From NCBI GenBank assembly GCA_963741205.1, contig CAVUHW010000010.1, positions 32,001 to 96,000 on the forward strand: a stretch of DNA of 64,000 bases, given 5' to 3'. This DNA comes from Nitrospirota bacterium. GTDB taxonomy: Bacteria > Nitrospirota > UBA9217. The notes under the pieces were generated by a model. That model was given only the letters and a program-made list of their open reading frames with translations. It was not told the DNA's origin and did no database searches. Of the stretch, positions 1 through 64,000 are shown in pieces. The translations under genes and the position numbers were made by a program. Every line of letters begins with the position of its first letter. Within the stretch, counting starts at the first letter, position 1.

Positions 1-1639
1 CAGCCAGAACGTATCTCGGCACGATAATACCGACAGAGTGCGCGAGTTCCTTGGCCTCGTGCTCGAAGAGTGATTTGCGGCCCTCCTTCGGGCTGTCTGA
101 ATGATATCTGCGGGTGTTTTCATTGATGATTGGTCGAACCTTGATTCTATGGATGTAGCGATTTCTAAAACCATATCCCCGATGGAAGCATTCGGGGATG
201 ACCGTTGGTGTGCCGAAGCAGTTGATGTCATTCCCGAGGTACGGAATCGGCAATCCGGTTTGATGGTCATGTCTTGCCTGCACATCGCCTTTCTGATAGC
301 GGCAAGCGCCCGCACGGCCCTCTCCGGCGACGGGTACACGGGGATGCCGTGCTTCAACAGCAAGTTCATCGCCTCGCGGGTGTAGCCCAGCCCCTGGAGG
401 ATGCAGCAGGCGACGGGCTTGTTCGCCTCATGACACGCGCGGGCGATGAGCTCCGTCGCCTCGTCGGTCACCGTCGTCGCTCCCATGAGTACGATGATGA
501 CGGCGGCGTCATAATGCGGCAGGGCCTCTTTGAGCGCCGTAAAATAATCTTCGTTCCTCCCGCTTCCGGTGAGGTCGATGGGATTGCCCTTGACGAAATA
601 GGGAGGGAAGGCCGAATCGAGCCTTTTCCGGACCTCTTCCGGAAGAGCCGGCATCACGAAGCCTTCCTTCTGCGCCTGGTCCGATGCCGCGACCGCCATG
701 CCGCCGCCGTTCGTCAGGATAAGGAGCCTGTTCCCCGCGCAGGGGGGCTCCATCAAGCGCGACGGCCTTTGCCGCGTCGATCATGTGGTCGAAACCATAG
801 GCTTCGACGGCCCCGGCCTGCCGGAAGGCGGCCTGGTAGAGGCCGTATCTGCCTGCAAGCGTCGCCGTGTGCGACGCCACGGCAGAGGCGCCCAGCTCGT
901 GTTTGCCCGCCTTCCATACGACCAGCGGCTTCTTCGCCGCGAACGCCTTCGCCGATTTCAGGAATTTTCTTCCGTCCGCCACGGACTCCATGTACATGGC
1001 GACCGCGCCGGTCTGAGGGTCGTCCGCGAAATAATCGAGGCAGTCCGCATCATCGATATCGAGCCGGTTTCCGTAGTTCACGGCCTTGGCGATCCCGATA
1101 TCGTCGCGGGCGAGGGCCTCCATCAGAATGACCGTGATAGCGCCGCTCTGGGAGATGATCGAAAGCCTTCCCGCAGCGGGCCGCGAAACACGGTGACGGG
1201 ACACGAAGAAGCTGTCGAGTCCGTTGTCCGTATTGTAGACGCCGAGGGCATTCGGTCCGATGACCCGTATGCCGTAGCGCAGCGTTGTTTCCGCCAGCCG
1301 TTTCTGCATGCCGAGGCCGGCCTCTCCCGCCTCGGCAAAGCCGGAGCTGACTAAAATCGCCCGGCGGATGCCTTTCTCGTGCAGGCGTTCGATCTCCTGT
1401 TCCACAAGACGGGCCGGCAGCGCGACGATGGCAAGATCGATCGCCTCGGGGACCGCCGCGATGGATGGGTAGCACCGCTGTCCCAAAAGCGTTTCGTGCT
1501 TCGGGTTCACCGGGAAGACTGCGCCCCTGAACAGCGACAAGTTTTCCAGGATGGACGTGCCGGGTTTCAGGGGGTTGTCCGTGGCGCCGATGAGGGCCAC
1601 TGTTTTGGGGTGGAAGAACCCGTCGAGATCATGAGGCAT
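1..1639 (-). CDS. Acetate/acyl-CoA ligase (ADP-forming) family: CoA-binding and ligase domains followed by the start of an ATP-grasp domain; runs off the window; frameshifts near 730 and 90
   Basis: Motifs ALIGAT..P.K.G, VIGPNALG, ISQSGA, NYGNRLD, ASHTATLAG; near the edge, after a one-base correction, reads KSLFEHEAKELAHSVGIIVP, a typical ATP-grasp start. Confidence 0.85.
173..258. repeat. REP/RPE-like palindromic element (GTCAT(C/T)CC...GG(A/G)ATGAC family) inside the ligase reading frame
   Basis: atccccgatggaagcattcggggatgac and tgtcattcccgag..ggaatcggcaatcc; related copies at 22840, 32475, 36768 and 40051. Confidence 0.7.
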
Positions 1640-1723
1640 GTTAAAAAAATAGCATACTCATGAGACTCTTGCAACCGATATGATATTTCTTTCCAACACT
1701 TGACAAGTCGCAGTGAATCTTTT

Positions 1724-1815
1724 GTTGCGAGTTGCGAGTTGCGGGTTGCGGGTTGCGGGTCTGTGGGTTGCGGGTTACGGGTTTAACTCGCACCTCGCAA
1801 CGCGCACCTCGCAAC
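1724..1815. repeat. Intergenic heptamer tandem repeat (GTTGCGA/G)n with an inverted arm (CTCGCAA/C)n
   Basis: gttgcgagttgcgagttgcgggttgcgggttgcggg ... ctcgcacctcgcaacgcgcacctcgcaac. Confidence 0.85.
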
Positions 1816-1888
1816 ATCCTTTGCGGCCAAAGGCGCACTATGACCTTCATCATAGACTTTCTCTCCGGAACGAGGTATTATTCCCCCT

Positions 1889-2896
1889 ATGAAATTACCA
1901 AGAACATATCTCCGCCCCCTCCGATACGCCGTGCAACTCGGCTTTTTCCTCCTCACGGTGTTCATCGGCTACCGCTTCTACCAGTTCGTTCAGCACTTCG
2001 AGGCGGGCAGACCTTTTGTCGAACGGCCCGCGTCCGTGGACGCCTTTCTCCCGATCGGCGGGCTCATGGCCTTCAAGTACTTTATTCTGACCGGCATCGT
2101 CGAGCCCGTGCACCCATCGGGCTTCATCATGTTCGCCGCCATCCTCGGCGTCTCGCTGGCCGTGAAGAAAGGCTTCTGCGGCTGGATCTGCCCCGTCGGC
2201 ACGCTGTCGCAGTATATCTGGATGGCGGGTGAGAAAATCTTCGGAAGGAATTTCCGCATCAAGGGTTTCACGGACATCTCTCTGCGGTCGCTGAAGTACG
2301 TTCTCCTCGTGCTTTTCCTGTTCCTGATCGGAATCGCCATGCCGCCGAACATGATGGCGCTGTTCTTTATCGCCGACTACTACAAGGTCGTGGACGTGCG
2401 GATGATGAAGTTCTTCACCGAGATGACCGCGGTCACGATGTGGGTCCTGATCGCGCTCGGCGCGCTTTCCCTCCTGTACAAGAACTTCTGGTGCCGCTAC
2501 CTCTGCCCCTACGGCGCGCTTCTGGGCCTTTTGGGCAGGCTCAGCCCCTTGAAAGTCCGGCGCAACGAGGAGAAGTGCATCCACTGCCACGCCTGCACGA
2601 AGCATTGCCCGACGCTGATCGATGTGGAGCAGAAGGATGTGGTGAAGTCCGAAGAGTGCTTCGGGTGCATGACCTGCGTGAGCCGCTGTCCGGCGGAGGG
2701 GGCGCTCGACCTTACGCTCAAAACCGGCAAGAAGGTCAGCGTCGTCAAGGCCTGGCTATTTCCCATTATCCTGATTGCGCTGTTCTATCTCGTGATCGGC
2801 ATCGGCATGGCCACGGACAAGTGGCATTCGAAGATCCCCTACGAGGACTACCAGCAGCTCATCCCGGAAGTGCAGAAGGAATATTCGAAGCGGTGA
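1889..2896 (+). CDS. Membrane 4Fe-4S binding protein (NapH/YccM-like polyferredoxin)
   Basis: FCGWICPVG and WCRYLCPYG motifs, two CxxCxxCxxxCP motifs, TM helices. Confidence 0.88.
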   Translation: MKLPRTYLRPLRYAVQLGFFLLTVFIGYRFYQFVQHFEAGRPFVERPASVDAFLPIGGLMAFKYFILTGIVEPVHPSGFIMFAAILGVSLAVKKGFCGWICPVGTLSQYIWMAGEKIFGRNFRIKGFTDISLRSLKYVLLVLFLFLIGIAMPPNMMALFFIADYYKVVDVRMMKFFTEMTAVTMWVLIALGALSLLYKNFWCRYLCPYGALLGLLGRLSPLKVRRNEEKCIHCHACTKHCPTLIDVEQKDVVKSEECFGCMTCVSRCPAEGALDLTLKTGKKVSVVKAWLFPIILIALFYLVIGIGMATDKWHSKIPYEDYQQLIPEVQKEYSKR

Positions 2897-3187
2897 GCGG
2901 CAGTCGCTCTTGCTCATGCGGTTTCCATGACCGTGCTCACCAACTATAACTGCGCATCTTTTCATTTCTCCCCTGCGACTACAAAACCTAGCGTCCCTCT
3001 GCTGCTTGACTTCTCTCCAAAGTAAGCTATATTCAAAAAGTCGATTTGCAGACTCTCTTGTACAAACATGCCGTAATCATATACTACTTCAGTACCTTAT
3101 CCAAATAAAAGAACCAACCCGCAACGCATATGTCCGGGCGGGCATCACGCCGTTTTCGAATACTACAATTGAGAAAGGAGATGTTGA

Positions 3188-3625
3188 ATGCTTAAAGAGT
3201 TCAAGGAATTCATCGTGCGAGGTAATGTGGTGGATCTTGCAGTCGGCATCATCATCGGCGGTGCTTTCGGTAAAATCGTCACCTCCCTGGTGAACGATGT
3301 CCTGATGCCGCCGCTGGGGAAGATAATGGGCAACGTGGATTTCAGCGGGTTGTTCATCAACCTCTCGGGGACTCCGTATCCGTCGCTGGCGGCAGCCAAG
3401 GCAGCAGGGGCGGCCACGATAAACTACGGCATGTTCATCAACACGGTGATCGATTTCATCATTGTGGCGGCTGCGATCTTCGTGCTGATCAAACAGGTCA
3501 ATCGTTTGAAAAAACCCGTGGAGGTTGCGGCTCCATCCACCAAAGCATGCCCCTATTGCACCTCGAGTATACCGCTCAAGGCAACCCGGTGTCCCCAATG
3601 CACATCGGAATTAAAGCCGGCGTGA
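3188..3625 (+). CDS. mscL: Large-conductance mechanosensitive channel with a C-terminal zinc ribbon
   Basis: [31 protein letters not shown]; C-terminal CPYC...RCPQCT. Confidence 0.95.
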
Positions 3626-3852
3626 AAAAGTACGAGCAGCAGTTCGGTAAAAACTAATGAATGGGATCGCAACGGGGAAGAGAACAAGACCATGAAAAGA
3701 CTGGCTCTACTGATTGCCGATATGTTTCCTGGCTGACATAATCTACGCCAGGCACATCGCACGGGTGCTTGGAAACTTTCACGAGGTCGGGAGTAAGAAA
3801 CAAATTCGTTGATTGTTGATTCTTATATTACATTGTACCGCCACAGACCTCC

Positions 3853-3886
3853 AAAAAAAAACAGCGGAGGCCCGCTGCCTCCGCTG
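3853..3886 (-). terminator. Intrinsic terminator downstream of the pterin-binding gene
   Basis: cagcggaggc/gcctccgctg stem next to an A9 run (U-tract on the minus strand). Confidence 0.65.
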
Positions 3887-3914
3887 ACGTTACACATCAT
3901 CGCTGGTCTAAGTT

Positions 3915-4697
3915 CTACGCCAGGTCCCCGGCCGCGAAGGTGATCTCGTCCCGGAATGTCTTGATGAGATACACCACCTTCATAAGCTCCGCGTCATTCA
4001 CATTCACCATGGCCGCGGACAGTCCCGCTCCCGCGAGATAGGAGAGATAGGCCGAGGCCACGGTGGATTTCAGGTCCTTCGGCAGGCCGGTAGTGACGTT
4101 CGAGATCCAGACCGCGGTGTTGAGCGGCGGGTCTACCATCTCGTTTAAGACCACCACGCTCTCGTGGGCGTTCAGGAGGTGCTCCTGGCCCATGCCCTTG
4201 CTGATGTGCACTACCGACGGGTCGGCGAAGAGCCGTTCGTTCGGGATATCGGCGGCGTTCGCCTTCTCGACGAGGTCCTCGATGATCATGAGCTTGGCCT
4301 CGAGCGTCGTGGGTACGGTCCCCTTGAGCGCCCGGAGGATAAGGTTCGACTTGGTCTCCCGGACGAGCGACAGAATCTCGTCGGGATTTTTTTCATCCGC
4401 AGAGAGGTAGTTGATGATCGGCGGCTCCTTGCAGAGCGGGACGGCCTTCCGGAGCGCCTTCACATTCCTCGAATCCAGGCAGAGCGGCAGGCCGGAGCCC
4501 TCCTGGACGGCCTCGGCCGCGAACGGGAGCGCTTCTTCGTCACCGCTGCCGTCGGACGAGACCTGGACATTGATCAGCTCTGCCCCTTTTGCCGCAAGCT
4601 CCTTTGCCATCGCCGCGATGGCCTTCTTGTCCTTCTTCTTTACCGCTCCCATGTAGGCCTTGTTCCTGATGCTGAGATTGTCCGCGATTACAAGCAT
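3915..4697 (-). CDS. Pterin-binding methyltetrahydrofolate:corrinoid methyltransferase (AcsE/MetH folate domain-like)
   Basis: Motifs LCLDS, IINY, FADP and WISNV at the positions typical of the AcsE-like TIM barrel. Confidence 0.75.
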   Translation of the reverse strand: MLVIADNLSIRNKAYMGAVKKKDKKAIAAMAKELAAKGAELINVQVSSDGSGDEEALPFAAEAVQEGSGLPLCLDSRNVKALRKAVPLCKEPPIINYLSADEKNPDEILSLVRETKSNLILRALKGTVPTTLEAKLMIIEDLVEKANAADIPNERLFADPSVVHISKGMGQEHLLNAHESVVVLNEMVDPPLNTAVWISNVTTGLPKDLKSTVASAYLSYLAGAGLSAAMVNVNDAELMKVVYLIKTFRDEITFAAGDLA

Positions 4698-4907
4698 TCT
4701 TTCCTCCTTGACGTGGTAAAATTGAAAATATTTTAGAATGGCGTTGATTTCCGATTAGGGGACCAAGGCTTCACGTATCGGACATGACCGTACTTTACGT
4801 TACTCCAGAGAGGGGCTTTCTCTTAACCGTTGCGTCCTGTGCCCGGTTCGGGACCGATCGGTTCCAGTTTACAGTTAGTATACCATAACCCGGATCACGT
4901 CCGTCGT

Positions 4908-7545
4908 TTACGTCGGCCGCATTTTCCTCACGACGAATTTCCGGCCTTCCTCGGCGAAGAGCAGGAAGACCACGAAAGGGATGAGCATAAGCCATACATC
5001 GAGCGATACGGGTGCGGTTGAGAATATCCTGTTTCCCAGGGGATGGTAGACGATAACGACCTGCAGGAGGAGTTCGAACGCGATACCGATGAAGATCAAG
5101 CGGTTCGAGAAAAAGTCGCGCGTGAAGACCGACTCGCGGGACGACCTGCAGGCAAAGACGTTGCCGACCTGCATCATAACGATGCCCAGGAACGTCGCGG
5201 TAGAGGCCTGGCGCACGAGAACGTCATCCAAAGGCAAAGACGCGCCCCACGTCCAGCCGCCCTGCCTGAGCACGTAAAAGTACGCGAAGAGTGCGCCGGC
5301 CGTGCTGATGAGCCCGAGAAACACGTAGCTCCTGATGAGGAGCGCCGCGTCGATGAGGCTGCTGTGTTTGGACCGGGGCGGGCGGCTCATGATGTTTGCC
5401 TCCGGCGCCTCGACGCCGAGAGCGAGGGCCGGGATGGTTTCGGTGCCGAGGTCGATAGCCAGGATCTGGGCCACCGTAATCGGAAGAGGAATCCTGATGA
5501 GCGCATACAGGATATAGGGCACGGCCTCCGGGGTCAGGTGGGCGAAGATATAGGTAATGAATTTCTTGATGTTTTCGAAGATGGCCCGCCCTTCTTCGAT
5601 GGCGTTTACGATGGTCGCGAAGTTGTCATCGAGAAGGACCATGTCCGCGGCCTCCTTGGCCACGTCCGTGCCCGTGAGCCCCATGGCGATCCCGATGTCC
5701 GCCCGCTTCAGGGCCGGGGCGTCGTTCACGCCGTCGCCGGTCACCGCGACGCGTTCTCCCTCCTCCTTCAGGACGTTTACGACGCGCAGCTTGTGCTTCG
5801 GCGTCATGCGCGTGAAAAGGACCTCGGGCTTTGCAAGGACTGCCCGCAGTTCCGGGTCGGTCATGTTCACGAACGCCTCTCCCTCGACAATGGTTGGGCT
5901 GCCGGACACAAGCCCGATTTCCCGCGCGATGGCTGCGGCGGTCCTCGATGCGTCGCCGGTGATCATGATGACGCGTATGCCCGCTTTTCTGCACATTTCT
6001 ATCGCCCTCGCCACATCCGGCCGGGGAGGGTCTTCGAGCCCGATAAGGCCGGTGAAGATCATGTCCTGTTCCGCCTCTTCCCTGTCCTGGAGCCGCACGC
6101 TGGGCTCCGCCTCACGGTATGCGAAGCCCAGGACGCGCAGGCCCTGGTCCATAAATGACTGGTACAGGTCCGTTATTTCCCGTCGCAGTTCCTTCGTCGA
6201 GGGGGACGACGGCGCCGCCTTTCACGGAACGCGTGCAGACGGAGAGCACAGTCTCGGGCGCGCCCTTGGTCATGACATAAACGGCGTCCTTGACGGCGTT
6301 CACCGTGCTCATCCGTTTATGTTCGGTGTCAAAGGCAAATTCCCGGATGCGGCGCTGGTCCGCAGTCGCTCCGTGTTCCAGCGCCGCCCGGTAGATGGCC
6401 ACTTCGGTGGGGTCTCCCCTGAGCTCGCCGTTCACGTTCCGCGTATTGTTGCACGTGAGCGCGGCGGTGAAGAGCCACGGGCTGATTGCCGATGAACCGC
6501 TGCCGGGCGCGCCGACCTTCCTGACCGTCATCTCGTTTTTCGTGAGCGTGCCGGTCTTGTCCGTGCAGATCACCGAAACGGAGCCGAGCGTCTCGACAGC
6601 GGTGAGGGTCTTGATGAGCGCGTTCCGCTTTGCCATGCGCTGGCTTCCCATGGCGAGGGAGAGGGTCACGGTCGGGAGCAGGCCCTCGGGGACATTGGCC
6701 ACGATGATGCCCACTGCAAACAGAAAATTTTCCCAGAACGTCCTGCCGCTTGCGTAGCCGATGGCGAAGAAGAGGACGCCGGTGACCGTTGCGATGACGG
6801 CGACGATCCGCGTGATCCTCGCGATCTCCCGCTGGAGCGGGGAGAGGCCCGGCGAGACCGTATCCGTCAGGTGGGCGATCCTCCCGAACTCGGTCCGCAT
6901 GCCCGTTGCAAAGACCACGCCCTTGCCCGATCCGCTCACGGCGGCGGTGCCTGCAAAGGCCACGTTGGGGCTGTGCAGGATATCGGCGTCGGAGGGCGCG
7001 GTGGAACGCGCTACCGGCTCCGATTCTCCGGTGAGCGGCGCATTGTTTACCTTGAGGTCAACCGACTCGATGAGCCGGACATCTGCGGGCACTTTGTCCC
7101 CTTCGCCTACCAGCACAACGTCTCCGGGGACGATCTCGTCGGCGGGGAGTTCGAGCTCGGCGCGGTCCCGCAGGACTCTGACACGGAAGGGGAGGAGCTT
7201 CTTCATGGCCTCAAGGGCTTTTTCAGCGCGGAACTCCTGGATAAAAGTGAACACGGCGTTGAGGAGGATGACCGCGACGATAGCGAGGCCGAGAGTGAAC
7301 ATGCCCTCGCCGGGGTGGAGGTACTCCGAGACGAAGGAAAGCCCCGCCGCGACCCAGAGCAGCACGGCGAGAAAGTGCGTGAACTGGTCGAGGAACCGGA
7401 GAATGAGGGGACGCCCTTTGACGGCCTCGATCCGGTTCGGACCGAACTCCGCAAGTCGGCGCGCAGCCTCCTCTCCGGACAGGCCGGTTTCGGAGGTGAC
7501 GAGCGTCTGGAAGACTGCTTCCGTCGTGAGGCTGCTGATCTTCAT
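4908..7545 (-). CDS. Cation-transporting P-type ATPase (type II); frameshift near 6150
   Basis: LTGES, ANVPEGL, DKTGTLT, KGAPE, MITGD and TGDGVNDAPALK motifs across two ORFs. Confidence 0.93.
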
Positions 7546-7601
7546 GAAATTCCGAACACAGATTACTCAGATAGATTATTCTGATCGGGAACCAAAAGGC
7601 G

Positions 7602-7703
7602 TCTCACGCAAAGCCGCAAAGGACGCAAAGGAAATCTTTAAGTCTTGGCATTAAATTCAATAGCTATTGCCTTTCTTTGCGAGCTTAGCGACTTTGCGAG
7701 AAA
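7602..7703. repeat. Nonamer tandem repeat with inverted arm (CGCAAAGnn / nnCTTTGCG)
   Basis: tctcacgcaaagccgcaaaggacgcaaag ... ctttgcgagcttagcgactttgcgagaaa. Confidence 0.75.
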
Positions 7704-7791
7704 TATTTTTGCCGTTTCAAGAAAAATTTTGATTTTTAACTGGCTAATGAAAGCATTTGGGAATTCGTCAAGAATCCTGACTCTTCCGGGT

Positions 7792-8637
7792 TTAAGGCGG
7801 GCTCTTGTGCCTCGGCTTCAAGATGATCAGATCGCACGTCGTTTCCCGGAGGACCCGTTCTACGGGATTTCCCCTGAGCAGCGAGTTCAGGAGGCTGCGT
7901 TCGCTGGCTCCCATGATGATCAGGTCGTGCAGCTTCGCGGCTGCCTCAATAGTGATGTTCCTGCCTGCGACGCCGGGGATGAGCTTCTTTTCGTGGCTCA
8001 CCGCATTGCGGTTCAGGACATCGATGAAGCGGGCCATGTCCCCCGGGAGTCTAGCCTCCCATTCCACGGGAGTCAGATGGACCTCTCCGAGAAAGAACCG
8101 CATCAGCGGTTTCGTGGTATGGAAGAGATGGATGCGGGAGTCGAAGGCGGCAGCCAGGAGGGCCGTGAAATAAGCGCGCTCGTCCACATGATCGATCCTC
8201 GCCTTGAGCGGGACGAGGATGGTCCTGGGCCGGATGCGCCCCAGGTTTACGACGCGGACGAGCGCGACGGAACAGGGGAGGCGGAGCGAGAACTCCCGCG
8301 CCGTCGTGCGCGCATAGAACCGATTTTTTACGTCTTCATGGCGAGTGGCCGCGAAGACGATGTCGATCTTTTCAGCCGCGACGACCCTTCTGATCTCCTC
8401 AATCGGCATGCCGGTTTCGAGCACGCAGTCGGACCTGACATCCTGATCTCGGGCCCGGTCCGAAAGCCGTTTTACCGCTTCTTCCGCGGCGAGAACGTCC
8501 TTTTGTGATGTCCCTTTTTCCGCGACGGAGCAGAAATAGATCCTGGCATTCGCCTGTTTTGCGAGGTGCAGCGCGTATCGTGCGGCGATCTCGGAGTTCA
8601 GGTGTTCGTTGACGGCGGCCAGGATTTTTCTATACAT
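7792..8637 (-). CDS. Universal stress protein (tandem USP domains)
   Basis: MYRKILAAVN; DLIIMGASERS; GNPVERVLRETTCDLIILK. Confidence 0.88.
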   Translation of the reverse strand: MYRKILAAVNEHLNSEIAARYALHLAKQANARIYFCSVAEKGTSQKDVLAAEEAVKRLSDRARDQDVRSDCVLETGMPIEEIRRVVAAEKIDIVFAATRHEDVKNRFYARTTAREFSLRLPCSVALVRVVNLGRIRPRTILVPLKARIDHVDERAYFTALLAAAFDSRIHLFHTTKPLMRFFLGEVHLTPVEWEARLPGDMARFIDVLNRNAVSHEKKLIPGVAGRNITIEAAAKLHDLIIMGASERSLLNSLLRGNPVERVLRETTCDLIILKPRHKSPP

Positions 8638-8728
8638 GCGTAAAAGATAGCACCGGGACCGCGGGAAATCAAATCGGCGATCTGTGACGAACCTTGACAA
8701 AATCCCCATATCCTTTATTATTGATGGC

Positions 8729-9605
8729 ATGCTGGTTGAGAAACTGGGTCTCCACCATAAGGACATTCTTGTTCCCCGCCTCAAGGCGGCGGGCTCGGCG
8801 CTCTCGGAATACACGTTTGCGAATCTCTTCCTGTTCCGCAAAAACCACGATTACGAGATCCTTACTGACCGGGATGTTTTCATCAAAGGGATATCCTATG
8901 ACGGCCGCGTCTACCTGATGCCGACCGTCCGACGTGCGCACCCTGGACCCGCAGTATCTCAGGGACCTCATGACGGACGTCGATTTCCTGTTCCCGATCC
9001 CCGAGGCGTGGCTTGCGGCCTTCGATGAGCGCTCATTCGAGATCGCCTTTATCGGGGGCGACGCGGACTACCTGTACACCGTGGAGAAGATGAGCACCCT
9101 CGGCGGAAGAAGGCTCCACAAGAAGAGGAACCTCTTGAAGCAGTTTCTCGAAATGTACGTACATGACGCCCGGCCACTCACGAACGACAAACTCGACGAG
9201 GCGCGCTTCGTTCTGGAGGACTGGATGAAGGCTTCGACGATGAACCCCGGCGATACGGATTACGGACCCTGCCGTGAGGCGCTCGACCGGTATGAAGAAC
9301 TTATCCTGTGCGGAGGCATCTACTATGCCGAGGGTGAGCCCGCGGGTTTCGTGCTCGGCGAAGAGCTGGGCGCGGACACCTTTGTCCTGCACTTTGCCAA
9401 GGCCCGGACGAAGTTCAAGGGGATCTACCAGTATATGTTCAACACCTTCGCCAAGATCCTGCCGCCGAAGTACAAATACCTGAACCTGGAGCAGGACCTT
9501 GACCAGGAAAACCTGCGCGTGTTCAAAGGGTCCTACGTGCCTGATGCGATGCTCCGAAAGGCAAGGGTGAGTTTGAAGAAAACGGGAGCGCCGGTCATTC
9601 CATGA
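8729..9605 (+). CDS. DUF2156 / phosphatidylglycerol lysyltransferase C-terminal-like (GNAT-fold) protein; frameshift near 8935
   Basis: SEYTFANLF, DYLY, GRRLHKKRN, VLHFAKA, KGIYQ, YLNLEQDL. Confidence 0.8.
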
Positions 9606-10522
9606 AAAAAGTCGGATTTGCCTATGATGAAGTCTGTCTGCGCCACGAGCCGCCGTTGTGGCACCCTGACTCCCCGGACCGTCTTGTCAACATCATCGTA
9701 AGCCTCAAAATCTCGGGTCTCTGGGCCGACCTGGTTCCTATTGCCCCGCGAAAGGCTACCTTTGATGACATCGCCCGCGTTCATGCCCCGGAGTATATCG
9801 AGAAGATCAGGACCCTCGGCGCGGGAGAGCTTGACCCGGACACCTATCTCTCGGAAGGCACCTTCGACGCCGCGCTCCACGCAGCCGGAGCGGTCATCGA
9901 AGCAATAGACCGCTGCAAAAAAGGCGAGATCGAGCGCGCCTTCTGCGCGGTCAGGCCTCCCGGACACCATGCCGAGGCGGGCACGGGCATGGGGTTCTGC
10001 ATCTTCAACAACGTCGCCGTCGGCGCCCGGTACGCTCAGACCGTCGGCTATGAGCGCGTGTTCATCGTCGATTTCGACGCCCACCACGGCAACGGCACGC
10101 AGCATATCTTCGAAGAGGAAGACACGGTCTTCTACTTCAGCACCCATCAGTATCCCTACTATCCCGAGACGGGCAAGGACATGGAGCGGGGCAGGGGCAA
10201 GGGTATGGGTTTTACGTACAACGTACCGATCTTAAAAGGCTCGGGAAACAAGGATTATTTGATGGTCTACCAGGACATCCTGCCGGGGGTCATCGACCGG
10301 TTCAGGCCAGACATCGTCCTCGTTTCTGCCGGATATGACATCCATGTGAACGACCCTCACGCCAACATCCGTGTCACGCACGAGGGTATCCATGGCATCG
10401 TGCAGAGCATCCTGCATTACTGTGCCCCCTGTCCTGCTGTGTTCGTTCTCGAGGGGGGGTACGATCTCCCGTCGCTTTGCGACTCGGTCAAGGTTACGAT
10501 CGAGGAGATGCTGAAAGGGTAG
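9602..10522 (+). CDS. Histone deacetylase family protein
   Basis: RPPGHHA, GFCIFNNVA, DFDAHHGNGTQ, SAGYD, LEGGY. Confidence 0.93.
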   Translation: MKKVGFAYDEVCLRHEPPLWHPDSPDRLVNIIVSLKISGLWADLVPIAPRKATFDDIARVHAPEYIEKIRTLGAGELDPDTYLSEGTFDAALHAAGAVIEAIDRCKKGEIERAFCAVRPPGHHAEAGTGMGFCIFNNVAVGARYAQTVGYERVFIVDFDAHHGNGTQHIFEEEDTVFYFSTHQYPYYPETGKDMERGRGKGMGFTYNVPILKGSGNKDYLMVYQDILPGVIDRFRPDIVLVSAGYDIHVNDPHANIRVTHEGIHGIVQSILHYCAPCPAVFVLEGGYDLPSLCDSVKVTIEEMLKG

Positions 10523-10634
10523 GGGCCGTCTCACGCAAACCGGTCATTCCGGGCGATATTCTATTGCCCAAGAGCCCCTTTTATGTTATGTATAGACGCA
10601 TCCATAGCAGGAGCGCGTTTACTTATCAATACCC

Positions 10635-11396
10635 ATGGGAAAGAATAAATTCTACGCAGTCGTAAAAGGGCACAGGCCGGGGATCTACGATGAATGGTTC
10701 GGCGCACGCGGCGCGGAAGCCAACGTAAGAGGATTTGCCGGCGCCCGGTACAAGGGTTTTACGTCGCGCCAAGAAGCCGAGGCGTGGTTCAAAGAATTAT
10801 CCGCGGAGACGCGAACGACGCACCAAAGCAGACCCACAGTAAGCAAGGAAGTATCATCCCGGCGGTTAAAAGTGATTATCAAAGAAGCACCCCATAAGCC
10901 AAGCGTGGCGGATAAGGGAAGTATCATAGTCTATACCGACGGCGGGTGCAGCAAAAACCCGGGGCCGGGCGGATACGGCGTGGTCTTGCTTCATGGCGAC
11001 GGCCGAAAAGAACTGTCGGGCGGCTATGCGAGAACCACCAATAACCGCATGGAATTGATGGCATGCATAAAGGGACTGGAGGCCCTCGAACAGAAATGCT
11101 CGGTTACCGTATACTGCGACTCCCAGTATGTCGTCAACGGCATCGAAAAAGGGTGGGCAGTGCGATGGAAACGGAACAACTGGAAGAGAAACAAAACCGA
11201 ATCGGCCGAAAACAGCGATTTGTGGTCGCAGCTTCTCGATCTGTGTGAAAAGCATGACGTGAGCTTCAGGTGGGTACGGGGCCATGACGGGAACAAGGAA
11301 AACGAACGCTGCGACCAGCTTGCGGTTGAAATGACGCGCTGCAGCGATCTGCCGCCTGATTGCGGATATAACGGAAAGTCCGGCCGGCCGGATTGA
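10635..11396 (+). CDS. rnhA: Ribonuclease HI with an N-terminal hybrid-binding (viroplasmin-like) domain
   Basis: KFYAVVKGHRPGIYDEW; YTDGG..NPGPGG, TTNNRMEL, DSQY, WVRGH..NERCD. Confidence 0.93.
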   Translation: MGKNKFYAVVKGHRPGIYDEWFGARGAEANVRGFAGARYKGFTSRQEAEAWFKELSAETRTTHQSRPTVSKEVSSRRLKVIIKEAPHKPSVADKGSIIVYTDGGCSKNPGPGGYGVVLLHGDGRKELSGGYARTTNNRMELMACIKGLEALEQKCSVTVYCDSQYVVNGIEKGWAVRWKRNNWKRNKTESAENSDLWSQLLDLCEKHDVSFRWVRGHDGNKENERCDQLAVEMTRCSDLPPDCGYNGKSGRPD

Positions 11397-11625
11397 CAAA
11401 TACGATCGATTCTGATTCAATGATCTCCCGGGATGGGGATAAGGCAACGGGAAATAACACGGGCGGCCGGCAAGGCCGCCCGAACTGTTTCAAGGGAAGG
11501 GCATATTGTTATTCTATCAAGCGATGCTATGAAATAATCTTATTCATGATACTATGGTTTCATTAAGGGGACATCTGTAAGCTGGATAACTAATGAAACA
11601 GCAGATTCGACCCCAATTGTCACGC

Positions 11626-12436
11626 TTAATTCCTGTACCCCGGCGGGAAGGGAGCATATCCGTCATTGTCCCAGAGCCGGTTGCCGGTTCTCTCTCCGCA
11701 GGAGAGGATCCCCTTTCTGCACAGGGTCTCGCGCCACTCGTACTTCAGCAGGGTCTTTTGTGCGGGAGTGCGTTCGGGCTCGAAGGCTACCCGGATGGTC
11801 GGCGAATATTGGCTGTCGCCGAAGCCTGTCCCGGCTGCCTCGTCCTTTGATGAGAGTGACTTGCTGCGCGCCGCTCCCTCCATGGCCGGCGCTGCGGGAG
11901 CGCTCTCCTGCTTTTTCATCTCTTGTCTCGGCCTCGGGCGTTCCTTTTCCCGGTAGACTGCAACGGCAACAACACCCATGGCCGATGAGTCAGCGAACGT
12001 CCGCACACTGTAGGAATCAGCGGGCTCGGTGAAGTAGAACCGGTGCACCGTGTCCTTGTCCGTTCTCCATCCATCGTATCGCGCAATGCCGTAACCCTCA
12101 ATGATATACATGTCCTCGGTGCTCCCGAGTTCCGAGTTGTTTCCGCTGATGATGTTCCTGCCGTCCACGGCCACGATCACGCCGATCCGTTCAGGCGGTC
12201 ATGTTCCGGATCACGATGCCGTAATTGTCGCCGCGCTTTGCCTCCAGGTATTTCTTGATAACCCTGGTAAGACCGTTCTGGAAATCCTTGTGGGGGATCG
12301 TGAGAAAAGCGCTCCCCTGGTCTGATACTATTTCAACGCTCACTTCTCCGGTAATCCGGCCGCTCCCGAGGGATTGCGCCTGCGCTGCTGTTGCAAGAAT
12401 GACTGCTGCCAAGACAGATGCCACGATGGTACGCAT
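11626..12436 (-). CDS. Secreted hypothetical protein; frameshift near 12190
   Basis: Signal peptide MRTIVASVLAAVILATAAQA; continuation has VDGRNIISG, YDGWR, FYFT and AAGTGFG. Confidence 0.7.
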
Positions 12437-12629
12437 GGTAGTGCTCCTTTCCCTTGTGGTTTGCCCCGAAAAGGGCGATGCGTTTTCGGGTTTTGGCTAT
12501 TTGACAAAGGGAAAGGCGATTTTGTTCCCGCCATGAGAAAAAAATCCAGAAAGGGGATTTCATTGATCAGAATGGAAAGAATTTAGCGCGAAGATGCGGA
12601 GGACGCAGAGTCCTAAAATAAACTCACCG

Positions 12630-13797
12630 TCATCGCTCCACGATCATCGCCACAGCATTGCCGCCGCCCAGACACAGGGTGGCGAGACCCCGCTTAAGCC
12701 CTCGTTCCTTCAAGGCATGAATGAGGGTAACGAGGACCCGGGCGCCGCTGCACCCTATCGGATGCCCCAGGGCGACAGCGCCACCGTTGACGTTCAATTT
12801 CCCGGGATCGATGCCTAATGCCCTTGAGACCGCGATCGATGCGGTGGCATAGGCCTCATTGTGCTCAACCAGGTCTATATCGTCTATGGTAAAGCCGGTT
12901 TTTGCGAGAAGTTTTTTGACCGTCGGGATCGGGGCTTCCATCACGTCTTCAGGCTTTGCTCCGCCCGTTGCATAGCCGATGATGCGCGCCAGCGGTTCAA
13001 TTCCCGATGCCCTGGCGAACCGGGCCGAAGTAACAACCAAAGCCGCGGCGCCGTCGCTCAGTTTGGAACTGTTTCCCGCGGTCAGGATGCCGCCCTGCTT
13101 AAACACCGGGGGAAGGGCCGCAAGCCTTTCCAATGAGGTATCCTCCCGAACGCATTCGTCGGTCTCGAAGGTTCCTCCCTTGATATTGACAGGGACGATC
13201 TCTTCCCTGAATTTTCCCTCGCGGATTGCACTCGCCGCCTTTCGATTGCTCTCCCGACTAAAAGCGTCGGCTTCCTCCCGCGAGATTCCGTATTTTTCGG
13301 CTATCCGCTCTCCGGTCATACCCATCAGAAAGTTGTTGTACACATCCCATAAACCGTCGAAGAGCATGGAATCAACGATCGACCTGTCGCCGAACTTCAC
13401 TCCCCAACGGATATTTCTGACCAGATGGGGGGCGGCGCTCATGTTTTCCATGCCGCCGGCTACAATGACTGTCGGCGTCGCCCGCTTTTATGGCCTGGGC
13501 AGCGAGCATGACAGCCTTCAGTCCCGAACCGCACACCTTGTTAATCGTAAGGGAACCGGTTTCAACGGGAACTCCTGCATAGATCGCGGCCTGACGGGCG
13601 GGGTTCTGCCCCAATCCCGCGGTGAGCACGTTGCCCATGATCACTTCATCGACCTGCTCCACGCGGATGCCGGCCCGAAGCGCGGCCTCTGCTATTACGA
13701 CGGCTCCGAGTCGCGGCGCGGAAATATCTTTCAACGATCGGCCGAACTTGCCGACAGCGGTCCGCACCGCGCTTACGAGAACGACCTCTTCAGCCAT
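12630..13797 (-). CDS. Acetyl-CoA C-acetyltransferase (thiolase); frameshift near 13470
   Basis: [30 protein letters not shown]. Confidence 0.93.
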
Positions 13798-13937
13798 AAC
13801 AACCCCTTACAAAGTTTCAACCAGATTCCCTGACCTGGATTCGACGCGGGAAAATCCTATTCTCCGAGCGGGAAACCCCAGCCTTGCTACCCCGCCCACC
13901 GCACTGGTTCGCCAAAACCCGGCTCAGGGCTCTGAAT

Positions 13938-14153
13938 CTAACAGCAGCACTCATCCTCGCAGCAAAGGTCGCTCCCCGTCAGCAGTTCCTCCAACTCGGC
14001 CACGTCATCGTCTGTGATCTCCGGCTCGTTGTGGATCTTCGCGTGGGCGCTTATGTCTTTTACCGCTTCGTCAAAGGGGTCCTCGTCGGATACATAATCG
14101 CAGACCGGCCCCATCATATCTGCATCCCTGCATCTTAGAAGAATCGTCGACAT
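13938..14153 (-). CDS. DUF1059-like small metal-binding protein with a Cys-rich tail
   Basis: LRCRD..C.Y...HAKIH pattern; ends LCCEDECCC. Confidence 0.6.
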   Translation of the reverse strand: MSTILLRCRDADMMGPVCDYVSDEDPFDEAVKDISAHAKIHNEPEITDDDVAELEELLTGSDLCCEDECCC

Positions 14154-14267
14154 GGTTTTCTCCCTTCTTGCCTCCCTGAAAGTCTTTCCTGTATAAATTG
14201 TATCAACGGGGCGGCTCACGAGTCAAGAAGCAGCTCTTGTGCGGCAGAAGGCAGCTAAGATGCTACT

Positions 14268-16142
14268 TTATTCCCACGGAAGCTTGAGGAAGACATCCAC
14301 CACCTCCGGGTCGAAATGAATCCCACTCAAGGACTTGATATAGTCGTAGGTCTTATCCACCGGCCAGGCTGGGCGATAGGGCCGGTCGTAGATCAGTGCG
14401 TCGGCGACGTCAATAACCGTGAAGATGCGGGCATGAAAGGGGATTGCTTGTCCCTTGAGGCCCCGGGGATAGCCTGAACCATCCCATTTTTCGTGGTGGC
14501 AATACGGGATGTCTATGGTCGGACGGAGGAATGGGATTGCAGAAAGGAGGTCGAAGGCATAATCGGGATGCCGCCTCAGGATCTCATTTTCCTCCTGCGA
14601 CAGGGGGCCATTTTTTCTCAGTATCGCGTCGGGTATGCACATCTTGCCGATGTCATGGAGTAGAGCGCCCCTCCTCACATTCACGAGATCGTGATCTGCC
14701 ACGCCCATTGCCCGGGCAAGGACCACCGTTTTGTCCGCGACCCTTTCGGTGTGACCGTTGGTGTCTGCATCTCGCAACTCGAGGGTCCGTCCCCACCCCT
14801 CAAGGGTGGCATCATAGGCGAGGATGATTTCCGCGTTGGACCGCTGCAGGCTGTCGTACATGGCTGCGTTATCTATGGCAATGGCGGCCTGGCCGGAGAT
14901 GAGTTCGAGAAAACTCAGCCATTCGGGGTCCGGATTGAACTTTTTCCTATGGAACGTCTCCAGTACGCCCTTGACCTTGCCTTGGGTGATGAGTGGCATG
15001 GCGATATATGCCTCGAACCCCTCTCCCTTGAGCGAAGGGGTCAATATCTCCGAAACATTCGGAATGATAACGGCGCGTCGTTCGTAGGCGGCCTGGCCTG
15101 CATGCCCTTTTCCCATCCGGACATGCGCGTTTTGCGCTAAGGGGTTCCTGAAGCCTCGTCCAGCCGCATAGCCTAGGTAGAGGGTATTCTGGTCAAGGAG
15201 AAGCACATCAGCTGCATCGACGCCCAGGCGGGTAATCAGTTTTTCGAGCAGCACGTTCAGGGTGACCCTGAGATCGAGGCTCGAACTGACGGCGATCTCA
15301 ATGTCCCTGAGTGCTGTCATGTTTTCGAGCTGCCTCCGCGCCGTCTCCTCGGTGCGCTTGCGCTCCGTGATGTCCCGCAATACGCTGATCGCGTGCCATG
15401 CTCCTTTGAAATGCAGAGCGGACATTGAAAGTTCCACCGGGAATTCGGCCCCGTCCTTTCTTAAGGCTGTCACCTCCATCAGTTTGCCTATGAAGGGGCC
15501 TTCTCCGGTCCTGCTGAAATTGAGAAATCCCTTTTGGTAATGATCACGGTAGGCAGCCGGAGCCAAGAGCAGATGCATCTCCCTGCCCAGGATCTCTCGA
15601 CTTGAGTAACCGAACACACGTTCCGCGGCATTATTCCAGAATGCGACTTTTCCTTCCTGATCTATCATGATAATTGCGTCCTGCGCCGATGCGGCCAGTC
15701 CTTTGAATTTTTCTTCGCTGTCCCGAAGGGCCAGTTCCGCCTTACTGCGCTCCCGCCGCTCCTCGGCGACCTGAAGGGAACGGTTTACGGCCGGCACCAG
15801 CCTGGAGAGACGGCTCTTGAGGACATAATCCGTTGCGCCTTGCGTCAGTGTTTCGATGGCGAAGTCCTCGCCCATCGTACCGGATAAAAATACGAACGGG
15901 ACGTCCGGGCACCTTTGTCGGGCCTCGGTCAGTGCCGACAACCCGTCGTAGGTCGGCAAGGTGTAATCGGAGATGATAATCTCGGGAGAAAAGTCCTCGA
16001 TTTCACGCAGGAACGCTTCCCGTGTCCAAACACGCTTCAGGCTGAACAATATGCCGCCCCTTCTCAGTTCGAGCGCCATAAGTTCTGCGTCTTCTTCACA
16101 GTCTTCCAGGCTGAGTATTTTCAATTGCTTCTGTGCGTCCAT
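14268..16142 (-). CDS. REC-PAS-GAF-HD-GYP c-di-GMP phosphodiesterase
   Basis: Receiver domain LEDCEED...DYVLK; PAS RKDGAEFPVELS; GAF; LHDIGK and HHEKWDGSGYP. Confidence 0.93.
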   Translation of the reverse strand: MDAQKQLKILSLEDCEEDAELMALELRRGGILFSLKRVWTREAFLREIEDFSPEIIISDYTLPTYDGLSALTEARQRCPDVPFVFLSGTMGEDFAIETLTQGATDYVLKSRLSRLVPAVNRSLQVAEERRERSKAELALRDSEEKFKGLAASAQDAIIMIDQEGKVAFWNNAAERVFGYSSREILGREMHLLLAPAAYRDHYQKGFLNFSRTGEGPFIGKLMEVTALRKDGAEFPVELSMSALHFKGAWHAISVLRDITERKRTEETARRQLENMTALRDIEIAVSSSLDLRVTLNVLLEKLITRLGVDAADVLLLDQNTLYLGYAAGRGFRNPLAQNAHVRMGKGHAGQAAYERRAVIIPNVSEILTPSLKGEGFEAYIAMPLITQGKVKGVLETFHRKKFNPDPEWLSFLELISGQAAIAIDNAAMYDSLQRSNAEIILAYDATLEGWGRTLELRDADTNGHTERVADKTVVLARAMGVADHDLVNVRRGALLHDIGKMCIPDAILRKNGPLSQEENEILRRHPDYAFDLLSAIPFLRPTIDIPYCHHEKWDGSGYPRGLKGQAIPFHARIFTVIDVADALIYDRPYRPAWPVDKTYDYIKSLSGIHFDPEVVDVFLKLPWE

Positions 16143-16493
16143 GGATGTTTCACCCTAGTAAGAGCAGCACCCATTGTAAGTTTATCAATATTCACGCACA
16201 ATATCTATTAATTGTCACTGAAACACCCCAGAGAAGCTCTCAAGAGGGCGTTGGAAATGTTTTGTGAAGAGGGGCGAACGTTGAGAAAAGGGAACGGTGA
16301 TCCGGGATTTTTTGTCCAGAGCGAGTCTTAACAGTCTGGCAGGTGATCGTGAAATGAGGTTGTTAGCGGTATGGAAGGATGACAAGGGAGAGACCCGTTC
16401 GGAGGTCCGGCAGGGGGATATCAGCAGTCAAAAAAAGACCCTCCTTGCGTGCCAGAGAGGGTGCTGCGTCTCACCAAAAAAAAATAAATTCAG

Positions 16494-17057
16494 CTAAACC
16501 GTCATGATCTCTTTTTCCTTGTGCACAAGGAAATCATCAATCTTCTTGATATAGCTGTCCGTCGTCTTCTGGATTTCGTCCTGCAGTTTCTTGGTCTCGT
16601 CCTCCGAGACGTGCGCGTCCTTGTCCTTGCTCTTCTTCTTGATCTCGTCGTTCACGTCCCGGCGAATGTTGCGCACGGCGACCCGCGCGTCCTCGGCCAG
16701 TTTCTTGGCGTGCTTCACGATCTGCTGCCTGCGCTCCTCGGTCAGCGAAGGGATGTTCAAGCGGATAATTTTACCGTCGTTCGTCGGCGTGATGCCCACG
16801 TCCGACTTCAAAATCGCCTTTTCGATCTCACCGAGCATCTTCGGCTCCCAGGGCTGGATGGTGATCTGGCGGGGATCGGGTACGGCCATGTTCGCCACCT
16901 GGTTGAGCGGCGTGGGCGTTCCGTAATAGTCCACCACGATGCCGTCGAGCATGCCGAGCGACGCCCTCCCGGTGCGCAGGGTCGCGAGTTCCTTCCGGAG
17001 CGCGTCAAGGGCCTTGCTCATTTTATCTTCTGCTTTCTTCTTCTGCTCGCTAAGCAT
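16494..17057 (-). CDS. frr: Ribosome recycling factor
   Basis: [29 protein letters not shown]. Confidence 0.97.
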
Positions 17058-17779
17058 TGTTCCTCCCGGTTACGAGCGTCCCGATCGTTTCGCCCAACAC
17101 GATCTTTTTGATGTTGCCGGGGACGTTGAGGTTGAACACGATGATGGGAAGGTTGTTGTCCATGCACAGGGAAATGGCCGTGGCGTCCATGACGCGGAGG
17201 TCCTTCTGCAGCACGTCGATGTAGGTGAGGCGGTCGAACTTGGTGGCGGTTTTGTCCTTCACGGGGTCTGCGCTGTACACGCCGTCCACCTTGGTGGCCT
17301 TCATGATGACCTCGGCCCCGATCTCCATGGCACGGAGAGCCGCCGCGGTGTCGGTCGTAAAGTAAGGGTTGCCGGTGCCTGCCGCGAAGATCACGATGCG
17401 TCCTTTTTCCAGATGGCGCACCGCCCGCCTGCGGATGTAGGTCTCGGCGAGTTCGCGCATTTCTATGGCCGACTGCACCCGGGTCACGATGCCCTTGTTT
17501 TCGAGGACGTTCTGGAGTGCGAGCGCGTTCAAGACCGTGGCCAGCATGCCCATGTAGTCGGCGCTTGCGCGCTCCATGCCCCTGGCGGCCCCGGACAGCC
17601 CCCGGAAGATGTTGCCGCCGCCGATGACGATCGCGATCTCCACCCCGAGTCCGGCGACTTCCCTGACCTCGGACGTGATCGTGTCGAGCACGGCATGGTC
17701 GATGCCGTACCCCTGCTCGCCCATGAGGGCCTCTCCGGAGAGCTTGAGGAGAATGCGTTTGTACTTGGGAGTGCGTCAT
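17050..17779 (-). CDS. pyrH: UMP kinase; indel near the start codon
   Basis: [36 protein letters not shown]. Confidence 0.95.
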
Positions 17780-17790
17780 GATAATACCGA

Positions 17791-17872
17791 AGAGATGAGA
17801 GACGATGGACGACGGACGCAATGGCGCGGATCGGTTTTTCTCGTCCCTGCGTCCTGCGTCCGTCGTCCTTCA
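17791..17872. repeat. Heptamer repeat hairpin (GGACGAY / GCGTCCT)
   Basis: gacgatggacgacggacgca ... tgcgtcctgcgtccgtcgtcc. Confidence 0.65.
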
Positions 17873-17875
17873 TGA

Positions 17876-18760
17876 TTATTTCAGCTGCGCCGCCACTTCC
17901 TCGGCGAAGCTTTCCTTTTTCTTTTCGATGCCCTCGCCGAGCTGGTACCGGACAAACCGGTTGACGACGGCGTCCGCGCCCGCCTTTTTCAAAACGTCCT
18001 TGATCCTCTGCTTGCCGTCGGGGTCCTTGATATAGACCTGGTCGATGAGGCAGGTGTCGGAGTAGAATTTTTCGAGCTTGCCGTCGATGATCTTGCCGAT
18101 CACGGCGGCGGGCTTGCCGGACTCCTTTGCCTGTGCCTCGTAAACGGCGCGCTCGCGGTCGAGCACGTCGGAGGGGACCGTTTCGCGGCTCAGGAACTGC
18201 GGATTTGCGGCGGCAATATGCATGGCGAGGTCCTTGCCGAGCTGTTCGTCGCCGCCGGAATAGTCCACCATGACGCCGATCTTGTTGCCGTGGAGGTATA
18301 CCGCGATCCTGCCGGAGGTCTCGAAAGTCACAAAGCGGCGAATGGCGATATTCTCGCCGATCTTCTGCACCAGGGCATTACGCTTCGCTTCGACGTTCTC
18401 GCCGACCAGGTCGAGCTTGGCGAGCGCAGCCACGTCGAAAGGTTTTCTGGCGGCAACGAGTTCGGCGAGGCCTTTCGCGAACTTCTGGAACTCCTCGTTT
18501 TTTGCGACGAAGTCTGTTTCGCTGTTCACTTCGATCAGGACGCCGGTCTTGCCGCCTCCCTGAACGCTGGAGGCGATCATGCCTTCAGACGCCACGCGCG
18601 CGGACTTCTTGGCCGCAGCGGAAAGCCCTTTCTTTCTGAGGATGTCGACGGCCTTTTCAAAATCGCCGCCGGCCTCTTCCAGGGCCTTTTTCGCTTCCAT
18701 CATGCCGACGCCGGTCTTTTCTCTCAGGTCCTTCACTGCACTTGCAGATATTGTTGCCAT
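17876..18760 (-). CDS. tsf: Elongation factor Ts
   Basis: VKDLREKTG.GMM, EVNSETDFVA, FVRYQLGEG. Confidence 0.97.
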   Translation of the reverse strand: MATISASAVKDLREKTGVGMMEAKKALEEAGGDFEKAVDILRKKGLSAAAKKSARVASEGMIASSVQGGGKTGVLIEVNSETDFVAKNEEFQKFAKGLAELVAARKPFDVAALAKLDLVGENVEAKRNALVQKIGENIAIRRFVTFETSGRIAVYLHGNKIGVMVDYSGGDEQLGKDLAMHIAAANPQFLSRETVPSDVLDRERAVYEAQAKESGKPAAVIGKIIDGKLEKFYSDTCLIDQVYIKDPDGKQRIKDVLKKAGADAVVNRFVRYQLGEGIEKKKESFAEEVAAQLK

Positions 18761-18808
18761 TTCTTCAAAAACCCCCTTCTCTATTCATAACGCGTCATTC
18801 CGCATCGC

Positions 18809-19610
<802 letters not shown>

Positions 19611-19624
19611 AATGTCCCTCCTTC

Positions 19625-19712
19625 AGATTTTTACCGCCGCGCCGATCATCCCCCCTGCAGATCCCGATTAAGTACCGGGACACCCTGCCGGGAGTCCTGA
19701 CGCGTGTGGAAT
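19625..19712 (-). promoter_or_regulatory. Probable rpsB leader (S2/t44-like autoregulatory RNA)
   Basis: Minus strand CACACGC...GGGTG leader with hairpins directly upstream of the rpsB RBS. Confidence 0.5.
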
Positions 19713-19911
19713 GTGAAATGGCCTTATTTAAGGCGGTCTCTAAACTACCATAGAGCCCGGCGGTTTTCAAGGAAAATTTCTCCCTCCGATGCGTTTTTTG
19801 TCTGGGTCTTTTCTGCGTTTTTTTCGCATTCCTTATATAAACCCGTTGTTTTTCTCATTTCTGCCAAATGACGGGGAAGGCATATCCTATAAAAATCAGC
19901 TATCTGTGGCC

Positions 19912-19926
19912 TGGCATGGTTGATGC
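19912..19926 (+). promoter_or_regulatory. Sigma-54 (-24/-12) promoter candidate
   Basis: TGGCATGGTTGATGC has the exact GG-N10-GC spacing, 40 nt upstream of the ORF at 19967. Confidence 0.6.
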
Positions 19927-19966
19927 AATTTGATATACTGAAAGAAGATGAAAGGAGGTAACAATC

Positions 19967-20302
19967 ATGAATACTACAATCTCTAGAAAAACGGCATACA
20001 TCGGGGCAGGCGCTGGTCTGGTTCTGTTCGCACTTTTCGGGCTCATGCCGGGCAGCCTGATCGGCGGCGCTGCTGGCATCGGGATCGCCGGCTGGTTCTT
20101 TGGACTGCCGCTGCAGCCCGCGCTCTTGTCACGTATCATTGTTCTGGCATCGATGCTCTTCGGCGTACTGGTGGCGGGCATCGTGATTGTGACTGTCACC
20201 TCTACAACGGGATGGCTCATCGGCAAAGCCCTTGAGGCAGGCGTCCATGCCAAGGAAGCAGGGCAGGAAAAAGGCATGACTAAAGTTGAGGAACGGAAAT
20301 AG
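19967..20302 (+). CDS. Small Gly-rich membrane protein of unknown function
   Basis: Strong RBS aaggagg; AYIGAGAGLVLFALFGLMPGSLIGG; hydrophobic segments. Confidence 0.75.
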   Translation: MNTTISRKTAYIGAGAGLVLFALFGLMPGSLIGGAAGIGIAGWFFGLPLQPALLSRIIVLASMLFGVLVAGIVIVTVTSTTGWLIGKALEAGVHAKEAGQEKGMTKVEERK

Positions 20303-20577
20303 AATTTAGGATAAGGAAGGGGAGCCATTGCGGCTGCCCTCCTCTATGGAGACAGTGCCGTAGGTTGTAAATAGCTGAGCACAAATTCCAGGTCACTCAT
20401 TCCAGGCGGTGAAAAAACACCGCCTTTGTTGTTGTGAATCCACATCAGGTCCCCATCCCACGGAGTTGCTTCACAATATACATGTCTATAATATGTTGAT
20501 ATTTAATTATTTTTTAAATATATTGTTTTAGACGTCCCTTCTGCGGTTTTTTTCATTTCACCAGCTTACAAAAACGC

Positions 20578-20606
20578 TTGACAAAACAGGCGAAATTGTT
20601 TATATT
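20578..20606 (+). promoter_or_regulatory. Sigma-70 promoter of rplM-rpsI
   Basis: TTGACA-N17-TATATT. Confidence 0.7.
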
Positions 20607-20648
20607 CGCTTTCCTGATAATAATCAACATATCAACAAGGCGGAAATT

Positions 20649-21080
20649 ATGGGAACTTATTCGGCAAAAAAGGAAGATATTAAGAGAAGCTGGCACGTCG
20701 TTGACGCAAACGGCAAGACCTTGGGTAGGCTCGCGACAGTAGTGGCATCGGTGCTCAAAGGCAAGACCAAGCCTATTTTTACCACACACGTGGACACTGG
20801 CGACTTCGTGATCGTGGTAAATGCGGACAAAATTCACTTGACCGGCAAGAAGCTTGAGCAGAAGGTCTATTACAGCCACTCCGGATATCCCGGTGGACTT
20901 AAATCAATCACCGCGGGCAAGTTGCTCAAGACCAAGCCCGAGGACGTTATAATAAAAGCGGTCGAGGGAATGCTCCCCAAGACCCGGCTGGGCAAACAGA
21001 TGCTCTCCAAACTTAAAGTATATGCGGGGGAAAGCCATCCGCATAGCGCCCAGCAGCCCGTAGAGATGATACTCAAATAA
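20649..21080 (+). CDS. rplM: 50S ribosomal protein L13
   Basis: [29 protein letters not shown]. Confidence 0.97.
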
Positions 21081-21110
21081 CGATTTGGAAAATAAGGTCA
21101 GGAGGATGTA

Positions 21111-21512
21111 ATGTCAGCGGCAACGGTATCGAGATACTATGCAACAGGCAGGCGCAAGAATTCCATAGCCAGGGTGTGGATGATGCCCGGAAGCGGCAAA
21201 GTCACCATCAATGACAGGCCCATGGACCAGTACTTCGGCAGGGACGTGCTCAAGATGATTATCCGCCAGCCTTTCGAGGTCACCGGTACGGTCGATAAGT
21301 TCGATGTGCTCGTGAGCGTCCTCGGCGGCGGCAACTCCGGCCAGGCCGGCGCCATCAGGCACGGTATTTCCAAAGCGCTTCTTGCCGTTGACGCGGAATC
21401 GCGCGGAAAGCTGCGCAAGGAAGGTCTCCTGACCCGCGACCCCAGAGCCAAGGAACGCAAGAAGTACGGTCAAAAGGGCGCACGCGCCCGGTTCCAGTTC
21501 TCCAAGAGATAA
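21111..21512 (+). CDS. rpsI: 30S ribosomal protein S9
   Basis: [36 protein letters not shown]. Confidence 0.97.
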
Positions 21513-21564
21513 GGGATCACATACCTAATCTGAGTTCTCGTTTGTTACAGGCCCTGTTTAGTCG

Positions 21565-21596
21565 AGGGAAGGTAGAGATGCCTTCCCTTTTATTTT
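21565..21596 (+). terminator. Intrinsic terminator after rpsI
   Basis: agggaaggta-gaga-tgccttccct followed by a T-rich tract. Confidence 0.65.
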
Positions 21597-21710
21597 GTTT
21601 GCAAGCACCGTCGCTGCGTTTTCCTCTGGGTATGCCGTTTTCACCCGTTAAGAAATTATTATTGCCACGAAGTCTGTCGGTAATGTCAGCCGTGGTTGTA
21701 CGTTAATGCT

Positions 21711-22763
21711 ATGACCAGTCCAAACGTAAAGATAGCGATTGTCGGATCGAGCGGCTATACCGGCGGCGAATTGTACCGTCTGCTGCTCCATCACCGCTTC
21801 GCGACAATCACCGCAGTAACGTCGGAAAAATCCGCAGGCCTACCGCTTACGACTATTTTCCCCCATCTCGCAGGGTTAACGGACCTTTTGTGCGAGCCCC
21901 TTGACGCCGAGGCGATAGCAAGGAAGGCCGATTTCATTTTTCTAGCGCTTCCCCATGTGACCGCACAGGACGCGGCTTTCCAGTTTCGCCGACTCGGCAA
22001 AAAGGTTGTGGATCTATCCGCCGATTACCGGCTTACCGATCCGGCGCTTTACGAGAAGTGGTACGAGCATTGCCACCAGTACCCTGAACTTCTGAAACAC
22101 GCCGTGTACGGACTGCCGGAACTGCACCGGGATGAGATCTCAAAGGCGTCGCTCATCGCAAACCCGGGTTGCTATCCCACGGGCGCGATTCTGGGGCTGG
22201 CGCCGCTCGTGAAAAGCGGCGCCATCGACCTCAGGACGATCATCATCGATTCAAAATCAGGGGTCTCCGGCGCGGGCCGCAGCCCGTCGCTCGCGCACCA
22301 TTACCCCGAGGTGAACGAAGGCCTGATGGCGTACAAGATCGGGACCCACCGTCATACGCCGGAGATCGAACAGGAAGTGTCGGCGTTGGCTGGAAAACAA
22401 GTAACGGTTTCCTTCACGCCCCATCTCATTCCCATGAATCGCGGAATCCTGACTACCGTCTACGCTTCATTGAATGCGCCGGCCGATACAGGCAAGGTGC
22501 ATGCCCTGTACCGGGAATTCTACGGGAGCGAACCCTTTGTTCGCGTTCTTGCCCTGGGACAGTTCCCGAACGTGCGGAACGTTCGGGGGGCCAATTTCTG
22601 CGACATCGGCGTGTATGTTGACCCCCGGACCGACAGGGTCGTCGTGGTCACGGCTATCGACAACCTCGTTAAAGGAGCGGCAGGTCAGGCCATTCAGAAC
22701 ATGAACCTGATGATGGGGTATGACGAGCGGGAAGGCCTGATGGCTGCGGGATTGTTTCCGTGA
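21711..22763 (+). CDS. argC: N-acetyl-gamma-glutamyl-phosphate reductase
   Basis: GSSGYTG, DLSADYR, ANPGCYPT, SGVSGAG, IDNLVKGAAGQA. Confidence 0.96.
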   Translation: MTSPNVKIAIVGSSGYTGGELYRLLLHHRFATITAVTSEKSAGLPLTTIFPHLAGLTDLLCEPLDAEAIARKADFIFLALPHVTAQDAAFQFRRLGKKVVDLSADYRLTDPALYEKWYEHCHQYPELLKHAVYGLPELHRDEISKASLIANPGCYPTGAILGLAPLVKSGAIDLRTIIIDSKSGVSGAGRSPSLAHHYPEVNEGLMAYKIGTHRHTPEIEQEVSALAGKQVTVSFTPHLIPMNRGILTTVYASLNAPADTGKVHALYREFYGSEPFVRVLALGQFPNVRNVRGANFCDIGVYVDPRTDRVVVVTAIDNLVKGAAGQAIQNMNLMMGYDEREGLMAAGLFP

Positions 22764-22839
22764 GGGAAAAGCGGAAACCGGGAAGCAGAAAAACGGTGTT
22801 ACGCTCAAAGTAATTCCATGCTTTTTTTCCTTCAAAGAG

Positions 22840-22941
22840 GTCATCCCTGAAGGTCGATCCCCAATAGAATCGTTCGGGGAAGAATCCGGATTTGGGAACG
22901 GGATTACAATGCCAGATCCCTATGGAAGCATTGGGGATGAC
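22840..22941. repeat. REP/RPE-like palindromic element
   Basis: gtcatccc ... gatcccctatggaagcattggggatgac. Confidence 0.7.
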
Positions 22942-22964
22942 AAAAAAGCGATCGGGGTAAAATC

Positions 22965-24170
22965 ATGAGGACTCTGGATACAAAAAATTTTTTCGTGCCC
23001 GGTTACAAGACATGGGGCATCGCAAGCGGGATCAAAAAAAATGAAAAGAAAGACCTTGCGATCATTTACTCGGACCGTGAGGCCGCAATCGCCGGTGTCT
23101 TTACCAAGAACCGGGTAAAGGCCGCGCCCGTCCTTCTGGACATGGCGAAGGTCAAAGCCGGCAAGGGGCGGGCTATCATCGTCAACAGCGGATGCGCCAA
23201 TGCCTGCACGGGGAAACGCGGCATTACAGACGCCCGCGAGACCGCGGAAACGGCGGCCCGTGAACTCGGCCTGAAACCTGAGGCGGTCCTGGTCGCGTCA
23301 ACCGGTGTTATCGGAGAGTATCTGCCGATGACAAAGGTCAAGACGGGTATCGCTACCGCCGTAGGCCTTTTGACGGGCAGCGGCTGGGAGCAGGCGGCGG
23401 AGGCCATCATGACCACCGATATCTACCCGAAGCTTTCCATCGTGCAAGAGGAACTCGGCGGAAAAACCGTCACCGTTGCCGGCATTGCCAAGGGTTCGGG
23501 CATGATCCATCCGGACATGGCGACTATGCTCTGCTTTATCGTAACCGATGCCGCAATCACGGCGCCGCTGCTCAAGAAAGCGCTGCTGTCATCAGCGGAA
23601 AGATCTTTCAACCTGATCACGGTAGACGGCGACATGAGCACGAACGATACGATCCTCTGCATGGCGAACGGGGCCGCGGGGACCAAGAGAATTGCCGCCG
23701 GCAGCAAGGAATTTAAGAAATTTCAGTCCTGCATGGATGCCGTGACCCGCGCTCTTGCCAGGCAGGTTGTCCGGGACGGAGAGGGCGCGACAAAGTTCGT
23801 GGAGATTGAAGTCAGAAACGCGAAGAATCCCCGTGAGGCCAAGCAGGCGGCGATGACAGTCGCGAAGTCCAGCCTCGTCAAGACGGCGCTTTTCGGAGAA
23901 GACGCAAACTGGGGGCGGATCATGTCCGCGCTGGGTTATTCCGGTGTGGACATGGATGAGGCGAGAACGGACATCCATATCGGCAAGGCAAAAATCGTCG
24001 AGAAAGGCCTGGGCACCGGCAAGGCGGCTGAACGCGAAGCCGCGCTCGCGCTCAAACAGCGTGAGGTCCAGATCATCATCGACCTTCACAAGGGTAAAGG
24101 AAGCGCAACGGTCTGGACCTGCGACATGTCCTACGAATACGTGAAGATAAACGCCGCATACCGAAGCTGA
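22965..24170 (+). CDS. argJ: Bifunctional glutamate N-acetyltransferase / amino-acid acetyltransferase
   Basis: NSGCANACTG, IMTTD, KGSGMIHPDMATML, DGEGATK. Confidence 0.96.
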   Translation: MRTLDTKNFFVPGYKTWGIASGIKKNEKKDLAIIYSDREAAIAGVFTKNRVKAAPVLLDMAKVKAGKGRAIIVNSGCANACTGKRGITDARETAETAARELGLKPEAVLVASTGVIGEYLPMTKVKTGIATAVGLLTGSGWEQAAEAIMTTDIYPKLSIVQEELGGKTVTVAGIAKGSGMIHPDMATMLCFIVTDAAITAPLLKKALLSSAERSFNLITVDGDMSTNDTILCMANGAAGTKRIAAGSKEFKKFQSCMDAVTRALARQVVRDGEGATKFVEIEVRNAKNPREAKQAAMTVAKSSLVKTALFGEDANWGRIMSALGYSGVDMDEARTDIHIGKAKIVEKGLGTGKAAEREAALALKQREVQIIIDLHKGKGSATVWTCDMSYEYVKINAAYRS

Positions 24171-24401
24171 TGGCTCGTTATGGTTCGTGCCGGAACGGGT
24201 GTATTCCCGGCATTGAAACGCGCTGAAAAAGAAACAAAATTTCACTTGACATTCAAGGGTGGACTTGTTAATTATAGTGATTATGCCATTTTTCCTGTAG
24301 GTGAAGTTGTTTTATCATTCCCACGGTTGTCTTTTTTGCGATATCAGATATAAAAATGCAGGTATTACAACGATATGCATCAGGAGGGGGGTGTAGCGAT
24401 A

Positions 24402-24602
24402 GTGCCGAGCATCAGATTGCGGGAAAATGAACCCTTTGAGGCCGCTCTCCGTAGATTTAAAAAAAGCATTGAGAAAGAAGGCGTGCTGTCCGAGGTCAAG
24501 AAGAGAGAGCATTACGAGAAGCCGAGTATAAAGCGAAAGAAAAAGGCATTGGCCGCGCGCAAGAAAGCCGCCAAGACTGCACGCATATACAGGCAAGGCT
24601 AA
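24402..24602 (+). CDS. rpsU: 30S ribosomal protein S21
   Basis: [18 protein letters not shown]. Confidence 0.95.
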
Positions 24603-24678
24603 ACGGTTCCAGGAAGTGGGCAGGCTGTATTGGCATGGCCTCGAGTCAGACGCGATGAGACGAGTGGAGAGAGGCTGA

Positions 24679-25122
24679 ATGGGACTGCGCGAGAAAATCG
24701 ACGCTGATACGAAAGATGCCCTCAAGTCCGGCGCGAAGGAAAAACTCTCGACTCTGCGGATGCTGAACGCCGCACTCAAGAACAAACAGATCGACAAGCG
24801 GCGGTCTCTCACCGAAGAAGAGGTGATGGAGACCGTTCGTTCCCTCATCAAACAGCGGAGGGATTCGGTCGAGCAGTTTGCGAAGGGCGGCCGGCAGGAT
24901 CTCGTAGACAAGGAAACCGCCGAGATAGGCGTGCTCGAATTCTATCTGCCCCAGCAGTTATCTCGCGAAGAGCTTGAGGCGATGGTCCGGGATGCCGTTA
25001 CCAGGACCGCGGCGCAAGGCGCCAAGGACATGGGCAAGGTCATGAAAGCGCTTATTCCCATGGTCGGAGGGCGAGCGGACGGGAAACTGCTGAGCGAGCT
25101 GGTAAAAAATGCGCTGGGATAA
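24679..25122 (+). CDS. GatB/YqeY domain protein
   Basis: KQRRDSVEQF, YLPQQLS, DMGKVM, GRADG. Confidence 0.92.
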   Translation: MGLREKIDADTKDALKSGAKEKLSTLRMLNAALKNKQIDKRRSLTEEEVMETVRSLIKQRRDSVEQFAKGGRQDLVDKETAEIGVLEFYLPQQLSREELEAMVRDAVTRTAAQGAKDMGKVMKALIPMVGGRADGKLLSELVKNALG

Positions 25123-25215
25123 CGACCTGGTTCGAGCAGACGGCGTGCCATTCACTTACAACGGAGCGGAACAGGGGGCCATGGAGACGGAGTCCGAGGC
25201 CCCCTGATTTTTTTT

Positions 25216-27601
25216 ATGAATGAACATACCCTCCGGGTCCTGGAGTTTGACAAGCTCATCACCATCGTCGCCGGATACGCCGCGTCGGAACCAGGCGGCG
25301 CGGCCGTCAAGAGGATGCTGCCCGCGCAGGAGCCGGAGGTAGTTGCGGCCCTTCTCGGGGAAACAAAAGAATTTACACGGATCCTCGAAAGCGGCGAGAC
25401 CCCGCCGCTTGACGGCATCCGCGATGTCGGGTCAGGCGGTTGAAAAACTCGGTGTCGCCGGCTCCGTCCTGACGCCGGTCGAGCTGCTCAATATGGCCGC
25501 GACCCTCGCCGCAGGCAGGCGGGTCAAGAAGTTCTTTCAGCGGATAGAAGGCAAGGGCACGGTTTCCAGCCCTTTTGCCCCTCTCTTGTGCTCGCGTGCC
25601 GCTGTCATACGGCCGCTCAAGGAGATCGAGGACGCGGTATTCTGCCGCCATCGATGAACAGGCGGAGGTCAGGGACTCGGCCAGTCCGGACCTTCGGAGG
25701 ATCCGCAGACAGATCGTGCGGACGAGGGACGACATTCTCGGCCGCATGTCCGGCATGCTGCAGGATAATGATTTTCAAAAGGTCATCCAGGAGCCGGTCA
25801 TTACGATTCGCGACGACCGGTACGTGCTGCCGCTCAAACCCAACTTCAGGCAAAATCTGAAGGGTGTAGTGCACGGGCAGTCAGGTTCGCGTGCCACGCT
25901 CTTTGTGGAACCTCTCGAAGTGCTGGAGCAGAACAACAGGCTCGCCGAGCTGCGCATGGAAGAGCGCGAAGAAGTCGAGCGCATTCTGCGGGAACTGACG
26001 GCGCTCCTGGCGCGAGAGGTTGACGCGGTCAGTGCAACGACCCGGGCCCTTGCCGCAATCGACGCGGTCCATGCCCGTGCCCGCTTCGGCCTGGACCTCG
26101 GCGGGACGGTGCCGGTACTCTCTCCGGAAAAACGCGTACGGCTCCTGAAGGCGCGGCACCCACTGCTCGTCTGGAAACAGAAAATGACGGGCGGCAGGGA
26201 TGTGGCCCCGAATGATATCGAACTGGGCAAGGATGAGCGGGCGCTCGTCGTGAGCGGTCCGAACGCCGGCGGCAAGACCGTGATCCTGAAGACCGTCGGG
26301 CTTCTTTCGCTCATGGCGCAGGCCGGCCTGCCCGTGACTGCCGCGGAAGGAAGCGAGCTGCCCTGCTTCGGTTCGGTCTTTGCCGACATCGGCGACGAGC
26401 AGAGTATCGAGCAGGATCTCAGCACCTTCTCATCCCACGTGGGTCATATCGCCGAAATTCTCAGGCAGGCCGATCAGGGATTCACTCGTGCTCCTCGACG
26501 AGCTCGGGTCCGGCACCGACCCGGCAGAAGGCGCGGGACTCGGCGCGGCCGTACTTGAAAGTTTGATCGACCGGGGCTCGGTGACCCTCATCACGACGCA
26601 CCACAACTCGCTCAAGCTTTTCGGGGCCGAGGAGAGAGGCGCCGTGAACGCGGCCATGGAATTTGATCCTGTAACGCTCCTGCCCACATACCGGTTGATA
26701 CCGGGCAGGCCCGGCAGAAGTTACGGCCTGGACATGGCGCATCGGATCGGCGTGCCGGACGAAGTGATTCGAAAGGCCCGGGCCCGGATAAGCAACGACG
26801 ATACCAGGCTCGAAAACCTGCTGAAGCAGGTTGAGGCCGACACGCAGAGGCTTGCGGTGGAGCGCGCGGCCCTCGAAAGAGGAACTTGCCGCGGCGAGCA
26901 GGGAGAGGGCCGAGACAGAAGCGGCGCTTCGGGCGGCGAAGGATGAGGCCCGGGAAATAAAAGTCAAAGGCGAAAGCGGAAGCGAGAGAGACCGTGGCAT
27001 CGCTCCGGCAGAGGCTCCGCGAGCTTTCCCGGGCAGCCGTAACCGGGCAGGCGGAGCTCAGGAAGCAGGCCGCAGAGATCGAATCGCTCGCCGCGAAGCT
27101 CGATCCCGACGTATGAGCAGGAACAGGGCGCCGTGCCGGCCCCCGACCTTCATCCGGGCGACCGGGTGCGGATCCCGCGGTGGAACCGGTCGGCAACAGT
27201 GCTTGCTTCGGAGCGGGGCCTGCTCGAACTCGACGTGGACGGCAAGAAACTCAAACTGCCTCATCGGGAAGTCATGCCGATCGAGCCCCTTCGCGGGCAG
27301 GCAGAACACATACCACGGTCCGGGTTGGAGCGCCGATCTCTCCGAAGAGAGCGGCGCGTCCGACCGGCTGAACATCATCGGGCTCCGTGTGAATGAGGGC
27401 CTTGGCGAGGTCGAACGCTTCATTGACCACGCGGGGATTATCGGACTGTCGATCGTGACGATCATTCACGGTCTGGGCACGGGAGCGCTCAAATCGGCAG
27501 TCACGGATTACTTGAAGAACCACCCCCTGATCGCGTCAATCCGGCCCGGTGAACCGGCCGAGGGCGGGGCGGGCGTGACGGTGGCGGAGTTGAAGAAATA
27601 A
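25216..27601 (+). CDS. mutS2: Endonuclease MutS2; several frameshifts
   Basis: LRVLEFDK, SGPNAGGKT, DIGDEQS, LLDELGSGTDP, TTH, C-terminal Smr IIHGLGTG. Confidence 0.92.
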
Positions 27602-27602
27602 C

Positions 27603-29384
27603 GTGTTCTCCGATGACATTATAAACCGGGTGCGGGACAGCGTTGATATCGTCGATCTCGTCTCCGGATATGTTTCCCTGAGGAAAACGGGGAAGAACCA
27701 CGTCGGGCTCTGTCCCTTTCATGCCGAGAAAACGCCGTCGTTTTCCGTCAACCCGGACAAGCAGATCTTTCACTGCTTCGGGTGCGGCGTGGGCGGGGAC
27801 GTTTTCAAGTTTCTGGAGCTGCAGGAAGGCCTGAACTTTCCCGAGGCAATGAAGAGCCTGGCAGGCCAAAGCGGCGATCCCATTGCCCGCGGATACCAGG
27901 GCACGGCAGGACAAGAAAACAGAGGACGAGCGCGCGGCGCTCCTTGCGGTTCGTTGCCGATGCCGCCGACTATTTCCGGAAGGAACTCGAAGGGCCCGCC
28001 GGAAGCGCGGCGCGGGCGTACCTTGCGAAGCGCGGCGTCAGCGAACAGACGATCAAGGATTTTGCGCTCGGCTTTGCGAGGCCCGAGTGGGACGGCCTGC
28101 TCCGGCATCTCAGGCAGAAGGGCCATGCGCAGGGCCTCATGGAGAAGGCCGGGCTCGTCGTCAAACGGAGCGAGGGCGACGGCTGGTACGACCGTTTCCG
28201 GGGCAGGATCATCTTTCCGATCCGCGACATCTCCGGAAACGTGATCGCTTTCGGCGGCAGGGTGATGGACGATTCGCTGCCCAAGTACCTGAACTCGCCC
28301 GAGACGCCGCTCTACAGCAAGAGCAACGTCCTCTACTGCCTGGACAAGGCAAAGGACCCGGCCAGGAAGCAGGGATACTTCATCATCGTCGAGGGATACC
28401 TGGACGCGCTTGCCTGCCATCAGTTCGGAGCGAGGAACGCCGTGGCAACCTTGGGCACCGCCCTGACCGAGGGGCACCTGAGGCTCATGCGGCGGTTTCG
28501 CCCATAACCTGGTGCTAATCTTCGATCCCGATCCGGCGGGTGTGAAGGCGGCCCTTCGCGGCCTCGACCTGTTCGTCGCGAGCGGGATGAAGGTAAACGT
28601 CGTGTCCCTTCCCGACGGCGACGACCCTGATACGTTTTTGAACAAGAACGGCTACGAGGCCTTCGCTTCCTGTCTCAAGAAGTCGCGAGAAGTTCATGGA
28701 TTTTGTGCTGGGCCAGGTGGTGCAGGGCGGGCGCGCCGCCTCGATCGACGAGAAAGTGCATTGAAGCCGGCGAGATGCTCTCCATCATCGCCAAGCTCCC
28801 GAGCGGGATCGAACGCGATTATTATCTGAAAAAGACCGCGGAGGCGCTGGACCTCGATGAAGGCGTACTGCGGCGGGAAATGCCGCAGGACTTAAGACGC
28901 ACGACGCCGTCACAGCCAAGGGGGCAGGCTGCGGGATCAGTCGCGAAGCCATCGGCCCAAAGCCGAGGAGACCCTGATCCACCTCATGCTGAAGGACGAG
29001 GGGATCGCGAAGGGCCTGCTTGAGCAGATCCAGCCTGAGGATTTTACCGATCCTCTGTACCGGCGGGCGGTGGAACGGATTTTTGAGGTCCTGCGAACCA
29101 GGGGCACACTCGAGTCCCGGGCGCTTGTGCAGGAAGGGGACGAGGAACTCAATCGGCTGTTCTCGTACTATGCCGTGCTGGAAATGGTGGATGAGGATCC
29201 TGCGAGGTCCTGCCGGGATTGCGTGGAACTGATAAAGCAGCAGGACCCGGAGAAACAGATGAAACAGATCGTCAAGGCGCTCAAGGAAGCGGAGGAACAG
29301 GGCAATGCCGAGGAGTACAACCGGCTTCTTGAGATGCAGCAGCAGTTATGCAGAAGGCCGGGGAGGCGCATTCCCGGCATGTAG
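27603..29384 (+). CDS. dnaG: DNA primase; several frameshifts
   Basis: CPFH.EKTPSF, CFGCG, DRFRGRIIFPI, KYLNSPET, VEGYLD, DPD. Confidence 0.93.
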
Positions 29385-29478
29385 GGCAACGTTCGACGCG
29401 CATTCCCTGAGTGCGGTCCCATTCATTATCGCGATGGCGGGTAGGATGAACGCTTATCGTAAAAAGGAGCACCAACGT

Positions 29479-31282
<1,804 letters not shown>

Positions 31283-31302
31283 GGAATGCCGGCGGCAAAG
31301 TC

Positions 31303-31331
31303 TTGACATTTTCCGGAGGTTGTGACATTAT
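31303..31331 (+). promoter_or_regulatory. Sigma-70 promoter upstream of the tRNA
   Basis: TTGACA-N17-CATTAT with extended TG. Confidence 0.6.
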
Positions 31332-31345
31332 GATGCTCCCAGTTA

Positions 31346-31474
31346 AAATCTCAAATCGCAAGTATCAAATCAAAAATAAGCTTGAGGCGCCAAATACGAA
31401 GCTCCAGATGTTCCGCATCTTGGTGCCCTGCATTTTGGGGTTTATTGGGAATTTGGATTTTGAAATTTGAATTT
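31346..31474. repeat. AT-rich heptamer repeat hairpin (CAAATnn / nnATTTG)
   Basis: aaaatctcaaatcgcaagtatcaaatc ... atttggattttgaaatttgaattt. Confidence 0.6.
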
Positions 31475-31484
31475 CCCCGCAGGG

Positions 31485-31560
31485 GGGCCCATAGCTCAGC
31501 TGGTAGAGCTACCGGCTCATAACCGGTTGGTCCCAGGTTCGAGTCCTGGTGGGCCCACCA
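31485..31560 (+). tRNA. tRNA with CAT anticodon, most likely tRNA-Ile2 (lysidine-modified)
   Basis: 76 nt cloverleaf GGGCCCA...CTCATAA...GGTTCGAGTCC...TGGGCCCACCA; Ile-type acceptor stem and location after rpoD. Confidence 0.92.
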
Positions 31561-31660
31561 CTCTCTGACGGAAGGGTGTTTTCCTGATGCAAGGGTTTTC
31601 AGCCACAATGAAATACAAAACTGGTTACTGCCGGCAGACAGCACGGCAGGTCTCAGTTTA

Positions 31661-31689
31661 AAAAAAATGCGCCGCAAGGCGCATTTTTT
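31661..31689 (+). terminator. Intrinsic (bidirectional) terminator
   Basis: aaaaaaatgcgcc-gcaa-ggcgcatttttt. Confidence 0.75.
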
Positions 31690-31700
31690 ATTTTGGAGGT

Positions 31701-32429
31701 GTGATGGACGAACAGCTCGGCATGCTCATTCAGCTTCAGGAAATGGACGGGAAAATCCGCAGCCTCGCGGATCAGAAAAAGCGCCTGCCTGAGATTCTGG
31801 CGGGGCTCGAAAGCAGGCGCGCCGCGAACAAGGCGGAGCTTGAAACCGTGAAAGAGAACCTTCTTGCGGCGCAGAAGAGCAAGCGCGACCGCGACAGCGA
31901 CCTGGAGGCGGGCGCCCAGAAGGTCGAAAAACTGAAGGCCCGTACCTCGGAGATCAAGAACAACAAGGAGTACCAGGCGATGCTCAAGGAGATCGAGACG
32001 GCGGAGCAGGAAAACAAGGCCATCGAGGACGACATCCTGGCTCTGATGGAAAAGATCGACGCCGCGGCAACGCAGATAACCGCTGCGGAGCAAAAGGCGA
32101 ACGAGGAGGAAGTCTCGATCCAGGCGGAAGTGAAGCAGCATGAGGCCGCGTTCGCGAAGCTCGAGGTGGAATTGCGGGGCGTTGAACAGGCCCGTCGGGA
32201 GCTTGCCGCACGCGTTGATCCCTCGGTCCTTTCCTCATATCAGAAGCTGCTTCTGACAAAAGGCGGCGTGGCCATTGCCGAGGCGCGCGGCGAGAACTGT
32301 TCCGGCTGTTATATGAGCATACCGCCCCAGATTTTCGTCAACATCAAGAAAAACGAAAGCATCATCACCTGCCCCAACTGCCACCGGATACTCTACTACA
32401 AGGAAGCGATCGTGCAGAAGAACAGTTAA
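31701..32429 (+). CDS. Coiled-coil protein with a C4-type zinc ribbon (DUF164 family)
   Basis: LIQLQEMD; CSGCYM.IPPQ; CPNCHRILY. Confidence 0.9.
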   Translation: MMDEQLGMLIQLQEMDGKIRSLADQKKRLPEILAGLESRRAANKAELETVKENLLAAQKSKRDRDSDLEAGAQKVEKLKARTSEIKNNKEYQAMLKEIETAEQENKAIEDDILALMEKIDAAATQITAAEQKANEEEVSIQAEVKQHEAAFAKLEVELRGVEQARRELAARVDPSVLSSYQKLLLTKGGVAIAEARGENCSGCYMSIPPQIFVNIKKNESIITCPNCHRILYYKEAIVQKNS

Positions 32430-32474
32430 TAATGGTCTCAAAATAGTATCTCTAGAGTCGTCGACCAAGCAGCT

Positions 32475-32558
32475 TGTCATCCCCGAATGCCTCTATCGGG
32501 GATCCATCTTGACGTGATAGAAAATGGATTCCCGCTCAGAAGCATTGCGGGAATGACA
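32475..32558. repeat. REP/RPE-like palindromic element
   Basis: tgtcatccccgaatgcctctatcggggatcc...ggattcccgc...gcgggaatgaca. Confidence 0.8.
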
Positions 32559-32567
32559 TTTTATAAT

Positions 32568-32963
32568 ATGGAACTTACCATCTACACCGACGGCGCATCG
32601 CGGAACAACCCGGGCGAGGCCGGCGCCGGCGTCTCTATCGTTCAGAGCGGCCGGCCCGTAGCGGAGATAGCCCGCTATCTAGGGACGACGACGAACAATA
32701 TCGCCGAATACACGGCGGCGATCATCGGACTGGAAGACGCGCTCAAACGGGGTGCGACGAGCGTCAAGCTCTATGCCGATTCCGAGCTTCTTGTGAAACA
32801 GTTGAACGGACAGTACCGGGTGAAGAACGAGGGGCTGAAGCCTCTCTACCAGCGGGTGCAGGAACTGATTGCAAAGATCGGCCGCGTTGAGGTACAATAC
32901 ATCCCGCGGGAGATGAACAAGGAAGCGGACGCCCTTGCAAATAAGGCGATTGACGAAAAATAA
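32568..32963 (+). CDS. Ribonuclease HI family protein (short archaeal/actinobacterial type)
   Basis: YTDGASRNNPG, TNNIAEY, DSELLVKQ, IPREMNKEADALAN. Confidence 0.92.
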   Translation: MELTIYTDGASRNNPGEAGAGVSIVQSGRPVAEIARYLGTTTNNIAEYTAAIIGLEDALKRGATSVKLYADSELLVKQLNGQYRVKNEGLKPLYQRVQELIAKIGRVEVQYIPREMNKEADALANKAIDEK

Positions 32964-32989
32964 TTGAGAAATTGAATTGATTCTTTGAT

Positions 32990-33361
32990 TCAGAGCGGGT
33001 GAGATGATCGCTCTCCGGCAACGGGGGGAGGAAAGTCCGAGCTCCGCAGGGCAAGGCGGTCCCGAAACGGGACAGGGGGCGACCCCATGGACAGTGCCAC
33101 AGAAAAGAAGACCGCCCCGATACAGGGGTAAGGGTGAAACGGTGGGGCAAGAGCCCACCAGATTCCCGGGCGACCGGGAGTGCTTGGAAAACCCCGCCTG
33201 GAGCAAGACCACATAGGGAAGCGTCCCCCGCAAGGGGGTAAGGACGGCCCGTCCGAGACTTCCGGGTAGGTCGCATGAGCCTTCGAGCAATCGGGGGCCT
33301 AGATAAATGATCATCACCCCGAGCGATCGGGGGACAGAACTCGGCTTACGGCCCGCTCTGA
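32990..33361 (+). ncRNA. rnpB: RNase P RNA (type A)
   Basis: GAGGAAAGTCC, AGTGCCACAGAAA, GGGTGAAACGG, ACAGAACTCGGCTTA; terminal P1 tcagagcggg/cccgctctga. Confidence 0.97.
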
Positions 33362-33377
33362 TTTTTTTGTTTTCACG

Positions 33378-33463
33378 ACTCCTCACCCCGGCCCTCTCCC
33401 GCATGGGCGAGGGCGACAAAGAGCATGCCCCCGCATTACGTAAGCGGGGGTGAGGGGGGACTT
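33378..33463. repeat. CCTCACCCC.GCCCTCTCCC-type GC-rich palindromic intergenic repeat
   Basis: cctcaccccggccctctcccgcatgggcgaggg ... gggggtgagggg. Confidence 0.6.
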
Positions 33464-33487
33464 GCTGCAACGTCGCGAGTGTGATCC

Positions 33488-34135
33488 ATGGGCAACAAGA
33501 TCTTTGCCAACCTTCCCTTCGAAAAGCTCAATAAAAAGCTTGAGAGTAAGACTGCTGTTTCCACCCCCCCTCCCGTTCGCCAAAAGAAAAAAGAAGAGTA
33601 TACCGATGAAGAACTGTTCGGGCGGGAGATGGTTGATGTCCTCGTGATCGAGGAATTTCGTTCCCTTGCCTGCGCACCTCGGCAGCGAAAGACGAAAACA
33701 GAACCGGTGCCGCGCGATCCCGAGGAAGAGGCGTTCCAGGTCCTCTGCGAAATCACGGCGGGAGAGCGCCCGATCCATCTGCCGGACACCCAGGAATACG
33801 TCGAGTGGATCCACCCTCAATTTCGCGATGATATCATTCAGAGCCTGCACGAAGGGAAGTTTGCGGTCCAGGCCTTCCTCGATCTGCACGGCTGCACCAT
33901 CCCCGAAGCAGAAGAAGAACTCGATGAATTCATCAAGGACGCGCTCAAAAAAAGCCTGCGCTGCGTCAAGGTCATTCATGGGCGCGGTCTTCGTTCCGTC
34001 AAGGGCGCCCGGCTAAAGTACGCCGTCGTGGCAAGGCTTTCCGGCCATTTTCGCAAGGACATCATCGCCTATGTGACCGCGCGCCAGTGCGACGGCGGCC
34101 TTGGGGCGCTGTACGTTCTCTTGAGTAAGAAGTAA
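33488..34135 (+). CDS. Smr/MutS family protein
   Basis: LDLHG, VIHGRG, DGGLGALYVLL. Confidence 0.9.
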   Translation: MGNKIFANLPFEKLNKKLESKTAVSTPPPVRQKKKEEYTDEELFGREMVDVLVIEEFRSLACAPRQRKTKTEPVPRDPEEEAFQVLCEITAGERPIHLPDTQEYVEWIHPQFRDDIIQSLHEGKFAVQAFLDLHGCTIPEAEEELDEFIKDALKKSLRCVKVIHGRGLRSVKGARLKYAVVARLSGHFRKDIIAYVTARQCDGGLGALYVLLSKK

Positions 34136-34226
34136 CCATGGCAGGGCGTCGAGTCTTGCATCAGGGGCGAAAGGCTCGTTATGCTTTACGAGAACAGCAA
34201 GTTTAACAATTTCCCCTTTATGACCT

Positions 34227-34865
34227 ATGCCGGGCATACAAACCTTTGACAAGCATGTGAACGAGTACGAGCAGTGGTTCGTCGACCACCCGCTCGCGTA
34301 TGTGTCCGAGCTTCACGCGGTCCGCGAACTGCTGCCGAACAGCGGCAGCGGGATCGAGATCGGCGTCGGAACCGGCAGGTTTGCGGCGCCCCTCGGGATC
34401 AAAAGAGGGATAGAGCCTTCAAGGCCCATGGCTGAGCTTGCGCGAAAGAAGGGGATCGAGGTCACATCCGGCGTCGCCGAGAAGCTTCCGTTCACAGACG
34501 GGGAATTCGATTTCGCGCTCATGGTGACCACGGTCTGCTTTCTCGACGACATGGACCTGGCATTCCGCGAAGCCCGTCGGGTGCTCAGGCCCGGCGGCCC
34601 GTTCATCATCGGGTTCATCGACCGGGAGAGCCCCCTCGGCAGGGAGTACCTGCAGCGCAAGGACAAAAGCGCGTTTTACAAGGACGCGACCTTCTACTCC
34701 GTAAACGAGATCGTGGAGCATCTCGCAAAGGCGGGTTTCGTTGATTTTGCCTTTCGCCAGACGCTCTTCGGAAATCCAGGCGATATGGAGAAGGCTGATC
34801 CCGTGAAAGAGGGGCACGGAGAAGGGTCTTTCGTCGCGGTGAGGGGAGTCAAAGGAACGCGGTGA
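34227..34865 (+). CDS. Class I SAM-dependent methyltransferase
   Basis: EIGVGTGRF, AEKLPF, EARRVLRPGG. Confidence 0.9.
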   Translation: MPGIQTFDKHVNEYEQWFVDHPLAYVSELHAVRELLPNSGSGIEIGVGTGRFAAPLGIKRGIEPSRPMAELARKKGIEVTSGVAEKLPFTDGEFDFALMVTTVCFLDDMDLAFREARRVLRPGGPFIIGFIDRESPLGREYLQRKDKSAFYKDATFYSVNEIVEHLAKAGFVDFAFRQTLFGNPGDMEKADPVKEGHGEGSFVAVRGVKGTR

Positions 34866-34996
34866 CAGATTTACAAGAAGGCCAATTTTTGATACACTCG
34901 TCGCGTCGATTCGTTATCTGGTTGGTAAGGCAGGTTGGGAAGAGGTACGCTCCAGCATGCCTACCGTGCAATTAAACATTAGGGAGGCAAGCAATA

Positions 34997-35095
34997 ATGA
35001 ACATTCTTTTTACCATCACAGCGGTGCTGGCGGCGGTTTACTGCTTCGCCGCTGTCGGCTACTACTACGGGTTCAAGAACTGGTCACCTATGTGA
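34997..35095 (+). CDS. Small membrane peptide of 32 aa, or 68 aa (to 35203) if TGA 35093 is read as selenocysteine
   Basis: RBS agggagg then ATG; MNILFTITAVLAAVYCFAAVGYYYGFKNWSPM-TGA followed by a hairpin. Confidence 0.55.
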   Translation: MNILFTITAVLAAVYCFAAVGYYYGFKNWSPM

Positions 35096-35262
35096 GGACC
35101 TCGCAAATCGCCGGCGGCGCCGGCGAACGGCATACGATGGCTCCCGACCAAGCAAAAAAGGGAAGGGAGATCGAACGGGAAATTTCTTAGGTCCGGAGGT
35201 TAGAGGGATCAGAGGGCCATCTATTGCCTTTTGAACTTCCTGTCAATCATAAGCGAGAAAAT

Positions 35263-35877
35263 ATGAACCTTACTCGTATTTCTAAGAACGATGCCCGGTA
35301 TCCTCCTGCGTTAGGTCATTATCTCGGCAATTCCGCCCCTGGAGAGGTTGCCGCTCTGGGCAACCTGGAAATCCTGAATAACAAAAAGACTGCTCTCTTC
35401 TGCTCCTCTAAGTGTCCCTGCGATCTTATCATCAAAACATCCGACTTGACGAAGAAGTGGCGCGATGAGGGGGTCACGGTGATCAGCGGATTTCACTCGC
35501 CGGTGGAGCAGGAGTGTCTGACTGTGCTTCTTCAGGGAAGGCAGCCGGTCATTCTCTGCCCGGCCCGGAGCATCGAGGGGATGAGGGTAAAGAAGGGACA
35601 GTTGAAGCCGCTTGAAGCGGGGCGATTATTGATACTGTCTCCTTTTCCGCAAAAGGAACGGCGGATGACTGCCGGCCTGGCCCGCGCGAGAAACCTCTTT
35701 GTCGCTGCGTTAGCTGACGAGATTTTCGTTTCCCATGCCTCGCGGGGCGGAAAGATAGAGCAATTCTGCCGTGAAATTGTCCCTTGGCGCAAGCCCGTAA
35801 CGACGCTTGTGAGTGATTCAAATAATAACCTCCTGGAACTCGGCGCACGTTGTGTGAAGCCGGACATGGCCGCGTAG
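35263..35877 (+). CDS. Short DprA/SMF-like (SLOG fold) protein
   Basis: YP..L, GNLEIL, ALFCS, VISGFHSPVE, ARNLFVAALAD. Confidence 0.75.
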   Translation: MNLTRISKNDARYPPALGHYLGNSAPGEVAALGNLEILNNKKTALFCSSKCPCDLIIKTSDLTKKWRDEGVTVISGFHSPVEQECLTVLLQGRQPVILCPARSIEGMRVKKGQLKPLEAGRLLILSPFPQKERRMTAGLARARNLFVAALADEIFVSHASRGGKIEQFCREIVPWRKPVTTLVSDSNNNLLELGARCVKPDMAA

Positions 35878-35878
35878 T

Positions 35879-36742
35879 ATGGTCAAGAAAGCCCGACATT
35901 CCCGCGTAAAAGACGTCAGCGCGCCTTCCCTTGCGCCGTCAGCAGTAAGCGCCTTTCGAAAGAAAATTTATAACTACTACGCCAAGGAATCCCGCAGTCT
36001 CCCCTGGCGCCGGAACCTCAATCCCTACCGGGTCCTGGTCTCTGAAATCATGCTCCAGCAAACGCAGGTTGAGCGCGTCAGGGAGAAATACAGGGAGTTC
36101 CTTGACGCGTTTCCGGACGTCGCGACTCTCTCCAGGGCGCCGCTTCAAAAGATCCTGGCAGTCTGGCAGGGGATGGGCTACAATCGGCGTGCGCTCGCCC
36201 TTCGGGCGCTCGCGCGAAAAGTCGTGGACGAAAATCGCGGCATGCTGCCGTCAGATCCGGAACAGCTCATTGCCTTGCCGGGCATCGGAAAATATACCGC
36301 GGGAGCGATAGCCGCCTTTGCGTTCAACAAGCCCGTGGTCTTCATGGATACCAACATCCGGCGCGTATATATCCATGAATTTTTTTATGACCGAGAGCTT
36401 ATTCATGACAGGGAAATTATCCCGCTCCTTGAGCGGACCATGGACCGGGGGAACCCCCGAAAATGGTATAATGCGCTCATGGATTACGGGGCCATGCTGA
36501 AACAAGAGCAGAGGAACCCCAACCGGAAGAGCGTGCATTATGTGCGGCAAAGCCCCTTTGAAAATTCGAACCGTCAGGTGCGGGGGAAAATCCTGAAAGT
36601 CCTGGTGAAAGAAGCGGCGCTCAATACAAGCCAAATTGTTGCAAAAACGGGAATGGACGTCGAGAGGGTGAAGAAAAATCTTGTTCAGCTGGCAGACGAA
36701 GGGTTTGTGAAGAAAAGAGGGAAATTGTTTTCCATTGAATAA
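35879..36742 (+). CDS. mutY: A/G-specific adenine glycosylase-like HhH-GPD protein lacking the FeS cysteines
   Basis: LPWR, VSEIMLQQTQV, WQGMGYNRRA, LPGIGKYTA, DTN. Confidence 0.8.
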   Translation: MVKKARHSRVKDVSAPSLAPSAVSAFRKKIYNYYAKESRSLPWRRNLNPYRVLVSEIMLQQTQVERVREKYREFLDAFPDVATLSRAPLQKILAVWQGMGYNRRALALRALARKVVDENRGMLPSDPEQLIALPGIGKYTAGAIAAFAFNKPVVFMDTNIRRVYIHEFFYDRELIHDREIIPLLERTMDRGNPRKWYNALMDYGAMLKQEQRNPNRKSVHYVRQSPFENSNRQVRGKILKVLVKEAALNTSQIVAKTGMDVERVKKNLVQLADEGFVKKRGKLFSIE

Positions 36743-36767
36743 AGGCTGTATTGAAAAGGTTTATTTC

Positions 36768-36837
36768 GTCATGCCGGACTTGATCCGGCATCCAGAGACT
36801 TCAGATAAGGCTGGATTCCCGCCTTCACGGGAATGAC
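36768..36837. repeat. REP/RPE-like palindromic element containing an ATTCCC-N8-GGGAAT (dRS3-like) core
   Basis: gtcatgccggacttgatccggcatccag...ctggattcccgccttcacgggaatgac. Confidence 0.8.
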
Positions 36838-36850
36838 ACAGATTGGAGTT

Positions 36851-37819
36851 ATGCGAACCGGTCCCGACTATATACAGTTTTACCCAACGCTGCGGTGCGA
36901 CCGGTCCTGCGACTTTTGCTTCAACCGGTCTATGCCCTTCATGGAGGACATGGCCCTTCCAGATTTCATGAAGATGCTGGAAGTCCTCCGGCGGACTTCG
37001 GTGAAGACCCTCGATATCATCGGCGGCGAACCCACGATGCATCCCGACATCCTTCTGTTTGTCAGGGAGGCCGCAGCGAAGGGGCTTTCCGTCAACATCA
37101 GCACGAACGGCTCCAACCTCGCGGCTCTCGCCGAGATCATGGAGATAGGCAGGGCGGTGACGGTCGGTATTTCGGTCAACGACCGTGAAACACTGAAACA
37201 GGTCCGAAACTTCATTCAAAAGCACCGGCCCGTTGTCAAGACGGTTTACAGTCCCGGAATGGCTCTCGGAATGATCGAGGAGATCCTCTCGCTGGGGCCG
37301 AAAAGGTTCTATCTGATATACCGGGATGTACTGGATCCTCATGAACTTCAAGCAGCCGCGCCTTTTTATCAGTATAAATCGAGCGTGGAGGAGCGCTTCG
37401 ATCCGCGTCAGGTCGGAATGGTCTCCTGCTCGGGCTTTCTCCCTGACGAAGAGAATTATCCGGAATTGGCGAGCGTTCGATGTCCCGCCGGCACCACGAA
37501 ACTTGGAATAATGCCGGACGGATCGGTGTATCCCTGCAATCTCTTTTTCGGGAACAGGGAGTTTCTGCTGGGCAACATTCTGTCCGACTCCTTCGAAGGC
37601 ATCTGGAATCACCGGGTGCTTGCATTTTTTCGAGCTGCTTCCCGGAACGCCTGTCCTGTGAAGTCCTGCGAGCTCCATGACCGTTGCCATGGCGGCTGCC
37701 CGGCCCAGGCGCTGGTCCTGTCCGGAGACTTGGCTGCTTCCGATCCGCGGTGCTCCCCGATCGCAGGCCGCGGTTTTCAGAAAGACCGGCCTTCGCCTCA
37801 TACCTCCATGAGATCCTGA
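36851..37819 (+). CDS. Radical SAM protein with a SPASM domain
   Basis: CDRSCDFC, GGEP, STNG; CPAG..GIMPDGSVYPC..CPVKSCELHDRCHGGCPA. Confidence 0.9.
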   Translation: MRTGPDYIQFYPTLRCDRSCDFCFNRSMPFMEDMALPDFMKMLEVLRRTSVKTLDIIGGEPTMHPDILLFVREAAAKGLSVNISTNGSNLAALAEIMEIGRAVTVGISVNDRETLKQVRNFIQKHRPVVKTVYSPGMALGMIEEILSLGPKRFYLIYRDVLDPHELQAAAPFYQYKSSVEERFDPRQVGMVSCSGFLPDEENYPELASVRCPAGTTKLGIMPDGSVYPCNLFFGNREFLLGNILSDSFEGIWNHRVLAFFRAASRNACPVKSCELHDRCHGGCPAQALVLSGDLAASDPRCSPIAGRGFQKDRPSPHTSMRS

Positions 37820-37836
37820 ACAGGAGTTCCATTTTT

Positions 37837-38556
37837 ATGCCGATCGTCAGCAGGGACATACGCGGCCGCATATCCGGCGTTCTGTTGTTTTCTGCGTTCC
37901 TGGCTTTTCATCTCTTTTATCTGATGCGCGGATGGAGCGGCTTTAACGCCGCTGCAAAGGCGAACAGCCTGCTCATTACCGTGACCATCTTCTTTTTTCT
38001 CTCATCATACTTCTTCCGGAGAAAGCCGGTGCGGTTCCCGGAGGGTTTCAGGGAGACGCTCTTTCCCCTCTTTTGCGCCGCCCTCCCGCTCGTCATCTAT
38101 CACAACGTAGAACTGCTTCAGTATGTCCCCGCGCAGAACAGGTATTATTCCCTCTTCCATTCCCTCTTCGGACTTTATGATAACGGCCCGTTCCGCTGGA
38201 ATCTTTTGTCCATGTCCCTGGTCCTTGCCGGAAATTTCATTACGTTCCTGGGAATGGTTTCGCTGCGGCGTTCCTTCAGCATCATGGTGGAGGCCCGGTC
38301 GCCCGTATTTAGCGGGCTCTACGCGTATGTGAGGCACCCGCTCTATATCGGCGAAGTCCTTGCCGCCGCCGGCGTCCTCGTCTTCAGGTTTTCAGCGGCC
38401 AATATCTTCCTTTTCCTGCTCTTTCTTGCATGCCAGATATATCGGGCCGTTCTCGAAGAGAAAAAGCTGGTCGCCGCCTTTCCTGAATACGCGGACTACC
38501 GCGAACGAACCGGCGCCGTCTTCCCCCGTTCGCAGCGAAAAAAAATATCATTGTGA
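37837..38556 (+). CDS. Isoprenylcysteine carboxyl methyltransferase / PEMT-like membrane protein
   Basis: LRRSFSI, GLYAYVRHPLY, EEKKL..FPEY..Y. Confidence 0.85.
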   Translation: MPIVSRDIRGRISGVLLFSAFLAFHLFYLMRGWSGFNAAAKANSLLITVTIFFFLSSYFFRRKPVRFPEGFRETLFPLFCAALPLVIYHNVELLQYVPAQNRYYSLFHSLFGLYDNGPFRWNLLSMSLVLAGNFITFLGMVSLRRSFSIMVEARSPVFSGLYAYVRHPLYIGEVLAAAGVLVFRFSAANIFLFLLFLACQIYRAVLEEKKLVAAFPEYADYRERTGAVFPRSQRKKISL

Positions 38557-38636
38557 AAGCCGCAAAATTAGTTTAAAATAATCGCACTTTTTTGTCGGAA
38601 CAGCAATATCCTACTTTCATACGCAGGGAGGAAGCA

Positions 38637-39989
38637 ATGAGACAGACCAAGATCGTTCTTTCTGATAAGGAGATACCGACCAAGTGGTACAATATCATGG
38701 CGGACATGCCGAACCTGCCCAAGCCGCCGCTCCATCCGGGTACGAAGCAGCCCGTCGGGCCGCAGGACCTCATCCCTATCTTTCCCATGGCGCTCATCGA
38801 ACAGGAAATGAGCCCGGCGCGCTGGATAGATATCCCGGAGGAGGTCCTCGACATCTACTCGCTCTGGAGGCCTTCTCCGATGTTCCGGGCCCACCGGCTT
38901 GAAAAGGCCCTCGGCACGCCGGCCAAGATCTACTACAAATACGAAGGCGTGAGCCCGGCCGGCAGCCACAAGCCGAACACGGCCATTCCGCAGGCATATT
39001 ACAATAAAAAGGCGGGGATCAAGCGCATCGCCACCGAGACCGGCGCGGGCCAGTGGGGTTCGTCCATGGCGCTGGCGGGCAAGCTCTTCGGGCTCGACGT
39101 TACGGTCTACATGGTGAAGGTGAGCTACGGACAGAAGCCTTACCGGAGGATCATGATGGAGACCTGGGGCGCGACCGTTCACGCGAGTCCGTCGAAGACG
39201 ACGAACTCGGGCAGGAAGTTCCTCGAACTGGACCCCAACAACCAGGGCAGTCTCGGCATCGCCATCTCCGAGGCCGTGGAGGACGCGGCCACGCACAACG
39301 ACACGAACTACGCCCTGGGATCGGTCCTGAACCATGTGTGCATGCACCAGACCGTGATCGGGCTTGAAGCGAAGAAGCAGATGGAGCTGGTCGGGGATTA
39401 TCCCGACATCGTCATCGGCTGCTGCGGAGGCGGGAGCAACCTGGCGGGCATCAGCTTCCCGTTCATCCACGACAAGATCGGCGGCAAGAAGCTGCGCGTG
39501 ATCGCGGTAGAGCCGGCGTCCTGTCCCACCCTCACGAAGGGCGAGTTCCGGTACGATTTCGGCGATGTTGCCGGTCTCACCCCGCTCATGACCATGTACA
39601 CTCTCGGCCACGACTTCATGCCGCCGGGCATCCATGCGGGAGGGCTGCGCTATCACGGCGACTCGCCGCTCGTTTCGCAGCTCTACCATGACAAGCTCAT
39701 CGAGGCCCGGGCCTACAACCAGAAGCCGGTGTTCGAGGCCGCGCTGCAGTTCGCCAACACCGAAGGCATTATCCCCGCGCCCGAGAGCGCCCACGCGATC
39801 CGCGCGGCCATCGACGAAGCGCTCCTCGCCAAAGAGGAGGGCAAGCAGAAGACCATCCTCTTCAACCTCTCCGGCCACGGGTACCTCGATCTCCAGGCTT
39901 ACGCAGATTATCACGACGGCAAGCTCCAGGACTACGAGTATCCGGCCGAGAAGATCAAAGAAGCGCTGGCAAAGCTGCCGGTGCTGTAA
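38637..39989 (+). CDS. trpB2: TrpB-like PLP enzyme (TrpB2)
   Basis: [37 protein letters not shown]. Confidence 0.93.
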
Positions 39990-40003
39990 TCGCGAAGGTT
40001 TCC

Positions 40004-40036
40004 GGGCTCCCTGTCTTACGGCGGGGGGCCTTTTTT
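40004..40036 (+). terminator. Intrinsic terminator after trpB2
   Basis: ggctccctgtc...ggcggggggcc followed by T6. Confidence 0.6.
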
Positions 40037-40050
40037 AATTTGGAACTCTG

Positions 40051-40234
40051 TGTCGTCCCCGAATGAACCTATGGGGGTATAGTTAGTCATTCAGGCCCCT
40101 CACGGTCATTTCGAGCATGGCGAGAAATCTTGATTTTTGAACTGGGGGTAAACTCCGCAAAGAATCTGTTTTTCCCAACACATGCCAGACCTTTCGCTTC
40201 TCTCAAAGTCTGTCCTCAGCATGTCGAGGTGACA
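40051..40234. repeat. Cluster of degenerate palindromic repeat elements at the core/accessory boundary
   Basis: tgtcgtccccgaatg..., ggtcatttcgagcatggcgagaaatct, ...gaggtgaca. Confidence 0.5.
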
Positions 40235-40937
40235 ATGAATGTCTCCCAGGTGCAGGCTAGATGCAGATAGAAACTGCCATTACTGTTTACTTCCTGCAGC
40301 AAACGACGGCCGACTTTTTTGGAATATATAGCCTTCACTTGCAATTCTGGTATTTCAAGAAGTGTAAACCATCAACATCAACATCCTGAAGCTGTTGAGT
40401 TATCACTCTCTGAAATGCTTCAATTATCAACCCGTAGTCATTGATGCCTACCCAAAAAAAACCAGTCGAAATGCTTGACGCCTCAAATCTCATAACATGA
40501 CTATCACTGAAAAAGATGTAAAAGGGATGATGAAAGATGCATAGTCCAGATGACAGCGAGATATACGGCCTTAAGGGGCTTGGTGATTCCAAGCCCCTTT
40601 TTGCGAGGCGGATCTAAACTATGTCGATTGGAATGTCTATCCCTTCGGGTTCCCCGACCCGAAGCATCGAATTATCGAGTTATTAACCTGCAAGTTGTCG
40701 GTTCAAATCACCCAGTCGTTGTGGTGTTTCCAACTTTTGCAACAGCCATCCGTATCCGACAATATCGACCTATAAGATACTGTTCTTTTATGCTTTATCT
40801 TAAGGTTAAATTCGACTATACTTTTTGTGTAAATGTTGTGCTTCGTATAGCCTGAAGCTGACGTCTCGCAGCGGGTGCCGCAGCAGGCTAAATGTCTCTT
40901 GATGCGCGGCTAATTATAGAAGCGAACTTAACAGACT

Positions 40938-41720
40938 ATGAACTTGAAAACAGTAACTGCCACGAGATATGTAACTCCATTGCGCGAAGGTGGATCGCTT
41001 CCAGCAATAGTCGAAGCCGATGATGATGGAATGTATGTCCTCAAATTCCGCGGCGCAGGTCAGGGACCCAAAGTTCTAATCGCTGAGTTGTTGGGAGGGG
41101 AGATCGCCCGCGCAGCAGGTCTGCCAGTGCCTGAAATCGTCTTCGTTGAGCTCGACGTTGATCTCGCCCGCACCGAACGCGACCCGGAAATACAAAGCCT
41201 AATAAAAGCGAGCGCTGGCCTCAATCTGGGGCTTGACTACCTGCCCGGTGCTGTCACGTTTGACCCGGTTGCAGAGAAGCTTGACGCGGATCTCGCCTCG
41301 TCGGTCGTCTGGTTTGACGCTTACGTGTCAAACGTCGACCGTACTCCACGCAATACGAACATGCTCATGTGGCACCGACGAGTCTGGCTCATCGATCACG
41401 GCTCGGCCCTCATCTTCCATCATAAATGGACCGACTACCTGGAATCCAGCCGGGACCCTTTCCATATGATAAAAGACCACGTTCTACTCCCGTTTGCCAC
41501 TTCGCTCCGAGAAGTGGACTCGAAGATAGTCGGACGGCTCACGCAAGACGTCATTGACAACATAGTTAAACTTATTCCTGATGCTTGGCTGGTTGGAGAC
41601 TCTCCGTTCAACGATATCAACCAACACCGGGACGCTTACCTTGAGTATCTAATGAGCCGGCTAGAGCCGCCGCATGTTTTCCTGGAGGAGGCGATCCATG
41701 CGCGATCACTATACGTATGA
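40938..41720 (+). CDS. HipA-like kinase family protein
   Basis: YVTPLREGGSLP, VLKFRGAGQG, NVDRT, LIDHG. Confidence 0.85.
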   Translation: MNLKTVTATRYVTPLREGGSLPAIVEADDDGMYVLKFRGAGQGPKVLIAELLGGEIARAAGLPVPEIVFVELDVDLARTERDPEIQSLIKASAGLNLGLDYLPGAVTFDPVAEKLDADLASSVVWFDAYVSNVDRTPRNTNMLMWHRRVWLIDHGSALIFHHKWTDYLESSRDPFHMIKDHVLLPFATSLREVDSKIVGRLTQDVIDNIVKLIPDAWLVGDSPFNDINQHRDAYLEYLMSRLEPPHVFLEEAIHARSLYV

Positions 41721-42108
41721 TTATGCTATAATTCGAGTCGTTCCCAAGGTCGAGCGGGAAGAATTCATCAATGTTGGAGTGATAATCTGGTGCCAGTCCA
41801 AAGAATTTCTCGATGCCTGCATTGAACTAGATGAACAGCGGCTTATGGCACTTGATTCAACATTGGATGTCGGAACAATCCGGTCCCATCTGGCGACCAT
41901 CCCCGCTATTTGTGCTGGCGGAGATCAGGGTGGACCGATTGGCCAACTATCTCAGCGGGAGCGTTTTCATTGGCTTGTTGCACCTCGAAGCACCGTCATC
42001 CAGACATCGCCCGTGCACACCGGTTATTGTAAGAACCCATCCACCGTACTCGAGCATCTGCTTAACACGATGGTGCGAACGTCGCGCGCCTCACAAGAGA
42101 ACAAATAA
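41698..42108 (+). CDS. DUF3037 protein
   Basis: YDYAIIRVVPKVEREEFINVGV, ERFHWLVAPRST, QTSPVH. Confidence 0.88.
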   Translation: MRDHYTYDYAIIRVVPKVEREEFINVGVIIWCQSKEFLDACIELDEQRLMALDSTLDVGTIRSHLATIPAICAGGDQGGPIGQLSQRERFHWLVAPRSTVIQTSPVHTGYCKNPSTVLEHLLNTMVRTSRASQENK

Positions 42109-42246
42109 CCAGCGGGTACGATTGCGACGGTGATAGCCCGTCGCACCTCACTCGAGTATTAACTTTTCAAAGGTTGCAAGTGTCAGTAATTGGTGCGCTA
42201 TAATTCACCTATGTATACAATCTGATGAAAAAAGGAGAATCGGCGA

Positions 42247-42462
42247 ATGAGCAACCCTCTTATGATGGACCTGGAACCGGGGACCTACTATTGGTGCACC
42301 TGCGGAAAGACCAAGACCACGCCATTCTGCGATGGAGCTCACAAGGGATCGTCGAAGCAGCCGCTGCAATTCGCCGTCGTGGAGAAAAAGAGGACGGCGT
42401 TGTGCAACTGCGGACGGACGAAGACTCTGCCCTATTGCGATGGTTCTCATCTGAAGAAATGA
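42247..42462 (+). CDS. CDGSH iron-sulfur protein with two CDGSH motifs
   Basis: WCTCGKT..PFCDGAH and LCNCGRT..PYCDGSH. Confidence 0.9.
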   Translation: MSNPLMMDLEPGTYYWCTCGKTKTTPFCDGAHKGSSKQPLQFAVVEKKRTALCNCGRTKTLPYCDGSHLKK

Positions 42463-42627
42463 TCAGAGTGGTTGGGGGCTTGTACCGGAATCGCGTGTCC
42501 GATTCATGGTTGATATCGCAGAGACTGGTTGTGTCATTGTAAATGGACTCAATCAGGCCTTTATTATGAGCAACCTGTTAAACCGTCGCGACAGTGCCGG
42601 TTCCTTAGTGAAAACGCGGAGGTGAAC

Positions 42628-42900
42628 ATGAAGACGAAGAACGGGATCATCGGGGGGGGAATGTGGGAACTGCGCTGAAACGCCGGCTGGAAGACGCGGG
42701 GTATGAAATAAAGAACTCCGGCCGGGACCCGAAGGACGTGGGGTCGTTGCCGCCTGGGGAGAAGTGATCATCCGGCCGTTCCCTTTGGCGCGATCGATGA
42801 CGCATTGCGGGTGATGGGCGATGCGGTGCAGGGAAAGGTGCTCGTCGATGTGACCAATGCCCTGTCAGCGGATTTCCAGCTTGCCGTGGGCTGCACGAAA
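42628..42900 (+). pseudogene. Truncated NADPH-dependent F420 reductase-like gene
   Basis: GIIGG/NVG..L Rossmann start, VPFGAIDD, GKVLVDVTNAL, then homology is lost. Confidence 0.6.
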
Positions 42901-43191
42901 CGGTCTTTGCTTTGTGTTGTGAGGTGCAGGCTGACTGGAAACTGCCATCTTCATCGACATGCTGGGACCTTTTACTCAGAACCTGTTGGAATACGGTTTT
43001 GTTCTGCAGAACTTCTGGAACAAGGCAATGCTTTCAACTTCGACTCCGGGCCACTATTGACCGCTGCTCTATATCCTTGGGCATCGCAGGAAAGATGAAC
43101 AAATCAGTTTCCCGGTTCAGGGAATAGACGGCGGTTCGGTCTCGATTCTTGCGGAACAAATCGGCTAAACCAGGCACAGGGAGGGGAGGCG

Positions 43192-43758
43192 ATGTCACAG
43201 AAAAAAATAGCCGTCCTTGTAGGGAGCCTTCGCAAGGAATCATATAACCGGAAAATGGCAAAGGCGTTAATGAAGCATTCGCCTGATTCTCTAAGTCTCG
43301 AAATTATCGAGATCGGAGGGCTCCCGTTTTACAATCAGGACCTTGATGACGACCCGCTGGCTGCCTGGACCGAGTTCCGTGAACGTTTGAAGAAATTTGA
43401 CGGCGTCTTGTTCGTCACACCGGAATACAATCGATCCGTTCCCGGAGTGCTTAAGAACGCTATCGACGTGGGTTCCCGCCCCTATGGAAAAAACGCGTGG
43501 GCTGGAAAACCTGGTGCAGTTGTGAGCGTCTCGCCCGGTGCCATCGGCGGCTTTGGCGCAAACCACCATCTCAGGCAATCACTGGTATTCCTTAATGTTC
43601 CTGCAATGCAACAGCCGGAAGCATACATCGGGAAAGCCGGGGAGCTCTTCGATGAGCGAGGCGACCTGTCCAATGAGTCAACCCGGGAATTCGCGACAAA
43701 GTTCATGCATGCCTTCGCGGCGTGGGTTGAAACCAACGCGTCCGGCGGAAGGCAATAA
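43192..43758 (+). CDS. NADPH-dependent FMN reductase (ChrR/SsuE-like)
   Basis: VGSLRKESYN, TPEYNRSVPGVLKNAID, SPGAIGG. Confidence 0.92.
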   Translation: MSQKKIAVLVGSLRKESYNRKMAKALMKHSPDSLSLEIIEIGGLPFYNQDLDDDPLAAWTEFRERLKKFDGVLFVTPEYNRSVPGVLKNAIDVGSRPYGKNAWAGKPGAVVSVSPGAIGGFGANHHLRQSLVFLNVPAMQQPEAYIGKAGELFDERGDLSNESTREFATKFMHAFAAWVETNASGGRQ

Positions 43759-43880
43759 TCTCCGAGTGACGTTCGTATGAAAAAAACGGACAACAAGGCA
43801 TCGGTCATCTCGCAAGAATGAGTCCAACTGCGCTGACATCCTGATGAAAATAACAAGAAATGTCAAGGGGGACATACACG

Positions 43881-44781
43881 ATGGAAAACAGAAAAATCAG
43901 GAAAGTATTCAAGAGCAAGCCTACTCTCGAAGGAGCGGGAGTCCATCTCAGACGGGTATTCGGAAACAGCGAGGTCCCGCTGTTCGATCCATTCCTGATG
44001 CTCGACGATTTCCGCAATACCGACCCCTATCAGTATATCAAGGGGTTTCCCTGGCACCCCCATCGAGGCATCGAGACGATCACGTACGTGCTCAAGGGCG
44101 ACGTGGAGCACGGCGACAGCATGGGCAACAAGGGCGTTATCACGTCGGGAGACATGCAGTGGATGACCGCGGGAAGTGGCATCATCCACCAGGAGATGCC
44201 GCAGGGAGACGACAACGGGGTCATGGAGGGATTTCAGCTCTGGGCCAACCTCCCAAAAGCCGACAAGATGATGGACACCCCGGTACCGCGATATCAAAAG
44301 CTCGCAGGTGCCGGAAGTTGTGACGAAGAGCGGCGCGAAGATCAAGGTCATCTGCGGGACCGTGGAGGGCAGGCAGGGGCCGGTCAGGGACATCGTCATC
44401 GATCCCGAATATCTCGACGTTTCCCTCCCGGCCCTTTCCGAGTTTGTCCATCAGACCCCGCGCGGCCACACGGTCTTTGCCTATGTCATCGGGGGAAAGG
44501 GAGTCTTCTGCAATGAGAAGAACCCCTTCGCCTACGATGCCCTAGGGGAGAACTATTTCGACATGAAGCGCGATCCCTACATCCACAACGGGACGGCCGT
44601 GCTCTTCGGCGACGGCGATCAGGTGACGGTCTCGGCCCAGGGCGAACCCGTCCGCTTTCTGCTCATATCCGGCAAGCCAATCGGCGAGCCCGTGGCCTGG
44701 TACGGTCCGATCGTGATGAATACGGAGGAGGAACTGGAAGTCGCGTTTGAAGAGTATCAGAACGGTACGTTCATTAAGTAA
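43881..44781 (+). CDS. Pirin family protein; frameshifts near 44280-44305
   Basis: DPFLMLD, GFPWHPHRGIETITY, QWMTAGSGIIHQE, FQLWANLP, GPIVMNT. Confidence 0.92.
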
Positions 44782-44859
44782 GGCGTCAGTAACGCTGCAT
44801 ACAATCCGTATAGAACCTTATGAAGAGAGGGAGAGGAGAGAACAATGAAGCCATAACTT

Positions 44860-45040
44860 CACCGGCTTGGCATAGTTTGGGAGCCAGGCTGGCTTGAAAG
44901 TATTGCGAAGTACTACTGGAATATCGCAGTCTTATCAATCTAACGCAGCCGCATAGTTATAGATATTGTCGAGGACCGTGATGGCGCCAAAGAACAACAG
45001 ATTACATTCGTAACTTTCATCGATTCCTGCATCCTGTACG
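44860..45040 (-). pseudogene. Degraded gene remnant paralogous to 58457-58693
   Basis: Minus strand VQDAGIDESYECNLLFFGA versus LQDVGLDESYKWNVLFFGA. Confidence 0.5.
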
Positions 45041-45124
45041 TGTTAAATCCCACTCCAAATGGAGAGCAGGTCCTTCCAGCCCACTAAAAAGCCTCCTTTA
45101 TGGAGGCTCATTGATTGGATGCTT

Positions 45125-45523
45125 CTATTTTGTATATTCTCCCCGGTAGGTAATGGCATTAATGACGGCACCCTGAGGGTCCTGAATGACGCAAAACCGT
45201 CCGACATTCGGTATGTCCTGAGGCGGCACCAATAGTCGGGCGCCAAGCTGCTCTGCTGTCCGCGCCGTCAGGTCAACATCATCGACGGTTACATAGGCGC
45301 CCCACATAGGATGCATCCCCGGGGACTCTTTTGGAATCGCCATGATTCCACCAATCCTGTTGCCTCCAGCTTTGACCTCCGTGTAAGCCATGCCGGGCAT
45401 GAACATATCCTCCACCTCCCAGCCGAACAACTTTGCGTAAAATGCCTTTGCTGCTGCGACATCTGTCGTCATCAGTTCGCACCAACTGAACGCACCGTGT
45501 TGCCTGAATTGCTCCATGTTCAT
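45125..45523 (-). CDS. VOC/glyoxalase family protein
   Basis: FSWCELMTTD, FYAKLFGW, VGRFCVIQDPQGA. Confidence 0.9.
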   Translation of the reverse strand: MNMEQFRQHGAFSWCELMTTDVAAAKAFYAKLFGWEVEDMFMPGMAYTEVKAGGNRIGGIMAIPKESPGMHPMWGAYVTVDDVDLTARTAEQLGARLLVPPQDIPNVGRFCVIQDPQGAVINAITYRGEYTK

Positions 45524-46355
45524 TTCCTCCTTATGGTGGTGCTGGATGAACAGCCCTTCTTGCCTATTGTTATTTTAGTATAGCGGATTTTTTAATCTAT
45601 TGCAGCGAGCTCTTGATCACACTTTCCATCACCTTTCCGCTCACTTCTTTGGCACCCATTTCCCGTGCGATTTATCCCGCACTGTACATCGATTCCTCCC
45701 AACTCATTAACCCTGAAAAGCCGGAACCGACAAGATTGGCGATGGTGAAGAAATAAAGCGGGCTAAGGCATGATGCCCTGGAACTCTCAGTCACCGGCAT
45801 CGCCGTCAATTGTCAGCGAAAAGAAAGAAGGGCTCCTAATATAAACAGTATAGGAGTCCTTCAGTTTGTTGTGATGTGATAGGAAAGTTACCACTGGTAT
45901 TTGTTAGAGTTTAAATCTATTGAATCTTGCGACCTTGTAGTATACGCCGCAAGTTCCAACAAATGAAACTCCCGTGATAATCATTCTGTATCTGTTGACG
46001 TTGCGCTTATCCGTAAAACCCACACTTCATGTCGTCGCGCCAGGTCAAGCCTGGGAAAGGTGGTGGACCAGAAGCCGAAACCTTTCGTCGTGATTCTGTA
46101 GGTAATCAATCCTACCTGGTAAAGCCTGGTCAGCAGCCAGAAGCGAGTCTTGCATGCGCCTAGGTGACTATGTGTGTGAAGCGTAGACAGCTACTGCAAA
46201 AGCCGTGTGATTGAGCCCCGAAATAGCCTCGTGGGAGCTTTCGCCCTCGACATAGCGGGAGCAGCATCGATCGTGCAGTATTGACCTTGCACGACCGATC
46301 CTACCGGGGTCAGAGAGCAGGGCATATGCAGAAGAGGATCACCCAGGAACCTGGG

Positions 46356-48291
46356 GAAAGCGCCGGGATAAACCGGCATAGAGTAGGGAATGAAAGAGTC
46401 CTACGTGAAAGGATGAGCTGATCCATCACGGCCCCGAGTCATGCGCGGGCGGTCGCGAGGCTGCACGTGAAGCGTTGACAGGGGAAGCATAGGCCAGCCA
46501 ATGAGCTCCGAAATCACCCCTTCGGGGTGCCGACCACGTCCCAGGAACGGGAAGGCAACATGGATAACGGCGATAAACAGCCAGTCGTAGTCCGGCCCCG
46601 CGGAGTCTGAGACCCTGTGCATGTGCTTACACTCTATGTTCGAGAACCGGGAGAGCTCAGCAGTTCCTGCCGTTAAATCACATGGCGGCAGGACGGCAAG
46701 GGAAGGCCAGTGGCCGTAATCCTTGCATGCACGCTGCTGAGCAGTCTGACATCGGCGTACTACCGAAGAAGGGGCCGAACAAAATGGTGTGCTCCCATGC
46801 CATGGCGGAGGTTCTGGAGGGAAGGCTGATGACCAAGGGGAAATTCTGAAGAGTCGTCTGCGACCTGTACGCGGAGACAGGAGGAAGCATTGAACGGACT
46901 TGACAGGATACGTGAGGCAGCGGTAAGGGACAAGAAACTTCGGTTCACCAATTTGATGCATCATATCACGGATGAAATGCTCCGAGATGCCTACTCTGCG
47001 CTCAAGCGCAACGCGGCATGCCGGAGTAGACGATATGACATGGCATGAGTATGGTGAGCGCCTGGAGAGCCGGATAGCGGATCTCCATGGCCGTGTGCAG
47101 AGTGGCAGGTATCCGGGCGAAGCCCTCGAAACGGGTTTGGATACCGAAACCGGACGGTCGTCAACGGCCGATCGGCATTGCCGTGCTGGAAGATAAGATA
47201 CGTTGAACAGGCGGTGGTATGGGTACTCAATCAGATCTATGAGCAGGACTTCCTCGGTTTCAGCTACGGATTTCGACCTGAACGCAGCCAACATAACGCG
47301 TTGGATGCAATCTGGGTCGGCATCAAGCAACGGAAGGTAAAATGGGTGCTGGATGCCGACATCAAGAGCTTTTTCGACACGATAAATCATGCGTGGCTGA
47401 TGAAGTTCCTAGAGCATCGCATCGCAGACCCTCGGATGCTCCGCCTGATCCGGAAGTGGCTCAGAGCCGGGGTATCAGAGGATGGCAAGTGGTCAAGAAC
47501 AGAAGTGGGCACGCCGCAAGGGTCGGTGATATCGCCTTTGCTCAGCAACATCTACCTGCATTATGTTCTTGACGAGTGGGTACAATCTTGGCGAAAGAAC
47601 GAGGCGCACGGTGAAATGATCATCGTGCGCTACGCGGATGACTTCGTCATGGGTTTTCAGCACCTGCATGAAGCGAAACGATTTCTTGAGGAAATGAAGG
47701 AGCGATTTGCCCAATACGGCCTGGAAATCCATAGTGAAAAGACCCGACTCATCGAGTTCGGACGATTTGCGGAATCAAATCGTACTGAGCGAGGAGAGAA
47801 AAAGCCTGAAACATTTGACTTTCTTGGGTTCACGCACATTTGCAGCCGAACCCTCAAGGGCAATCATTTCACGATTCATCGTAAGACAATCGCCAAGCGT
47901 CTTCGGGCAAAGCTCAAAGAAGTGAGGGAAGAGGTCATACGCAGACGGCATGAGCCAGTACCGGTACTTGGTAAATGGCTTCGTTCAGTCGTGCAAGGTC
48001 ACCTCAACTACTTTGCGGTGCCCGGCAACACAACGGCAATTAAGGCGTTCCGCAGGGAAATCAACAAGGCATGGCTATACGCGTTGAGGCAACGCAGCCA
48101 GAAGTCCAGTTATCTACCGTGGGACCGAATCAAACTCTTAATTGCGACGTGGATACCTACAGCCATAATACTGCACCCGTACCCAAGCCAGAGGCTTCGC
48201 GTGAACTACCCGAGGTAAGAGCCGTGTGAAGTAATACTTCTCGCACGGATCCGTGCGGGGGGCGTCTGGCAACGGACGTCCCTACCGCGAT
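46356..48291 (+). mobile_element. Group II intron B (class E-like) nested in domain I of intron A
   Basis: Removing it restores GGAACCTGGG|AGGTC; DV gagccgtgtgaagtaatacttctcgcacggatc; 3' end cctaccgcgat; EBS1-like CCCAGG at 46540-46545. Confidence 0.88.
46890..48218 (+). CDS. ltrA: Intron B reverse transcriptase/maturase, no endonuclease domain; about 3 frameshifts in the 5' part
   Basis: RBS aggagg + TTG; RFTNLMHHI, IPKPDGRQRPIGI, SYGFRP, DIKSFFD, GTPQG, YADD, FDFLGF. Confidence 0.9.
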
Positions 48292-48559
48292 AGGTCTTGT
48301 TACTCCGTTTCTAAATGCCGGTGGGGATGACGGAACGAATAACTCCAGGCCTCAAGCGTCTGCGCAGAGATGTTCGAGGAGGTGCGTAATGGCACGAAAC
48401 AAAACGATCAGCGCGAGAAACGGTATCGCCAACTGAAGGAAACGAAAGGCGGCGAGATGGGAAGCAAGACGTCGTAGCGCCTTCATAGTACCGATGAGGC
48501 AGGGGAACGAATCCAATCGGACCCTGCGGAGGTAAGGGGGGCGTCATGTTGTAGAACCG

Positions 48560-49093
48560 TTGATGGGAAAGACAGAGGATGCGATGGAATCCGGAAATAC
48601 AGTCTACACGAAACAGCAACGGATAGCAGAACTCGCGAGGATTCACCCTGATGTAAGTTTCACGTCTCTCGCCCACCACATTGATTTAGTGTGGCTCTAT
48701 GAAGCATTCGGTCGAACGCGGAAGGACGGAGCGACGGGCATAGACAACGTGACAGCAGAGGAGTACGAGCAAGAGTTAAACACGAATCTGCGATCACTGT
48801 TGGAACGCGCCAAATCGGGGAAGTACTATGCGCCACCGGTACTACGGGCGCATATCCCGAAAGACCCGGCAAAGAAGGAAACCCGTCCTATCGGTATACC
48901 GACGTTCGAGGATAAGGTGCTTCAGAGGGCCTGGCAAATGGTGCTGGAGCCACTATATGAACAGGAATTTCTGGACTGCTCATACGGGTTCCGGACAGGG
49001 CGTTCCGCCCACGACGCGTTGCAATCGTTGTGGAAGCAGATGATGGATATAGGCGGATGCTGGATCATCGACCTCGATATTCGGAAGTTTTTC
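48560..49093 (+). CDS. ltrA: Intron A reverse transcriptase, 5' segment (interrupted at DIRKFF|D)
   Basis: FTSLAHHI, GIDNVT, IPK..RPIGIPTFEDK, SYGFR, DLDIRKFF. Confidence 0.9.
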
Positions 49094-49749
49094 GTGCGCC
49101 AGGGTAAGCCCGGCGCTTTCAGCGGGTGCAATTCCCGCCCCGGCAAGGGGAATGAGCCGCCTCACCGGGAATCGAGTCTTGGGCTCATGAAGGCAACGAC
49201 ATGAGTTAAGCGTAGACAGAGCGATGTCCAGGCCGTAACGCAAGTGAAGCGATAGAGCCTCGTGATACATCCGGAGGCCGACAGGGTCGAAAACCTGGAA
49301 GGCTACAGTAGGCGACGAAAAAGGGCGATGGTCGTTGGAGACTCCGGCGGGGTCTGAGAGCACGGCATGGGCAGAAACGGAAGCGTCATGGAACCTGGGA
49401 GATCCACCGCCGTCTCGGTCTGGCGTACAGACCGAGTATGTCTACCGAAAGGACCATCCTGAGGGAGAGAAACGCGACGGTGGAAGTCGGACCGCTGATA
49501 GTACTCGGAGTGCGGGAAAGCCGCATACAGGGGGAAGCGGCGGGGCAGGTTGAGTTGCTGGTCCGGGGAAACATTACCTACACTCAGAGGTAGGAGCACA
49601 ATGTCTACACAACCGGATCAGATCGATGGGTATGACGTTCACCGAACGAGTGCAACCTGGGGAGCCCGTTGCGGGAAATTCGCACGGCGGGTTCTGCGAG
49701 GGGGGACAGGCACAAGAGTACAATACTCAAGGCCTGTCCCTACCCCACC
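49094..49749 (+). mobile_element. Group II intron C, ORF-less (about 656 nt) relative of intron D
   Basis: GTGCGCCAGGG start; DI-DIII nearly identical to D; domain IV reduced to RBS plus MSTQPDQI remnant; DV gagcccgttgcgggaaattcgcacggcgggttc; ends ctaccccacc. Confidence 0.9.
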
Positions 49750-51676
49750 GTGCGCCAGGGTAAGCCCGGCGCTTTCAGCGGGTGCAATTCCCGCCCCGGC
49801 AAGGGGAATGAGCCGCCTCACCGGGAATCGAGTCTTGGGCTCATGAAGGCAACGACATGAGTTAAGCGTAGACAGAGCGATGTCCAGGCCGTAACGCAAG
49901 TGAAGCGATAGAGCCTCGTGATACATCCGGAGGCCGACAGGGTCGAAAACCTGGAAGGCTACAGTAGGCGACCGTAACAGGCGATGGTCGTTGGAGACTC
50001 CGGCGGGGTCTGAGAGCACGGCATGGGCAGAAATGGAAGCGTCATGGAACCTGGGAGATCCATCGCCGTCTCGGTCTGGTTGTCACAGACCGAGTATATC
50101 TACCGAAAGGACCATCCTGAGGGAGATAAACGCGACGGTGGAAGTCGGACCCGCTGATAGTACTCGGAGTGCGGGAAAGCCGCATACAGGGGGAAGCAGT
50201 GGGGCAGGTTGAGTTGCTGGTCCAGGGAAACATTCCCTTCACGCAGAGGTAGGAACCGAATGTCCACACAACTGGATCAGATCAAGGGGAAGGCAAAGTC
50301 GGACCCGAAGCTACGCTTCACATCACTGGCGCACCTGCTCACTCCAGCGTTTCTTAGGGAGACATGGAAACAGATGAACCGGCGTGGGGCGAGCGGAATC
50401 GATGGCGAGACGACGAAGGAGTTTGGGCAAGACCTGGACGCACGGGTTCAATCTCTGAGCGAACGCTTGAAGCAAGGGGCCTACAAGGCTCCACCGGTAC
50501 GCCGAGTGGAAATCCCCAAAGGACCTGGCAGGGAAGGGACAAGACCGCTCGGGATTCCGACGGTCGAAGACCGTCTGCTGCAAAGAGCGGTAGCTCGGAT
50601 ATTGGAAGCGGTGTTCGAGGCGGATTTCTTGGACTGCTCATATGGATTTCGGCCGGGGCGCAATCCCCACGATGCCCTGCGGACATTGCGCACGATCATC
50701 GTCACGAAGAAGGTAGGACACTTGTTCGAAGCTGATATCCGGGGATACTTCAACCACATCCAGCATGAATGGCTGCAAAAGATGGTTGCTCATCGAATTG
50801 CGGACCCGGTCATCCTGCGCCTGATTGGCAAATGGCTGAAAGCGGGCTACATGATGGGAGGAGTCGTTACGCGAACCGAGGAAGGATCGCCACAAGGCGG
50901 GCCGATCAGCCCGATCTTGGCTAACATCTACCTGCACTACGTGCTTGATCTCTGGTTTGAAAAGAAGGTCAAGCCGATGTGCCAGGGTGAGGCGTATCTG
51001 ACGAGATTTGCGGATGATTTTGTGGTGAACTTTCAATATGGCAGAGATGCGGAAGGGTTCAGGAACGAGCCTGACGGATCGATTCGAGAAATTCGGGCTG
51101 GAATTGGCGGAAGAAAAGACGCGGCTGCTGCGCTTCGGACGATTCGTACGTGCGGACCTCGCAAAGACCGGCGATAAGCCGGATACGTTTGACTTTCTTG
51201 GCTTCAAGCATGTCTGTGGTATAGACCAAGGTGGGAAGTTTGCCTTGGTGCGGATTCCGTGCGTCAAAAGCTGCCGAAAGTTCTTGGCCAAGACCAAGGA
51301 ATGGCTCAAGGGGCATATACATTGGAAGCGGCGTGACCAGCAAAGTCAGTTGAAGATGATGCTGCACGGCTTCTACCAATACTTTGGACTGCATCACTGC
51401 AAGCCGAAACTCGACATGGTACGCAGCGCAGTACAGCTCCAATGGATTCGGACGCTACGGAGAAAGAGCCAACGTCACCGACTATACTGGTGCTACCTTA
51501 ATAGCCGAGACTGGTTCAAATTACCGTATGCGGTATCAACACGCCACGCGACGGTTTGACTTTCATTCATCCATTGAGTGCAATCTGGGGAGCCCGTTGC
51601 GGGAAAGCCGCACGGCGGGTTCTGCGAGGGGGGACAGGCACAAGAGGACAACACTCAAGGTCTGTCTCTACCCACC
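49750..51676 (+). mobile_element. Group II intron D (class F-like), directly head-to-tail after C within the RT gene of A
   Basis: GTGCGCCAGGG start; RT ORF; DV gagcccgttgcgggaaagccgcacggcgggttc; ends ctacccacc, after which RT A resumes (T-M-V-H). Confidence 0.9.
50260..51559 (+). CDS. ltrA: Intron D reverse transcriptase/maturase, no endonuclease domain; frameshift near 51065
   Basis: RFTSLAHLL, RPLGIPTVEDR, SYGFRPG, DIRGYFN, GSPQGG, FADD, FDFLGF. Confidence 0.9.
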
Positions 51677-52503
51677 ATACGATGGTCCATAAACACATCA
51701 GGGAGATACTCAAGAGGCGGGTGAGTGACGGAGTAATAACGAGACTCATAGATAAGTGGTTGAAGGCCGGTGTATGGGAGGCAGGAAACATCAGTTACCC
51801 GGAAAAGGGTACTCCTCAAGGCGGCGTGATATCCCCCATGCTGAGTAATATTTATCTTCATGAGGTACTGGACCTGTGGTTTGAGAAGGAAGTAAAACCA
51901 CGCCTCCGCGGCAAAGCGTTTCTGATTCGGTATGCCGATGATGCTGTGTTGGGATTTGCAACCGAAGACGATGCCCGGAGAGTAATGGAAGTGCTTCCGA
52001 AGCGGTTTGCCCGATATGGCTTGACGATCCACCCGGAGAAGACCCGTGTGGTGAGGTTCGTAAAGCCGGAAGACATCAACTCGGGGGGCCACAGCCAGGA
52101 CAAGGATAACACGTTCAACTTTCTAGGATTCACTCACTACTGGGCAAAATCCCGTAAAGGTACAGCGGTGATCAAGCGAAGTACCGAGAAGAGCCGGTTC
52201 ATGCGAGCGCTTATGAAGATTAAGGAGTGGTGCAGAACCAATCGGCACAACCCACTGAAGGAGCAGCATAAGACGCTGAACCAGAAACTTCGAGGCCACT
52301 ACGCCTATTACGGGATCAGAGGCAACAGCCAGGCATTGGGGCACTTCTACCACAAGGTGAGACGGCTCTGGCGCAAATGGCTACAGCGAAGGTCGTGCGA
52401 TGGTAGTATCCCGTGGGATAACTTCGCACTACTTGAAAAGGTCTATCCACTTGCGCCAGCGAGAATCGTTCACTCCGCATACTTACGCAAAGCTACAGCA
52501 TGA
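51677..52503 (+). CDS. ltrA: Intron A reverse transcriptase, 3' segment
   Basis: TMVHKH, KWLKAG, GTPQGGVISP, YADD, FNFLGF, maturase X motif LRGHYAYY. Confidence 0.9.
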
Positions 52504-53520
52504 AGAACCGAATGCGTTAATCGCGCACGTTCGGGTCTGTGGGGGGCTGGGGCAGGTGACTGCCCTGGCCTACCTGGCTAACATTCAGTGCACTGATCAT
52601 CCTGAAACGAACGTTCCTAGCCTCTCGTAAAAACGTGAACTTCCTGTCGTAACTGGTACCCTTCATCCTCATCATCTCACAAGAAGGATCTCTTCCTCCC
52701 GATGATATTCTGCATTTCAAGATCCTCAACTTCAGCGTACCCCTAAATGTTGTCAGGAAAAAAGAAGCTAATAATCAGGGATTCCATGATTGACCAAATA
52801 CAATATTTCCGTCATATTTAATAAAAACACAATAACAGCCAATACAGTATCACAGTAGAACTTATGATGTCTTACATGAAAGTTGCGGAACGGTGCAATC
52901 GCACCCTGGCGTTCATGCTGTTAATCGCGACCCGCACGCTCAGTTTGACCATGTCGCCTGCGTTAGTCGACAGCGACAAGCGCATCGTGAGAGTCATGAC
53001 CCAGAACATGGATGCGGGAACAGATCTGCTGTTCTTTTTTGCCTCTCCTTAGAACCTCAGTTGCGCAAAGGAGTGTACGTAAAATTAAGTCGAAACAAAA
53101 AAAATCTGCATTCCATCAGCTTCCCGTCAGGCCTCAGTAGTATAAGCATGTCATACGCACCAAGCGATGGAAAACACGAATTGTATTGGTGATTGCATAC
53201 CGAGGAAAGAAGGGAGGTGGCGAAGAGATCGATAAGAACAGAGGCAACACGCAAGAGGCAGCAAGGATTTTCGGGAGAATGGTCTTTCGGTCATCGATTG
53301 AAGAAAAATGTGGAATTGATATGGATGTTACATTTTTATTGAAGGAGGGCATGTAACATGAAAGCAACATTCGGCAAGAGATGGGCATTTGTGGTTTTTT
53401 GATGGTTTTTGCGTTACTGGCACCATGCTGGACGTCGGCGGAAACGAAATGCCAGGGGCAAACCAGCATTGGGAAATTCGATCGGCATCAGATCAGCGGT
53501 TTGCAGCAGGGGTATGGATT

Positions 53521-54394
53521 ATGAAGAAAACAGCGCTTCTTCTTATTTTGATTATCCTCGATGTTCATGCCTCTTTTTACGTAAATCGTCAAACGCACGA
53601 GGTCGTATGCAGCGGACAATGAACTCAAATCAACGGCCGTGGAAATTCTCGCGGCGCAGACCGGCCAAACCGCTGATGAAAAACTCCGAGCCGATAAAAA
53701 TACATCCAATACGTTCGAGAAAGTTAAACCTCAGGACGGCAGCGCCGACGCATCTCGATCTTCCGCGTCCCCCAAGCACTTCATCGACGTCTTCTATGGA
53801 ACGGCGAAGACTTTGGACGGCGAAGTTTCAGTTACCTCATCGAGCAGCGGGGCATTTTGTTTGTTTCCCCCCTGTCCTGCCGGCTCACACACAGTCAAGC
53901 GAATCGTTCATTTCCAGCCTTCCGCGGTATACGGGATTCGCGTCGGAAAATGGTTCGAGAATTACCCTTATTTCGGATTCGCAGGAGATTTATCCTATTT
54001 GGAGGCAAACGCTCCGGGTGTGAGAATCTGGTACGCGCCGCTGTCTATTATTCTGATGGGACGATACCCATTATGCAAAACCGAAAGCGTCCCGGAGGGC
54101 CGTCTCAGGCTCTATGGCGGGGCAATGCTTTCCACGGTTATCGGCGATATGGAAGTTGATTTTACACCAGATGCCTCTTCAAAGATAAGCGGCGCCGCAG
54201 GCCGGTTTATCGGCGGCGTCGGAGGTCTGCTCGGCGTCGCATGGCACTTTCCCTCTTTCGCCTTATTCAGCGAGTACCGCTTTATGAAGATCGGCCTGGA
54301 TTTTGAGGAAAAGGGATTATTTGGGGGTTCCACATCCGCAAGCGCTGATTTGGAGTCGCGTCAGCTTGTATTCGGAGCATCTTACAAATATTGA
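53521..54394 (+). CDS. Outer-membrane beta-barrel-like protein; indels near the 5' end
   Basis: MKKTALLLILII start; YGIRVGKWF, LFSEYRF; ends GASYKY (beta-signal-like). Confidence 0.6.
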
Positions 54395-54404
54395 ATCCGG
54401 TGAC

Positions 54405-54833
54405 ATGATGAAGATAATAACACTCGGCTTAGTAGCTCTGTTTCTTCTTTTCGCAGTTGTGGCGGCGGGATGCGGTGTTACCGCTTACGTCTCGGCCACG
54501 GATGTGACTCAGCCCGTAATGCTTGGAAACAAAATACGAGTTCATGGAGCGGCCAATGAACAGTGGCAACTCAGGGTCCCCTTTGATCTCAGTTTCAGTG
54601 ATGATAAATCCTCCGAGATTGGAGGCCCTCCGTCAGCCGGAAGCAGGGCCAACGTCGAATTACTGAAATTGGTCGAGACACCCAAAGATAAAATAGTAAT
54701 AAATGAAATACATACAGGCTCTTACAACATCTTTGTTATAGTTCCCTATGCCGCAGGATATTATGAAAAAAGCTGGGCTGACATCAAGGGTGGAATTTAT
54801 CAGAATAGGGCAGGGAAAGATGAAACCAAATAA
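54405..54833 (+). CDS. Putative lipoprotein
   Basis: MMKIITLGLVALFLLFAVVAAG-C lipobox. Confidence 0.65.
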   Translation: MMKIITLGLVALFLLFAVVAAGCGVTAYVSATDVTQPVMLGNKIRVHGAANEQWQLRVPFDLSFSDDKSSEIGGPPSAGSRANVELLKLVETPKDKIVINEIHTGSYNIFVIVPYAAGYYEKSWADIKGGIYQNRAGKDETK

Positions 54834-55782
54834 CATGCATGCCACAGCAGCGTTATGCTGCGGAATTATTATCATACTCTCCATGACTGGGTGTTATGGG
54901 GGAGCGCGAGGCATCGTGCGGTTTAATGAGCTTGATTATCCCGCTTCCATGAGTCCCTATCTATATGGTCCGAATAACGAAATATTGGTAAAGGACCGCG
55001 ATCTTTCAGTCATAAAACCGTTTCGCCTTGAGGTTATCTATACCGCAATCTTCTATTCCCTCGTGTCGCTGGCACCTGACAAAGATGTCGGTGAGCAGAT
55101 CAACGCATCGGTTGATAGCTGCGGCGGCGATGGCGTCGTCAATGTGAAAATCAGATCGAAGCCCGGGCTTACTAACTACATGCATCCTTTGACATTGCTG
55201 CCTTTCTGGCCGAGCTATACAACAGTGGTTGTGGAAGGCTATATTGTAAAGTATGAACCGTCAGTTGCGAAGAATGCTTCGAAAATGACAGCTTTCGTAA
55301 CTTCCGGCGATGTCCTGATCATAGAGCCGGCGAATGAAGACGCGACGGTTCCCTTACATGCGCGATGTCAGGTTATCAATAGGGTTGATACCTTATTTGC
55401 CGCAGATTATTTCGATCACTGGGTGTCTAACAATGGGTCATGGAGGACAGTGTACTCAGCAGACAGTAATGACTCTGAAAAAAAAATAACCATGCAGGAT
55501 CATTTAAAAATGCTGGCCCGGAGAACAGGTGCTGACGTTATTCAAATCCTGTATGTTACCTCCGATGGAAATGAAGTGAGGGCAAAATATAAAAAAGCAA
55601 AACCAGATTCAGCAGGAACACAGGATTTCACGAAATACATTCATAGCGCCCTCGGCACAAAACAATCCGACAGTCTCTCCGTGAGCAATGGCGTGACAAA
55701 GACAGAACCAGAATCTGTTCACGGCGATGTTGTCGGCGTTGCTTTGGATGTTCGGTACTGGTCTTGTCCGGCAAATCAATAG
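54820..55782 (+). CDS. Putative lipoprotein
   Basis: IIIILSMTG-C lipobox; GGDGVVNVKI. Confidence 0.6.
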   Translation: MKPNNMHATAALCCGIIIILSMTGCYGGARGIVRFNELDYPASMSPYLYGPNNEILVKDRDLSVIKPFRLEVIYTAIFYSLVSLAPDKDVGEQINASVDSCGGDGVVNVKIRSKPGLTNYMHPLTLLPFWPSYTTVVVEGYIVKYEPSVAKNASKMTAFVTSGDVLIIEPANEDATVPLHARCQVINRVDTLFAADYFDHWVSNNGSWRTVYSADSNDSEKKITMQDHLKMLARRTGADVIQILYVTSDGNEVRAKYKKAKPDSAGTQDFTKYIHSALGTKQSDSLSVSNGVTKTEPESVHGDVVGVALDVRYWSCPANQ

Positions 55783-55974
55783 CAATAATTATGTTCACAT
55801 TCTTTGGAAAACAACCATTTTAATAGAATCCGTCTGCGCCATAGCGAAAGGAGACAGCGTTGTGCGTGTCAGCAGTTTATGATAAAAAAAATTAATAAAA
55901 ATGGGCGACACCTTTCCCACGAAGTTGAAGGCCTCAACAACTTCCTCCTACATTCAGTTATGGTATAAAGAGAT

Positions 55975-56125
55975 TAAGACAGGCAGGAGAACTTACTACT
56001 TCCTGGGTCCTTGAACCCTTGCTACAGTCTGTTCCCTGCCTCCCTTAACCATGATAAGTTGATTGGGCCAACGAGCCCTGGTAAAGATGGAGGATTGGTC
56101 GGGAGGCAGTTCCTGCCTATCTAAA
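55975..56125 (+). ncRNA. Candidate IS110 bridge RNA in the non-coding end
   Basis: Nested stems aggcagga (55981)/tcctgcct (56111) and ctgcctccc (56036)/gggaggcag (56101); extended -10 TGgTATAAA at 55961. Confidence 0.5.
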
Positions 56126-56148
56126 TTTTAGCACGGAGGAGGGGATTT

Positions 56149-57205
56149 ATGGAAAGCCTAATCGTTGGCGTCGATGTTTCCAAGGAGTCCTTTTCTACGG
56201 CCGGCCTTGACGGCAAAGGGACGCGTTGTTTCTCTGAAGAATACACCATGGACAGTGATGGGTTTTCGAAGTTCCTGGCCATGATAATAGCACAACGGCC
56301 GGATGTCTCCCATGTCACTGTCGGCATGGAGTCAACTGGCATCTACCACCTCAATCTCTTTTCTTATCTCACAGCACAAGGCATCCATGCCGTGGTCATT
56401 AATCCGCTGTTGATCGCGAACTTTGCCAAACTGTCACTCCGGAAGACCAAGACCGACAAAAAAGATGCCATGACGATCGCCCAGTTCCTGCTGGCACACT
56501 TGGACAAGATCTCACAGATGTCAATCAGCCAGGACATGCAGGATATGCGCGATCTCGCCCGGGAGCGAGAGTCCTTGAGCCATTTGATTTCCGCGACTAA
56601 GACCGAGATCAAGGGGGTGTTGCAAACGACCTTTCCTGAGCTTGAGCGCCTTTGCAATGTCTTTACGGGCATCATGCTTGCCTTTTTGAAGGAGTTTCCC
56701 TCCGCTCGCTTGATCAATATGGCTAAGCCGCAGGCAATAGCAAACGCCATGGAACCACGCAGTGCAGGGAGCAGGATATCTACCTTTACTGCTGACGATG
56801 TAATCAAGCTGGCCAAAAATTCGGTTGGGATGGTTAGCCCGGCCAAAGAAACCATCCTGCGGGGCAAAATATCGACGCTGCTCCATCTGGAAGATCGTCG
56901 GGACGAATTGACGGCCATGCTCACGGATTACTGCAACTCCCTGATGGTGGAAGACCTGGCAATAGTAACATCCGTGAAAGGCATCAGCAGCGGGACCGGG
57001 ACCACTTTCCTGTCCGAGATAGGGAGCATCGAGAACTACGGCACGCACAAGAACCTGATTGCATACACAGGGGTTGATCCAACGGTGTATCAATCAGGCA
57101 AGTATCAGGGGGCAAGTAAGATCTCGAAGAGAGGAAATAAGCATCTTAGGCGAGTGCTATGGCTTATGACGGCGAGTGTGATCATGCATAACAAAAACTT
57201 CCGAG
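56149..57205 (+). pseudogene. IS110 family transposase/recombinase, C-terminus truncated by an IS3 insertion
   Basis: VGVDVSK, GMESTG, KTDKKDA (DEDD), VYQSG, ISKRGNKHLR. Confidence 0.9.
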
Positions 57206-57265
57206 TAAGCCTCCCCCGATTTGATGGACACTCCGAGTAGTTGTATAATCTGAGAGGAGGCGTCT

Positions 57266-57565
57266 ATGGGGAAGAGCGAACGTCGTCAATTCACCCAAGA
57301 GTTCAAAAGAAATGCTGTTAATCTCGTAATGGAGAAAGGTGTTCCCGTGAGGAAGGTTGCGCGTGACCTTGATATTCATCCTAATCTGGTGCATCAATGG
57401 AGGCGGATGTATATGGCAGAAGGGAACGGCGCATTTGTGGGGACAGGGAATTTAAAGCCTGAGGACGCAGAGTTGAAGCGCCTCCAGAAGGAACTGGAGG
57501 AAGTCAAAGAAGAGCGAGATATTTTAAAAAAAGCCTTGGGCGTCTTTTCCAAACGAAGCTGGTAA
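57266..57565 (+). CDS. IS3 OrfA (HTH)
   Basis: RRQFTQEFK, VARDLDI, EERDILKKA. Confidence 0.9.
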   Translation: MGKSERRQFTQEFKRNAVNLVMEKGVPVRKVARDLDIHPNLVHQWRRMYMAEGNGAFVGTGNLKPEDAELKRLQKELEEVKEERDILKKALGVFSKRSW

Positions 57566-57613
57566 AGTATCCTGTTCATTGAAAAGTACCGGGAAGAGTA
57601 TCGGCTTACGAAG

Positions 57614-58417
57614 ATGTGCAAGGTATTGGGAGTCTCACGAAGTGGTTATTATGCGTGGAGGAGACGAAAACCTGGCAAGCGCTGGAACGAGAACGAGCTG
57701 CTTCTGGACCGTATTCAAGAGATCTACCAGAAGAACAGACGGGTTTACGGCAGCCCGCGGATAACTGAAGAGCTCCGTGAGCAAGGCAGCAGATGCGGAA
57801 AGAACCGGATCGCCAGGATCATGAAAGATAACGGAATTCGGGCAGAGGTGAAGAGGAGGTTCAGGAAGACCACAGATTCAAGGCATAACTACGCATTGGC
57901 CGCCAATTTACTGATTCAAGACGGCTATAAAGGCCCGCTATGGGCATCTGATATTACGTTTGTCCCGACCAGTGAGGGATGGCTCTATGTATCAGCGGTC
58001 ATGAGCGTGCAGTCCAGAAAGATCATCGGGTTGTCCATGAAGGACCAGCTGACGGAGGAGCTGGCAGCTACAGCACTGAAGCAGGCCGTGACCAGGGAGA
58101 AGCCGCCAGAGGGCTTGATCCATCATTCTGATCGCGGCAGGCAATATGCGAGTTATGGATATCAGGCGATCCTGAGACGATACGGCATAACGCCCAGCAT
58201 GAGCAGAAAAGGCAATTGCTATGATAACGCCTATATGGAGTCGTTCTTCAGCACGCTAAAACGAGAGCTGGTCCACGGTGAACGGTATCGAACGCGGGAA
58301 GAAGCGAGATTAAGTATCTTTGAGTATGTGGAAGTGTTTTATAATCGCATCAGGAAACACTCGGGATTGGGATATAAGAGCCCAGAGCAGTACGAAAAGA
58401 GCCTAAAAGAAACTTAA
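57614..58417 (+). CDS. IS3 OrfB (DDE integrase core), fused to OrfA by -1 frameshift
   Basis: WASDIT, HHSDRGRQY, GNCYDNAYMESFF. Confidence 0.92.
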   Translation: MCKVLGVSRSGYYAWRRRKPGKRWNENELLLDRIQEIYQKNRRVYGSPRITEELREQGSRCGKNRIARIMKDNGIRAEVKRRFRKTTDSRHNYALAANLLIQDGYKGPLWASDITFVPTSEGWLYVSAVMSVQSRKIIGLSMKDQLTEELAATALKQAVTREKPPEGLIHHSDRGRQYASYGYQAILRRYGITPSMSRKGNCYDNAYMESFFSTLKRELVHGERYRTREEARLSIFEYVEVFYNRIRKHSGLGYKSPEQYEKSLKET

Positions 58418-58456
58418 CTCGGTGTCCACTTTTTCGGGGGAAGATCAAGGTGAAAC

Positions 58457-58693
58457 TCACAGTCCCGATGAGTCAATATACTCTTCCCACTTCCGATTTG
58501 TCATCTTTGGGGAGCCATGCCAGACTCGGACATATTGCGTAGTACGACCGATATTTCGCGCTTTACCAATCGTGTTTAGGGCGCCGAAGAACAACACATT
58601 CCATTTGTAACTTTCGTCGAGTCCTACATCCTGTAATAGTCGGGATTCCAAGAATTCCTCGCAACAATCAATAGTACATGTCGAACTTCTCAT
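58457..58693 (-). pseudogene. Gene remnant of unknown family, paralogous to 44860-45040
   Basis: Nucleotide and peptide similarity between the two segments. Confidence 0.45.
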
Positions 58694-58830
58694 TATTGCG
58701 CGTCGTTCCAGTTGTTACCTTCGTGTACCTCCATCCTGTCCGCCGCAAATGTGATACGATAACACAAAGGGCATGATACAAGTCGTTCAGCAGCTTGGTA
58801 GAATAGATTCATGAGAGGACCCGTCACGGC

Positions 58831-58962
58831 ATGATTGCGGAGACGCACCCTGTTAAACCGGGAGGTAAACAGCCATGTCGGCCATGCCCCTATTGCCTCT
58901 CGAGTGTGCCACTCAAGGCAACCCGTTGTTCCCAATGCACATCGGAATTAAAGGCGGTGTGA
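58831..58962 (+). CDS. Putative 43-aa stand-alone zinc ribbon homologous to the MscL C-terminus (or an mscL remnant)
   Basis: MIAETHPVKPGGKQPCRPCPYCLSSVPLKATRCSQCTSELKAV; upstream gagagga. Confidence 0.45.
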   Translation: MIAETHPVKPGGKQPCRPCPYCLSSVPLKATRCSQCTSELKAV

Positions 58963-59041
58963 AAAAGTATGTGCAGCAGTTTCGCAGAAACTAATGAATG
59001 TGATCGCAACAGTGAGAAGAACAAGACATGAAAAGACTGGC
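58883..59041 (+). repeat. Diverged direct copy of 3546-3705 (mscL 3' end plus downstream region)
   Basis: Shared catgcccctattgc, ctcaaggcaaccc, caatgcacatcggaattaaag, aaactaatgaatg, catgaaaagactggc. Confidence 0.85.
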
Positions 59042-59280
59042 GAATTTTATTTAGAGTTCAAGGGATTCATACTATTCGTCGAAACTCGCATGATTGTACA
59101 TGCTCACGACAGGATCAGGATTTGCTTGATGTGAAGAATATCGCTTGAATCATGCGGTGCTAGGTCCTTCCTGTACTTCGCGTGAGTTTACTTTCTGGAA
59201 ATTACAGGCTTTTCTAAGAATTGTTGCAGAGGTTAGGATCATATGCCGGGACAAATAAGACCGGCCGAGGACAGCATTTG

Positions 59281-62269
59281 ATGAAGCTATCTTTCTCACC
59301 GGCGATCATAAAAAAGGTCTTCAAGATACTCGCTCTCTTTCTGGCGGTCATCGCGGTTACGGGATTTCTCATTCTTCCCGCTGTGCTCAGACCCGTTCTT
59401 GAGAAGAAAATATCCGAGGCAATCCATCGCCCGGTCGCTATCCGTGCGGTATACATCAATCCTTTCACGCTGGCCTTCGCGCTACGGGGGGTAACGATCA
59501 GCCAGCGGGACTCCTCCGAGGTCATGCTGTCCTTCGACGAGTTCTACGTGAACGTGCAGTCTTTGTCCGTGGTCAAAGGCGGGCTTATCGTCAGCAGCAT
59601 ACGCCTGGTCAAACCGTACGTGAACGTTACGAGAAACAGGGACCTCTCCTACAATTTTAGCGACCTGCTGACGACCGGAACGACGCCGACCAAAGGGGAA
59701 AAACCGAAAGAGCCCCTCAAATTCTCGCTCAATAATATTGAAGTGGTAAACGGCAGCGCCGACTTTTTCGATGCCCCCAGGAACACCCGCCATACCGTGC
59801 GGGATGTGAATATTGCGGTGCCGTTCGTTTCAGATCTTCCCTATGACCTCTCATCCTATGTCCAGCCCGCCTTCGAGGCAACGGTCAACGGTACCGCTAT
59901 CGCGCTTAAGGGGAAGACACTGCCGTTCAACGAATCGCTCGAGACAACGCTCGACATCAACTGGAAGGGGCTGGATATCCCGCACTACCTGACGTACAGC
60001 CCGGTGCCGCTCAAAATCCAGCTCCTGTCAGGTACACTCGATGTGCAGGCGACGATCTCGTTCCGAAAGTTTAAGGACCGGCCGCCCACGGTCTCTGTCA
60101 AAGGGACCCTTGGTCTCAACAACATTCGGCTGGCAGCCACGGGGACGAAGCGGTTCCTGGAATTCCCGTCGTTCTCAATCTCCTTCCTCCCCTCCGATCT
60201 GATGAAGAAGGAAGTTCATCTATCCGAAGTGAGCCTGCGCGCGCCGAAACTGTATGTGGAGCGCGACCGCGGCGGCGAACTGGTCATCATGAAGGCGATC
60301 CTGGAGCAGCTGGGAGTGAGCCAGGACAAGCAGGAACCTGCTCCCGAGAAAGCGGGCCCCATGCCGATCATTGATATCGACGCGTTCTCGATCCAGGACG
60401 GCATGTTGCAGTTCCTTGACTGGCAGCCCGTTCCTGCTGCGGAGGACGGGGAAGGTGCCACTCAAAAGCCGGCTAAAGTGCTGATCGAAGCCATCGAACT
60501 AAAAGCCAGCTCTCTTTCGACGCGCAAAGACAGCAAGGGAAAACTGGAGCTGTCGGTTCATGTCAACAGGAAGGGCACGGTGCGGACATCGGGTTCGCTC
60601 GGACTGGTTCCTCTCGATCTAGAAACGGCGGTGAACATCAACGGGATCGAACTCGCGCCGTTCCAGCCCTATATGGCGCAAAAAGCGGATGCGTTTGTGG
60701 GCCGATGGCAGGCTTTCCACGGACGGTATCGCACGCGTCTGGGCCGGGGAGGCCGGAGTCCTTTCCGTGACATACCGCGGCAGCGCATCGATCAGCCGCC
60801 TTGCCCTGCGCGACAGCAGCAACAACGACCTTCTGACCTGGAAGCTGTTGCAGTTCTCCGGGGTCGAGATGGGGTCCAACCCGCTCTCCCTGAAGATAAA
60901 GACGGTCGCACTCAGCGACTTCGCTGCGGGCATCGTTGTCGAAGAGGACGGCACGCTGAACTTTCAAAGGATTGCGAAGGCAGAGCCGGCTGAGGGTGAA
61001 ACAGCGCAGGAAGAAACAAAACAGGGACCTTCTCCTTCAGCCGAGGTGAAGAAGGCTCCTGCACAACAGGGAACCCCTCCGGACATTGCCATCGGGCAGG
61101 TGACACTTACGAACGGAAGCGTCAACTTCACGGACAGGCACATAAAACCGATGTACACGGCAAACCTTGTTGAGATCGACGGCAAGGTGTCCGGCCTGTC
61201 CTCGAGAAAGGACATGATGGCGGACGTGAACCTGCGCTGTTCCCTGGACCGGTACGCGCCGCTTGCGATAACGGGAAAGATCCATCCCTTCGGGAACGAT
61301 CTGTCTGCCGACATAAGGGCGGATTGCAAGGACATCGAGCTAAGCCTGCTAACGCCTTATTCGGGGACGTACATCGGCCACGCCATCGAGAAGGGCAAGC
61401 TTTCCTTCAGCCTGGAATATCACATCGTGAATAAGAAGCTTGAGGCAAAGAATGACATCTTTATCGATCAGCTGACGCTGGGAGAAAAGATCGACAGTCC
61501 GAAGGCGACCAATTTGCCGGTCGGCCTTGCCATATCGCTGCTCAAGGACAGGAAGGGCGAGATCAGGCTCGACATCCCGGTGACCGGAGAGATCGACAAT
61601 CCCGAGTTCCGCGTCTGGAAGGTGGTCCTGCAGGTGCTGAAAAACCTGCTCGTGAAGGTCGCTACCTCGCCGTTCGCTCTACTCGCCAGCATGATGGGAG
61701 GGGAAGAGCTGGGATATGTGGAGTTCGACTATGGCGCGGTCGAGGTCACAGAACAGAACCTGAAAAAACTGGACAGTTTGGTTGATGCCCTCTATAACAG
61801 ACCGTCGTTGAAACTGGAGATAGCGGGATATGTTGATCCGACTAACGACCGCGAGGGGCTGAGAGCCGGGCGCAAGAAGAACATGATCCTTGCCGAGAAA
61901 ATGAAGGATCTGTCCCGAAGGAACGAGCAACCGGTCTCGCCGGAATCGGTCCAGATCAGCGCCGCTGAATACCCGATCTATCTGAAGCAGGCGTACAAAA
62001 GCGGAAAATTCTCCAAGCCGAGGAACATGCTCGGCATTGCTAAAGACATTCCCGATGCGGAGATGGAAAAACTGCTCCTGGGGAGCATTCAGATAAATGA
62101 CGACGATCTGCGGCAACTTGCTTTAGAGAGGGCGCGTACGATCAGGGACGTGATCCTGAAGTCTCAAAAGATCGAGCCTGAACGCATATTCCTTATTGAG
62201 CCAAAGTCATTTCTGCCGGAACAAAAGGATAAGCTCAAGAACAGCCGAGTAGACTTCTCGCTTAAATGA
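59281..62269 (+). CDS. DUF748 (AsmA-like) repeat protein with an OmpA-like C-terminal region; frameshift near 60700
   Basis: INPFTL, NFSDLL, LTPYSGTYIG, LAISLLKDRKGEIRLDIPVTG, LYNRPSLKLEIAG, SRVDFSLK. Confidence 0.85.
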
Positions 62270-62346
62270 GGCTCCTCCTGTTCGTTGTACAAAGCAACGG
62301 CATCATCGAGTTCCTGACGGGCAGGGGTAAGAAAAAGAGTTTTCAT
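62270..62346 (-). pseudogene. RelE/ParE toxin fragment (about 25 codons)
   Basis: MKTLFLTPARQELDDAVALYNEQ, then collides with the convergent DUF748 stop codon. Confidence 0.65.
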
Positions 62347-62564
62347 GGGCGCCGGTACCTATTCATGACTTCCTGATAGGATACGGTAGGAATACGACCT
62401 GCCTTGTAGGCAGCCCAACGCTTACGAGCTTCTTCTACCCAAACACGGTCAATCTCCGGGTCTGGCTTGTCGAGGTCGGTGAGTATAACGTCCACCAGCT
62501 GCAGCTTTTCGATGTCCGACAAGGAATGGATCTCCGATGCAATTTTATCGACGGTTTTAGTCAT
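62343..62564 (-). CDS. Addiction module component (TIGR02574-like antitoxin)
   Basis: EKLQLVDVILTDLD, IDRVWVEEARKRWAAYKAG; ATGA overlap with the toxin fragment. Confidence 0.85.
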   Translation of the reverse strand: MTKTVDKIASEIHSLSDIEKLQLVDVILTDLDKPDPEIDRVWVEEARKRWAAYKAGRIPTVSYQEVMNRYRRP

Positions 62565-63140
62565 ACCAACCCTCCTTTGATTTTCTCTCAGCAGCATTTA
62601 TTATTTTAGCCTTTTCAAACATCCATCGCAACACCCTTTCCATGCTGTGTGGGGAGGCAGGGCTTATCAACCACTTAATCCGGATACCCTACAAAAAGAG
62701 AGCGCCTGGTTTATTTTTATGGCCCCGATCGGATCCTGATGGACCTCACACAGTATCCCGAAGAAGGATAATAGGACCAAACGATCATCATTACCGAGCG
62801 TAATACTTTGCGCAACGATCATGGCGAACCTGATGAATCATCCCCTCGGTTTTGGCCGTCCGCCGGGCTGTGCCCAAGGTGGAAAGAACCACAGCGAAAA
62901 TCCATGCAGTATGCTTCACAAGAAGAAAACATTGATGGCACAGCCTAAGCTGCGGAAAATTTCCTATTCTCAAAACTGTTAACATTACTTGAATTCATTG
63001 ATTTTGTGCTTTATTTTATCGTTTGAAAGTCTTATACTTTTCATAGCTTTCCGTATTCGTTATTTTCAAAATCAATCAACCCGCAGCCTTATTCTGGATG
63101 CCATCACAGATTTCGTCATCATCGAGTAAACGTTACGCAT

Positions 63141-64000
63141 ATGACGGATCAAGCCAAGACAAAAAAACAACTCATTGACGAACTGAAAGCCCTTCGCCGC
63201 GAGCTTCGGGAGGTACAAGCTCGCCCGGAAGACCCAGAAGGCAGATATCGCACGTTTTTCGAGACCACGATCGCCGGCAACATGATCAGCGATGAAGACG
63301 CGACGATGCTTTTGGTCAACAAGGGATTCGAAAAGCTGACCGGATTCTCCAGGGAAGAAATGGAAGGCCGGAAAAAATGGACCGATTTTTTTATGGCCCC
63401 CGACCTGGAAAGAATGATGACCTATCACCGGCAAAGGAGAATCGATCCTGGCTCGGCTCCGATGAGCTACGAAACCCGATTTATCGACAAACAGGGTCAG
63501 ATAAAGGACATCTTCCTGACGGTCGGCCTCATTCCCGGGACGAGGCAGAGCGCTATCTCCTGCATAAACATCACGGAGAGCAAGAAACTTGAGAAGCAGC
63601 TCCACCAGGCGCAGAAAATGGAGGCCATCGGCACCCTGGCCGGCGGGATAGCCCATGACTTCAACAATATTCTGGGCGCCATCATCACCAACGCCGAGAT
63701 GGCCCTCGAGGACGCCTGCGAAGGACGCGTCGACAAGGACCTTCTGGAAACCGTGCTCAAGGCCGCGCATCGGGGCAGGAGCCTGGTCAAGCAGCTGCTC
63801 ACCATCAGCCGGCGGAGTGAAAAGGAGAGGCAGACTGTCCGTGTTGAAAGCATTCTGCACGAAGTTCTCAAGCTGCTCCGCGCTTCCATTCCCGCCTTTA
63901 TCGAAATCAGGCAGGATATTTCCGGCGACGTGGGAACTATTCTTGCCGACCCGACGCAAATCCACCAGGTCATCGTGAATCTCTGCACCAACGCCGCCCA
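63141..64000 (+). CDS. PAS-domain sensor histidine kinase (partial, runs off the window)
   Basis: VNKGFEKLTGFSREE (PAS); QLHQAQKMEAIGTLAGGIAHDFNNIL (H-box); QVIVNLCTNA (N-box). Confidence 0.92.
   Translation, partial: MTDQAKTKKQLIDELKALRRELREVQARPEDPEGRYRTFFETTIAGNMISDEDATMLLVNKGFEKLTGFSREEMEGRKKWTDFFMAPDLERMMTYHRQRRIDPGSAPMSYETRFIDKQGQIKDIFLTVGLIPGTRQSAISCINITESKKLEKQLHQAQKMEAIGTLAGGIAHDFNNILGAIITNAEMALEDACEGRVDKDLLETVLKAAHRGRSLVKQLLTISRRSEKERQTVRVESILHEVLKLLRASIPAFIEIRQDISGDVGTILADPTQIHQVIVNLCTNAA

What the first reader, a model, noticed from the sequence alone, without database searches (positions are those of the whole stretch)
46034..52578. Four group II introns in one nest: host A invaded in both its ribozyme and its RT gene
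Seen: removing B (46356-48291) restores A's domain I motif CCCAGGAACCTGGG|AGGTC. Removing C and D (49094-51676) rejoins A's RT across DIRKFF|(D)TMVH, with about 1 nt ambiguity at the junction. What remains is about 2026 nt, a normal intron length. There are three distinct RTs (YADD, FADD, YADD), none with an endonuclease domain. Known: bacterial and archaeal group II twintrons exist. Inference: A can fold only after B splices, and its maturase can be made only after C and D splice, so this is an ordered splicing cascade.
Basis: partly seen in the sequence, partly recalled or inferred. Interest (0 to 1): 0.85.

Follow-up and report, generated by a model that had tools for sequence, protein, structure and literature searches.

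The report
Four nested bacterial group II introns
Four self-splicing mobile introns sit inside one another in non-coding DNA of a soil bacterium because two of them specialise in inserting into other introns, a pattern already known from archaea and cyanobacteria.

Summary
The nest is real in the sequence. Rfam finds four 5' ribozyme halves and four domain V/VI ends in nested order. Same-genus genomes and metagenome contigs hold intron A without B and without C/D, with the predicted empty junctions. C is an ORF-less derivative of D and lies directly 5' of it. Each inner intron's EBS1 loop pairs with the bases before its insertion point, and this pairing covaries across relatives. D belongs to a widespread lineage: of 47 relatives, 37 sit in conserved RT codons and 5 in a transposase gene. 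So the nest was built by site-specific retrohoming into a resident intron, as in Methanosarcina and Thermosynechococcus. The "ordered cascade" is only partly supported. C must leave before D can pair with its exon, and A's RT needs both gone. But B lies at the domain I/II junction rather than in a helix, and there are no splicing data. As assembled, B, D and spliced A all carry 1-nt frame errors. These may be consensus errors, since a nearby pirin gene has one too. Known kind; moderate interest.

The parts
46034..46355 (+). Intron A, 5' segment (domain I up to its closing strand CCUGG-G). 5' end is GUCGCG. The EBS1 loop GACAUA at 46249-46254 pairs with the exon bases AUGUC before 46034.
   Evidence: RF02005 hit 46106-46319, 141 bits. 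The 5' end GTCGCGCC is shared by 4 of 4 A-type copies that have different flanks. EBS1:IBS1 pairs are 5, 6, 6, 6 of 6 in the four copies. An RNA contig of a 92% relative ends at 46034.
46356..48291 (+). Intron B (1936 nt). 5' end is GAAAGCG. The EBS1 loop CCCAGG at 46540-46545 pairs with A's CCUGGG. The IEP runs from TTG 46890 to TAA 48216-48218, with extra bases at 47019, 47111 and 47201. Domains V/VI are at 48217-48291.
   Evidence: RF02005 171 bits and RF00029 35.3 bits. A joint 46355->48292 is present in contigs of 3 DNA runs and 1 RNA run. EBS1 covaries with the 5' exon in relatives. Three intact relatives lack the three extra bases.
48292..49093 (+). Intron A, middle segment: domains II-III, domain IVa and the N-terminal half of A's RT (ATG 48563 to ...DLDIRKFF).
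   Evidence: Pfam RVT_1 profile positions 1-79. 88-90% identical to uninterrupted A copies in G037, G032 and G029.
49094..49749 (+). Intron C (656 nt), an ORF-less deletion derivative of the D lineage. EBS1 CGAAAA at 49288-49293. Inserted at A's RT codons FF|D.
   Evidence: RF02005 124.5 bits and RF00029 45.4 bits. Aligned to D, 613 of 655 positions are identical and the first 223 are identical; the ORF is deleted.
49750..51676 (+). Intron D (1927 nt), directly abutting C. EBS1 CGAAAA at 49944-49949. The IEP runs from ATG 50260 to TGA 51557-51559, with one extra base at 51066/7 (FADD).
   Evidence: RF02005 124.2 bits and RF00029 40.0 bits. A 1658-nt contig of run X1 is identical but for 1 substitution and lacks the extra base. 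Four of 4 aligned relatives lack it.
51677..52578 (+). Intron A, 3' segment: the C-terminal half of the RT plus the maturase domain (TMVHKH... to TGA 52501-52503) and domains V/VI at 52503-52578. Domain V reads AAC where AGC is usual.
   Evidence: Pfam RVT_1 profile 86-204 and GIIM. RF00029 33.2 bits. An X3 contig covering 52458-52750 bridges the 3' junction. The domain V sequence is shared by 4 of 4 A copies.

Best explanation
This is a nest of four endonuclease-less group II introns, built by successive site-specific retrohoming events into one resident intron that lies in non-coding DNA. Outer intron A is about 2027 nt when empty and inserted at ...CAUGUC|, which its EBS1 loop matches. B is a member of a lineage that changes targets by changing its EBS1 loop. 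This copy carries CCCAGG, complementary to CCUGGG at the 3' end of A's domain I, and it sits at A's domain I/II junction. D belongs to a widespread lineage whose normal homing site is the codons of a conserved reverse-transcriptase motif (...[F/Y]F|D), so it landed in A's RT gene. C is an ORF-less derivative of the same lineage and sits in the same site directly 5' of D. That is possible because the 5'-exon half of the target persists at D's 5' junction. Predicted RNA processing (inferred, not shown): B can splice at any time; C must splice before D, because only then is D's exon pairing recreated; A's RT/maturase becomes translatable only after both have gone; A is removed last. Whether the copies in this cell are still active is open, because all three RT frames carry 1-nt errors in the assembly.
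For: Anatomy: four 5' ribozyme hits and four domain V/VI hits in nested order. Empty sites: 4 of 4 A-type relatives are contiguous across the B site, and 3 of 3 are contiguous across the C/D site as TTTTTC-G-ATACG. The joint 46355->48292 appears in 3 DNA runs from at least 2 studies, and the joint 49094->51677 in 1 DNA run. Target pairing for the B type: 8 of 9 distinct copies have a 6/6 EBS1:IBS1 match and one has 5/6, against 2 of 72 mismatched copy pairs reaching 6/6. A type: 5, 6, 6, 6 of 6. D type: the EBS1 loop changes with the site (CGAAAA:UUUUCG, CGUAGUG:CACUACG, CAUAUUG:CAAUAUG). Lineage habit of D: 80 relatives were fetched. Forty-nine had a recognisable 5' end and 47 of those had at least 20 nt of flank. 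By a pattern on the 15 upstream residues, 21 lie after D..x[FY]F, 16 after [YF]LH[YH], 5 after GGLHHxY and 5 elsewhere. Twelve of 12 RT-site loci scanned have an outer intron ribozyme 0.8-1.2 kb upstream on the same strand, from three Rfam classes. In run X1 a 99.9% identical D sits in a different RT gene at the same codons. Independent bridging: X1 spans the B/A 3' junction (48253-48514) and X3 spans A's 3' junction. Literature: nests of up to five introns built by repeated homing into other introns in Methanosarcina (PMC4424553, passages); ORF-less inner introns mobilised by the outer intron's protein in T. elongatus (PMC2882425, passages).
Against: As assembled, none of the three RT frames is open end to end, so the nest may be inert. 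The C-D tandem has no outside support: 0 of 49 relatives with a recognisable 5' end show a second 5' end in the same locus, and 0 of 20 metagenome matches to the junction pattern are introns. Only 2 of the 8 junctions are seen bridged in the pieces listed (224 pieces were not shown). The first 223 nt of C and D are identical while the rest differs by about 7%, which could reflect gene conversion or an assembly or polishing effect. L020, a B-type copy, shows no EBS1 match to its flank. The D-lineage site classes rest on a regular expression; only 12 host genes were checked for an outer ribozyme. No C/D-type intron occurs in the other 63 genomes of the order.
Confidence: 0.75

Rival explanations
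1. One reading: a working, obligatorily ordered splicing cascade in which B must leave before A can fold, and C and D must leave before A's maturase is made.
For: A's RT is split at Pfam RVT_1 profile position about 80-85. D lacks exon pairing until C is removed. Relatives of B (3 of 3), D (19 of 21) and A (L046) have intact RT frames. The frame errors here may be consensus errors, because a pirin gene 1.8 kb upstream has an extra base that 5 of 5 relatives lack, and an X1 contig of D lacks D's extra base.
Against: No RNA evidence for any step. B sits one base beyond the helix that closes domain I rather than inside a helix, so folding of A with B in place is not excluded. As assembled all three frames are broken. 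The flanking DNA is non-coding, so nothing selects for the cascade apart from the introns themselves.
Confidence: 0.25
2. Graveyard: the nest is real DNA but the introns are dead. The 1-nt insertions are true mutations and nothing splices or moves any more.
For: In the nest there are five 1-nt indels in 6.5 kb. All 6 RT genes found in this genome look split or broken. By contrast, the genome as a whole keeps 493 open frames of 500 aa or more and 19 of 1000 aa or more.
Against: The indels are not accompanied by stop codons or other decay in the remaining roughly 1000 nt of B's frame, and B's three insertions cluster within 182 nt. A conserved cellular gene next door has the same kind of single-base insertion. 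A near-identical D in run X1 lacks the insertion. All four ribozyme halves match the full Rfam model.
Confidence: 0.3
3. Assembly artefact: the contig is a chimera of several intron copies from a metagenome, in whole or (more plausibly) only at the C-D tandem.
For: The genome is a binned assembly (84% complete, 4.9% contamination). Related introns are abundant in the same kind of sample. The tandem is unsupported elsewhere. The 5' 223 nt of C and D are identical. Contig C10 has a higher G+C (0.61) than the rest.
Against: A chimera that switches between homologous copies would not produce precise insertions that restore a motif and a reading frame when removed. It also would not give each inner intron an EBS1 that matches its site. 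A's three segments are each 88-91% identical to the same uninterrupted relatives. Two junctions are bridged by other runs' contigs. C has its own deletion and about 6% divergence from D.
Confidence: 0.1

Closest known systems
Nested group II introns of Methanosarcina acetivorans (Dai & Zimmerly 2003; seen only through passages of the review PMC4424553, and of PMC2882425; the paper itself is not held)
   Same: Several introns nested in one locus. The flanking exons contain no coding ORFs. [quoted passage not shown] ORF-less and RT-encoding members are mixed.
   Different: This case is bacterial and from soil. All four introns match Rfam RF02005, a model that does not ring in M. acetivorans (control). 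One invader sits at a ribozyme domain junction rather than in the ORF. Two invaders lie in direct tandem at one site. Nesting depth is 2 here, against up to five introns nested there.
Thermosynechococcus elongatus twintrons (Mohr et al. 2010, PMC2882425, passages)
   Same: An ORF-less intron derived from an ORF-containing relative inserts at a conserved site inside another intron's ORF region. [quoted passage not shown] Inner and outer introns splice and move separately.
   Different: There the site lies between the first two ATGs, so the protein can still be made. Here the site splits the RT domain itself. There a single inner intron is present; here there are three inner introns of two lineages.
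Trichodesmium Tery_4732 twintron (Pfreundt & Hess 2015, PMC4649490, abstract and outline)
   Same: A bacterial group II twintron of similar total size (5400 nt there, 6545 nt here). Sequential splicing was demonstrated there.
   Different: That twintron interrupts a conserved protein-coding gene, and its splicing was shown in vivo. Here the host DNA is non-coding and nothing is shown at the RNA level.
RmInt1 of Sinorhizobium meliloti, homing into the insertion sequence ISRm2011-2 (PMC1802570, start of abstract in the listing only)
   Same: An endonuclease-less intron whose natural homing site lies in another mobile element. One branch of the D lineage likewise sits at the C-terminus of an rve-family transposase.
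   Different: The D RT fragment is only about 40% identical to the Sinorhizobium plasmid hits. Class membership was not established.

Membership tests
Group II intron retroelement | 5' ribozyme domains matching a group II covariance model | tested here: met
   Four full-length RF02005 hits of 124-171 bits against a cut-off of 49.
Group II intron retroelement | Domain V/VI at the 3' end with a bulged branch-point A | tested here: met
   RF00029 hits for all four. C (45.4 bits) and D (40.0 bits) reach the cut-off of 40. B (35.3) and A (33.2) fall below it but have E-values of 1e-5 and 3e-5 in local scans. A CUAC motif with the A lies 7-8 nt from each 3' end.
Group II intron retroelement | Domain V catalytic triad AGC (consensus recalled, not from a call) | tested here: inconclusive
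   B, C and D read AGC. A reads AAC opposite a G, in 4 of 4 A-type copies that sit at different, EBS1-matched sites. The deviation is therefore a lineage trait of copies that appear to have moved, not a private lesion.
Group II intron retroelement | Typical termini 5'-GUGYG...AY-3' (consensus recalled; the review PMC4424553 notes introns with altered termini) | tested here: inconclusive
   C and D start with GUGCG but end in ACC. A starts with GUCGCG and ends in GC (4 of 4 copies). B starts with GAAAGCG (10 of the 12 B-type copies listed) and ends in AU.
Group II intron retroelement | Intron-encoded protein with RT and maturase (X) domains in domain IV | tested here: met
   RVT_1 is found in A (two halves), B and D, and GIIM in A. 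No endonuclease domain is found. The frames are interrupted by 1-nt indels as assembled. C has no ORF.
Group II intron retroelement | EBS1 loop complementary to the last bases of the 5' exon | tested here: met
   A 5 of 6, B 6 of 6, C 6 of 7 as assembled. The pairing covaries across relatives. D has no match to C's 3' end and regains one only after C is removed.
Twintron / nested intron array | The inner intron lies wholly inside the outer one, and precise removal restores the outer intron | tested here: met
   The B site and the C/D site are contiguous in uninterrupted relatives and in metagenome contigs. As assembled, one exon base (G) is missing at the C/D site.
Twintron / nested intron array | Sequential splicing of inner then outer intron shown at the RNA level | not testable with these tools
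   Only contigs of one RNA run were laid. The B-less joint there is from a 92% relative and could be an uninvaded copy.
Methanosarcina-type nest (homing into other introns) | The invader's homing site is a conserved sequence of other group II introns | tested here: met
   D lineage: 37 of 47 sites lie in two conserved RT motifs, and 12 of 12 sampled loci are inside an outer intron. B lineage: only this copy targets an intron; the other 9 distinct copies examined do not.
Methanosarcina-type nest (homing into other introns) | No coding ORF in the flanking exons | tested here: met
   No ORF of 60 aa or more crosses 46033/46034 or 52578/52579. The flank beyond the pirin gene is not conserved in 14 genus relatives.

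The most novel reading that the evidence does not exclude
The D lineage is a cross-phylum clade of 'hyperparasitic' group II introns. It was seen here in Acidobacteriota and Proteobacteria records, among others. Its homing sites are the most conserved codons of other retroelements' reverse transcriptases: two different RT motifs, and in one branch the C-terminus of an IS transposase. Branches are retargeted from one motif to another by changes in EBS1. Nests like this one would then be its normal habitat, growing by recursion (triple nests in L071 and L077). Invasion would silence the host intron's maturase until the invader splices, which amounts to an intron-versus-intron conflict system common in soil bacteria.
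Probability: 0.45. Interest if true: 0.6.

Novelty: new member of a known kind. Interest (0 to 1): 0.4.

Why it matters
The nest is a clean, well-bounded bacterial example of introns that live on other introns. It has matched empty sites in close relatives and readable EBS1/IBS1 covariation for all three lineages involved. It points to a widespread soil lineage that uses the coding conservation of RT motifs as an always-available landing site. It also offers natural material for testing three questions. How do ORF-less introns borrow maturases? Does invasion of a competitor's RT gene act as conflict or as refuge? Can ribozymes with unusual termini (GAAAGCG, GUCGCG) and an AAC in domain V still work? 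It does not change the picture of what group II introns can do.

Tried and rejected
1. Tandem junction elsewhere. I scanned metagenome contigs with a pattern for a D-type 3' end abutting a D-type 5' end. There were 20 matches. None of the 20 shows similarity to D on either side, so they are chance matches. The pattern was exact, so this does not show that tandems are absent.

2. Empty site for outer intron A. The flank 44300-46033 was searched in 15 genomes of the genus, G000 included. Only the pirin part (query positions 1-479) is conserved, so no empty site for A at this locus was found.

3. Similarity between the nest's flanks and the C9 locus. Only a 12-mer (GATCATCCTGAA, E 0.056) is shared. 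I treat this as not significant.

4. Class assignment. tblastn of D's RT against plasmids gives at most 51.5% identity, with generic 'ltrA' names. No class was assigned. The passages of PMC3552965 gave no diagnostic I could apply.

5. RNA evidence. RNA run X19 shows the B-less joint, but in a 92% relative, so it is not evidence of splicing. Parts of the stretch without cover in a given run are not interpreted.

6. Genome-wide indel rate. This was estimated only roughly, from open-frame lengths. No proper frameshift census was made.

7. MFE folds of A and B did not reproduce the domain I closing helix seen in 7 of 9 D-type folds. B's placement at the domain I/II junction therefore rests on homology.

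8. Literature. Searches found no description of a bacterial lineage that homes into RT-motif codons. However, Dai & Zimmerly 2003 is not held and other subscription papers are missing. Supplements are closed, including the neighbourhood tables of PMC7306698, which says that other group II introns are the commonest neighbours of group II introns. I therefore do not claim that this is unreported. PMC12584367 was opened (outline) and not used.


Full report
**What is there.** Rfam finds four matches to the 5' ribozyme model RF02005 and four matches to the domain V/VI model RF00029 between 46034 and 52578, all on the + strand and in nested order. The parts are as follows.
- A runs from 46034 to 52578 and is split into three segments of 322, 802 and 902 nt.
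- B is 46356-48291 (1936 nt).
- C is 49094-49749 (656 nt).
- D is 49750-51676 (1927 nt).

C aligns to D over its whole length: 613 of 655 positions are identical, and the first 223 are identical. C lacks the reading frame, so it is an ORF-less derivative of the D lineage lying in direct tandem 5' of D. Pfam finds RVT_1 in A (profile 1-79 before C and 86-204 after D), in B and in D. It finds the maturase domain in A and no endonuclease domain anywhere.

**Are the boundaries right?** Yes.
- The window's order contains 64 genomes. Same-genus genomes G037 (two copies), G032 and G029 hold A-type introns that are 88-91% identical, with neither B nor C/D. G007 holds an ORF-less A.
- Across the B site, 4 of 4 relatives read GGAACCTGGG AGGTCTTG without interruption.
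- Across the C/D site, 3 of 3 relatives read AAGTTTTTC-G-ATACGATGG, that is ...KFFDTMVH.
- Contigs of public soil-metagenome runs show the same. A joint that skips exactly 46356-48291 is present in three DNA runs from at least two studies. A joint that skips C+D while keeping one G is present in one DNA run that holds a near-identical A.
- In run X1, a D copy differing by one substitution sits in a different RT gene at the same codons (...DLEKFF-G | intron | AC CGG GTC...). This fixes the insertion point as TTTTTCG|A and D's 3' end at 51676.

**How each intron found its place.** The hairpin loop at model positions about 150-160 is EBS1.
- B type: 8 of 9 distinct copies have a loop hexamer fully complementary to the last six exon bases, and one matches 5 of 6. 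Only 2 of 72 mismatched copy pairs reach 6 of 6 (L033 was dropped as a duplicate of L018). L020's hairpin was not captured and shows no match by eye.
- The window's B carries CCCAGG against A's CCUGGG. The other B-type copies lie at unrelated, non-intron sites. This B is therefore a retargeted variant.
- A type: the four copies match their different flanks at 5, 6, 6 and 6 of 6 positions.
- C and D carry CGAAAA, which pairs with UUUUCG.

**The D lineage habitually lives in other introns.** I fetched 80 relatives of D's RT from species-representative genomes. The records are mostly Acidobacteriota, with some Paraburkholderia, Ralstonia, Bradyrhizobium and others.
- Forty-nine of the 80 have a 5' end recognisable by blastn. 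Two were dropped for lack of flank, and the other 31, which are more distant, were not examined.
- Among the 47 examined, 21 lie after D..x[FY]F (the window's site), 16 after SPLLxNxYLH[YH] (another RT motif), 5 after LGGLHHxY and 5 elsewhere. EBS1 changes in step with the site.
- The LGGLHHxY host is an rve-family transposase.
- Of 16 loci scanned with Rfam, all 12 RT-site loci have an outer intron ribozyme 0.8-1.2 kb upstream on the same strand: RF02005 in 8, RF02003 in 3 and RF02001 in 1. L071 and L077 carry a third stacked 5' half. The 4 non-RT loci have only their own hit.

**Where B sits in A.** In 7 of 9 D-type sequences, the minimum-energy fold pairs nt 6-10 (CCAGG) with the CCUGG of the conserved motif GGAACCUGGGAG. 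L080 and L103 show a compensatory UCAGG:CCUGA change. A has the same two strands. By homology, B lies one base 3' of the helix that closes domain I, which is the domain I/II junction. This is an inference, because A's own folds did not show the helix.

**Can it work?** The logic of the RNA predicts an order.
- D's 5' neighbour is C's 3' end, which cannot pair with D's EBS1.
- After C leaves, the UUUUUC exon abuts D.
- A's RT is readable only after both have gone.

As assembled, however, the frames are broken.
- Spliced A is one base short and stops after 192 aa. It is open for 452 aa with a placeholder base.
- B has three extra bases relative to three intact relatives with frames of 442-460 aa.
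- D has one extra base relative to four aligned relatives. Nineteen of 21 relatives examined have frames of 432 aa or more.
- All six RT genes found in this genome look split.

The genome as a whole is not riddled with frameshifts: it has 493 open frames of 500 aa or more. Yet the pirin gene 1.8 kb upstream is split into its two Pfam domains by one extra base at 44277 that 5 of 5 relatives lack. The X1 contig of D also lacks D's extra base. I put the odds that these indels are consensus errors at about 60%. Raw reads would settle it.

**Comparison with what is known.**
- The review PMC4424553 (passages) describes Methanosarcina nests of up to five introns, with no coding flanks, built by repeated homing into other introns.
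- PMC2882425 (passages) describes T. elongatus ORF-less introns inserting at a conserved site in other introns' ORF regions and being mobilised in trans.
- PMC4649490 (abstract) shows sequential twintron splicing in Trichodesmium.
- PMC7306698 (passages) notes that the commonest neighbours of group II introns are other group II introns.

The window's nest is a new bacterial member of this known kind. Its particular features are an invader at a ribozyme domain junction, a tandem pair at one RT site, and membership of a widespread RT-motif-targeting lineage.

**Verdict.** Interest is moderate (0.4).

Noticed in passing
window 43860-44781 (+), extra base at 44277: A pirin gene is split into two frames. 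The N-terminal Pirin domain is in one ORF and the Pirin_C domain in the next. The cause is one extra A that 5 of 5 relatives, with intact 296-304 aa frames, lack. This is the same kind of single-base insertion as in the intron RT genes.
   Followed up: yes
G000 contigs C10, C49, C20: Contig C10, which holds the window, has G+C 0.61 against 0.48-0.60 for the other 49 contigs. The genome holds a second pirin copy at 88% identity on C49 and a third at 72% on C20. Possible paralogues, or a mixed bin (contamination 4.9%).
   Followed up: no
window 46356; L018, L020, L022, L024, L028, L038, L045, G000:C9: B-type introns begin with GAAAGCGCC instead of the usual GUGCG in 10 of the 12 copies listed (L019 and L027 have GTGCGCC). 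These copies lie at many different EBS1-matched sites, so the odd 5' end seems compatible with mobility.
   Followed up: partly
window 52505-52537; L046, L048, L049: A-type domain V reads GAACCG...CGGGUC, that is AAC opposite G where AGC opposite U is usual. This holds in 4 of 4 copies. A-type introns also start with GUCGCG and end in GC.
   Followed up: partly
G000:C9:6647-7310 (-): A 664-nt ORF-less B-like intron, 84% identical to B's ends. Its own EBS1 (UGAACU) matches its flank (AGUUCA). It lies in intergenic DNA downstream of small DUF-like ORFs. A near-identical A in run X2 is inserted about 40 nt downstream of the equivalent place (its flank ...GGATCTGCG CACTTCAT resembles C9's 3' flank).
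   Followed up: partly
G000:C12:14313-16225 (-), C14:39883-41850 (-), C45:29899-30514 (+): There are two further group II introns (C12 with one frameshift in its RT, C14 with many) and one more RT gene on C45 that also looks split between two frames. Counting these, 6 of 6 RT genes in the assembly are not open end to end.
   Followed up: partly
L074-L104 (D-lineage relatives): Sub-branches of the D lineage sit after the RT motif SPLLxNxYLH[YH] (16 loci, EBS1 CGUAGUG) and at the C-terminal LGGLHHxY of an rve-family transposase (5 loci, EBS1 CAUAUUG or CGUAUUG).
   Followed up: yes
L071 1741-6382; L077 1559-6202; L082: Three stacked intron 5' halves on one strand (RF02003, RF02005, RF02005) indicate triple-depth nests in other public Acidobacteriota genomes. 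L082 has a further RF02005 hit downstream.
   Followed up: partly
L048 (G032:C1) about 2272-2624; L047 (G037:C1) from about 2283: One A-type relative carries a 353-nt insert with long terminal inverted repeats (MITE-like) in its RT gene. Another A-type relative is cut off at nearly the same place by unrelated DNA.
   Followed up: no
L049 (G007:C6) 877-953: A c-di-GMP-I-GGC riboswitch-like match (51.8 bits, below the cut-off of 59) lies just upstream of an ORF-less A-type intron.
   Followed up: no
window 52917-53043 and 45934-45993: Short dispersed repeats flank the nest. A roughly 127-nt element downstream has 88-90% identical copies on C3 and C32. A 61-nt stretch upstream matches C39 at 85%.
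   Followed up: no
window 47019, 47111, 47201: The three extra bases in B's RT are all +1 and are spaced 92 and 90 nt apart, so the frame returns to the original after 182 nt. The regular spacing is unexplained.
   Followed up: no
window 32992-33363 and 31485-31557: Bacterial RNase P RNA class A (274.7 bits) and a tRNA gene lie upstream in the window.
   Followed up: no

Follow-up and report, generated by a model that had tools for sequence, protein, structure and literature searches.

An RT-encoding group II intron inserted at the domain I/II border of another group II intron in a Nitrospirota genome

Composition of the intron nest

Within the window (the whole 64-kb stretch of DNA that was analysed), a nest of four group II introns, A to D, was distinguished (Table 1). 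The outer intron (A) is intergenic and begins with GTCGCG/CTCGCG, a start common to 4 homologues. Its 3' part scores 33.2 bits against the RF00029 model at 52503-52578, below the cut-off of 40. Introns C and D are placed in tandem in the reverse transcriptase (RT) gene of A, at a site that is empty in 3 A homologues (tttttcg/atacgatgg; here and below, the slash within a junction marks the insertion point). Among 64 genomes of the taxonomic family, the C/D family was found in genome G000 only and in no other of the 63 related genomes.

Table 1. Features of the nested introns, with positions in the window
Feature	Position	Strand	Basis
Outer intron A, 5' part (domain I)	46034-46355	+	start GTCGCGCC; RF02005 match 46106-46319, 141.4 bits
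IBS1 for B, CCTGGG	46350-46355	+	adjoins 5' end of B (first base 46356)
Inner intron B, 1936 nt, 5'-GAAAGCG...CGCGAT-3'	46356-48291	+	starts of homologues, empty sites, joint of 46355 to 48292
B helix I(i), 5' strand CCGG	46363-46366	+	paired with 46647-46650 by RNAalifold, 56 family sequences
B EBS1 hairpin; EBS1 = CCCAGG at 46540-46545	46529-46556	+	RNAalifold terminal loop; family-wide covariation with 5' flank
B equivalent motif GAGAACCGGGAG: 3' strand of helix I(i) at 46647-46650, and link to domain II	46642-46653	+	
B reverse transcriptase frame	46833-48218	+	Pfam RVT_1, E = 5.6e-39; tblastn against intact relative L013
B domains V and VI	48217-48291	+	RF00029, 35.3 bits (cut-off 40); family-typical in alignment with nine relatives
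Outer intron A continued: domains II-IV and N-terminal part of RT (48560-49093)	48292-49094	+	continues A homologues unbroken; RVT_1 profile positions 1-79
Introns C (ORF-less, ends near 49749) and D (begins near 49750), tandem insertions in A RT gene	49095-51676	+	RF02005 and RF00029 matches
Outer intron A, 3' part: remaining RT and maturase, domains V and VI	51677-52578	+	RVT_1 profile positions 87-204, GIIM

The outer-intron sequence is intact on both sides of B, as expected of a twintron. All five uninterrupted A homologues from related genomes read through the site of B (...CCTGGG/AGGTCTTG...), and the fuller empty-site reading, ...GGAACCTGGG/AGGTC..., is common to these five homologues and to DNA contigs of two soil runs (X1 and X2), in which 46355 is joined to 48292 and 1936 bases are skipped. 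Two of the five unoccupied homologues occur in G037, a genome with 9 matches to the B ribozyme. Homology with a second B-family copy in the same genome as B begins at 46356. Identical short-read contigs of three runs (X1, X2 and X3) span the junction with A at the 3' end of B, and no contig among those listed bridges the 5' junction (46355/46356).

Intron B resembles standard group II introns in its six-domain ribozyme, in an RT encoded in domain IV, in target recognition through EBS1-IBS1 pairing, in an apparent bulged A of domain VI and in a 3' AU. The RF02005 (group-II-D1D4-6) model matches B at 46395-46615 over its full length (positions 1-225) with 171.1 bits (cut-off 49), and domains V and VI, which score below the RF00029 cut-off (Table 1), show the family-typical sequence when aligned with those of nine relatives, including GGATC and CCCTACCGCGAT. 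The latter forms the 3' end, with a terminal AY and an A located 8 nt from the end, which was recognized by eye as the domain VI bulge. The 5' end differs from the group II consensus, given as 5'-GUGYG...AY-3' in the available text of PMC4424553: the B family begins with GAAAGCG and the A family with GUCGCG. Of 22 copies from the same order, 20 have the GAAAGCG start, in some cases as a single-base variant of it, and two start with GTGCG; its presence in all 125 copies of the wider family was imposed by the search pattern. A sister family starts with GUCGCG. A literature search combining group II introns with GAAAGCG retrieved, among the papers listed, none on intron termini by title or start of abstract; subscription journals were barely covered, so unpublished status is not implied.

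The RT frame of B is broken in the window by three single-base insertions (at 47018, 47114 and 47202), which are missing from independent contigs of runs X1, X2 and X4. Without them, the stop-free frame comprises 460 amino acids, compared with 386. No endonuclease domain was found in this RT by Pfam. Judging from these contigs, the RT of B is probably intact in the population, and B may therefore still be active. The broken RT, the odd 5' end and a G.A in domain V might suggest a dead fossil; this was rejected, since both the 5' end and GGAUC are usual in the family and the independent contigs lack the frameshifts.

EBS1 of intron B and its target in intron A

The hexamer CCCAGG is situated in the loop of a hairpin with arms GCCGAC (46529-46534) and GGAAGGC (46550-46556), and pairs at all six positions with the 5' flank CCTGGG, so that B has in domain I an EBS1 loop complementary to the end of its 5' exon. 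A sequence-only reading of this DNA had placed EBS1 there, and both its coordinates (hexamer, flank, hairpin and the motifs of B, C and D) and the assignment withstood re-reading and folding: in the RNAalifold structure of 56 family sequences, the EBS1 bases fall in a terminal loop. Among 54 non-redundant relatives, drawn from other phyla, the loop hexamer forms at least 5/6 pairs (Watson-Crick and G-U) with the copy's own 5' flank in 49 cases (6/6 in 39, 5/6 in 10), compared with 5.4% of 2816 mismatched copy/flank pairs used as controls (6/6 in 0.85%, 5/6 in 4.5%); in a minority of five unique copies only 3-4/6 pairs are formed. From the 125 copies, this count leaves out 69 with no hairpin under the strict pattern and one whose flank was too short. 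Same-order relatives with a recognizable hairpin all pair, by reading, at 5/6 or more with their own flank (11/11). The chance that one fixed hexamer matches another is 1/4096. CCCAGG is the true EBS1 of B, and its match with the flank goes beyond chance.

EBS1 varies among close relatives that are 83-86% identical elsewhere, each family copy having its own EBS1 matched to its own, different flank. A candidate EBS2 of B (CCCC, 46517-46520) forms two of four pairs with positions -12 to -9 of the A flank, and its equivalents in the near relatives L012, L015 and L145 form four of four; an average of 1.70 pairs is obtained over 47 unique copies, compared with 1.60 in controls (4/4 in 6/47 versus 3.5%).

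The CCTGG of the target is the 3' strand of the basal domain I helix of A, with CCAGG (46040-46044) as its partner; RNAalifold pairs CCAGG with CCUGG in A homologues together with C and D. In this modelled fold, the target motif comprises that strand plus the link to domain II. The A and C/D families of this genome have it in common, which bears out the earlier proposal that B is flanked by a conserved part of the host ribozyme. GGAACCTGGG is unoccupied in both C (49390-49399) and D (50046-50055), where AG follows as it does in A.

The equivalent motif of B, GAGAACCGGGAG, is followed by a domain II stem, GCTCAGCAG...CTGCTGAGC (by reading). By eye, it forms only four of six pairs with the EBS1 of B, so the pairing is indeed broken, as the sequence-only reading had observed. 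Its explanation of CCGGG as immunity against self-insertion does not stand: GAGAACCGGGAG is exact in 11 of 16 aligned family copies (one has GAGAACTGGGAG) despite their different EBS1s, and the 5' strand carries the compensating CCGG. Since the whole family has CCGGG with compensation on the other strand, this version points to ancestral helix covariation and not to a self-avoidance adaptation.

Distribution of related insertions

Tabulation of the insertion flanks of B homologues placed both the closest relatives of B (73-86% identical ribozymes) and the wider family mostly at non-intron sites, an outcome that goes against a specialization on introns by the very test proposed for it. Of 146 other family copies, none occupies the 3' strand of helix I(i) and the majority lie outside introns; the flank screen for intron-embedded copies is approximate, its automated version having missed both L131 copies, which were noticed by eye. 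In metagenome contigs, the junction CCTGGG/GAAAGCGCCGGG was detected in 76 stretches, only five of them real introns; the scan gave no further B-type intron after GAACCTGGG, and none in the GGAACCTGGG context. Five of 401 genomes of the phylum, among them G000, contain the hairpin pattern with EBS1 = CCCAGG; in the other four it lies in a coding gene with no intron features, and B is the only real intron with this EBS1 under the exact hairpin pattern. All search patterns were exact (the GAAAGCGCCGGG start or the GCCGAC/GGAAGG hairpin frame), so that diverged copies would escape them, and records of the window's own or near genomes may be missing from the copy search and the junction scan. Repeated independent insertions at one conserved intron site, the mark of an intron-targeting lineage such as the F3 introns of T. 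elongatus, were not found in the genomes and metagenomes searched. The hexamer carries little information: in the window itself, CCTGGG occurs 32 times (37.4 +/- 6.35 expected by chance), with one occurrence occupied and 31 empty.

Several lineages of the wider family (L103, L131, L133, L144 and L152) show recurrent insertion into RT genes or domain I of other introns.

The following candidates were rejected: (i) L105, L133 and L139 as insertions at the same domain I site (flanks ...GGA(A/C)CGACTGGG/), the 420 bases upstream being integrase-like or RT coding sequence with no ribozyme; (ii) L035 of G037 as a B-type intron nested in another B-type intron, this being a full copy preceded by a 63-nt 5' fragment, with an EBS1 that mismatches the flank and a 3' flank that does not continue the supposed host; and (iii) the flanks of L041 and L119 as intron 5' ends, which proved to be an array of 65-nt tandem repeats and ordinary sequence.

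Origin of the twintron and related systems

Introns A and B form a twintron of a known kind, which very probably goes back to a single insertion. A group II intron of the Rfam D1D4-6 type, encoding an RT apparently devoid of an endonuclease domain, would have reverse-spliced once into the DNA of intron A, one base 3' of the predicted basal domain I helix and at the border of domain II, giving rise to the twintron. The site would have been chosen, or would now be read for splicing, via ordinary EBS1-IBS1 pairing (46540-46545 with 46350-46355); with EBS1 changing between copies of the family, B would be one among many retargeted copies, and its landing in an intron would be due to chance. Splicing out of B would presumably be needed first for the folding of A. 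As its EBS1 pairs 6/6 with a conserved element of the host intron, B literally parasitizes another intron, and there may have been selection for this site, because insertion into conserved elements of mobile elements is a recognized proliferation strategy elsewhere (available parts of PMC2882425).

It is possible, if rather unlikely, that B landed ectopically with imperfect pairing (retrotransposition) and that its EBS1 was then mutated to CCCAGG under selection for splicing, the match being a consequence of the insertion and not its cause. The divergence of EBS1 between otherwise similar relatives, the five mismatched insertions among the 54 copies and the 2/4 pairing of the candidate EBS2 with the A flank are consistent with such a course; however, the EBS2 assignment has no statistical support across the family (1.70 versus 1.60 pairs), no intermediate form of B is known, and one copy cannot give the order of events.

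We consider it highly improbable that B stands, as founder, at the very beginning of an intron-targeting lineage, with an RT intact in the population, with an EBS1 matching a helix strand held constant by structure in both the A and the C/D family, and with C and D empty only as recent arrivals.

The sequence-only reading went further and described B as an intron-specialist hyperparasite, its lineage having tuned EBS1 to a conserved safe landing site in other group II introns while its own CCGGG prevents self-insertion. The full pairing with a motif common to A, C and D, the 4/6 pairing with B's own motif and the recurrence of the five lineages named above in RT genes or domain I speak for this, as do the intron-targeting lineages of Thermosynechococcus and Methanosarcina described in the available parts of PMC4424553 and PMC2882425. 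It is nevertheless decidedly improbable: the nearest relatives occupy non-intron sites, the searched genomes and metagenomes yielded no second case, C, D and 5/5 A homologues are empty, CCGGG is an ancestral, helix-compensated state of the whole family, and six such bases are expected by chance about 37 times per 64 kb. Nor is the site obviously safe, as in RNA the 5' strand CCAGG of A would probably compete with the EBS1 of B for IBS1.

That repeated introns were misjoined in a metagenome-assembled genome is scarcely credible, since the insertion is base-exact against five empty sites, EBS1 matches IBS1 and the 3' junction is bridged in three runs, although assembly is imperfect inside this repeat family, as seen from a patch (46985-47231) that deviates from independent contigs by the three single-base insertions and clustered substitutions.

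Introns homing into introns have already been published for Thermosynechococcus, Methanosarcina and Trichodesmium (PMC2882425, PMC4424553, PMC4649490; cited here for the available parts of their text). The twintrons of T. elongatus consist of ORF-less TeI3 introns in TeI4 introns (Mohr, Ghanem and Lambowitz 2010, PMC2882425); identical inner introns are present in five outer introns there, at one domain IV site that lies between the first and second ATG of the ORF, and experiments demonstrated mobility, whereas here a single domain I site is concerned and the event, which has no repeats, is known from sequence. Methanosarcina acetivorans has up to five nested introns with no coding exons (PMC4424553 and PMC2882425, reporting Dai and Zimmerly 2003), which the present nest of four, with C and D in the RT gene of A, resembles; homing there is repeated and cyclic, into intron ORFs, while the site of B is in the ribozyme and was used once. 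In T. erythraeum, domain I of the host group II intron likewise contains the inner intron, and the two must be spliced sequentially (Pfreundt and Hess 2015, PMC4649490), but that twintron resides in a conserved protein gene, with splicing known from RNA data, whereas the intergenic intron A and its insertion are known from DNA.

The locus provides a clean, base-exact bacterial twintron with empty-site controls in a four-intron nest, and illustrates a known phenomenon, and the B family shows free change of EBS1 from copy to copy. If B were indeed a founder, it would be a natural case in which one ribozyme homes to the basal helix of another. The GAAAGCG family may outlast the twintron in interest, being a widespread (Actinomycetota, Planctomycetota, Verrucomicrobiota, Desulfobacterota, Acidobacteriota and other hosts) and evidently mobile group II lineage, with GUGYG otherwise near-universal; the GAAAGCG start, if undescribed, would bear on the positioning of the 5' splice site in the active site.

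Structure of the intron nest

Four group II introns are nested on the plus strand of the window. By Pfam, A has RVT_1 in each of its two halves and the maturase domain in its C-terminal half, and B and D also carry RVT_1; no endonuclease domain was found by Pfam in the introns of the nest. The ribozyme of B scores higher against the Rfam domain I-IV model than those of A, C and D, and its domains V and VI agree with the B family when aligned with relatives.

Features of the intron nest and of neighboring RNA genes (window coordinates)
Feature	Position	Strand	Remark
Intron A (outer)	46034 to about 52578	+	
Intron B	46356-48291	+	inside domain I of A
Introns C (ORF-less) and D	49095-51676	+	tandem, head to tail, within the reverse transcriptase gene of A
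Domain I-IV matches (RF02005, Rfam; n = 4)	46106-46319, 46395-46615, 49129-49362, 49785-50018	+	
Domain V/VI matches (RF00029, Rfam; n = 4)	ends at 48291, 49748, 51676, 52578	+	two at or above cut-off, two below
IBS1 for B (CCTGGG)	46350-46355		in A
EBS1 of B (CCCAGG)	46540-46545		
D reverse transcriptase ORFs	50209-51177 and 51038-51559		two frames; overlap 51038-51177
tRNA gene	31485-31557		ordinary
Bacterial RNase P RNA, class A	32992-33363		274.7 bits; ordinary

All coordinates of the sequence-only reading proved correct on re-checking against the window sequence. The ends of B were set by four independent lines. Homology with an 83% identical, ORF-less second copy in the same genome (C9) begins exactly at 46356 and stops at the same ...CCCTACCGCGAT, and most matches of an order-level search (11 of 64 genomes) begin at base 1 of B. 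All five A homologues without the interruption (L235, L236, L237, L238 and L242) read ...GGAACCTGGG↓AG(G/A)TCTTG... (arrow, insertion point), i.e., the left flank of A is joined directly to its right flank. DNA contigs of two soil sequencing runs connect 46355 to 48292, leaving out 1936 bases with ends GA..AT, and the 3' junction of B is spanned by identical contigs of three runs. These lines agree, and B is thus inserted directly after CCTGGG, exact to the base. The C9 copy (L010; minus strand, about 3811-3148, about 660 nt) is intergenic and represents an ORF-less derivative with a deleted RT gene; its domain V begins GTGCC, where relatives have GAGCC.

In the window, three +1 insertions (47018, 47114 and 47202) interrupt the RT frame of B. 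All three extra bases are missing from the contigs of X1, X2 and X4, the three sequencing runs covering them, which match the window exactly except for these bases and a cluster of substitutions at 46985-47231. Each break is therefore either an assembly error or peculiar to this genome. Once the three bases are removed, the frame runs for 460 aa with no stop, equal in length to that of an intact relative (L014). This patch, with its three 1-base insertions and some nine substitutions (six with G in the window and A in the contigs), may be a consensus error that the assembly made in a multi-copy element, and single-base features within it should not be trusted. The split of the D reverse transcriptase may reflect the same type of error.

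At the insertion point of C and D (49094-49750 and 51670-51680), the sequence of three A homologues lacking the insertion is tttttcg↓atacgatgg (FFDTM), which makes the inserted DNA TGCGCC...CACC, shifted by one base from the canonical GTGCG...CAC. EBS1 of C/D (CGAAAA) pairs 6/6 with TTTTCG, and one g or c separates C from D. The C/D family was not found in the 63 other related genomes searched.

EBS1-IBS1 pairing and the target helix

The proposal that the CCCAGG loop of B is an EBS1 complementary to the 5' flank was right. For relatives, the six loop bases that correspond in position to CCCAGG were compared with the six bases immediately 5' of their own intron. By reading, all 11 order-level relatives with a recognizable GCCGAC...GGAAGGC hairpin pair in at least 5 of 6 positions, e.g., TGAACT/AGTTCA (second copy of the same genome), ACTACG/CGTAGT and ACGAAT/ATTCGT. 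A wider sample, collected from genome contigs with the exact 21-base 5' end, spanned many phyla and comprised at least 119 stretches, with 125 copies among the matches listed; one (flank too short) and 69 (outside the strict hairpin pattern) were set aside, leaving 55, of which 54 were unique. Among these listed copies, 39 pair 6/6, 10 pair 5/6, four pair 4/6 and one pairs 3/6 (G-U counted), compared with 6/6 in 0.85% and 5/6 in 4.5% of 2816 mismatched copy/flank pairs. Because the family pairs far above controls and the EBS1 bases fall in a terminal loop (RNAalifold, 56 family sequences), both the structural guess and the complementarity hold.

The B family begins with GAAAGCG instead of GUGYG (46356-46362; loci L010-L037 and L039-L157), and this start is a true 5' splice site, since IBS1 lies immediately upstream in copy after copy. 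Two relatives (L014 and L017) start with GTGCG, two bases shorter, and the A family starts with GTCGCG (46034-46039; start visible in 4 of 5 homologues). No description of the GAAAGCG start was found in the literature searched, which does not prove it unpublished. Many copies (L050, L052, L074, L092, L115, L117, L140 and L149) are inserted where a series of short tandem repeats ends, with GGGGAC or GGGGTC in the repeats some 7-11 bases before the insertion point, e.g., aatggggacacgaagaaatggggacaacgc↓; this may reflect either a preference of the family for repeated elements or an IBS2-like, G-rich signal. In L041, a family intron with EBS1 GGTTTA follows TAAACC of the last unit of a 65-nt tandem repeat array (upstream of position 338), each unit of which contains CCGGGATAAAACCG, resembling the intron's own 5' hairpin.

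In the RNAalifold consensus of the 56 sequences, CCGG shortly after the 5' end of B (46363-46366) pairs with CCGG at 46647-46650, after which come AGA and the domain II stem; the equivalent strands in A homologues, C and D are CCAGG and CCUGG. As consensus folds pair these strands, GGAACCTGGGAG is the 3' strand of the domain I basal helix plus the link to domain II, and B lies one base past the basal helix of A domain I. Compared with CCTGGG, CCGGG lacks one A-U pair, a loss seen on both strands. The motif of B forms 4/6 pairs (by eye) with its own EBS1, which had been taken as immunity to self-insertion. In an alignment of 16 copies, GAGAACCGGGAG is exact in 11 and GAGAACTGGGAG occurs in one, despite widely differing EBS1s; the mismatch is thus inherited and no evidence of selection against self-insertion.

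Beyond the demonstrated exact insertion, pairing, helix role of the target and lack of a repeat of the event, B would have entered A by reverse splicing into DNA with endonuclease-independent priming, judging from what PMC4424553 relates of group II introns, and its twintron section suggests that B would have to be removed before A folds. In RNA, IBS1 would be contested between CCAGG of A, transcribed first, and EBS1 of B; with two competing partners for IBS1, splicing of B would be harder, not safer.

Insertion sites across the family

The reading of B as an intron specialist was examined through the insertion flanks of its homologues. Reading of flanks covered 22 order-level copies, and no second intron surrounded these relatives at the 20 loci scanned with Rfam (L015 and L020 lay outside the scan). 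L035, an apparent nested B-type intron, was rejected because it consists of a full copy preceded by a 63-nt fragment. Of the 146 other copies among the matches listed, 11 have group II material in the 1.2 kb upstream, according to an automated screen. Flank reading identified true junctions within other introns at L103, L131, L133, L144 and L152 (two at each except L103), and a head-to-tail pair at L062. Of the three intron-embedded sites, two are in RT genes (...KIVYCKD↓ and ...RNDW↓) and one is in domain I (...GGCCCCGACCATGCGTTGG↓); these copies stem from a few genomes and are non-independent, and none occupies the basal-helix site. L103 is a nest of three levels (RT gene, intron, further intron).

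When metagenome contigs were searched for exact matches to the junction CCTGGG↓GAAAGCGCCGGG, 76 stretches matched, of which only five run on as introns, in integrase-like or other contexts; the three with GAACCTGGG upstream are not introns. Hairpins with EBS1 CCCAGG were found, among 401 genomes of the phylum, in the genome of the window and in four further matches, which show no intron features and are located in a conserved coding gene. Of the three possible targets in the genome of the window, A is occupied, and C and D stand empty; a third GAACCTGGGAG, on contig C14, is in line with chance. The window has 32 instances of CCTGGG (chance expectation, 37.4 +/- 6.35). A six-base match cannot on its own direct an intron to ribozymes. 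The observation behind the specialist reading is thus confirmed, while most of its interpretation is unsupported: none of the 146 other family copies among the matches listed lies at the basal-helix site, and the event is not repeated.

The idea of introns entering introns is already published, as three close systems have been described: the T. elongatus twintrons treated in Mohr et al. [quoted passage not shown] These cases are defined by repetition at one site, whereas B lacks such repetition. B in A is a further example of a known phenomenon, and its interpretation as a specialist is largely unsupported. In this class, a minority of copies recurrently insert into other introns, at sites other than that of B, and the lineages of L103, L131, L133, L144 and L152, found repeatedly inside group II introns, are better candidates for intron targeting than B.

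What the first reader, a model, noticed from the sequence alone, without database searches (positions are those of the whole stretch)
49070..50760. Introns C and D target the conserved FFD codons of RT genes; D's own RT reads YFN
Seen: C and D carry the same EBS1-position loop (C)GAAAA (49288-49293 and 49944-49949), complementary to the TTTTC(G) that encodes the RT3 motif FFD of intron A. D's RT has DIRGYFNH (tacttcaac), so it lacks the target and has Asn at a usually conserved Asp. B's RT has a vacant matching site, tttttcga (47370-47377, KSFFDT). Inference: a second lineage specialised on RT coding motifs, with self-avoidance written into its protein sequence.
Basis: partly seen in the sequence, partly recalled or inferred. 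Interest (0 to 1): 0.8.

Follow-up and report, generated by a model that had tools for sequence, protein, structure and literature searches.

The report
Introns that home into reverse-transcriptase motifs
Two group II introns sit in tandem inside the reverse-transcriptase gene of another intron, and their relatives in many soil bacteria insert at the same conserved enzyme motif, which their own enzyme has lost.

Summary
C (49094-49749, no ORF) and D (49750-51676, with RT) are group II introns in tandem inside the RT gene of outer intron A. They lie just after the FF codons plus the G of the Asp codon. Their identical loop CGAAAA pairs with exon TTTTCG. The window lacks that G. One short-read contig has it, and another shows the empty site TTTTTCG|ATACG.

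Among relatives in public genomes, 22 of 27 D-type copies end the 5' exon in the RT3 motif D-x-x-x-[F/Y]-F. Their hosts are introns of three Rfam ribozyme types. Copies 99.7-100% identical lie in unrelated flanks within one genome.

A sister clade has loop CGUAGUG and inserts after YLHY+G (RT4), or after a similar transposase motif.

In the 58-row RT-homing clade, 57 RTs read YFN or YFT at RT3; the other is unreadable. All sister-clade RTs where RT4 was read have YLHF. Each change breaks pairing with the loop. Synonymous changes cannot do this.

Homing into the YADD motif of other introns' RTs is already published. This is therefore a new variant of a known strategy. Selection for self-avoidance is plausible but rests on few ancestral substitutions.

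The parts
46034..52579 (+). Outer group II intron A, the host. Both ends are approximate.
   Evidence: RF02005 D1-D4 hit at 46106-46319 and Intron_gpII DV/DVI hit at 52503-52578. Contigs from other contexts start matching at 46021-46023.
46356..48291 (+). Intron B, inserted in A upstream of A's ORF. Its own RT ORF is about 46880-48215.
   Evidence: X2 and X3 contigs join 46355 to 48292, skipping 1936 nt. RF02005 hit 46395-46615 and DV/DVI hit 48217-48291. Frames connect if the three bases absent from the X1 contig are left out.
47370..47376 (+). Vacant TTTTTCG site in B's RT (KSFF-D). The predicted insertion point is after 47376.
   Evidence: An X2 contig covering 47305-47456 is uninterrupted.
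48560..49093 (+). A's RT, 5' part, ending DLDIRKFF.
   Evidence: Pfam RVT_1 profile positions 1-79 of 205.
49088..49093 (+). IBS1 of the target (TTTTTC). The following G of the Asp codon is missing from the window.
   Evidence: X1 contig has a G put in behind 49093. The empty-site joint reads TTTTTCG|ATACG.
49094..49749 (+). Intron C: an ORF-less copy, 95.7% (5' part) and 92.2% (3' part) identical to D.
   Evidence: RF02005 hit at 49129-49362 (124.5 bits).
49288..49293 (+). EBS1 loop CGAAAA of C.
49660..49748 (+). DV-DVI of C.
   Evidence: Intron_gpII 45.4 bits.
49750..51676 (+). Intron D, full length. It starts directly after C's last base.
   Evidence: RF02005 hit 49785-50018. The joint 49094 to 51677 fixes the 3' end.
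49944..49949 (+). EBS1 loop CGAAAA of D.
50260..51559 (+). D's RT/maturase ORF. No endonuclease domain was found. The window carries one extra base at 51067.
   Evidence: RVT_1 (E 2.2e-24) and a weak GIIM match. The X1 contig lacks the base at 51067, and the frames connect without it.
50746..50754 (+). D's own RT3 codons TAC TTC AAC (YFN). The site TACTTCA has A, not G, at the position that pairs with the loop's C.
50935..50941 (+). D's own RT4 codons CAC TAC G (LHY-V). This is a 7 of 7 match to the sister clade's loop CGUAGUG, and it is unoccupied.
51588..51676 (+). DV-DVI of D.
   Evidence: Intron_gpII 40.0 bits.
51677..52503 (+). A's RT, 3' part: AT of the Asp codon, then TMVHKH..., followed by the maturase domain.
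   Evidence: RVT_1 profile positions 86-204 and GIIM. The frame is continuous with the 5' part once the G is present.

Best explanation
C and D belong to a lineage of mobile group II introns without an endonuclease domain. Their homing site is the DNA that encodes a near-invariant RT motif in other group II introns.

How it works:
- The 6-nt loop CGAAAA (EBS1) pairs with TTTTCG, the codons Phe-Phe plus the first base of Asp in RT motif 3.
- The intron RNA reverse-splices right after that G. This step is inferred.
- It is then copied into DNA by its RT. Priming from replication forks is inferred from what is established for En-less introns.
- Splicing restores FFD in the host RT.

History of this locus (inferred): D inserted first. 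Because the 5' exon survives insertion, the ORF-less relative C could later insert at the same junction, using an RT supplied in trans.

Why the intron's own RT differs: TTY TTY G allows no synonymous escape. An intron of this specificity can therefore only persist if its own RT differs in protein sequence. The lineage has Asn or Thr for the Asp, which puts A at the critical -1 position.

The sister clade follows the same logic at RT motif 4. Its loop CGUAGUG places G opposite both codon third positions, so it pairs with every synonym of His-Tyr-G. Its own RT reads YLHF.
For: Anatomy:
- Rfam D1-D4 and DV/DVI hits exist for A, B, C and D.
- The loop is confirmed by folding.
- An empty-site contig and the missing G are seen.
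- Only two C/D-type copies exist in the window's own genome.

Relatives (80 loci kept of 351 found):
- 50 have a 5' end aligned to D.
- D-type copies: 22 of 27 loci, or 19 of 24 flank clusters, end in D[LIV]xx[FYC][FY].
- 19 of 26 flanks show RT homology by tblastn.
- Four hosts, including A, all stop at RVT_1 profile position 79.
- 3' flanks continue AY xxx xxx CAC.
- 16 of 20 loci scanned carry a host ribozyme upstream, of Rfam type D1D4-6 (9), D1D4-4 (4) or D1D4-3 (3).

Recent mobility:
- In 7 of 11 within-genome pairs the inner intron is 99.7-100% identical while the 5' flank is only 60-67% identical.
- In run X1, contigs with 1 and 0 differences from D across 49795-51677, and loose ends at 49088 and 51677, point to a D-type copy in another RT host (DLEKF.. 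/ DRVNHDIL).

Sister clade:
- 17 of 22 copies lie at YLH[YH]+G and 5 of 22 at LGGLHHxY+G of an rve_3 transposase.
- The loop pairs 7 of 7 in 15 of 17 copies and 6 of 7 in the other 2.
- The loop covaries with the exon: CGTAGTG, CATATTG, CGTATTG, CATAGTG.

Own RTs:
- 57 of 58 lineage rows read YFN or YFT; the other is unreadable.
- Own RT3 sites pair 3-4 of 7 and always have A at -1. Every used target has G at -1.
- 36 of 48 copies keep an open frame of at least 400 aa.
Against: - No EBS2/IBS2 pairing could be found, so target recognition is only partly explained.
- In D-type copies the loop pairs only 4-6 of 7 with the exon, and only 4 at YFD hosts.
- Five of 27 D-type 5' flanks lack the RT3 motif, and three of those sites are not in RT genes. 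Three further motif-positive flanks (L014, L017, L045) show no RT homology by tblastn.
- B's perfect TTTTTCG site is unoccupied in the same locus.
- FFN occurs in 4 of 22 outgroup RTs whose introns sit at GGCGTTA| sites, so Asn is tolerated without RT homing.
- The 57 of 58 figure reflects shared ancestry.
- Four of 11 within-genome pairs share both intron and flank, so some copies spread as whole twintrons.
- No splicing or mobility was observed. The RNA run gave no spliced form.
Confidence: 0.8

Rival explanations
1. The targeting is real, but 'self-avoidance' is not a selected trait. Asn/Thr at RT3 and Phe at RT4 arose neutrally in an ancestor. They simply permitted, or survived, the later shift of the loop towards those motifs (pre-adaptation or survivorship).
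For: - FFN arose separately in 4 of 22 outgroup RTs whose targets are not in RT genes.
- The whole lineage shares the changes, which fits one or two ancestral events.
- Some D-type RTs, including D itself, keep YLHY and are not invaded at that site.
Against: - The changed bases are exactly the ones that break pairing next to or inside IBS1: -1 for RT3 and -3 for RT4.
- No synonymous escape exists.
- A third, unrelated lineage that homes after YADD+T also has G rather than T at -1 in its own RT.
- The two readings differ mainly in the order of events.
Confidence: 0.3
2. The link with RT genes is inherited, not targeted. One old insertion made a twintron, which then spread as a unit.
For: Four of 11 within-genome pairs share both intron and flank. 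Several hosts of one type (DADLSxYF) recur across genomes.
Against: - Hosts belong to three Rfam ribozyme types.
- Identical inner introns lie in 60-67% identical flanks in 7 of 11 pairs.
- An empty A-type site exists.
- Loop and exon covary.
Confidence: 0.05
3. The C-D tandem arose by local duplication of D followed by deletion of the ORF in one copy, not by a second homing event.
For: Both copies sit at one site. No other C-type copy exists in this genome. No tandem was seen in the other 50 loci.
Against: - C and D differ by 4.3% (5' part) and 7.8% (3' part), which is a lot for neighbouring copies.
- The junction is exact, C's last base followed by D's first base. That is what reverse splicing after the retained 5' exon would give.
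Confidence: 0.2

Closest known systems
Introns M.a.I5, UA.I3, P.l.I2 and B.th.I3, which insert into the RYADD catalytic motif of RT ORFs (Tourasse & Kolsto 2008, PMC2504315, section 13 read; it cites Dai & Zimmerly 2003, which is not held here)
   Same: - They lack an endonuclease domain.
- Their IBS sequence is the coding DNA of a conserved RT motif of other retroelements.
- They create twintrons.
- I found the same target (...GAYGACT|) for an intron in L051 and three relatives in genome G064, 4 of 4.
   Different: - C and D use RT motif 3 (FF-D) and their sister clade uses RT motif 4 (YLHY), not motif 5.
- Ribozyme type differs: Rfam D1D4-6 here, D1D4-2 for the YADD intron in L051.
- The RTs are only about 36% identical.
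- Here the intron's own RT carries amino-acid changes inside the targeted motifs.
Nested group II introns of Methanosarcina acetivorans (as summarised in PMC4424553; passages read)
   Same: Repeated site-specific homing into other introns, with up to five nested introns and no host gene affected. The nest acts as a perpetual homing site.
   Different: Those are archaeal. I could not read which motifs are used. The lineage here is bacterial and spans several phyla.
Thermosynechococcus elongatus twintrons and ORF-less introns TeI3/TeI4 (PMC2882425; passages read)
   Same: ORF-less derivatives are mobilised by a relative's RT. Insertion is at a conserved site of another intron's ORF region.
   Different: That site lies between two start codons, not in a catalytic motif, and is confined to one genome. 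No tandem at a single site is described in the passages read.
RmInt1-type introns that home into IS elements (PMC1802570 abstract; PMC3522654 passages)
   Same: One branch of the sister clade sits in the 3' end of an rve_3 transposase gene (LGGLHHQY+G), with a matching loop.
   Different: Here that site resembles the RT4 site in DNA sequence and looks like a secondary retargeting from it (inference).

Membership tests
Mobile bacterial group II intron | Ribozyme domains D1-D4 | tested here: met
   RF02005 scores 124.5 bits (C) and 124.2 bits (D), against a gathering score of 49.
Mobile bacterial group II intron | DV/DVI with a bulged branch A near the 3' end, and GUGYG at the 5' end | tested here: met
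   RF00029 scores 45.4 bits (C) and 40.0 bits (D). Both introns start GTGCG and both end CTACCC(C)ACC.
Mobile bacterial group II intron | Intron-encoded RT with a maturase domain | tested here: met
   D has RVT_1 at E 2.2e-24. GIIM is weak (19.5 bits, below the cut-off of 23). C has no ORF.
Mobile bacterial group II intron | EBS1-IBS1 pairing with the 5' exon, and precise insertion | tested here: met
   CGAAAA pairs with TTTTCG. The empty-site contig reads TTTTTCG|ATACG.
Mobile bacterial group II intron | EBS2-IBS2 pairing | tested here: inconclusive
   A covariation scan of 48 introns against exon positions -30 to -7 gave no consistent pairing. The best window paired in 33% of introns.
Mobile bacterial group II intron | Splicing and retrohoming activity | not testable with these tools
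   Only indirect evidence: near-identical copies in different hosts.
RT-motif-homing introns (M.a.I5 / P.l.I2 / B.th.I3 group) | Insertion in a conserved motif of another retroelement's RT ORF | tested here: met
   22 of 27 D-type and 17 of 22 sister-clade copies.
RT-motif-homing introns (M.a.I5 / P.l.I2 / B.th.I3 group) | The target is RYADD+T | tested here: not met
   The targets here are FF+G (RT3) and YLHY+G (RT4).
RT-motif-homing introns (M.a.I5 / P.l.I2 / B.th.I3 group) | Sequence kinship with that group (58-67% nucleotide identity among its members, per PMC2504315) | tested here: inconclusive
   No named reference sequence was at hand. Against the YADD-homing intron of L051, the RT is 35.7% identical and the Rfam ribozyme type differs.
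ORF-less intron mobilised in trans (for C) | Complete ribozyme, no ORF, same exon-binding loop as an ORF-bearing relative | tested here: met
ORF-less intron mobilised in trans (for C) | Copies at more than one site | tested here: not met
   Only this one C-type copy exists in the window's own genome, which is 84% complete. None was seen in the 50 related loci.

The most novel reading that the evidence does not exclude
Group II introns in soil bacteria form a layered parasite-on-parasite system. Several lineages use the least mutable DNA of any retroelement, the codons of RT motifs 3, 4 and 5, as universal landing sites. This has driven compensating amino-acid changes at near-invariant RT positions (Asp to Asn/Thr, Tyr to Phe) that give immunity to self and to sister introns. 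The exon-binding loop has been shaped, with G opposite codon third positions, to cover every synonymous version of the target. Sub-lineages switch between motifs, and onto a transposase that happens to share the DNA word.
Probability: 0.45. Interest if true: 0.75.

Novelty: new variant of a known kind. Interest (0 to 1): 0.62.

Why it matters
- It shows how a selfish element secures a target that exists wherever its competitors exist and that cannot mutate away silently.
- It also shows the price: the element's own enzyme must change at positions normally held fixed.
- This gives a natural experiment on which RT active-site residues can be replaced. Asn or Thr for the Asp after the steric-gate aromatic pair appears compatible with an open reading frame in 36 of 48 copies.
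- It gives a testable case of conflict between mobile elements.
- It is a warning for annotation. Intron pipelines that discard nested copies (PMC4028801 and PMC8919778 say they do) will miss these lineages.
- Long-read assemblies can make live nested introns look like pseudogenes.

Tried and rejected
No earlier notes were used.

2. EBS2/IBS2: the covariation scan found nothing consistent. I give no EBS2.

3. Metagenome scan with the 14-base junction word.
- The word was too short. Of 81 matches in 80 loci, only L122 was D-like over its length. It sits at a non-RT site ending TATTCG, which pairs 6 of 6 with its loop CGAATA.
- L167 was a short D-like end at DADIEGFF.
- The other 79 are chance matches; 0 of the 78 with a flank end in the RT3 motif. 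I use them only as a control.

4. Reads.
- No evidence for an insertion at B's site: one X2 contig spans it intact, and 47 loose ends were not shown.
- No spliced form appeared in the RNA run X19.
- Parts without cover say nothing.

5. Tree. The careful search did not finish, so the quick tree (SH-aLRT support only) is what I cite. Its root is at the midpoint.

6. Literature. Eight searches found no paper describing homing into FF-D or YLHY codons, or RT changes that protect an intron from itself.
- The YADD case was found in PMC2504315.
- Dai & Zimmerly 2003 and 2002 are not held. They, or supplements I could not open, may already describe other motif targets in Methanosarcina.

7. The Zimmerly-type class (A-F, CL, ML) of the lineage was not determined. 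I give only Rfam model names.

8. The idea that B and D are decayed pseudogenes was rejected.
Full report
**What is in the window**

Rfam finds four D1-D4 ribozyme cores of one type (RF02005), at 46106, 46395, 49129 and 49785, and four DV/DVI ends, at 48291, 49748, 51676 and 52578. They make a nest of four introns.
- Outer intron A runs from about 46034 to about 52579.
- B (46356-48291) sits in A upstream of A's ORF.
- C (49094-49749) and D (49750-51676) lie head to tail inside A's RT gene.
- C has no ORF. It is 95.7% identical to D in the 5' part and 92.2% in the 3' part.
- D carries an RT with RVT_1 and a weak maturase match. No endonuclease domain was found.
- The window's own genome (4.27 Mb, 84% complete) holds only these two C/D-type copies.

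**The observation**

Both introns carry CGAAAA, at 49288-49293 and 49944-49949.
- It lies in the 8-nt loop of a D1 hairpin at the place of the model's exon-binding loop.
- The 5' exon ends AAG TTT TTC at 49093.
- D's RT reads DIRGYFNH, with TAC TTC AAC at 50746-50754.
- B's RT has an uninterrupted TTTTTCG at 47370-47376.

**The junction, and errors in the assembly**

In every relative the exon ends ...TTYTTYG and the intron starts GTGCG. The 3' flank then goes on with AY. So insertion is after the first base of the Asp codon. The window lacks that G.

Laying contigs of four public runs on 45950-52650 showed the following.
- One X1 contig has a G put in behind 49093.
- One X2 contig joins 49094 to 51677, giving an A-like RT with the empty site TTTTTCG|ATACG (FFDT).
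- X2 and X3 contigs join 46355 to 48292, which is A without B.
- X1 contigs lack one base at 51067, and at 47018, 47114 and 47202.
- The open-frame intervals show that leaving these bases out connects the frames of D and of B. With the G present, A's two RT halves are also in frame.
- The nest therefore probably holds three intact RT genes. The frameshifts are best read as assembly errors.

**Relatives**

D's RT (N-terminal 269 aa) found 351 relatives in species-representative genomes, and 80 were kept. A quick tree splits them into a 58-row clade (support 99) and a 22-row outgroup. Fifty loci have a 5' end that aligns to D from its first bases.

*D-type copies (at least 80% nucleotide identity)*
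- 22 of 27 with a flank, the window included, end in D[LIV]xx[FYC][FY]. That is 19 of 24 distinct flank clusters.
- 19 of 26 flanks are RT homologues by tblastn. The seven without a hit are L014, L006, L013, L017, L047, L045 and L020.
- Pfam puts the break at RVT_1 profile position 79 in the window's A and in L012, L008 and L022.
- 16 of 20 loci scanned have a second, host ribozyme upstream, of three Rfam types.
- Five 5' flanks lack the RT3 motif. Three of those sites are not in RT genes (L006, L013, L047), one lies in RT motif 2a (L068), and one has an RT-like 3' flank only (L020).

*Control.* Among chance occurrences of the 14-base junction word in metagenomes, 0 of 78 end in the RT3 motif.

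*Recent, independent insertion.* In 7 of 11 within-genome pairs the inner intron is 99.7-100% identical while the flank is 60-67% identical. In X1, contigs with 1 and 0 differences from D across 49795-51677, together with loose ends at 49088 and 51677, point to a D-type copy in a different RT host.

**The sister clade (74-78% nucleotide identity)**
- 17 of 22 copies sit after YLH[YH]+G of RT motif 4.
- 5 of 22 sit after LGGLHH[QH]Y+G near the end of an rve_3 transposase.
- The 9-nt loop holds CGUAGUG or variants. It pairs 7 of 7 with the exon in 15 of 17 copies and 6 of 7 in 2.
- Loop and exon change together: CGTAGTG with CACTACG, CACTATG, CATTACG or CATTATG; CATATTG with CAATATG; CGTATTG with CAGTACG.
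- The two G's of the loop lie opposite the third codon positions, so all synonyms of His-Tyr pair.
- This fixes the identity of the loop as EBS1 better than the D-type copies do. There, pairing is 4-6 of 7.

**The introns' own RTs**
- In the 58-row clade, 57 read YFN (32) or YFT (25) at RT3. One (L057) is unreadable there. None has Asp.
- In the outgroup, 18 of 22 have Asp and 4 have FFN. Their introns sit at other sites (GGCGTTA|, ATGA|), not in RT genes.
- Own RT3 sites pair 3-4 of 7 with the loop and always have A at -1. All used targets have G at -1.
- YFD hosts are used, so it is Asp to Asn, not Phe to Tyr, that removes the site.
- All sister-clade RTs where RT4 was read have YLHF, a mismatch at -3. 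So do most D-type RTs.
- D itself keeps CACTACG at 50935-50941, which would be a perfect site for the sister clade.
- 36 of 48 copies keep an open frame of at least 400 aa. Most of the rest are broken by other mobile elements.

**Mechanism and its limits**
- Shown: the anatomy, the pairing, the precise empty site, the repeated use of one RT column in different hosts, and the protein differences.
- Inferred: reverse splicing into DNA; replication-fork priming (by analogy with En-less introns); the order D then C; mobilisation of C in trans; ordered splicing; and selection for immunity.
- The immunity argument is logical, since no synonymous escape exists for TTY TTY G or CAY TAY G. Statistically, however, it rests on few ancestral events.

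**What is known**

Twintrons and homing into other introns are described for M. acetivorans and T. elongatus (PMC4424553 and PMC2882425, passages read). PMC2504315 (section 13 read) states that M.a.I5, UA.I3, P.l.I2 and B.th.I3 insert specifically into the RYADD motif of RT ORFs. I met that kind in L051 and in genome G064, 4 of 4 copies after [YF]ADD+T. Its loop is AGUCGU or AGUUGU, and its own RT has G rather than T at -1.

So the strategy is known. Its use of motifs 3 and 4 by another ribozyme type, the retargeting between motifs, and the matching changes in the intron's own RT were not found in eight searches. Dai & Zimmerly 2003 could not be read.

**Verdict**

This is a real, well-supported feature. 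It is a new variant of a known kind, of moderate to high interest.

Noticed in passing
window 47018, 47114, 47202, 49093, 49672, 51067; also 43860-44781: The window differs from short-read contigs by single-base indels at six places. These create false frameshifts in the RTs of B and D and remove the exon G. A gene upstream is likewise split into two overlapping frames (43860-44516 and 44308-44781), perhaps for the same reason.
   Followed up: partly
window 46356-46365: B starts GAAAGCGCC instead of GTGCG, as fixed by the empty-site joint 46355 to 48292. Related host introns in L027 and L035 also have AGCGCC at that place, whereas L026 and L037 have GTGCGCC.
   Followed up: partly
L051:3759-5650; L099, L101, L102 (genome G064): An intron of another ribozyme type (Rfam D1D4-2) lies inside a D-lineage RT right after FADD+T. 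Three 77%-identical relatives lie after CYADD+T, RYADD+T and NYADD+T. This matches the published YADD-homing group.
   Followed up: yes
L045:3655-5897, L046, L047; L056:3669-5945: An element with a 568-aa ORF lies in the GGP|ISP codons (RT motif 4 region) of D-lineage RTs. The ORF looks like a large serine recombinase by its N-terminal sequence; that is my reading, and no family search was run. The element has 20-nt inverted ends. It occurs in two different clades and genomes, which suggests its own site preference.
   Followed up: no
L017:3949-5560 and L052: A 460-aa ORF lies between FDFL and GF (RT motif 7) of a D-type RT. It looks like an IS110-type transposase; that is my reading, and no family search was run.
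   Followed up: no
L033, L034, L041, L056, L057: One branch of the sister clade sits near the end of an rve_3 transposase gene (LGGLHHQY+G, followed by VRI-stop). Its loops are retuned to that DNA word (CATATTG, CGTATTG).
   Followed up: partly
L021-L026 and sister-clade loci, about 80 nt before the 3' end: Domain VI carries an insertion of about 80 nt in these clades that D and its closest relatives lack.
   Followed up: no
window 56149-58417: Three ORFs lie downstream of the nest. They look like an IS110-type transposase and a two-ORF IS3-type element; that is my reading of the translations, and no family search was run.
   Followed up: no

Follow-up and report, generated by a model that had tools for sequence, protein, structure and literature searches.

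The locus lies on the forward strand of a 64,000-nucleotide stretch (positions 32,001 to 96,000) of contig CAVUHW010000010.1 from the Nitrospirota bacterium assembly GCA_963741205.1; this whole stretch was analysed and is called the window below. Two related group II introns, C and D, were found there one directly after the other, inside the reverse transcriptase (RT) gene of an outer group II intron, H, in which a further intron, B, is also nested. The features are as follows (window coordinates).

46034-46355, + strand: outer intron H, 5′ part (domain I), with an RF02005 match at 46106-46319 (141.4 bits); start approximate, set by likeness to the 5′ end of D
46356-48291, + strand: intron B, nested in H upstream of the RT gene of H, with an RF02005 match at 46395-46615 (171.1 bits)
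48292-49093, + strand: H continued, with the N-terminal half of its RT (about 48584-49093), whose last residues, ...DLDIRKFF, form the 5′ exon of C
49094-49749, + strand: intron C, 656 nt, an ORF-less (internally deleted) group II intron with RF02005 and RF00029 matches
49288-49293, + strand: CGAAAA, the EBS1 of C, located in a hairpin loop (Rfam alignment) and complementary to the exon sequence TTTTCG
49601-49624, + strand: remnant of the RT start in domain IV of C, an ATG plus 7 codons (MSTQPDQI), at which the alignment with D stops
49662-49749, + strand: domains V and VI of C (RF00029), 3′ end CTACCCCACC
49740-49756, + strand: head-to-tail junction, the 3′ end of C joined directly to the 5′ GTGCGCC of D between 49749 and 49750
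49750-51676, + strand: intron D, 1927 nt, full length, with RF02005 and RF00029 matches
51060-51070, + strand: +1 frameshift in the RT of D, one base too many near 51066/51067
51677-52578, + strand: H continued, comprising the 3′ exon of D, the C-terminal half of the RT of H (to 52503) and then domains V-VI of H

The RT of H was recognised on both sides of the insertion. Its N-terminal half (ORF 48560-49204) matched profile positions 1-79 of Pfam RVT_1 and its C-terminal half matched positions 86-204 and GIIM, the RVT_1 match being split between 79 and 86 by C and D, which occupy the Asp codon of the FFD motif; the 3′ exon of D begins AT ACG ATG..., that is, the rest of the Asp codon followed by TMVHKHI... 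In an H-like contig that lacks C and D (from public run X3), 49094 is joined to 51677, and the loose ends among the X4 contigs agree with this. Domains V-VI of H gave an RF00029-like match at 52503-52578 (33.2 bits, below the cut-off), as did the 3′ part of B at 48217-48291 (35.3 bits, likewise below the cut-off). The ends of B were set against an ORF-less B-type copy on contig C9, and its RT frame is in pieces (ORFs 46890-47048, 46972-47196 and 47178-48218).

Intron C consists of domains I-III, the start of domain IV, and domains V and VI, the RT gene being absent. Domains I-IV were matched by RF02005 at 49129-49362 over the full model (positions 1-225; 124.5 bits, cut-off 49) and domains V-VI by RF00029 at 49660-49748 (45.4 bits, cut-off 40), the latter with a fold energy of -51.7 kcal/mol (z -5.6), and the ATG at 49601 opens MSTQPDQI, to which MSTQLDQI from the ATG at 50260 corresponds in D. 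The original prediction of a 656-nt unit that keeps domains I-III, V and VI and the start of domain IV with MSTQPDQI was confirmed by these matches, and "non-autonomous" is a fair name for C, since it keeps the start of domain IV. C starts with GTGCG. At its 3′ end one additional C is present that was seen in 0/24 relatives, and the branch-site A of CUACCCC is 8 nt away from the end, one position more than D and 24/24 relatives have.

Intron D carries EBS1 at 49944-49949, the RT gene at 50260-51559 and domain V from 51590, and was matched by RF02005 at 49785-50018 (124.2 bits) and by RF00029 at 51588-51676 (40.0 bits). D had been proposed as the autonomous helper of C, a role that did not stand: it is not autonomous in the assembly as it stands, because a +1 frameshift divides its RT, whereas 21/21 full-length relatives have an intact one. 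The ORFs at 50209-51177 and 51038-51559 are in different frames, the longest ORF in D encodes 305 aa compared with 432-456 aa in the intact relatives, and the RVT_1 match (E 2.2e-24) lies in one frame and a GIIM match that is weak (19.5 bits, under the cut-off of 23) in another; the endonuclease domain was absent by Pfam. One base fewer was present at the frameshift site in the near-identical X1 contigs, in the X4 contigs and in the related locus L030. The RT of D is the sole cognate RT in the genome.

Where both introns join, CTACCCCACC meets G1 of the downstream copy (GTGCGCC) between 49749 and 49750, with no spacer. The intron ends were set independently of the tandem, from 46 related metagenome loci that were fetched by the 5′ 20-mer and therefore start with GTGCGCC by selection; a 3′ end of CTACC(C/A)ACC was found in 24/24 of those with a recognisable 3′ end. 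Because the ends were fixed from relatives in this way, the predicted absence of a spacer between C and D is correct, and the exact head-to-tail arrangement of an ORF-less C with D was borne out by BLAST, Rfam and the sequence itself. A one-base spacer (intron end CCCAC, the next C being exon +1, as suggested by the frame of H) was considered and rejected. The junction between the exon and C reads TTTTTC/GTGCGCC, not TTTTTCG/GTGCGCC, and is one G short of the family norm, the last exon bases being IBS1 minus its final G; this G is present in 35/35 distinct family exons, and an X1 contig on the exon of H has the canonical exon-G/GTGCGCC with the extra G. Either the exon or the intron is thus one G short. 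As empty H-like sites read TTTTTC-G-ATACG and 35/35 exons end in G, the intron end is taken as CCCACC and the G as missing between the exon and C.

C and D are the sole copies of their family in the 4.27-Mb draft genome by BLAST. The homing site was described from the metagenome loci. In at least 39 of the 46 loci the intron follows an RT-motif exon at the same codon, and these 39 represent 35 distinct exon sequences, with G at -1 and T at -4 in 35/35; at a 40th locus (L036) the host is also an RT. Base +1 is A in 23/24 loci and G in 1/24 (L052), never a pyrimidine, the A being also forced by the Asp codon. When host 3′ exons were scanned, RVT_1 was found in 10/10 and the group II maturase domain in 8/10. 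Insertion is at the Asp codon next after FF in the RT motif D-x-D-x-x-x-F-F-D, with its G on one side of the intron and AY on the other, and these sites are best explained by a family that is specialised for homing into RT genes belonging to other group II introns. EBS1 (CGAAAA) is the same in C and D and complementary to exon TTTTCG, and variants of the EBS1 loop fit their own exons in L018/L029 and in L008. No pairing with EBS1 is possible for the 3′ end of C (CCCCACC). For EBS2/IBS2 no convincing partner was found, exon positions -8 to -13 being highly variable.

Positions 1-537 of C and 1-540 of D share 95.2% identity (23 mismatches, 3 gap openings), and positions 555-652 of C and 1827-1924 of D share 92.9% (7 mismatches), both by BLAST; C has nothing that corresponds to about 1.29 kb of D, namely the RT ORF, of which the two share only the 8 initial codons. 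The scattered substitutions that had been reported were thus found again, 30 in all beside the 3 gap openings, so that the two are neither exact duplicates nor distinguished by indels only. Nucleotides 1-222 are the same in C and D, every difference coming later, and past nt 222 the identity is 94.2% between C and D, 94.2% between D and L030 and 93.9% between D and L052. The original prediction mentioned neither this 222-nt identity nor the frameshift in D, the G missing before C and the extra C at its 3′ end. Gene conversion over the first 222 nt was considered and received no strong support, as this segment is slow-evolving family-wide (L052 has 99.1% identity in it, compared with 92.8-93.9% further on). 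Among the 146 consensus base pairs of the family, 4 are broken in C, 1 in D and 0 in 19 relatives, and one helix holds a compensated pair at 49565/49614 (G-C in one copy versus A-U in the other). Judged from the 94.2% identity past nt 222 and this compensated pair, C is no fresh copy of D, and its sequence supports its being an ORF-less, internal-deletion derivative of the D lineage.

Further copies and tandems were searched for at several levels. When C-like copies were counted elsewhere in the genome, none was found besides C and D, and the arrays of introns at one site that the original prediction had envisaged were not met among relatives, tandem junctions being found at 0/46 5′ junctions and 0/24 3′ junctions. 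The junction 20-mer gave two exact matches in the genome contig collection, both in unrelated DNA, leaving a true count of 0; a degenerate junction pattern occurred once in this genome and in 0/400 other genomes of the phylum; and C as a DNA query in 64 genomes of the taxonomic family gave, outside its own genome, only three weak short matches. The internal deletion of C is likewise confined to C, as 0/46 related loci span it. Given the lack of another C-type copy in the genome and of this deletion in the 46 loci, a mobile ORF-less lineage of the C type is not shown. The tree places C as the sister of (D,(L030,L052)), support 60/81, and a clade of C and D was not rejected (p-AU 0.39); whether C arrived independently or arose locally is not decided by it.

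The tandem is probably, on balance, the product of a second retrohoming event at a site in which an intron was already present. As originally predicted, the best-supported origin is that the same 5′ exon site was used again, in view of the shared EBS1, the unpaired 3′ end of C and the precedent of the groEL intron (PMC12584367). D or its ancestor would have been the first occupant of the site in H, and another RNA, from an intron of the same sublineage, would then have reverse-spliced into it, the 5′ exon being unchanged and still able to pair with EBS1. The first G of the resident intron would have stood in place of the usual A at +1, a change that wobble pairing would accommodate if EBS3 is a U, and the newcomer would have been placed exactly between the exon and D, giving the order exon, C, D, exon. 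EBS3 was looked for in the intron and not located, so that the wobble is what we infer. The anatomy, the target site of the family, the match of EBS1 with IBS1 and the defects are shown, whereas the order of events and all RNA behaviour are, like the wobble, deduced. D cannot have homed behind C, since the 3′ end of C cannot pair with EBS1, and C would be the newcomer, having either arrived without an ORF, by means of an RT acting in trans, or lost about 1.29 kb of the ORF later. The chances of these two courses appear about even, loss in place being about as likely because the deletion of C is unique, in 46 loci and in the genome alike. On the RNA, the 5′ splice site of D would be without IBS1 until C was removed, so splicing would have to be sequential (C first, D second) or to use the 5′ site of C with the 3′ site of D. 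The junction of the upstream copy with the exon, with one G missing, differs from the clean product expected of site re-use, and the locus now looks partly decayed, as seen in the frameshifted RT of D, the G lost before C and the broken helices of C.

The alternative that the tandem is an assembly artefact, in which C and D from different molecules or strains (for example H with C and H with D) were strung together through their shared 222-nt repeat, is considered unlikely. The genome is a 50-contig draft (84.5% complete, 4.9% contamination), and metagenome contigs that carry this family can be chimeras joined through identical introns, since L038, L041 and L042 share one 3′ exon and have different 5′ exons. 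Contigs, not raw reads, from four public runs (X1-X4) were compared with the locus, and no contig bridging 49749/49750 was present among the matches listed; the interior of C (49185-49652) was not covered by X1 or X4 contigs, hardly at all by those of X3, and partially and imperfectly by those of X2. These contigs neither support nor refute the tandem. The lack of a bridge and the complete absence of the unique interior of C from X1 count for an artefact, as do two single-base length differences from the near-identical X1 contigs in the C/D region. Against this, a graph assembler should need reads that contain the junction word (the C-specific 3′ end plus an intron 5′ end), so some tandem with C upstream would exist even if its partner or host were mis-paired. 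The 30 substitutions between C and D are not those of a duplicated read path, and ORF lengths are ordinary across the rest of the window, which speaks against an assembly riddled with errors.

Tandem duplication at the DNA level, by unequal exchange or slippage of a full-length intron, with later divergence and internal deletion of the upstream copy and no second retrohoming, has a rather low probability. It would suit the findings that neither C nor D has any other relative in the genome, that their first 222 nt are the same, that the clade of C and D is not rejected and that the deletion is unique to C. The 222-nt identity is weak evidence for it, however, because the region is slow-evolving throughout the family; a generic event gives no reason for both end points to lie exactly at the ends of the intron RNA, and no repeat common to the exon ends and the intron ends is present that could drive unequal exchange. 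Entry of both units at once, from cDNA of a head-to-tail intron RNA (circle or concatemer) that diverged afterwards, is very improbable: although group II intron circles with 3′-to-5′ junctions are known (PMC4478347, PMC8266578) and the junction joins a complete 3′ end to a complete 5′ end, the literature searched gave no earlier case in which such cDNA was integrated, 5-7% divergence and loss of the ORF would be needed afterwards, and the imperfection of the upstream exon junction, rather than of the internal one, would be left unexplained.

The closest system to which the second retrohoming can be compared is the E. coli IIB1 intron EcKTE56.groEL, for which tandem integration at one site was described in Mob DNA in 2025 (PMC12584367). 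According to that report, a second copy enters between the exon and the first copy, with an EBS3(U)-IBS3(G) wobble as the explanation, and tandems made up 22.4% of the integrants of the ORF-deleted intron compared with 4.2% for the wild type and about 3% of the intron-containing reads in the natural strain. The arrangement is alike in that two copies lie head to tail at one homing site, with the upstream copy exactly before the first G of the resident. In the system reported there, the copies are identical and recent and lie at the end of a housekeeping gene, whereas C and D are 5-7% diverged over most of their length, one being naturally ORF-less and the other having a frameshifted RT, and their site is inside the RT gene of another intron, with an exon junction one base short; EBS3 is documented as U for the groEL intron and is presumed to be U in C and D.

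Other systems share single features with the pair. The system of Dai and Zimmerly (2003), as summarised in a review (PMC4424553), likewise combines ORF-less and RT-encoding introns, flanked by exons that code for no gene of the cell, in an arrangement that gives a "perpetual homing site", but its introns are nested, intron within intron and up to five deep, and C and D are side by side at a single site. The TeI3 ORF-less introns and TeI4 twintrons of Thermosynechococcus elongatus, which are spliced and mobilised in trans by a related IEP (Mohr et al. 2010, PMC2882425), resemble C in being naturally ORF-less with a short domain IV and in having a conserved site in the ORF region of another intron; in the account given there the inner intron lies inside the outer one, not beside a relative, and trans-mobilisation was measured, whereas the case made here is one of sequence. 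Side-by-side ("tandem") group I introns of fungal mitochondria also adjoin as two related introns, and stepwise removal, upstream first, was proposed for them (PMC7902536), but these are described as group I modules with a short pseudo-exon between them, in contrast to the spacerless group II pair. The Trichodesmium twintron was considered as a precedent for tandem mini-introns and dropped, as such terms are absent from the paper.

The demonstration that group II introns can integrate in tandem at one site is recent and comes mainly from engineered donors. A pair that is natural and diverged, if real, would mean that tandems can be fixed and persist, that a non-autonomous copy can share the site of its helper and that occupied homing sites are not immune; the known mechanism is unchanged by it. 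It seems doubtful that ORF-less satellites of this family use the G1 wobble as a means of stacking upstream of a helper, in an obligate pair with sequential splicing that would be a stable lifestyle and not an accident; were this so, the pair may move as a composite with the 5′ site of C and the 3′ site of D, and the compensated helix changes would mean that selection had kept both C and D functional as RNAs during some of the history they share. The family to which C and D belong is found soil-wide and lives on the RT genes of other introns, its own RT being without the target codon, and it clearly exemplifies the parasitism of mobile elements by other mobile elements.

A nest of group II introns occupies positions 46034-52578 (+) of the window, and its members and their EBS1 elements (intron-side pairing elements) were placed as follows.

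near 46034 to near 52578 (end of domains V-VI), +, outer intron H, with two interruptions
46356-48291, +, intron B, within the 5′ part of H
49094-49749, +, intron C, 656 nt, ORF-less, inside H's reverse transcriptase (RT) gene with D
49288-49293, +, EBS1 of C, same sequence as that of D
49750-51676, +, intron D, inside H's RT gene with C
49944-49949, +, EBS1 of D, same sequence as that of C

According to Pfam, H's RT is split exactly at C and D, with RVT_1 profile positions 1-79 ending at 49093 and positions 86-204, followed by the maturase domain, resuming at 51679. The RT frame of B falls into at least three pieces. On another contig of the same draft genome (C9, about 6648-7308, -), an ORF-less B-type copy (~660 nt) stands alone; it is 84% identical to B over the 5′ 560 nt, has the same unusual 5′ start GAAAGCGCC and 3′ end CCCTACCGCGAT, and forms with B a second ORF-less/full-length pair in this genome. 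Contigs C12 (about 14313-16188, -) and C14 (about 39883-41814, -) each carry a group II intron of another type, with RTs 35-40% identical to that of D, and contig C45 carries an RT fragment (about 29881-30322); no cognate RT for C was found among the RTs on these three contigs. An RNase P RNA (bacterial class A, 32992-33363, 274.7 bits) and a tRNA gene (31485-31557) in the window are ordinary.

C was aligned with D by BLAST in two blocks (C 1-537 with D 1-540, 95.2% identity, 23 mismatches, 3 gap openings; C 555-652 with D 1827-1924, 92.9% identity, 7 mismatches), and about 1.29 kb of D, corresponding to the RT ORF, is absent from C. Both introns matched the Rfam models of domains I-IV and V-VI above the curated cut-offs, and the start codon is kept in C (MSTQPDQI; MSTQLDQI in D). 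The original prediction of an ORF-less relative of D, with the RT gone and domains I-III, V, VI and the start of domain IV kept, was thus borne out, and the count of C-like copies that it proposed returned only C and D in the 4.27-Mb draft genome (BLAST).

Related loci were fetched from metagenomes by exact match to the first 20 bases of C and D, yielding 46 contigs. In 39 of these the 5′ flank encodes the RT motif D-x-D-x-x-x-(F/Y)-F with a single G after it, and the 35 distinct exon sequences among them all have G at -1 and T at -4. In the 24 loci whose 3′ end could be recognised, the intron ends in CTACC(C/A)ACC, and the next base is A in 23 and G in one (L052). Judged from these flanks, the insertion point splits the Asp codon of the FFD motif as G|AY. 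With the family-derived boundaries, the C|D join (CTACCCCACC|GTGCGCC) is an exact 3′-end-to-5′-end junction, as had been claimed. Ectopic insertion was considered for locus L036 and rejected, its host also being an RT. In three loci (L038, L041, L042) the introns are identical and an 18-base 3′ exon is shared, but the 5′ exons differ, which reflects either recombinant host RTs or contigs chimeric across identical introns, which calls for caution with all such metagenome loci.

GUCGAAAA lies in a hairpin loop of the Rfam alignment, and EBS1 (CGAAAA) is complementary to exon TTTTCG. Some covariation of loop and exon is apparent, CAAAAA occurring with exons ending in TTTTTG (L018, L029) and CGAAUA with TATTCG (L008), although mismatches are tolerated in other loci. 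Since the 3′ end of C offers EBS1 nothing to pair with, homing of D to a position behind C is precluded. In a tandem made by retrohoming, C, the upstream unit, would have come second, inserted between the unchanged 5′ exon and the first G of D. From the usual A at +1, EBS3 is predicted to be U, and G stands at +1 in one natural site (L052). In a 2025 report on the E. coli groEL IIB1 intron (PMC12584367), a second copy enters exactly at the boundary of the exon with the first copy, which its authors ascribe to wobble pairing of EBS3(U) with IBS3(G), supplied by the leading G of the resident intron; tandems accounted for 22.4% of integrants with an ORF-deleted intron versus 4.2% with the wild type, and for about 3% of intron-containing reads in the natural strain. 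With this published mechanism and the EBS1 common to C and D, re-use of the occupied site by a second retrohoming after D, as originally proposed, is the most likely origin of the tandem and is favoured with reasonable confidence.

An assembly chimera is unlikely. The locus was compared with Logan contigs of four public soil-metagenome runs (X1-X4). In an X3 contig 49094 is joined to 51677; C and D are missing from its H-like RT, which is about 4% diverged and has an empty site reading ...TTTTTC-G-ATACG, and loose ends in X4 agree. The exon|C junction in the window is short by one G; in an X1 contig spanning 49070-49122 an additional G follows 49093, which gives the canonical exon-G|GTGCGCC junction. 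A near-identical D (1658 nt, 1 other letter, 1 gap) is present in X1 in another host RT, and the contigs of this run do not cover the unique interior of C. No contig among those listed from X1-X4 bridges 49749|49750, so the tandem is without independent confirmation, and such contigs cannot disprove it. In this assembly D is not the autonomous helper that it was previously taken for: an additional base near 51066/51067 divides its RT between ORFs 50209-51177 and 51038-51559 (305 aa at most). The base is missing in X1 and X4 contigs, and 21 of 21 full-length relatives have intact RT ORFs of 432-456 aa. The 3′ end of C has one extra C found in none of the 24 relatives. Against an RNAalifold consensus (35 family members, 146 pairs), four pairs are broken in C, one in D and none in 19 members, three of the changes in C falling at nearly invariant positions. 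At least one helix has a compensated pair between C and D (G-C versus A-U at 49565/49614), and two of the seven 3′ differences change G-U to G-C in domain VI. ORF lengths elsewhere in the window are ordinary, which makes indel error on a wholesale scale unlikely, though some error within this repeat region may still be present. At 16521-17111/16939-17781 and at 59221-60993/60689-62269, two ORFs on one strand overlap out of frame with each other; these could be frameshifted genes or assembly indels, which bears on trust in single-base differences of this assembly.

C and D are identical over nt 1-222, every difference lying beyond, where C and D are 94.2% identical; over the same part, D is 94.2% and 93.9% identical to copies in other hosts (L030 and L052, respectively). 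In a first tree, from which six divergent loci (L012, L016, L017, L028, L035, L046) and loci with fewer than 545 nt after the start were dropped, C, D, L030 and L052 formed one clade (92/91 support) with unresolved internal branching. In a 23-row tree of the 5′ plus 3′ parts, C was sister to (D,(L030,L052)) with 60/81 support, and constraining C and D together cost 2.24 log-likelihood units (p-AU 0.39), so that the tree cannot separate independent arrival from local origin. Among the other rivals, duplication at the DNA level is quite improbable, and one-step entry of a head-to-tail cDNA, which would place both units at once, can nearly be dismissed.

Under second retrohoming, arrival of C as a satellite and loss of its ORF at this site are about equally likely. 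The deletion of C was not found elsewhere, none of the 46 loci spanning it. ORF-less relatives arise repeatedly, namely the B-type copy on C9, a copy in another host (L033, contig ending ~625 nt after the intron start), and a 314-nt relic (L016/L028) made of the 5′ ~130 nt, the ORF end and domains V-VI; this relic occupies the FF|D position of a host RT and is present in two metagenomes, where its flanks are identical. Related cases are M. acetivorans, in which ORF-less and RT-encoding introns repeatedly homed into other introns (review, PMC4424553), and T. elongatus, in which ORF-less introns were mobilised in trans (Mohr 2010, PMC2882425).

The 3′ exons of the hosts matched RVT_1 from about profile position 81 onward in 10 of 10 scanned, and the group II maturase domain in 8 of 10 (one also HNH), so the hosts are diverse group II intron RTs. 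A D-like intron (L041:114-3903, oriented) has an insert of 1860 nt in turn; it interrupts the YADD region of the RT at about D position 1275 and probably belongs to another intron family, one that targets a different RT motif. The C/D family specialises in parasitising other group II introns. Its own RT encodes YFN (AAC) at the target position in 25 of 25 members checked (D: 50740-50760), and its own gene therefore has no -1 G of the target, which may confer self-immunity.
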